Part shown: in pieces, positions 1 to 10,435 of the stretch | Numbering within the stretch: position 1 is the first letter of the stretch | How the letters are laid out: each line of letters begins with the position of its first letter | DNA from: a virus | Taxonomy: Duplodnaviria; Heunggongvirae; Uroviricota; Caudoviricetes | Length of the DNA: 10,435 nucleotides | Virus record (IMG/VR): IMGVR_UViG_2671180556_000023 | Location: 1 to 10,435 of that record | Strand: one strand, 5' to 3' | Position numbers and translations under genes: made by a program | The notes under the pieces: model-generated | What the model was told of the DNA's origin: nothing | Database searches by the model: none | The model's input: only the letters and a program-made list of their open reading frames with translations

Positions 1-2343
1 TCAGGTTGTTGCAGGGTCGTCACATTTTGGCAGCCAGTCGCCGTAGCTTTCCTCTTTCAGCGTCAGGTTGGTCTGTATCCCCTGTTTGGTATGGCGCTTC
101 TCGTAATTCAGTCCGTATTCCTTCAGCATCACCGGCAGCCCCAGCCCGAACATTTTCAGACTGAGTACATTCCGGTAGCCGTTTGCCTCCATGTAGGCCA
201 GATAGGCGTGATAGAGGTATTTACGGTAGTTACGCGGGATGATACTGGCGTTCCCCATATACATGCCGCTGGTCTGCGGCAGGGTTTCCAGATAGCCGAT
301 AAAATCAAACGTCGGGTCGGCATCCCGTTTGATGTTCAGTGCCTCGTCTGAGTTCTGCTGGGACTGAAGCAGTGACCGGGCGAGCATCGGGTCGCTGAAC
401 TTCTGCATCAGGTGACGCACGATGACCGCCAGCTCGCGGGTGATTTTGTCCTTAAGCTGCGGGTCGCGCTCCTGCGGGGCTATCTGTTCCGGGAAGTGAA
501 TAATCACCCGCCGGCGTGACACGCCGCCGCTGCGGTCGGTGAAGCGCATCGGGTTATTGTTCACGGCCAGAATCACCGCCGGGATATGCGTGGAGTACGC
601 ATCCCGGTATTTCGGGTCAACGGACACCGCATCGCCGCCGGTGATGGCCTTGAGTCCGGCACCGTCGCCGCTCCATTTTTCCTGGTCCGGCAGGCGTATC
701 AGTGAGAAGCCAGTTAACGCGGCACGTTCACGCGGGGATTCCAGCGTCTCAATGGTGGCCGACGTGGCGTTATCCTCCCCGGCCAGCAGGGTGGCTATTT
801 CGGCCATGATACTTTTGCCGCTGCCGCCGGGACCGGTCACCTCCAGAAAGAGCTGCCAGTCATAGCGGTTTGCCAGCACCATAAACAGTGCGGCCAGAAT
901 CACGTCGCGTTTTTCCGCACGGCCACCGGCGGCACGGTCAAGCCAGCGCCAGAACGCGGGAGCGTGGGTTTCCAGCGTTTCACCGTCCACCGGCGGGGTG
1001 AAATCCACATCGCACAGGGTGCGCATCCAGTGTGACGGACTGTGCGGGTGGAACGTGCCGTTCTGCGTGTCGAGCACGCCGTTACGAAAGCCAATCAGGC
1101 AGCGGGAGGGGGCTTCCTGCTGCGGAATAATCAGCTTCAGGGTGTCCACCACGGAGGCCACCTTCCCGGAGGAGAACGGCGCACGCAGTCGCTGAAACAG
1201 CCCGGCCACATCCCGGGCAAAGTCCTGTGGCGGCAGCACCTTCCAGACACCATTTTCATAGCGGGACAGAAGCTGGCCGTTGGCATCGACCGCGAGCGCC
1301 TCGCCGTAATGCTCATAGATACGCATGGCCTTTTCGCTGGTACTCATGGCGGAAAACTCCGCTTCGCTCATGGTGTCGAACGGGCTTTCAGTCGGTGGCC
1401 GAATGGCATCGTAAATGGCCTTACGGGTGGCTTCCCCGCCGTACTGCGTGAAGGCATCATTCCAGTCACCGAAGACCGGCGGCAGGGCAACAACACCTTC
1501 ACACGCATCTGCGGCTGCGGCGGCTTTTTTCTGGCCGTCACCGCTGAGGTCACGGTCTGCGGCAAGGACAATCTGACAGGCCGGATGCTTCTGCCGGGCA
1601 AGTCTGGCCAGAGAAAGGAGGTTCACGGAAGAAAGCGCCACCATCACCGTTTCACCGGTCAGGTGATGCACGGTAAGTGCGGTCGCGTATCCCTCCGCTA
1701 TCCACAGACGTTTTCCGGCCTGGTTCTGTCCTTCAAGGGTGTGACAGGTGCCCCTGACCTGTCCGCCTTTCAGGGTGCGCTTACGGCCGTCAGCACTGAT
1801 TAACTGAAGGTTAACCAGTTCGCCGCTGTCGTCATACAGTGGCACCACAAGGTCACCGGCGCGCCAGCTCACGCCACCGGCTCTGTGTGTGCCGGTCAGC
1901 ATCCGGCATTCCCGGCCGGGAAAGCCCTTGCGGGTCAGGTAGGCGTTACCGGTTCCGGGACGGGTTTTCGCCATCAGGGTTTGTGCCAGTGCGGCGGCGT
2001 TCTTCCGGGCAGCGTCTGTTTCAGCACCGGCGGCGGCCGTCACTGCCGGGTCAGCCGGGTCAGCCGGGGGCAGGCTGCCGGTCACGGCAGCCACCTTTGT
2101 GGCCGCGTCGGATGGGGAGACACCAAACACCTTTTCAACCAGTTTCAGACCGTCACCGGCACCACACTGATTGCAGTACCAGGTGCCGCGCCCCTCCCTG
2201 TCATCAAAACGGAAGCGGTCACTCCCGCCACAGACCGGACAGGGCTGATGACGGTTTTTCAGCACCTGAATCCCCAGCGCCGGGAGAATACGCGGCCAGT
2301 GGCCGAGCGCATGGCTGACGGTGGCGGTTACGTTCATTTTCAT
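1..2343 (-). CDS. P4 alpha-type primase-helicase (replication protein), 780 aa, complete
   Basis: Full ORF with ATG at 2343 and TGA at 3-1; AAGGAG Shine-Dalgarno 9 nt upstream (2353-2358 region). N-terminal zinc-ribbon motif CPVCGG...CNQCG typical of primases; Walker A TGPGGSGKS in the C-terminal helicase half. Length is close to the 777 aa I recall for P4 alpha. Confidence 0.9.
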   Translation of the reverse strand: MKMNVTATVSHALGHWPRILPALGIQVLKNRHQPCPVCGGSDRFRFDDREGRGTWYCNQCGAGDGLKLVEKVFGVSPSDAATKVAAVTGSLPPADPADPAVTAAAGAETDAARKNAAALAQTLMAKTRPGTGNAYLTRKGFPGRECRMLTGTHRAGGVSWRAGDLVVPLYDDSGELVNLQLISADGRKRTLKGGQVRGTCHTLEGQNQAGKRLWIAEGYATALTVHHLTGETVMVALSSVNLLSLARLARQKHPACQIVLAADRDLSGDGQKKAAAAADACEGVVALPPVFGDWNDAFTQYGGEATRKAIYDAIRPPTESPFDTMSEAEFSAMSTSEKAMRIYEHYGEALAVDANGQLLSRYENGVWKVLPPQDFARDVAGLFQRLRAPFSSGKVASVVDTLKLIIPQQEAPSRCLIGFRNGVLDTQNGTFHPHSPSHWMRTLCDVDFTPPVDGETLETHAPAFWRWLDRAAGGRAEKRDVILAALFMVLANRYDWQLFLEVTGPGGSGKSIMAEIATLLAGEDNATSATIETLESPRERAALTGFSLIRLPDQEKWSGDGAGLKAITGGDAVSVDPKYRDAYSTHIPAVILAVNNNPMRFTDRSGGVSRRRVIIHFPEQIAPQERDPQLKDKITRELAVIVRHLMQKFSDPMLARSLLQSQQNSDEALNIKRDADPTFDFIGYLETLPQTSGMYMGNASIIPRNYRKYLYHAYLAYMEANGYRNVLSLKMFGLGLPVMLKEYGLNYEKRHTKQGIQTNLTLKEESYGDWLPKCDDPATT

Positions 2344-2357
2344 GGTGTTGTTCTCCT

Positions 2358-2678
2358 TCAGTGCAGTACCGGCGCTTTTATGTGACGGGCACAGAGTTCA
2401 TCCATCACAACCAGCCCGAGAAAGGACAGCGACGGCGCGGCCTTCAGGGGGCCGGATTCCATTAAATCTTCCAGCAGGGCACAGGCTATCTGACGCCCTT
2501 TTTCCTCACCGTGCTGGCGCAGATAAAAGCCCTCCAGCTCAGCGGCGATGGCCGCCTCCAGTGATTCAAGGGTGAGATGCGGGTAGCGGTGCTGACGTTC
2601 GCACACGGTCAGCCAGGCACAGGCGACAGCGCGACGGTAAAGGGCAGCGCGTAAGACGGGCGGTAAGGGTGTTTTCAT
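2358..2678 (-). CDS. Hypothetical 106-aa protein of the P4 left operon (size matches P4 orf106)
   Basis: ATG at 2678 preceded by GGAGG with 7-nt spacer; ends 14 nt before the alpha start. Assignment to P4 orf106 is by size and position only. Confidence 0.6.
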
Positions 2679-2813
2679 TTGTTTTCCTCCCTGTGACAGA
2701 TGACTGCATTCCGTGCCGGTTGCATTAACTGATAAGGCATATCTGCGTCTCCTGAAGACGTGCGTATCCCTGCGCGAATACGCACATTTAATTTTTCGGG
2801 TGTAGTTTTTTAA

Positions 2814-3269
2814 TTACAGATAATTGCGGTAACTGTTATCCGGGGTGATTTCCGGGTCAGGCTCCGTGCGGGGAATTTCCCGCCATTCCCGCGCCACCGG
2901 TGCCGCCCGGCTGGCCGGAACAGTGTCCTGCGGGTAAATATCCAGATATTTCTCCCGCCATTTCTGTAATTCCGGGTCTCCGGCCATTTCTTTCAGTACC
3001 GCATGCCGGTTTACGGGGCTGCGTTTAAACAGGTCAGGACGGTCACAGGTAAATTCCCGCAGAAAACGCCCCAGCGGGATGTCTGTGGTGCGCCCGTCGG
3101 CGAGGATACGCACAAGGATACTGAATTTACGGCGGTACGGGTTCCAGACAATTTCCGGGCAGCGGTACGGCATTTCCCACGGAATACCGTCTTCCAGAAT
3201 GCCGACCACGGCCACATCGGGAAAACCGGCAGAACGGTAAATCTCACCGGGCTGGGGAAAATCAAACAT
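2814..3269 (-). CDS. Hypothetical 151-aa protein (size and position match P4 orf151)
   Basis: ATG at 3269 overlaps the stop of the upstream ORF (ATGTTTGA), indicating translational coupling. Function not inferable from sequence. Confidence 0.7.
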   Translation of the reverse strand: MFDFPQPGEIYRSAGFPDVAVVGILEDGIPWEMPYRCPEIVWNPYRRKFSILVRILADGRTTDIPLGRFLREFTCDRPDLFKRSPVNRHAVLKEMAGDPELQKWREKYLDIYPQDTVPASRAAPVAREWREIPRTEPDPEITPDNSYRNYL

Positions 3270-3549
3270 GCGTCCTGTCTCCCCGGTCTTTCTGCTGGGC
3301 GAGAAAATCGCGGCACAGGCCTTTGGCTTTCAGCTCATTCAGCACAAAATCAATATCTTCATTCAGGTAGCTGAAAATATGCGGAATGTAGAGCTGATGC
3401 AGGCCGGAGAGTTCACGGTGAATCAAATCACCCCCAACAAACTGGGATACGGCGCTGGCGCGGTTGAGCTTATGGTAAGCCTCAATGCTGAGGTGTTCAC
3501 GGGCGTCATGACGCGCTGAGACGGTCTGAGGGGCTTTTTTATTACGCAC
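3262..3549 (-). CDS. Small protein, 95 aa if started at GTG 3549; possible epsilon-like (helper derepression) gene
   Basis: GTG at 3549-3547 preceded by GGAGG with 6-nt spacer and overlapping the kil stop (GTGCGTAA). An alternative in-frame ATG at 3594 gives 110 aa. The epsilon assignment is by position in the operon only. Confidence 0.5.
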
Positions 3550-3739
3550 GGGACACCTCCACCACCGGCAGACGGGCAGCAAGGGAGAGCACATAGTCAC
3601 GGACAAGGGAACGGCGGGCGCTGCGTTCATCACCGGCGACGGTGCGAAGCATGCAGATACGGGGATGACGGTCTGCGCGACGGACAGCCGCAAACACAAA
3701 GACAAATTCAGGGTGTGAGGGGGTAAGGGTTGTAGCCAT
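3542..3739 (-). CDS. kil: Kil-like 65-aa protein (annotated in databases as Icd-like cell division inhibitor)
   Basis: ATG at 3739 with AGGAGG 9 nt upstream; 65 aa, matching the published size of P4 kil; it is the 3' terminal part of the longer eta frame, as described for P4. Confidence 0.75.
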
Positions 3740-4141
3740 GATGGCAGCCTCCTGTGAATAGCAAATAACGCTATCGCCGGAGTTTCCACGCTCGATGGCG
3801 ATAGCCCAGACGGGGGTGGAAATACCGGCTTCACAGGATACCGGCCAGCCCGGAGGCTGCCCCGCCTGAGCTACCATTGACTCTGCGGCATAATGAGCGG
3901 ACGCGGGCAGGATGCACGGAATGCCATCTGCACGACTGACCACACACCACACCATAATCTGGCGCTCTGTGGCGTTGATTGCGACACAAAAAAAGACGCA
4001 TGGCGCGTCATATGTCGCCTGTGAATTGCTCGGGTTTCCACGCCCGGCTGCCGATTTTGCGGCAGCGGAAAAACTATATCCGCAAATGCCGGAAAAAGGC
4101 AAGCCAGAAAAAGGGAGTTTTTGCAGAGCGGGCATCATCAT
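3542..4141 (-). CDS. eta: Eta-like nested ORF, 199 aa, same frame as kil
   Basis: Three consecutive ATG codons at 4141-4133 (MMM) give 199, 198 or 197 aa, matching the published description of P4 eta with three likely start codons; the first ATG overlaps the vis stop (ATGA). The ORF-track start at 4186 is a non-ATG codon and is not used. Confidence 0.5.
3770..3805 (-). other. GC-rich stem-loop in the kil leader (9-bp stem, 18-nt loop), U-rich on its 3' side on the minus strand
   Basis: GCTATCGCC (3770-3778) pairs perfectly with GGCGATAGC (3797-3805). On the minus-strand RNA it is followed by GUUAUUUGCUAUU and lies about 30 nt upstream of the kil start. Confidence 0.4.
4073..4102 (-). promoter_or_regulatory. 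Candidate constitutive sigma70 promoter (PLE-like) inside eta, reading toward kil
   Basis: On the minus strand: -35 TTGCCT (4102-4097), 18-nt spacer, -10 TATAGT (4078-4073). It lies about 395 nt downstream of the predicted PLL start, consistent with the published P4 spacing of roughly 400 nt. Confidence 0.4.
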
Positions 4142-4404
4142 GCGTCGTACCCCCGTTTGCGTCCGGCGATGCGCCCGGCCATCCATGCGGTGACTTCAGA
4201 GTGCAGCCAGGCCACATTTTTACCGCCAAGACTCACCTGCGGCGGAAATTCCCCCTTACGGATGAGTTCATAGATGGTCGAGCGTGACAGGCCGCACAGG
4301 TGCATCACTTCCGGCAGGCGTAAAAAACGCTCCTGCGTGATGTCCGGCAGCGGCATCAGTGGTGTCACAGGGGCGGGAGACGGGGAAGAAAAAACAGCTT
4401 GCAT
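4138..4404 (-). CDS. vis: Vis/AlpA-family small helix-turn-helix regulator, 88 aa
   Basis: ATG at 4404 with GAGG 7 nt upstream; sequence ...[22 protein letters not shown]... is typical of AlpA/Vis-type HTH proteins; 88 aa matches P4 orf88. Confidence 0.85.
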
Positions 4405-4471
4405 CGGGCTACCTCGTTAATGTCCATACAGCACCGGATAAGTCCGTCCGGCTTCGGGTAGCGCTTTATTT

Positions 4472-4524
4472 TGTGAATATTTTCAGCAGACGCAACAGGG
4501 GGGATTTGTTCCGGCAGCCTTACA
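4472..4524 (-). promoter_or_regulatory. Candidate delta/Ogr-dependent late promoter for vis (PLL-like)
   Basis: Perfect TGT-N12-ACA dyad at 4507-4524; a second imperfect dyad at 4472-4489 (TGT-N12-CAG) about 37 bp closer to vis. The two centres fit the -55 and -18 positions described for P4 late promoters, predicting a start near 4460. Confidence 0.35.
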
Positions 4525-4550
4525 ATGGTTGTGTGTTTTTTGTTCATTTC

Positions 4551-4579
4551 CACTTAAAGTCATTTAAAGCCACTTAAAG
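4551..4579. repeat. Three helically phased direct repeats of C(A/T)(C/T)TTAAAG at 10-bp spacing
   Basis: cacttaaag (4551-4559), catttaaag (4561-4569), cacttaaag (4571-4579). Function unknown; lies between the PLL dyad and the iteron cluster. Confidence 0.5.
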
Positions 4580-4683
4580 CAATTTGTAATTTTTATAGTG
4601 AAATACAAATCGTTTCTTCTTATTCATTCCCGGCGAATTAATAAAAACAAACAGTAGTAAACAGCACAAAAAGTCCATGAGCG

Positions 4684-4787
4684 GGTGAACAGTGGTGAAC
4701 AGACGGTGAACAGTCATTACTGCGATTGTTCATCCTTTAACTTACTGTATTACTTATCTTTTTTATTAAGGTGAACAGAGGTGAACA
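4684..4787. repeat. crr-like cis replication region: cluster of TGTTCACC-type iterons
   Basis: GGTGAACA at 4684-4691, 4694-4701, 4705-4712, 4770-4777 and 4780-4787 (direct, 10-11 bp spacing), plus one near-inverted copy TGTTCATC at 4727-4734. The octamer TGTTCACC is the alpha-protein binding repeat described for P4 ori and crr. Confidence 0.7.
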
Positions 4788-4866
4788 GTAAAATATAAAA
4801 AAACAAACAGTAAGCCGGTTTTTCCTGCGACCTTTTCCTGGCTTGCCGGTGTGAGGATGAGTCTCC

Positions 4867-4922
4867 TGTGTCAGGGCTGGCACATCTGCAATGCGTCGTG
4901 TTGCTGTCCGGTGTACGTCACA
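4867..4922 (+). promoter_or_regulatory. Candidate delta/Ogr-dependent late promoter for sid (Psid-like) with two dyads
   Basis: TGT-N12-ACA at 4867-4884 and again at 4905-4922, centres 38 bp apart. These fit the -55 and -18 sites reported for P4 Psid and predict a start near 4931, 26 nt before the sid ATG. Confidence 0.45.
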
Positions 4923-4956
4923 ATTTTCTTAACCTGAAGTGACGAGGAGCCGGAAA

Positions 4957-5691
4957 ATGTCTGACCACACTATCCCTGAATATCTGCAACCCGCACTGGC
5001 ACAACTGGAAAAGGCCAGAGCCGCCCATCTTGAGAACGCCCGCCTGATGGATGAGACCGTCACGGCCATTGAACGGGCAGAGCAGGAAAAAAATGCGCTG
5101 GCGCAGGCCGACGGAAACGACGCTGACGACTGGCGCACGGCCTTTCGTGCAGCCGGTGGTGTCCTGAGCGACGAGCTGAAACAGCGCCACATTGAGCGCG
5201 TGGCACGCCGGGAGCTGGTACAGGAATATGACAATCTGGCCGTGGTGCTGAATTTTGAACGCGAACGCCTGAAAGGGGCGTGTGACAGCACGGCCACCGC
5301 CTACCGGAAGGCACATCATCACCTGCTGAGTCTGTATGCAGAGCATGAGCTGGAACACGCCCTGAATGAAACCTGTGAGGCGCTTGTCCGGGCAATGCAT
5401 CTGAGCATCCTGGTACAGGAAAATCCGCTCGCCAACACCACCGGCCATCAGGGCTACGTCGCACCGGAAAAGGCTGTCATGCAGCAGGTGAAATCATCGC
5501 TGGAACAGAAAATAAAACAGATGCAAATCAGCCTCACCGGCGAGCCGGTTCTCCGGCTGACCGGACTGTCAGCGGCAACACTCCCGCACATGGATTATGA
5601 GGTGGCAGGCACACCGGCACAGCGCAAGGTGTGGCAGGACAAAATAGACCAGCAGGGAGCAGAGCTTAAGGCCAGAGGACTGCTGTCATGA
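4957..5691 (+). CDS. sid: Sid-like capsid size-determination (external scaffold) protein, 244 aa
   Basis: ATG at 4957 with GAGGAG 8 nt upstream; the upstream GTG at 4939 lacks a ribosome-binding site. 244 aa matches P4 Sid; stop overlaps the delta start (ATGA). Confidence 0.85.
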   Translation: MSDHTIPEYLQPALAQLEKARAAHLENARLMDETVTAIERAEQEKNALAQADGNDADDWRTAFRAAGGVLSDELKQRHIERVARRELVQEYDNLAVVLNFERERLKGACDSTATAYRKAHHHLLSLYAEHELEHALNETCEALVRAMHLSILVQENPLANTTGHQGYVAPEKAVMQQVKSSLEQKIKQMQISLTGEPVLRLTGLSAATLPHMDYEVAGTPAQRKVWQDKIDQQGAELKARGLLS

Positions 5692-6188
5692 TTTACTGCC
5701 CGTCGTGTGGACATGTTGCTCATACCCGTCGCGCACATTTCATGGACGATGGCACCAAGATAATGATTGCACAGTGCCGGAATATTTATTGCTCTGCGAC
5801 ATTTGAAGCGAGTGAAAGCTTTTTCTCTGACTGTAAAGATTCAGGAATGGAATACATTTCAGGCAAACAGAGATACCGCGATTCACTGACTTCTGCCTCC
5901 GGCAGTATGAAACGCCCGAAAAGAATGCTTGTTACCGGATATTGTTGTCGGAGATGTAAAGGCCTTGCACTGTCAAGAACATCGCGGCGTCTGTCTCAGG
6001 AAGTCACTGAACGTTTTTATGTGTGCACGGATCCGGGCTGTGGTCTGGTGTTTAAAACGCTTCAGACCATCAACCGCTTCATTGTCCGCCCGGTCACGCC
6101 GGACGAACTGGCAGAAAGCCTGCATGAAAAACAGGAACTGCCGCCAGTACGGTTAAAAACACAATCATATTCGCTGCGTCTGGAATGA
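5688..6188 (+). CDS. delta: Delta-like late transcription activator (tandem Ogr-type zinc finger), 166 aa
   Basis: Two Ogr-like zinc-finger units (CPSCGH...C..IYC and CCRRC...C..PGC); 166 aa matches P4 delta; translationally coupled to sid. Confidence 0.9.
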   Translation: MIYCPSCGHVAHTRRAHFMDDGTKIMIAQCRNIYCSATFEASESFFSDCKDSGMEYISGKQRYRDSLTSASGSMKRPKRMLVTGYCCRRCKGLALSRTSRRLSQEVTERFYVCTDPGCGLVFKTLQTINRFIVRPVTPDELAESLHEKQELPPVRLKTQSYSLRLE

Positions 6189-6261
6189 GGGCTGCCGGTT
6201 AACCCCGGCCGTCGCCGCACACCGTATTTTTATTCTTCAGCATGATGAGAAAGAGATAACG

Positions 6262-6834
6262 ATGGAAAGCACAGCCTTACAGCAGGCCTTTGACACCTGT
6301 CAGAATAACAAAGCAGCATGGCTGCAACGCAAAAATGAGCTGGCTGCGGCCGAACAGGAATATCTGCGGCTTCTGTCAGGAGAAGGCAGAAACGTCAGTC
6401 GCCTGGACGAATTACGCAATATTATCGAAGTCAGAAAATGGCAGGTGAATCAGGCCGCCGGTCGTTATATTCGTTCGCATGAAGCCGTTCAGCATATCAG
6501 CATCCGCGACCGGCTGAATGATTTTATGCAGCAGCACGGCACAGCACTGGCGGCGGCACTGGCACCGGAGCTGATGGGCTACAGTGAGCTGACGGCCATT
6601 GCCCGAAACTGTGCCATACAGCGTGCCACAGATGCCCTGCGTGAAGCCCTTTTGTCCTGGCTTGCGAAGGGGGAAAAAATTAATTATTCCGCACAGGATA
6701 GCGACATTTTAACGGCCATCGGATTCAGGCCTGACGCGGCTTCGGTGGATGACAGCCGTGAAAAATTCACCCCTGCGCAGAACATGATTTTTTCGCGCAA
6801 AAGTGCGCAACTGGCATCACATCAGTCTGTGTAA
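6262..6834 (+). CDS. psu: Psu-like polarity suppression / capsid decoration protein, 190 aa
   Basis: ATG at 6262, TAA at 6832-6834; 190 aa matches P4 Psu and the N-terminus MESTALQQAFDTCQNNKAAWLQRKNELAAAEQEYL is as I recall for Psu. Confidence 0.85.
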   Translation: MESTALQQAFDTCQNNKAAWLQRKNELAAAEQEYLRLLSGEGRNVSRLDELRNIIEVRKWQVNQAAGRYIRSHEAVQHISIRDRLNDFMQQHGTALAAALAPELMGYSELTAIARNCAIQRATDALREALLSWLAKGEKINYSAQDSDILTAIGFRPDAASVDDSREKFTPAQNMIFSRKSAQLASHQSV

Positions 6835-6867
6835 AACTCCCCGAAAATCCGCCCGTTTTTACTGAAA

Positions 6868-6898
6868 AAAGCCATGCATCGATAAGGTGCATGGCTTT
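6868..6898. terminator. Stem-loop downstream of psu (11-bp stem, 9-nt loop), weak terminator candidate
   Basis: aaAGCCATGCA (6868-6878) pairs with TGCATGGCTtt (6888-6898). The U-tract is weak on both strands, so terminator function is uncertain. Confidence 0.3.
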
Positions 6899-6979
6899 GC
6901 ATGCGTTTTCCTGACTCATTTTCTGCAGATCAGGCCACGCCCGGCACGGCCTGAGCGTGACTGTGCAACTGCATTAAAA

Positions 6980-6999
6980 CCGCCCTGCAAAGCGGGCGG
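6980..6999 (-). terminator. GC-rich hairpin followed by UUUU on the minus strand, just past cos; candidate terminator for the cargo operon
   Basis: CCGCCC (6980-6985) pairs with GGGCGG (6994-6999), 8-nt loop; on the minus strand the hairpin is followed by TTTTAATGC. Confidence 0.35.
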
Positions 7000-7017
7000 G
7001 CGAGGCGGGGAAAGCAC
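6999..7017. other. cos site: 19-nt P2/P4-type cohesive end
   Basis: GGCGAGGCGGGGAAAGCAC at 6999-7017 matches the 19-nt cohesive end sequence I recall for P2 and P4; it sits about 165 bp after psu, as in P4. Confidence 0.75.
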
Positions 7018-7023
7018 TGCGCG

Positions 7024-10435: not shown

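Follow-up and report, generated by a model that had tools for sequence, protein, structure and literature searches.

Positions 3262–3549 on the minus strand of the window analysed here, a stretch of 10,435 nucleotides, very probably hold epsilon from a P4-type satellite prophage in E. coli, with GTG 3549 as its start codon and a protein of 95 residues as its product. Judged by sequence comparison, translation starts at this GTG and not at the ATG at 3594, and the ambiguity between the two codons is resolved. A sequence-only reading of the same DNA had left that choice open, with the size of the protein depending on it. The ambiguity does not survive, because profile models, homologues, the pattern of wobble variation and in-frame stop codons all favour GTG 3549; the comparative data give an epsilon-sized product of 95 aa. 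The gene is already known, and neither it nor its size is new. The features of the region are as follows.

3262–3549, minus strand: epsilon (helper derepression protein, antirepressor E), 95 codons and a stop with a GTG start; from the P4 annotation, the PGAP call, PF25738 and codon-position variation.
3547–3549, minus strand: epsilon start codon GTG, at the aligned start codons of homologues and at position 1 of the Pfam profile.
3554–3560, minus strand: Shine–Dalgarno sequence GGAGGTG, with GGAGG at 3560–3556, 6 nt before the GTG; from the strand reading, duplex energy and conservation.
3542–3549, minus strand: 8-nt overlap of the epsilon start and the kil stop, GTGCGTAA; possible translational coupling.
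3542–3739, minus strand: kil, an Icd-like cell-division inhibitor of 65 aa, with ATG 3739 behind AGGAGG; from NF033153, tblastn and wobble variation.
3592–3594, minus strand: rejected alternative ATG that would give 110 aa; without Shine–Dalgarno pairing or conservation.
2814–3269, minus strand: orf151, the next gene of the operon after epsilon, whose ATG overlaps the epsilon stop.
3262–3269, minus strand: 8-nt overlap of the epsilon stop and the orf151 start, ATGTTTGA; from the strand reading, the ORF list and the P4 annotation.
3794–3881, minus strand: C4-type antisense RNA (the P4 cI immunity RNA), which precedes kil in the operon; from Rfam RF01695.

The geometry given by the sequence-only reading was accurate. 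Read on the minus strand, the coordinates of the GTG, of its GGAGG site and of the 95-aa product all hold, the GTG lies in an 8-nt overlap that takes in the kil stop TAA (3544–3542), and the ATG at 3594 would indeed give 110 aa and a 53-nt overlap with kil. The epsilon stop is the TGA at 3264–3262, and the ORF from GTG 3549 spans 288 nt.

The identity of the gene was established by comparison with satellite phage P4. The 901 bases around epsilon are 98.9% identical to P4 (X02534, X51522 and NC_001609), and positions 1–6998 of the window are collinear with P4 4636–11624 at 98.2% identity. All three P4 records annotate an "epsilon gene product (AA 1-95)" on the stretch matching 3549–3262, overlapping the upstream ORF by 8 nt and ORF151 downstream by 8 nt; the RefSeq name is "helper derepression protein" (NP_042039). 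The copy in the window shares with P4 the GTG start, the Shine–Dalgarno site, both flanking overlaps and the order kil, epsilon, orf151, orf106, alpha. A base-by-base alignment shows a start region identical to that of P4 and two differences inside the ORF, one synonymous and one replacing R36 of P4 by Q36, a conservative change, which leaves 94 of 95 residues identical. At codon 36 (3442–3444, minus strand) the window reads CAG (Gln) where the P4 reference reads CGG (Arg); Gln36 is the form found in WP_001244665.1 and in most database relatives.

Unlike P4 itself, the copy here is a prophage in an E. coli chromosome, and the window departs from P4 beyond 6998. Positions 6999–10435 have no P4 match in the phage collection and presumably represent the variable cargo or integration side of the satellite. 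A 499-base part of the region occurs at at least 95% identity in 976 of 5,426 complete E. coli genomes and is always chromosomal. In one of these genomes (NZ_CP021726) it is 100% identical, and the NCBI pipeline PGAP calls the same 288-nt CDS there (WP_001244665.1, named "derepression protein" in newer annotations).

Profile searches lead to the same product. PF25738, "Derepression protein family", has 95 positions, and residues 1–95 of the short form align with profile positions 1–95 at 170.3 bits against a cut-off of 27. In the 110-aa form only residues 17–110 align, with profile positions 2–95. PHROG 10016 likewise aligns residues 1–95 of 95 with epsilon; NCBIfam returned no model for epsilon. 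The next genes are the 151-aa ORF and a 106-aa DUF5375 ORF (orf106/cnr), and the locus follows the left operon of P4 (cI RNA, kil, epsilon, orf151, orf106/cnr, alpha primase) in position. The locus thus has the features of the epsilon family, namely a full-length profile match, a size of about 95 aa and a start that overlaps the stop of an Icd-like gene, and the labels used in the sequence-only reading are right.

The label kil for the upstream ORF is reasonable as well, because it matches NCBIfam NF033153 (phage_ICD_like, "host cell division inhibitor Icd-like") at 72.1 bits against a cut-off of 25 and because tblastn matches it to cA/gp32 of N15 and icd of PY54. The NF033153 match covers residues 146–193 of a 199-aa ORF, which correspond to residues 12–59 of the 65-aa kil. 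As in P4, the kil product would be toxic or inhibit division when expressed.

The two candidate starts differ sharply in their ribosome-binding signals. For each codon we calculated how well the preceding 18 nt can pair at best with the 16S rRNA tail. GTG 3549 gives −10.6 kcal/mol, a signal that exceeds chance, since only 0.56% of all positions, counted over both strands of the window, pair this well. The best pairing at ATG 3594 is +0.6 kcal/mol, in agreement with the remark in the sequence-only reading that this codon has no obvious ribosome-binding site. The ATG is one of eleven in-frame ATG, GTG or TTG codons upstream of 3549, and among the others, up to the upstream stop, none pairs better than −4.3 kcal/mol. 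Upstream of GTG 3549 the epsilon frame lacks a stop over 108 codons, a stretch that overlaps kil and the C4 RNA, and the ORF list extends it to a GTG at 3834 that would give 190 aa. Since GTG initiates less well than ATG and these 108 codons are open, gene callers sometimes report longer epsilon products, as in P0001, P0044, P0045 and P0074. The 110-aa form and the longer forms from GTG or TTG codons up to 3834 were rejected as candidates; they have neither a Shine–Dalgarno site nor conservation.

Translation from ATG 3594 would yield 110 residues, with a 15-residue N-terminal extension rich in Cys and Trp and the 53-nt overlap with kil. ATG is the canonical start codon and the frame is open from 3594 to 3549 in the window, which speaks for this form, but its Shine–Dalgarno pairing is absent and its extension lies outside both the Pfam and the PHROG models. 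The shorter ORF has also been made on its own. A synthetic, codon-optimised 288-nt ORF (MRNKKAPQ...THV), expressed from a rhamnose promoter with a synthetic RBS, is according to its authors fully functional in inducing P2 (PMC12239096, with supplement). The 95 residues are thus reportedly enough, which argues against a need for the longer form.

Homologues at some distance from P4 were used to place the start independently. Loci were gathered from a single-protein contig scan (7 loci), then protein by protein, and then from IMG/VR. The distant ones come from Serratia, Buttiauxella, Salmonella, Edwardsiella, Enterobacter, Citrobacter, Klebsiella, Scandinavium and others, and their proteins are 55–76% identical to epsilon. 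Two loci, L008 and L100, were left out of the conclusions, their start column not being placeable without gaps. The alignment with P4 epsilon and its homologues, which the sequence-only reading had proposed as a check, puts the start column at GTG 3549. Among 90 database relatives, the intact ones are 93–99 aa long and begin at this column. All 11 distinct distant loci that share this arrangement (L006, L007, L010, L012, L014 and L017–L022) have ATG at the codon aligned to the GTG, with GGAGG at the same distance before it. Counted from the first base of the epsilon start, the Icd-like stop falls 5, 8 or 11 nt further on in every locus compared, and the junction of the epsilon stop with the orf151 start is conserved in 11 of 12.

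The homologues in P4-like satellites of Salmonella, Citrobacter, Enterobacter, Klebsiella, Serratia, Buttiauxella and Edwardsiella thus share with P4 the position after an Icd-like gene, the GGAGG spacing and the stop/start overlap. These "derepression proteins" of 93–99 aa start with ATG, whereas the P4/E. coli lineage has GTG. Many carry a 4-residue insertion after residue 15, and the N-terminal 8 residues vary.

The upstream ATG does not share this conservation. It lies 45 nt before the GTG and consists of the end of a kil Tyr codon, TAT, and the following G. In five of the 11 distant loci (L007, L010, L014, L019 and L022) it is replaced by ACG or ACA, the kil frame having the synonymous TAC. 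L018 keeps the ATG, with an in-frame TAG four codons on and 11 codons before the start. The divergent homologue L016 has ATG at the aligned start and a TGA five codons upstream.

The pattern of substitutions points to the same codon. We expressed variation as mean pairwise differences for each codon position of the epsilon frame. Over the 90 nt upstream of the Shine–Dalgarno sequence (−102 to −13) the values for positions 1, 2 and 3 are 0.042, 0.397 and 0.059; from epsilon codon 4 to the end they are 0.212, 0.182 and 0.468. Position 2 of the epsilon frame is the wobble position of kil, and each change there alters the hypothetical extension. Variation therefore falls on the kil wobble position upstream and on the third position inside the ORF, which means that the phase of selection switches at the start codon. 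The 95-aa ORF itself is under purifying selection. The sequence-only reading had pointed to homologues conserved upstream of 3549 in the epsilon frame as evidence against the GTG; what is found there is variation of 0.397 at the second codon position, and the extension is not conserved as protein.

Close alleles add natural in-frame stops. Among the 80 close alleles from IMG/VR, most of them 97–99% identical, the start is GTG in 76 and ATG in three, and L100 is not in register. A G-to-A change in 11 of the 80 puts a TGA into the epsilon frame at −15, downstream of ATG 3594 but ahead of GTG 3549, and leaves the GTG ORF intact. Taken with the missing ATG in five distant homologues and the TAG in L018, these alleles largely refute the 110-aa reading by comparison of sequences, and we give that reading practically no chance. 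As regards kil, the TGA-bearing alleles (11 of 80, IMG/VR L025–L104) have a GTG codon changed to ATG (Val to Met, window 3562–3564). In seven of these 11 the Shine–Dalgarno sequence is weakened to GGGGG.

A second possibility is that ribosomes use both starts, making mostly the 95-aa protein and, in those P4-type alleles that have the ATG and whose frame is open, a little of the 110-aa form as well. Of the 80 close alleles, 76 keep the ATG at −45 and most have an open frame, and leaky initiation inside translated regions is compatible with the sequence. However, the ATG is kept because TAT is the kil Tyr codon, ribosomes translating kil would run through ATG 3594, and initiation there is without other support. 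The persistence of alleles with the TGA at −15 also implies that a long form is dispensable. We consider use of both starts very improbable, and GTG 3549 is retained as the start.

For annotation, epsilon should be given as 95 aa from GTG 3549, and the 110-aa form should not be passed on. The argument can be reused for calling starts in other overlapping phage genes; it combines an ATG at the aligned position in other genera, a switch of the wobble frame at the start, and natural in-frame stops upstream. Frameshifts in kil also account for kil'–epsilon fusion proteins in databases, namely P0001 (156 aa; a group of 100 member sequences), P0044, P0045 and P0074.

The arrangement of the start suggests a link to the translation of kil. 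Epsilon is the third element of a leftward operon composed of the cI/C4 RNA, kil, epsilon, orf151, orf106 (cnr) and alpha, and ribosomes that finish kil, well placed to restart at the GTG, probably help to load it. Because the start and the kil stop overlap by 8 nt, epsilon translation is probably coupled to that of kil. An RNA hairpin that would mask the start and so make coupling obligatory was sought and is not supported, since shuffled sequences fold at least as stably as this one, whose minimum free energy is −39 kcal/mol (z = 0.52).

Coupling could be stricter than this. Epsilon may be translated only by termination and reinitiation after kil, with the GGAGG merely holding the ribosomes in place, so that output would depend on kil and thus on the cI RNA. 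The offset between kil stop and epsilon start, kept at 5–11 nt in all loci, fits such a scheme, as do the similar overlap at the epsilon/orf151 junction and the combination, also found in P1 immI, of an Icd-like kil with a C4-family RNA upstream. The Shine–Dalgarno sequence is nevertheless strong enough for independent initiation, and the start is left unmasked by structure. Strict dependence on reinitiation is conceivable, though we think it rather unlikely; it concerns the mode of initiation and not the site, and is compatible with a start at GTG 3549.

The order of genes at the epsilon locus parallels that of the P1 immI operon. Descriptions of P1 immI (c4 RNA, icd, ant) have it act by way of icd translation. 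The same logic appears in P1/P7 immI, in the secondary immunity region (cA/icd) of N15 and PY54 and here, with a C4-family RNA, a small Icd-like protein and an overlapping antirepressor gene. Epsilon differs from P1 Ant in that no sequence relation was detected in any search, and in that its target is the repressor of the helper P2 and not that of its own element. By analogy with the gating of ant by icd in P1, the GTG of the P4/E. coli lineage, derived from an ancestral ATG, and the overlap with kil might hold epsilon output low and tied to kil, with derepression gated by the cI/C4 RNA; we offer this as a tentative and somewhat doubtful suggestion.

The function of the protein is known from P4, whose E protein is an antirepressor that binds the P2 C repressor and derepresses P2 (PMC2995052). 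With 94 of 95 residues identical to P4 E, we infer that the allele in the window also binds P2 C and derepresses the helper. The target of the E protein would be the C repressor made by a P2-type helper prophage in the cell, and binding would derepress that prophage.

An AlphaFold model built with 23 homologues shows four helices and a disordered segment at residues 1–11, with a moderate pLDDT of 73, and epsilon is accordingly predicted to be a mostly helical protein. No mechanism was drawn from this model because its confidence is only moderate. Among PDB entries no relative was found by sequence (best E = 0.8), and none by fold with a Foldseek E of 0.001 or lower.

The region upstream of kil is occupied by RNA genes. 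Rfam identifies the C4 RNA (RF01695) at 3794–3881 (76.6 bits against a gathering score of 45), isrK at 3989–4066 and a c4-a1b1 target at 4027–4079. Over 3740–4141 on the minus strand a protein of 137 aa is annotated in P4 ("cI gene product"; in RefSeq "transcriptional repressor"), and PGAP calls a 199-aa "Icd-like protein". In 12 loci, the sequence upstream of ATG 3739 is without a codon-position pattern, all three positions varying alike (0.16–0.44). From about 3730 to 3551, in the kil frame and in the same 12 loci, variation is concentrated at the wobble position (0.05–0.11, 0.05–0.10 and 0.32–0.45). Within the long upstream ORF, the coding signature is therefore seen only in the part that encodes the 65-aa kil. 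The 137-aa and 199-aa protein calls look over-extended across the RNA genes, because flat codon-position variation and the C4, isrK and c4-a1b1 matches fall in the same stretch.

The Pfam model PF10554 (Phage_ASH) matches residues 37–161 of a 214-aa ORF, window 3704–4078 on the minus strand. The match lies mostly in the RNA-gene region and includes only the first 12 residues of kil, and PF10554 may largely capture translated RNA genes. A survey of P4-like satellites equates Ash with epsilon and uses PF10554 as the epsilon profile (PMC8628076). The "epsilon" marker of that survey is the adjoining immunity/kil region, and the real epsilon matches PF25738.

Some relatives lie outside the usual setting. 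L016 (1501–1740) encodes a divergent epsilon homologue of 79 aa in a different element, with a fragment of a P2-type capsid gene upstream, a 144-aa ORF of unknown function where kil would be and, further on, a gene for a DUF927 primase; its ATG start overlaps the upstream stop by 8 nt. Epsilon genes that are 99% identical were also found on 4–5 kb contigs of metagenome-assembled genomes labelled Ferruginibacter sp., Clostridiales bacterium and "bacterium" (L003, L004 and L005), and these contigs are most likely mis-binned E. coli satellite DNA.

Follow-up and report, generated by a model that had tools for sequence, protein, structure and literature searches.

Two described systems stand closest to the locus treated here, namely the CI system of satellite phage P4 and the C4 system of phages P1 and P7. 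In P4, the CI RNA is cut from a leader transcript by RNase P and PNPase, accumulates as a stable RNA of about 79 nt and acts in trans, which confers superinfection immunity; the outcome is premature termination, both intrinsic and Rho-dependent. Translation of kil is said to guard against Rho-dependent termination at timm, a site inside kil. Binding of CI to seqA is reported to boost termination at t1, by which CI would be autoregulated, and a non-canonical CI-dependent terminator, t4, reportedly lies between cI and timm. The retronphage phiR73 is, by report, a further P4-like element and is heteroimmune to P4.

CI has been described as being processed out of its leader and, acting as antisense RNA, as bringing about premature termination; its pairing partners are seqA, upstream of CI, and seqC, downstream of it (PMC4825925). 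P4 CI is also among the suggested substrates of RNase P (PMC5499578). The Salmonella RNA IsrK has been recognized as a structural homologue of P4 seqA (PMC4825925), and a correspondence of IsrK to seqA and of C4 to CI has been drawn (PMC3632133).

The DNA analysed here, called the window below, is a stretch of 10,435 nt. Its positions 3400-4450 are 98.1% identical over 1051 nt to positions 8026-9076 of phage P4 (NC_001609), with equal orientation, and P4 positions 4636-11624 match window positions 1-6998 with 98.2% identity. The flanking genes belong to the P4 set: the alpha primase (1-2343, minus strand), epsilon (Pfam Derepression match, 170 bits), the AlpA/Vis-like ORF88, delta, psu and an integrase. 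By homology, the window is a P4-like satellite prophage. Many E. coli chromosomes, among them those of IHE3034 and O157:H7 strains, carry the 361-nt leader with 100% identity, and of 5426 complete E. coli genomes, 1039 have some relative of it; this wide occurrence marks the element as a common P4-like satellite prophage. The cargo adjoining cos is a type II-A retron with a reverse transcriptase of 486 aa (RT_II-A model). For the msr/msd RNA of this retron, Rfam gave no match near the reverse transcriptase at the gathering threshold when the whole window was scanned.

Three Rfam matches were obtained at gathering thresholds in the whole window, all on the minus strand and in the expected order. 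The covariance-model matches are strand-specific, both in the window and in 14 diverse relatives; the C4 and isrK matches recur in all 14 of these, and c4-a1b1 passes in nine. A larger sample was drawn with the alpha protein as bait from one-genome-per-species contigs, which yielded 80 P4-like loci (alpha 57-99% identical) that range from relatives of Escherichia to Serratia, Pectobacterium, Pantoea and Rahnella (Enterobacterales). Using nhmmer, a complete leader was found upstream of alpha in nearly all the fetched loci. The resulting alignment, A2, holds 74 distinct leaders, and each named pairing was counted per cell of this alignment.

Layout of the leader

Unless stated otherwise, all features lie on the minus strand. 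A sigma-70 promoter-like site of the PLE type occupies 4073..4102, with the -35 element TTGCCT at 4102-4097 and the -10 element TATAGT at 4078-4073. A promoter consensus scan found this one site where 0.4 were expected, and the -10 element, TATAGT or TACAGT, is nearly invariant among the relatives (conserved columns 8-13 of alignment A2). The site at 4102-4073 is by homology the counterpart of P4 PLE, with putative promoter activity.

The seqA leader follows at 3989..4066 as an IsrK-like/a1b1 element. It is matched by the Rfam models isrK (RF01394, 4066..3989, 74.9 bits against a gathering score of 50) and c4-a1b1 (RF03163, 4079..4027, 50.2 bits against 46.7, a narrow margin), the latter about 150 nt upstream of CI. 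Two hairpins were recognized, A1 (4066-4060 paired with 4053-4047) and A2 (4046-4043 paired with 4034-4031), and the loop of A2 shows GUGGAAA at 4041-4035. A single-stranded box, UUCACAGG, lies at 4025-4018. A terminator scan then finds an intrinsic terminator, with its hairpin at 4009-3995 and a U7 run at 3994-3988, which corresponds to P4 t1. Its stem is paired in 100% of cells in the 74 leaders, and the stems of the seqA region in 99.8-100%. The promoter-like site and the terminator, both of predicted activity, sit where PLE and t1 of P4 are expected.

The CI RNA (cI gene) is a cloverleaf of the C4 family that extends over 3796..3875, with inferred ends. The Rfam model of the C4 antisense RNA (RF01695, clan CL00128) matches 3881..3794 with 76.6 bits, against a gathering score of 45, and is covered in full (model positions 1-87 of 87). 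The outer stem is formed by 3875-3860 and 3815-3800, and encloses hairpin 1 (3859-3846) and hairpin 2 (3845-3824). The loop of hairpin 2 carries box 2, UCCUGUGAA, at 3838-3830, and the junction carries box 3, UUUCCAC, at 3822-3816. A further segment, box 1 (GGCAGCC, 3855..3861), is built into the last two pairs of the outer stem and the 5' arm of hairpin 1. After the acceptor-like stem, the 3' tail reads GCCA (3799-3796), as in tRNA-like substrates of RNase P. The first-pass annotation had proposed folding the minus-strand transcript as a check; the cloverleaf is the fold obtained for the 88-nt CI stretch, with -49.3 kcal/mol and z = -5.0, the z-score being computed against dinucleotide shuffles. 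All three CI helices are 99.8-100% paired in the 74 leaders, with compensatory changes.

The CI RNA gene lies in the untranslated leader, between the promoter-like site and the first translated gene. It had been expected to overlap kil; this did not hold, as about 57 nt separate the end of the RNA gene from the kil AUG downstream, and the RNA gene falls within the longer eta ORF. An overlap with kil belongs to the old annotation of a 137-codon 'cI protein', not to the CI RNA gene.

Just 3' of CI, a hairpin of 9 bp spans 3770..3805. The perfect inverted repeat that had been noticed here is present as described (3770-3778 and 3797-3805, with an 18-nt loop), and the loop displays the seqC box GUGGAAA at 3789-3783. 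Because 3805-3800 belongs both to the 5' arm of the hairpin (3805-3797) and to the 3' strand of the CI outer stem, only one of the two structures can form at a time. By its position, the hairpin is a possible counterpart of t4, the CI-dependent terminator described for P4. Further downstream, the seqC core at the kil ribosome-binding site (RBS), UUCACAGGAGGCUGCC, occupies 3743..3758. It consists of the target of box 2 (3758-3750), which overlaps the kil Shine-Dalgarno sequence GGAGG (3752-3748), and the complement of box 1 (3749-3743). The kil ORF has 65 codons and a stop (3542..3739), and its AUG (3739-3737) stands 8 nt after GGAGG. The eta ORF (4186-3542; Pfam Phage_ASH, 93.9 bits) contains kil as its 3' portion, and the RefSeq label for this kil/eta stretch is 'host cell division inhibitor Icd-like protein'.

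With this layout, the three P4 segments, which the first-pass annotation had left unassigned, can be placed. seqA is 4066-4018, beyond the interval considered at first (3743-3861), and is matched by c4-a1b1 and isrK of Rfam. seqB consists of the CI-internal segments 3861-3816; the two upstream segments pointed out in the first reading are seqB because both lie inside the CI RNA. seqC is 3789-3743 and comprises the hairpin-loop box and the kil RBS box. In the full-text literature searched, no published coordinates for seqA, seqB, seqC, t1, t4 or timm were found.

Complementary boxes and their co-variation

The starting observation was that the kil Shine-Dalgarno region, 3743-3757 on the plus strand (GGCAGCCTCCTGTGA), is complementary to two upstream segments, and it is exact. 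The reverse complement of 3831-3838 is TCCTGTGA, identical to 3750-3757, and that of 3855-3861 is GGCAGCC, identical to 3743-3749. The complementarity is in fact longer, covering 10 nt between 3852-3861 and 3743-3752 and 9 nt between 3830-3838 and 3750-3758. From the base composition, a 350-nt leader is expected to hold 0.0003 copies of the 10-mer target and 0.0014 of the 9-mer target, and in all 10.4 kb of the window, the minus strand has a single copy of each target. The complementarity is far beyond chance. A third complementary box had escaped the first reading: UUUCCAC at 3822-3816 pairs with GUGGAAA at 3789-3783. The proposal that a cI-like RNA and its targets are encoded here is borne out by the identity to P4 (98.1%), the C4 match (76.6 bits) and the target over the kil Shine-Dalgarno sequence, and the suggested alignment with the P4 cI region finds the two orthologous, with cI and the complementary segments in place.

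Whether pairings are kept was counted across alignment A2. The intramolecular helices (the seqA hairpins, the terminator, the CI outer stem and hairpins 1 and 2) are 99.8-100% paired, with 11 pairs changed on both sides. Box 3 with GUGGAAA of the hairpin loop (3822-3816 with 3789-3783) is paired in 100% of cells, and with GUGGAAA of the second seqA hairpin loop (3822-3816 with 4041-4035) in 99.8%; in both cases six of the seven pairs have changed on both sides. Box 2 with the kil RBS box (3838-3830 with 3758-3750) is paired in 95.0% of cells, with seven of nine pairs changed on both sides, and four of the low-scoring rows reflect a one-column shift of the alignment; with the seqA box (3837-3830 with 4025-4018), the values are 99.0% and six of eight. 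The stem of the 9-bp hairpin (3805-3797 with 3778-3770) reaches 99.1%, with three of nine pairs changed on both sides. The whole structures, in which box 1 and, for the seqC set, the hairpin stem are included, are 94.9% (seqC) and 96.9% (seqA) paired.

When the partner was slid by 1-3 columns, pairing fell to 31-52%. The co-variation scores were 0.447 and 0.591 compared with 0.179 and 0.195 in shuffles, and none of 500 column shuffles reached the observed values, a comparison that overstates the significance because the sequences are related; E-values and shuffle counts on related sequences are no probabilities. The argument is instead carried by the slid controls and by the number of independent allele combinations. 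Read on the minus strand, G-U pairs (38) outnumber A-C pairs (12). The CI of a locus fully matches the seqA of the same locus in 69 of 74 cases, compared with 232 of 5402 foreign combinations.

Box 1 behaves differently. The pairing of its GGCAGCC with GGCUGCC of the kil spacer (3861-3855 with 3749-3743) is found in 84.2% of cells, with two of seven pairs changed on both sides (8 cells). At the four central positions, 14-22 sequences are unpaired and compensation is almost nil. Inside CI hairpin 1, by contrast, the bases of box 1 are 100% paired, and four of five pairs are compensated. Another hairpin-1 arm (GGGCUUC, GGCUGAC or GGCCGAC) is present in 15 loci, and their kil spacers are the same few variants that stand beside the common arm. 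As a conserved target contact, box 1 was therefore rejected family-wide, being often unpaired and hardly compensated with the target and paired internally. Of the two segments first proposed as partners of the targets, then, 3830-3838 stands, since it co-varies with the kil RBS, and 3855-3861 falls, since its pairing with the target is not conserved. At best, the complementarity of box 1 extends the contact optionally within the P4 subgroup; it does not define that contact, because pairing with the target is unconserved and pairing within CI is conserved.

A reading that gives box 1 more weight takes the full 15-nt complementarity, GGCAGCC at 3861-3855 included, as the functional duplex, for which hairpin 1 of CI would open and the entire Shine-Dalgarno sequence and spacer would be covered. 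The match is perfect over 10 nt in both the window and P4, the 7-nt core is fully paired in 37 of 74 loci, and antisense RNAs commonly proceed from a first loop contact to strand exchange. Such a duplex is nonetheless unlikely in view of the 15 loci that keep common spacer variants beside a different arm, the often open and hardly compensated central pairs, and the role that the same bases have within CI. It is boxes 2 and 3 that natural compensatory changes cleanly single out as the CI nucleotides predicted to contact the targets.

Proposed mechanism and alternatives

The region is very probably the immunity module of a P4-type satellite prophage, in which the CI RNA would pair with the leader and the kil RBS; no feature of the sequence speaks against this reading. 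Homology, folds, complementarity and co-variation were computed for this proposal, and processing, action in trans and termination are drawn from the P4 literature or from inference. Transcription of the minus strand from a constitutive promoter near 4070 would run through the seqA leader and its terminator, the CI RNA, the hairpin and the kil RBS. The CI RNA, of about 80 nt, would fold as a tRNA-like cloverleaf with a 3' GCCA and be excised from the leader. Its two exposed elements, the loop of hairpin 2 and the junction, would then recognize two boxes that are presented twice. In seqA, GUGGAAA would be offered in a hairpin loop and be followed by the single-stranded box; in seqC, GUGGAAA would be offered in the loop of the 9-bp hairpin, and the second box, UUCACAGGA, overlaps the kil Shine-Dalgarno sequence.

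Pairing at seqA would favour a stop at the upstream terminator, and CI would thereby limit its own synthesis. Pairing at seqC would halt transcription before or inside kil, in part because blocked translation of kil would let Rho terminate. As a consequence, the downstream replication genes epsilon and alpha would remain unexpressed in a lysogen, and likewise in superinfecting copies that share its immunity type.

Computed hybridization energies were of limited help. RNAcofold gave a gain of -5.2 kcal/mol for CI with seqC and of -4.0 kcal/mol for CI with seqA, values within the range of shuffled targets from a method that does not cover loop-loop contacts. When the module of box 2 and box 3 was slid over the window in a duplex scan, seqC (-29.5 kcal/mol) and seqA (-28.4 kcal/mol) came near the top. 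A site at 2909-2886 (-29.7 kcal/mol) was set aside as chance, as it is GC-rich and imperfect and uses the closed stem of hairpin 2.

The segments might instead act mainly in cis, by pairing within one leader transcript in an attenuator-like fold that hides the kil RBS. The minimum free energy structure of the 152-nt leader with CI and kil pairs box 2, an arm of hairpin 2 and box 3 with seqC, at -75.6 kcal/mol compared with -73.3 kcal/mol when the cloverleaf is enforced. The stretch 3805-3800 that the post-CI hairpin and the CI outer stem have in common also amounts to a built-in structural choice. Since the cis fold of seqB with seqC is slightly favoured, action in trans does not follow from the sequence alone. 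However, the CI cloverleaf is conserved with compensatory changes, its tRNA-like GCCA tail makes sense only for a separate, processed RNA, and a second set of targets with identical boxes, seqA, lies 200 nt upstream. A mainly cis mode of action is therefore very improbable, and cis pairing and trans action may well coexist.

That the inverted repeats act at the level of DNA, for instance as operators for proteins, or are leftovers of recombination, or else are chance complementarity in a GC-rich leader (in which short GC-rich complements are common, as the energy of the site at 2909-2886 and the behaviour of the box 1 complementarity as a non-selected match illustrate) is barely conceivable given the rarity of exact 9-mers and 10-mers stated above, the strand specificity of the covariance-model matches and the greater tolerance of G-U than of A-C, and for boxes 2 and 3 co-variation already refutes it, as both have changed on both sides at 6-7 positions each and are still 95-100% paired.

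Immunity types and comparison with known systems

A comparison of the window with P4 across 701 nt shows 15 differing bases, of which six come from one repeated dinucleotide swap. The three sites at which GGAA of the window stands against GAGA of P4 (4038-4037, 3820-3819 and 3786-3785) are precisely the cognate copies of box 3, and the swap keeps every pair, with U-A turned into C-G and C-G into U-A. The box 3 difference between the window and P4 is a natural triple compensatory change. An error in the P4 record, sequenced in the 1980s, was considered as the source of GAGA and rejected, as the allele is coherent at the three sites in 13 of the 74 leaders, 12 of which are independent natural loci.

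The 74 leaders hold 16 alleles of box 2 and six of box 3, in 33 combinations. The window combines the box 2 of P4 with a box 3 that is not that of P4, and its CI would meet one mismatch and one G-U pair in the 7-bp box 3 helix on P4 targets. We tentatively suggest that the specificity of immunity is a modular code of two boxes, each mirrored in seqA as well as seqC, which are reassorted among satellites; the window would then be a natural hybrid and might show partial or even complete heteroimmunity to P4. The case for this is nearly balanced. The two-box principle itself is already known from P1/P7 and from P4 and phiR73. An open-access survey of P4-like satellites does not discuss the CI RNA, and this silence suggests that a systematic description of the immunity types may be lacking. 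Such a catalogue could predict mutual exclusion among P4-like satellites.

For annotation, the consequence is that a region labelled 'Icd-like protein', or formerly 'cI protein', is an RNA-based repressor circuit. Exact coordinates are gained for the CI RNA, seqA, seqB, seqC and the kil RBS in a satellite prophage that is widespread in E. coli. It is also instructive that half of the complementarity visible in a single sequence turns out to be unconserved.

Of the known systems, P4 immunity is the nearest. The DNA is orthologous and 98% identical, the order of promoter, seqA, terminator, cI, hairpin, kil RBS, kil/eta and epsilon is the same, and box 2 and the kil RBS are identical. The two differ in box 3, which pairs as UUCUCAC with GUGAGAA in P4 and as UUUCCAC with GUGGAAA in the window, coherently at three sites. 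They differ further in the arm of the first seqA hairpin, which reads CCGCUGCC in the window and nearly all relatives compared with CGCCUGCC in the P4 record, and in the cargo by cos, where the window has the type II-A retron and P4 has genes of its own.

The C4 system of P1 and P7 (RF01695, with the targets a1/b1, RF03163, and a2/b2 before icd-ant) belongs to the same RNA family by covariance model. The logic is alike, with two recognition elements and an RNase P-dependent cloverleaf, and processing at the present locus would by analogy follow the same route. Two sets of targets are likewise present, the second of which lies over the RBS of a small gene for a cell-division inhibitor or killer, in keeping with the Icd-like annotation. 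P1 and P7 are plasmid prophages, whereas the present element is a satellite, and they control an antirepressor, whereas the downstream functions in P4 are those of replication.

IsrK (RF01394, Salmonella Gifsy-1) is alike in that seqA and the terminator of the window, 4066-3989, fit its model with 74.9 bits. In contrast, IsrK is an Hfq-binding sRNA and mRNA that governs an anti-terminator pathway in a lambdoid prophage. The matching segment of the window belongs to a CI circuit, of which it forms the target and attenuator; its likeness to IsrK is structural only, and it is not filed as a functional IsrK. The element phiR73 resembles the window as a P4-like satellite with a retron and with immunity recognition sequences unlike those of P4. 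Its Ec73 reverse transcriptase has 316 aa, compared with the 486 aa of the RT_II-A protein in the window.

All the defining features that could be tested, those of the P4 CI system and of the Rfam families C4, c4-a1b1 and isrK, were found at this locus. Together with a mode of working like that of P1 and P7, they make the finding one of already known biology, and as this biology has been known since the 1990s, no new question is opened by it. The mechanism and the family are already known from P4 and from P1/P7, and what is mildly new is only the breadth and modularity of the immunity types.

The 3' end of the CI RNA

Six bases of the window (3805-3800, minus strand) are common to the outer stem of the CI RNA, the small antisense immunity RNA, and to the next hairpin downstream. 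The two structures are mutually exclusive, and each co-varies on its own. When the 152-nt CI-plus-kil leader was folded freely or with the CI cloverleaf enforced, the alternative folds were found to be near-isoenergetic (-75.6 vs -73.3 kcal/mol, respectively). Taken together with the shared bases, this suggests that the region may act as a processing or folding switch. The GCCA that lies directly 3' of the CI stem (3799-3796), of which the CC is kept in relatives, resembles in sequence the tRNA 3' RCCA that is recognised by bacterial RNase P.

Targets of CI and their variation

At the position that opens hairpin 1 of seqA, the target set upstream of cI, the window carries a G, as does almost every one of the other 72 leaders in the alignment. 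The window reads CCGCUGCC at 4067-4066 and thereby keeps the opening base pair, whereas the P4 record (NC_001609) reads CGCCUGCC at about 8693-8692 and is without it. The P4 reading could stem from a mistake in early sequencing or from a mutation in the laboratory strain.

A different departure was found in Mangrovibacter yixingensis (L055:22-337), where the seqA boxes differ in immunity type from the CI and seqC (the target set at the kil RBS) of the same leader; against their own CI, 12 of 15 positions are paired. The leader appears to be recombinant, the breakpoint falling between seqA and cI.

Inside ORF151, a GC-rich stretch on the minus strand (2909-2886) is an imperfect complement of the CI module from box 2 to box 3. 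Its predicted duplex with this module (-29.7 kcal/mol) comes close to the energies of the true targets. The complementarity draws on the closed stem of CI hairpin 2, and is probably due to chance.

The module in other elements and in databases

Linear-plasmid prophages of the N15 group, namely phiKO2, PY54 and other N15-like phages of Klebsiella and Yersinia, match the window over its CI/seqC part (about 3770-4090) at 75-79% DNA identity. The P1-like phages RCS47 and D6 match a neighbouring stretch (about 3700-3885). In addition, one related locus carries a second isrK-like element (an Rfam match equated with P4 seqA; L043:7337-7414) about 7 kb from its first. These observations indicate that the immunity module is common to unrelated mobile elements.

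Databases list the stretch at 3542-4186 as protein only: RefSeq, for identical E. coli loci, as 'host cell division inhibitor Icd-like protein'; the old P4 records as a 'cI gene product / transcriptional repressor' of 137 aa. No RNA gene is annotated under the matches to this stretch.

A retron near the integrase

The P4 homology of the window ends at 6998. Between the P4-like cos/psu end and the integrase (9350-10435) lies a type II-A retron (7024-9195, minus strand), which encodes a reverse transcriptase of 486 aa (PADLOC RT_II-A, 665 bits; Pfam RVT_1 match) and an NDT_II-A-like partner of 205 aa. An Rfam search of the window at gathering thresholds returned no msr/msd RNA. P4-like satellites are known to have a hotspot for defence cargo, and the position of the retron agrees with it. 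A retron in a P4-like element calls to mind the retronphage phiR73.

Follow-up and report, generated by a model that had tools for sequence, protein, structure and literature searches.

A P4-type replication origin and a predicted P2 Cox-box array in the vis-sid gap of a P4-like satellite prophage

Which control signals does the repeat-rich segment at positions 4550-4787 of the DNA studied here contain, and which proteins would act on them? The stretch analysed measures 10,435 nt (hereafter, the window). A preliminary description had taken a cluster of octamers in the segment for a crr-like element that forms a complete replication pair with the alpha gene of the same window, and had left the adjacent TTAAAG repeats without an explanation. 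Our follow-up analysis assigns the two kinds of repeats to two control elements already known from P4-type satellite prophages, namely the replication origin ori1 and a cox-box array for the Cox protein of phage P2, a reading that we hold with a probability of roughly 0.93; binding, activation and replication of this very sequence are what we infer from the P4 literature. The segment itself is thus already known and common, i.e. textbook P4 biology, and only the diversity of the corresponding cassette among relatives may be new.

A megablast comparison with phage records aligned window positions 1-6998 with P4 (X51522) 4636-11624 at 98.2% identity, a match that begins at the alpha stop codon and ends at the right cohesive end. 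Positions 6999-10435 are unlike P4, with a reverse transcriptase of the retron type and an integrase region of a different kind. Besides, a chromosomal prophage of E. coli Z1323HEC0393 (NZ_CP148357) is 99.98% identical across the full window, from which it departs by one mismatch and one single-base indel. On sequence grounds, the window is a P4-like satellite prophage that runs from the alpha stop codon to a point within the (truncated) int gene. Such elements are widespread: the P4-type segment was found in 1005 of 5426 complete E. coli genomes, that is, in about one fifth.

The segment is part of the 550-bp gap that separates the divergent genes vis and sid, and the features around it are as follows (window coordinates):

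1..2343, minus strand: alpha gene, encoding a primase, an SF3 helicase and a C-terminal winged-helix origin-binding domain; 98% identical to P4 alpha.
4138..4404, minus strand: vis (orf88), AlpA-family regulator/excisionase, first gene of the leftward late (PLL) transcript; 99% identical to P4 ORF88.
4507..4524, no strand assigned: TGT-N12-ACA dyad found by pattern match, putative delta/Ogr activator site of the leftward promoter PLL (at about -55).
4867-4884 and 4905-4922, no strand assigned: two TGT-N12-ACA dyads, putative delta/Ogr sites of the rightward promoter Psid; identical in P4.
4958..5691, plus strand: sid, first gene of the rightward late operon (sid-delta-psu); corresponds to P4 sid 9583-10317 at 98% identity.
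6999..7017, plus strand: cos, the 19-nt cohesive-end sequence GGCGAGGCGGGGAAAGCAC; exact match.

The vis product matches Pfam Phage_AlpA (E 7e-21). The TGT-N12-ACA dyads, which we take to be the delta/Ogr activator sites of P2/P4 late promoters, flank the octamer cluster toward vis and toward sid, and in the dyad of PLL the P4 sequence retains TGT and ACA while differing at three spacer positions. The positions of PLL and Psid were set by these sites only and the PLL start site was deduced, and within that frame the location between divergent late promoters given in the preliminary description agrees with ours. A scan of 4350-5000 for sigma-70 promoters returned no match, as expected of activator-dependent late promoters such as PLL and Psid. 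Two terminator-like matches in the region arise from the pairing of iterons 3 and 4 and from part of the PLL dyad, and were not taken as terminators. Around cos, the similarity extends to P2, whose cos region matches window 6964-7025.

As for the protein expected to act in trans, the alpha ORF is intact and, over residues 661-774, a stretch that includes the DNA-binding domain, does not differ from P4 alpha. It matches the Pfam families Zn_Ribbon_Prim, Toprim, D5_N and Pox_D5, and residues 671-770 match the solved DNA-binding domain of P4 alpha (PDB 1KA8, E 1e-63), in keeping with the described domain organisation of this protein (PMC2777425). Alpha is therefore predicted to be the trans-acting initiator cognate to ori1. 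Elsewhere in the protein, alpha carries a three-residue insertion relative to P4 (an extra PAD in a PADPA repeat at residues ~95-100, window ~2040-2060), and the RefSeq model of the near-identical genome measures 780 aa compared to 777 aa in P4.

The octamer GGTGAACA is present exactly five times in the 10,435-nt window, at 4684, 4694, 4705, 4770 and 4780, always on the plus strand, against a chance expectation of 0.33, and none of 200 shuffles reached five copies. Start-to-start distances between the exact copies are 10, 11, 65 and 10 bp. An inverted copy with one mismatch (TGTTCATC on the plus strand, GATGAACA on the minus strand) starts at 4727, and its inclusion yields six sites with spacings of 10, 11, 22, 43 and 10 bp, all near whole helical turns. 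In these respects, the preliminary description was accurate: five direct octamers at helical spacing do cluster at 4684-4787, a near-inverted copy does occupy 4727-4734, the count that it proposed as a check places all five copies in the cluster and none elsewhere in the window, and the octamer is indeed the alpha-binding repeat of P4, termed 'type 1' in the annotation of X51522. Together with the sequence that they enclose, the sites are arranged as follows:

4684..4712, plus strand: type 1 iterons 1-3, GGTGAACA on the plus and TGTTCACC on the minus strand; P4 9310-9338, 'ori type 1 repeat'.
4727..4734, plus strand: type 1 iteron 4, inverted, TGTTCATC; P4 has TGTTCACC.
4735..4769, no strand assigned: 35-bp stretch of 83% A+T (GC 0.17) between iterons 4 and 5, strongly conserved in relatives.
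4770..4787, plus strand: type 1 iterons 5 and 6, GGTGAACA at 4770 and 4780; P4 annotation 9396-9413.

We accordingly list the type 1 iterons as predicted alpha-binding sites and the 35-bp A+T-rich stretch as the presumed unwinding region of ori1.

In P4, the same octamer serves two elements, the origin and crr, the second alpha-binding site of the satellite, and the alignment speaks for the former. Between window 4400-4960 and P4 9026-9586, the alignment shows 11 substitutions and is free of indels, and the studied segment aligns, likewise without indels, to P4 9177-9413. The match to X51522 8926-9626 (97.9-98%, no indels) has an annotated rep_origin beneath it, as X51522 9086-9809 is annotated 'origin of DNA replication' and includes six 'ori type 1' repeats at P4 9310-9413 (window 4684-4787) as well as three 'ori type 2' repeats at P4 9176-9205 (window 4550-4579). 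The segment and the P4 ori are 98% identical without indels and share six type 1 iterons at matching positions, the 35-bp A+T-rich core, the placement between vis (orf88) and sid, and a cognate alpha that is identical over residues 661-774. They differ in one C-to-T change in iteron 4 of the window (TGTTCATC) and in ten other substitutions within the 561-nt intergenic alignment, none of which falls into the other five iterons or the cox-boxes.

Annotated crr, on the other hand, occupies X51522 4291-4590. There it follows alpha directly, lies between attP and the terminator of alpha, and is built from a pair of 120-bp direct repeats, each of which contains five type 1 repeats in mixed orientation. 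The window cluster shares with it the alpha-binding octamer TGTTCACC and, beyond the octamers, nothing that can be aligned. Unlike crr, which sits next to attP, the cluster is found in the vis-sid gap, at 2.2-2.45 kb upstream of the alpha start; no duplication of ~120 bp was detected in window 4400-4950, and a search of the segment against the whole of P4 (blastn, word size 7, E<=1e-3) returned P4 9066-9526, i.e. ori, only and no crr match. In the near-identical NZ_CP148357 prophage, the sole other octamer cluster maps to window-equivalent positions -322 to -66, i.e. about 60-330 bp outside the left edge, and comprises two ~120-bp direct repeats that align to P4 crr. That the window cluster should itself be crr and complete a replication pair with alpha, as its octamer and the presence of alpha inside the window might suggest, is therefore very improbable: the cluster aligns to ori, it lacks the duplication and the place after alpha that mark crr at 4291-4590, and the true crr homologue lies outside the window. 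The crr-like label of the preliminary description consequently has to be replaced by that of the annotated P4 ori. It had itself named a P4 crr at another location with another repeat as what would refute it; the location does differ, and this tells against the crr-like label, although crr uses the same octamer. The assignment of the octamers as alpha-binding repeats holds.

The distinction between ori and crr matters for what the window could do. For replication from ori1, crr is reportedly required in cis. This partner is missing from the window and found in the NZ_CP148357 prophage, so that ori plus alpha in the window make up an incomplete replicon, whereas the full element has all parts. 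Of the complete cis/trans pair previously claimed, there remains an intact alpha gene within the window, but not the completeness, as crr is outside. Similarly, the suggestion that the element is competent for replication and packaging stands with respect to a perfect 19-nt cos and fails for a window that, devoid of crr, is an incomplete replicon. Two corrections to the annotation follow: the cluster should be labelled ori rather than crr, and the window alone, without the second cis site, should not be regarded as a self-sufficient replicon.

Plasmid iterons often double as operators, and this cluster is located exactly between PLL and Psid. One could hence imagine that its role is mainly transcriptional, e.g. 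alpha-mediated control or insulation of the divergent late promoters, instead of that of an origin. We regard this as hardly credible for a cluster that has been annotated and mapped as the P4 origin and whose iteron geometry and A+T-rich core show the conservation that one would expect in an origin; a regulatory side role would come on top of the origin function.

The conservation of ori1 was assessed in 80 loci with relatives of alpha (57-99% identity) taken from species genomes. Exact octamers cluster upstream of alpha (ori) among these loci, and many of them have a further octamer cluster 55-310 nt downstream of alpha (crr). In the 42 related loci with a delimitable vis-sid gap, to which the iteron comparison was limited (alpha 60-84% identical), all six iterons occupy the same relative positions within 2 bp, with a nearly invariant GTGAA core, drift at one or two flanking positions, and iteron 6 as the most degenerate of the six. 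Only two blocks of the vis-sid gap are conserved by BLAST, namely 4442-4484 (PLL core and leader) and 4683-4850 (iterons and A+T core). The minimal ori1 is said to be a 123-bp sequence with six iterons and a 35-bp A+T-rich region, a make-up with which the 35-bp stretch of 83% A+T in the window agrees, and loss of a single iteron reportedly inactivates ori1. The C-to-T change by which iteron 4 departs from P4 may thus lower ori1 function; however, E. coli O157 Z910 and a Kluyvera locus (L060) carry this variant as well, and its recurrence in other natural elements suggests that it is probably a tolerated polymorphism. In more distant elements (alpha 60-69% identical; L046-L054, L061-L078), the iteron consensus shifts from GGTGAACA to GGTGAAGA/GGTGAAGG and the six-site geometry is retained despite this drift, which could be a case of co-evolution with the alpha DNA-binding domain.

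The second half of our question concerns the TTAAAG repeats. They read CCACTTAAAG / TCATTTAAAG / CCACTTAAAG at 4550-4579, have the form CCAYTTAAAG and follow each other at exactly 10 bp. The preliminary description was correct in that the repeats are real and phased by 10 bp, but they need not be considered unexplained, as they match the known consensus of P2 cox-boxes (PMC3936717). The features in question are:

4554..4582, plus strand: three predicted cox-boxes, TTAAAGTCA, TTAAAGCCA and TTAAAGCAA, at 4554, 4564 and 4574; they correspond to the P4 'ori type 2' 10-mers at window 4550-4579.
4583..4683, no strand assigned: A+T-rich spacer (GC 22-35%), poorly conserved in relatives (no BLAST conservation).

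P2 Cox binds cox-boxes of the consensus TTAAA(G/C)NC(A/C) spaced by 10-11 nt, with at least six boxes per site and a footprint of at least 70 nt (PMC3936717, PMC5009727). In P4, a Cox site is located upstream of PLL (PMC3936717), and Cox activates PLL and thereby derepresses the P4 prophage (PMC3936717, PMC5009727, PMC6092414). Two of the boxes in the window fit the consensus perfectly and one with a single mismatch; a chain of at least three in-phase matches occurs only here in the window and in none of 300 shuffles. The boxes are positioned 30-58 bp past the TGT-N12-ACA site of PLL on the side facing away from vis, and the best local match of the segment in the P2 int-cox region is the Pc promoter/Cox operator (z 4.3). 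Thus, the TTAAAG repeats are known cox-boxes and are predicted to form a P2 Cox binding array upstream of PLL.

With the Cox operators of P4 PLL, P2 Pc and P2 attP, the array shares the consensus and the direct repetition at 10 bp, and with that of P4 PLL also the position upstream of the promoter, from which the boxes point away. It differs from them in number, as there are three strong boxes in the window compared to at least six per site in the literature; P4 shows a fourth box at two mismatches, and any further boxes would be weak matches. The A+T-rich spacer at 4583-4683 may hold the extended Cox footprint. A further difference is that the three boxes of the satellite are nearer to the consensus than any run examined in the switch/att segment of P2, where positions 24000-27500 (L085) contain no chain of at least three boxes with at most one mismatch.

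Where the window has cox-boxes, relatives of the element carry other direct repeats that are likewise phased by 10 bp. Across 25 non-redundant loci, self-identity at lag 10 amounts to 0.417 versus 0.273 in shuffles (z 13.8), with a second signal at lag 20 (z 7.4), and the neighbouring segment of the same 25 loci shows no lag-10 signal. In E. coli O157 Z910 and MARGA_4, the whole gap is nearly identical to that of the window except for ~45 bp (~4543-4590), in which they have other repeats. This comparative pattern lends independent support to the interpretation of the window repeats as a Cox site.

The relatives also bear on whether a different protein, or none, accounts for the TTAAAG repeats. 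Vis reportedly regulates both PLL and Psid, which would make it a candidate binder. The targets of recombination directionality factors are direct repeats spaced by one turn of the helix (PMC7498355), an arrangement that would suit Vis operators, and the GenBank name of the repeats, 'ori type 2 repeat', would in turn suit an essential part of the origin. That the repeats are one of these rather than a site for the Cox of a helper is nonetheless unlikely. O157 Z910 and MARGA_4 encode a Vis identical to that of the window (WP_001149160.1) yet carry other repeats than the window in the ~45-bp segment, near-identical helix-turn-helix regions of Vis are paired with different arrays across genera, and no further copy of the element-specific motif was found near att, another site of Vis action. 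As to the origin, the array is not conserved together with the iteron block, and the 123-bp minimal ori1 reportedly leaves it out. Moreover, the repeats fit the P2 cox-box consensus (PMC3936717). Vis was accordingly rejected as the binder, an identical protein (WP_001149160.1) being found with different repeats in three E. coli elements. Arm-type sites of Int were likewise discarded, as the arm repeats of P4 are of the GGGGGCAT type and unrelated to the TTAAAG repeats.

If the window repeats are a site for P2 Cox, the arrays of the relatives might be matched to other helpers. We typed them by local alignment against annotated helper regions, with shuffles, and by a pattern scan of IMG/VR. At least three in-phase TGGCAA-like hexamers are present in 14 of 43 loci from other genera and in none of 100 shuffles; TGGCAA is the operator of phage 186 Apl, according to the annotated Apl sites of U32222. 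For 13 of 24 non-redundant arrays, the best match in a 4-kb segment of 186 lies within the two annotated Apl regions, together 3% of its length, and the repeats of E. coli NCTC9041 match the annotated Apl site at attP of 186 (z 4.0). For the O157 repeats, no match was obtained in P2 or 186, and the one in WPhi is located in the DNA that separates attP from int (GGACTGGAAGGG..CAAA..GTTCTGA; z 6.0). When 2.9 million IMG/VR contigs were scanned for GGACTGGAAGGGNNNCAAA, 36 loci came up: half (18) belong to P4-like satellites, in which the motif precedes vis by about 146 nt, eight belong to phages whose Cox is 100% identical to that of WPhi and in which the motif typically lies 47 nt past the int stop codon, and the remaining ten are unrelated. 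WPhi Cox reportedly neither binds cox-boxes nor activates P4 (PMC5009727). A BLAST search of the 51-nt arrays against 50,697 phage genomes gave chance matches only, the queries being too short and imperfect. Array types without a helper match were also encountered, e.g. in MARGA_4, L026/L036, L046/L050 and L051-L054.

The Apl operators of 186 (pR-pL and attP) and the WPhi Cox site resemble the array of the window in being short direct-repeat arrays with a 10-11 bp period that belong to an excisionase-regulator of the helper. They differ in the repeats themselves (TGGCAA, and GGACTGGAAGGG..., respectively), and it is the relatives that carry such arrays in place of cox-boxes, the window being of the P2 type only. 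Three types can be told apart so far by their helper match:

P2 Cox boxes: the window and P4.
WPhi-type repeats: e.g. E. coli O157 Z910.
186 Apl-type TGGCAA repeats: E. coli NCTC9041, besides 14 of 43 elements in other genera.

The putative cassette would hold a fixed position, between the PLL activator site and ori1. Taken together, the diversity of the arrays and their matches to helper operators suggest a swappable helper-sensing cassette. Hence, we somewhat favour the view that the ~45-bp segment (~4543-4590) is such a cassette generally in P4-like satellites, matched to the Cox/Apl operator of a helper lineage, deciding which helper wakes the satellite, and exchanged independently of the satellite genes. 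No account of this diversity came up in the searchable literature, including the main survey of P4-like satellites, a body of work that leaves older P2/P4 papers mostly uncovered. If true, the sequence would directly reveal which satellites pair with which helpers throughout the Enterobacterales. In several satellites, the TGGCAA arrays are cleaner than those of 186, and satellites may carry stronger sites than their helpers.

By analogy with P4, the two elements of the segment most likely act as follows. Upon infection by, or induction of, P2, its Cox protein would polymerise on the cox-boxes upstream of PLL and, in the model of PMC3936717, wrap or bend the DNA away from the promoter. PLL would then fire, the operon from vis to alpha would be transcribed, and the satellite would wake. 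Alpha, through its C-terminal winged-helix domain, would bind the six iterons on one face of the helix, 100 bp from the cox-boxes, as well as crr 4.5 kb away. The A+T core would melt, and alpha, serving as its own helicase and primase, would unwind and prime the DNA. Later, delta/Ogr would drive PLL and Psid through the TGT-N12-ACA sites.

A few further observations concern the remainder of the element. Rfam matches on the minus strand of window 3794-4079 comprise the C4 antisense RNA (3794-3881), isrK (3989-4066) and the c4 target a1b1 (4027-4079); the RNA-based immunity region of P4, downstream of PLE, is intact. The NZ_CP148357 prophage (genome context in locus L004, 759-1106 and 12191-20029) resides inside the receptor gene fhuE, two fragments of which flank it, and no tRNA gene was found within 20 kb. 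IS66-family insertions truncate its int gene at the 5' end, and excision of this prophage may therefore be defective. At window 7024-9196 (minus strand), a reverse transcriptase and an ORF upstream of it stand in place of the P4 genes gop, beta and cII. The reverse transcriptase measures 486 aa, matches Pfam RVT_1 and is named 'retron St85 family' in RefSeq; neither did the upstream ORF match Pfam nor was a retron RNA family matched in Rfam. Both genes probably constitute an anti-phage retron in an accessory slot between cos and int. The single-base indel that distinguishes the window from NZ_CP148357 lies at ~8640 and alters the upstream ORF, which in the window is 205 aa long and has a TTG start, compared to the 236 aa annotated in the RefSeq genome; it could be a frameshift in either the window or the NZ_CP148357 copy.

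Follow-up and report, generated by a model that had tools for sequence, protein, structure and literature searches.

Organisation of the satellite and its cargo

The window, meaning the whole stretch of 10,435 nucleotides analysed here, is a P4-like satellite prophage. Its positions 1-6998 align to P4 (NC_001609, 4636-11624) with 98.1% identity and one gap, and Pfam matches, DNA identity and Rfam matches place the P4 core genes alpha, the epsilon and cI region, sid, delta, psu and int in the P4 order. The open reading frames of sid, delta, psu and alpha are full length, with about 98% DNA identity to P4. A search of the whole window against Rfam (E<=1) returned solely P4 CI/C4, isrK and c4-a1b1. 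These matches lie at 3794-4079 on the minus strand, where the immunity RNA C4/CI reaches 76.6 bits and is accompanied by isrK and the c4 a1b1 target, and the P4-type immunity region is therefore intact. The features of the window are collected in Table 1.

Table 1. Coordinates of the features in the window, with the evidence for each
Feature	Position	Strand	Evidence and remarks
alpha	1-2343	-	expected Pfam families
sid, delta, psu	4939-6834	+	expected Pfam families
psu, final gene of the P4 late operon (sid-delta-psu)	6262-6834	+	Pfam Psu E = 8e-89; region 97% identical to P4
Bidirectional terminator-like hairpin (A6, 13-bp stem, T-rich sequence)	6868-6900		RNA fold
cos core common to P2 and P4	6964-7024		35 + 19 + 7 bp; P2 match and column conservation
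6-bp all-G:C hairpin with 8-nt loop, followed by UUUUAAUG	6976-6999	-	terminator scan match; -13.1 kcal/mol
19-nt cohesive end	6999-7017	+	exact match to P4 nt 1-19; nicks at 6998/6999 (top) and 7017/7018 (bottom) predicted from the P4 record ends
TGCGCGC, left-end cos flank	7018-7024		conserved at +1 to +7; its reverse complement GCGCGCA mirrors GCGGGCG at 5/7 bases
Retron RT ORF, 486 aa (N-terminal winged-helix-like domain, linker, RT domain)	7024-8484	-	PADLOC RT_II-A, Pfam RVT_1
Variable cargo cassette, GC 0.33	7025-9349	-	between cos core and int stop codon; L161 homology
Candidate retron ncRNA (msr-msd)	8016-8175	-	fold z = -3.4; a1/a2, msr hairpin and long msd hairpin, within the part encoding the RT linker
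NDT-like retron effector, frameshifted	8578-9162	-	PADLOC NDT_II-A E = 5e-59, profile positions 1-155 of 199
63-aa hydrophobic small membrane ORF, first cassette gene	9149-9340	-	ORF list; gene order in relatives
Tyrosine integrase, N-terminus beyond the window	9350-10435	-	Pfam Arm-DNA-bind_3, Phage_int_M, Phage_integrase

Near-identical copies of the element occur in E. coli O39:NM F8704-2, Z1323HEC0393 and E110019, where they are inserted in fhuE, and in E. coli carriers the element measures at most 11.2 kb, which is the size of P4. The satellite splits fhuE into two pseudogene fragments with no adjoining tRNA gene (L002 1659-2006 and 13228-15072; L162 259-606 and 17685 onward). A satellite with a related integrase (L161; 86% DNA identity) is located at tRNA-Sec and carries a different gene, of 474 aa, between the same flanks. 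It is homologous to the window up to 7023 and again from 9365, so the cassette extends all the way from the cos core to the int stop codon. The GC content of the cargo is 0.33 vs 0.56 in the backbone.

Judged from gene order and protein profiles, the cargo is a type II-A2 retron composed of a small membrane ORF, an NDT effector and a winged-helix/RT protein. The 486-aa protein matches PADLOC RT_II-A from end to end (E = 1e-200), and Pfam RVT_1 covers its residues 224-404. A small ORF of 55-70 aa is kept upstream of NDT in relatives (L163, L166, L167, L171, L169), and the 63-aa ORF of the window may be a fourth retron component. It has a weak PADLOC match to PDC-M43A, and its position is kept also in a non-satellite Vibrio locus. 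By homology to retron defence families, the cargo is a candidate for an anti-phage role. A promoter scan of 6200-9500 found 12 sites vs 11.7 expected and is therefore of no help in locating the cargo promoter.

The retron, with both junctions identical, is present in 7 of 5,426 E. coli genomes, and the copy in the window bears two lesions. Compared with five of the seven E. coli copies, 39 bp are missing in frame at 8083 (L002 10585-10623). This deletion, which E110019 and Z1323HEC0393 share, costs the protein 13 conserved residues and leaves the msd hairpin with a stem of 12 bp instead of 27 bp. At 8633, a T-run is one nucleotide short, likewise relative to five of the seven copies. The loss shifts the frame of the NDT gene, which is intact with 225 aa in the reference (L002), and Z1323HEC0393 has the base. 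As a result, the NDT product measures 194-205 aa vs 225-236 aa in intact genes, and the last 44 profile positions are lost. The lesion at 8633 is either a real pseudogene mutation or a homopolymer sequencing error. Since the retron bears two lesions, the element may be decaying.

The candidate ncRNA lies inside the RT reading frame, with a 12-bp a1/a2 pairing (GUGCUGGCCUCA...UGAGGCCAGCAC). Different sequences form the same architecture at eight homologous loci, which range from E. coli to Vibrio and Shewanella, and RNAalifold on seven of these loci predicted 54 pairs, with compensatory changes in 21. Across the ncRNA, the ORF frame has 0 stops in 8/8 loci (0-5 in the other frames), and an alignment of 23 proteins, with identities as low as 30%, shows no interruption of it there. 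As the frame stays open, translation apparently continues through the msr-msd and yields the linker that joins the winged-helix domain to the RT domain. This points to a segment of type II-A2 retrons that serves both as RNA and as protein. No retron family was matched in the Rfam search of the whole window at E<=1, and no statement that the msr-msd lies inside the RT ORF was found in the searchable text of PMC7736814 or in the wider searchable literature. A retron ncRNA kept inside a reading frame may outrank the cos junction in interest. Separately, the idea that the 486-aa ORF is an artefact over a non-coding RNA was considered and rejected on the open frame of its distant homologs.

The cos core and the backbone-cargo junction

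The sequence GGCGAGGCGGGGAAAGCAC has a single exact match in the window, at 6999-7017 on the plus strand with 0 mismatches, where 0.01 would be expected by chance, and is identical to P4 nt 1-19. The initial annotation had taken this 19-mer as the cohesive end of the element, and the alignment with the P4 right end and cos bears it out: the backbone matches up to 6998 and is followed by P4 nt 1-19. The linear P4 record has its right end exactly at window position 6998 and starts with the same 19-mer, so that by homology the left cohesive end starts at 6999. On these sequence grounds, the 19-mer is a P2/P4-type cohesive end at the expected place, 164 bp past psu, and 151 of the 164 bases of this interval are identical to P4.

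The extent of the surrounding core can be read from its conservation. Although P2-type phages otherwise share nothing with P4, P2 records match the window at 6964-7025 only, with 90-95% identity. Column conservation was determined from 158 loci with a cohesive end, of which 38 came from genome contigs by an exact 19-mer scan and 120 from a pattern search. For the latter, columns -9 to -1 and the 19-mer are invariant by construction, and only the 38 genome loci provide a free test of these positions. Five of these 38 exact matches (L009, L010, L026, L029, L039) are chance matches without cos flanks and were excluded. Among the psu-negative loci (117 distinct, mostly P2-like), conservation begins at about -36. 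In the 28 distinct psu-positive satellites, TGCGCGC at +1 to +7 is conserved at 90% or more and conservation then falls to 50-60%; the same seven bases are also conserved at 90% or more in the 117 psu-negative loci. Base +1 is T in the window element vs C in P4. The functional limits of cos were taken from secondary citations and conservation.

The junction between backbone and cargo, together with the composition change, had been placed at about 7018. Four independent lines of evidence move it to 7024/7025, namely the P2 match, the ends of homology, the conservation and the GC content. The maximum-likelihood change point of the GC content is 7024 and not 7018, with a fall from 0.54 (6600-7024) to 0.31 (7025-7500). 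The psu-cos side is matched in 2,265 of 5,426 complete E. coli genomes, and in 19 of 28 evenly sampled rows P4-like elements cease to be homologous after 7024, which is the mode of a range of 7022-7028. Because all four lines agree, the shared cos core can be set at about 6964-7024. By its conservation, TGCGCGC (7018-7024) belongs to this core and not to the cargo, and the final G of the RT stop codon therefore lies inside the conserved cos block. The stop codon is TAG, read as CTA at 7024-7026 on the plus strand, and it straddles the junction. Its distance of 6 bp past the cohesive end was given correctly, with 7018-7023 in between. Neither the cos match nor the junction can plausibly be put down to chance.

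The seven bases kept on the cargo side may have a structural reason. The 7 nt 5' of the predicted nicks read GCGGGCG on the top strand (6992-6998) and GCGCGCA on the bottom strand, with 5/7 bases identical. Such partial two-fold symmetry could explain why exactly 7 bp past the cohesive end are kept, and TGCGCGC is probably a bottom-strand nick box, although a symmetry of just 5/7 bases speaks against this reading. The cosN site of lambda has partial two-fold symmetry around its staggered nicks. The two sites are thus alike in having staggered nicks with partly symmetric flanking boxes (here GCGGGCG^ and GCGCGCA^, a symmetry deduced from the bases), and differ in the stagger, which is 19 nt here vs 12 nt in lambda cosN.

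Some lineages differ on the left side. In psu-positive satellites of the Klebsiella/Raoultella type (L019, L022, L023, L025, L034, L038, L058, L095, L106), about 60 bp after cos (+8 to about +70) resemble the P2 left end (ATTTATTT...GCGGCCTGAGCGCGTCG), and the cargo follows. An A/T-rich motif resembling ATTTATTT is found at about +17 to +35 in many satellites and in P2 itself, so that the left side of cos may have to be longer in some lineages. Three metagenome-assembled genomes labelled Bacillota, Clostridiales and Lachnospiraceae (L008, L024, L033) contain E. coli-type P2 or P4 cos regions, and the psu of L024 is 99% identical to that of the window. These Firmicutes-labelled contigs are probably due to binning contamination.

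Beyond the core, the sequence is variable. In 16 E. coli-type satellites whose psu genes are more than 94% identical, the sequence is unrelated from +8 on, and otherwise similar satellites carry variable genes between cos and int, as is characteristic of the P4 defence hotspot. PADLOC recognised two of nine cos-adjacent genes of other satellites, LmuB and an ApeA-like gene, and did not recognise the other seven. Taken together, it is very likely that 6964-7024 is the cos of a P4-like satellite and that the defence hotspot starts right after it, here holding a II-A2 retron transcribed toward cos.

Transcript ends and the history of the junction

In the proposed mechanism, a P2-family terminase would recognise 6964-7024 and cut with a 19-nt stagger at 6998/6999 and 7017/7018, and the cargo would start at the first base that is dispensable for cos. 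No donor 3' flank is left, since the final G of the stop codon is the last conserved cos base. In the prophage or circular form, the transcript of the retron operon would have to run through cos and could end either at a weak hairpin in cos with U4 (6999-6976) or at the likely psu terminator, which is bidirectional and stronger (6900-6868). Once packaged as linear DNA, the element would have the retron as its left-terminal gene block, parted from both candidate terminators. That the cargo leads after the left end of the packaged DNA, as had been proposed earlier, is supported by homology, as this place is held by gop-beta-cII in P4. In the prophage, where the defence system would act, the region is contiguous.

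The hairpin in cos had been put forward as a possible terminator of the cargo transcript. Both of its parts are present: the stem CCGCCC/GGGCGG pairs 6980-6985 with 6994-6999, and a T-run follows on the minus strand at 6979-6976. What did not hold up is its link to the cargo. The hairpin lies within the cos core, with base 1 of the cohesive end included in its minus-strand 5' arm, and as this core is common to P2, its presence is independent of the cargo. That it is a dedicated intrinsic terminator of the cargo operon, situated across cos from the cargo, is possible but on balance doubtful. Such a role would fit its six G:C pairs, its folding energy of -13.1 kcal/mol, the UUUU that follows on the minus strand and the flag by the consensus scan. 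At least 5/6 pairs also form more often on the minus strand (51 of 62 distinct flanks) than on the plus strand (41 of 62), and the portal gene of P2 likewise runs toward cos and stops about 170 bp short of it, which makes a shared weak terminator for leftward transcription conceivable. However, the sequence is kept in P2 and in satellites with oppositely oriented cargo, and the U-tract is just 4 long. The scan reported 4 sites vs 2.3 +/- 1.4 in shuffled sequences, which is not above chance, and the hairpin scores z = -2.75 alone but only -0.17, the level of shuffles, in its 71-nt context. Convincing covariation was not found among the 62 distinct cos flanks, in most of which the 3' arm is fixed by the search pattern, and the centre pair is mismatched in 20 of them; as a structure, the hairpin is not conserved. 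The hairpin is thus best described as a weak, putative terminator. A better candidate follows about 100 nt further on, where 6868-6900 folds with -21.5 kcal/mol (z = -4.1) on the plus strand and with -16.1 kcal/mol (z = -3.4), followed by U6, on the minus strand. This stronger hairpin probably terminates psu and would also halt minus-strand transcripts that have read across cos.

A different view is that the 19-mer is a relic in a defective prophage with a non-functional cos, which would make any statement about a packaged form moot. Signs of decay exist in the effector frameshift and the 39-bp deletion of the retron and in the IS66 and IS3 elements beside int in one carrier genome. Nevertheless, every cos core position that is conserved at 90% or more is intact in the window element, and the full-length, P4-like sid, delta, psu and alpha genes and the P4-sized element in E. 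coli carriers also argue against a relic, which is improbable.

The close spacing itself calls for an explanation. Among 29 sampled satellites, the closest ORF of at least 100 aa starts or ends between +7 and several hundred bp from the cohesive end, and the RT of the window, at +7, is the closest of all. Other close cases, at +16, +21, +26 and +28, are minus-strand genes with their 3' ends toward cos, and plus-strand first genes start at +109 or later. The RT gene is not truncated, as the C-terminus of its product is as long as in homologs outside satellites. The arrangement cos-TGCGCG-CTA is also present in a Serratia satellite with an 81% identical RT (cos GGCGAGGCGGGGGAAGTAT) and in Citrobacter satellites with a 66% identical RT (cos GGCGTGGCGGGGAGAGCAT), whose 19-mers differ at 3 positions. 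Since the 6-bp spacing recurs at these RT identities, the junction is old and kept and not the result of a fresh insertion. Tight spacing is not obligatory: another E. coli satellite, whose RT is 54% identical, has a spacer of 131 bp between retron and cos. Homologs in Shewanella, Vibrio and Pantoea lie outside satellites. The tight spacing would be in keeping with selection to stay compact, as the size of the element is limited to about 11 kb.

Alternatively, the tight junction could stem from a recent illegitimate insertion or deletion that happened to fall beside cos and has no selective meaning. The wide range of spacings among satellites and the related retron 131 bp away would be compatible with such an event. 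Against it stand the three lineages (RT identities 100, 81 and 66%) in which CTA directly follows TGCGCG next to different cos 19-mers, and the fact that both junctions are common to all seven E. coli genomes with the retron. A chance origin is accordingly given little credence. The kept junction instead points to vertical persistence or to joint exchange of block and cos, and not to repeated fresh insertion.

The variant cohesive ends (GGCGTGGCGGGGAGAGCAT, GGCGAGGCGGGGGAAGTAT) were observed in L163, L165, L166, L167 and L171, with the same TGCGCGC flank, and presumably match different P2-family helpers. In L166 (7584-8684), a Citrobacter-like metagenome contig, a truncated alpha-like gene (D5_N, DUF5906) comes directly after retron and cos in place of psu-delta-sid. 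This contig represents a rearranged or decayed satellite in which the 6-bp retron-cos junction is still kept.

A far-reaching and highly improbable idea is that the cos core doubles as a 3'-end signal for converging operons, namely the retron here and portal-terminase in P2, and that the overlap of stop codon and cos was selected for this coupling, beyond compactness. If true, the transcript of the defence operon would end properly only as long as cos is uncut, in the prophage or circle. This end would be lost upon terminase cleavage or while injected DNA is still linear, so that expression of the cargo would follow the physical state in which the satellite genome happens to be.

Relation to known retrons, cos sites and defence hotspots

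The classical retron-carrying relative of P4 is phiR73 with retron Ec73 (Inouye et al. 1991, cited in PMC9122126). By its description, it is likewise a P4-like satellite with a type II-A (NDT) retron in a non-essential region. Ec73 belongs to type II-A1 (PMC7736814), whereas the retron of the window is assigned to type II-A2, with a winged-helix domain on the RT ORF. Type II-A2 is described as an NDT effector followed by an RT with an N-terminal DNA-binding domain (Mestre et al. 2020, PMC7736814). The gene order in the window is the same, and the PADLOC models RT_II-A and NDT_II-A both match; it differs in the candidate msr-msd placed within the RT ORF, for which the searchable text of that study contains no such statement.

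The cos region conforms to that of P2 and P4 (Ziermann & Calendar 1990; Wang et al. 1973, cited in PMC9594776 and PMC9122126), with the same 19-nt cohesive end at the same position after psu. The conserved cos of P2/P4 is given as about 55 bp (PMC9594776; PMC9122126) vs the 61-bp shared block mapped here, and nothing essential differs.

A defence hotspot of P4-like satellites between psu/cos and int, with retrons among its cargoes, has been described (Rousset et al. 2022, PMC9122126; also PMC13586616), and a 2026 study widens this picture to thousands of elements (PMC13586616). Figure 1A of the earlier article depicts conserved and variable sequence next to cos, and cohesive ends are discussed as possible recombination substrates (Rousset et al. 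2022, PMC9122126). The layout with cargo beside cos is therefore already known and an ordinary property of P4-like satellites, present here in its tightest form, and since this locus was described by Rousset et al. 2022, the finding is a correct rediscovery. The sequence features of the initial annotation hold, while its interpretation is supported in part. It confirms the published rule that P4-like satellites keep swappable defence genes right beside cos. It adds the exact boundary of cos on the cargo side (+7, TGCGCGC), with a mirrored nick box as a possible reason, the overlap with the stop codon and a spacer-free retron-cos junction that persists down to 66% RT identity. The boundary map and the junction are useful for P4 cosmid design and for cargo swaps without damage to packaging. 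Compared with the hotspot of Rousset et al. 2022 (PMC9122126), the locus and its flanks are the same and the cargo likewise varies among similar satellites, while the cargo of the window ends nearest to cos of all those sampled, with its stop codon overlapping the core.
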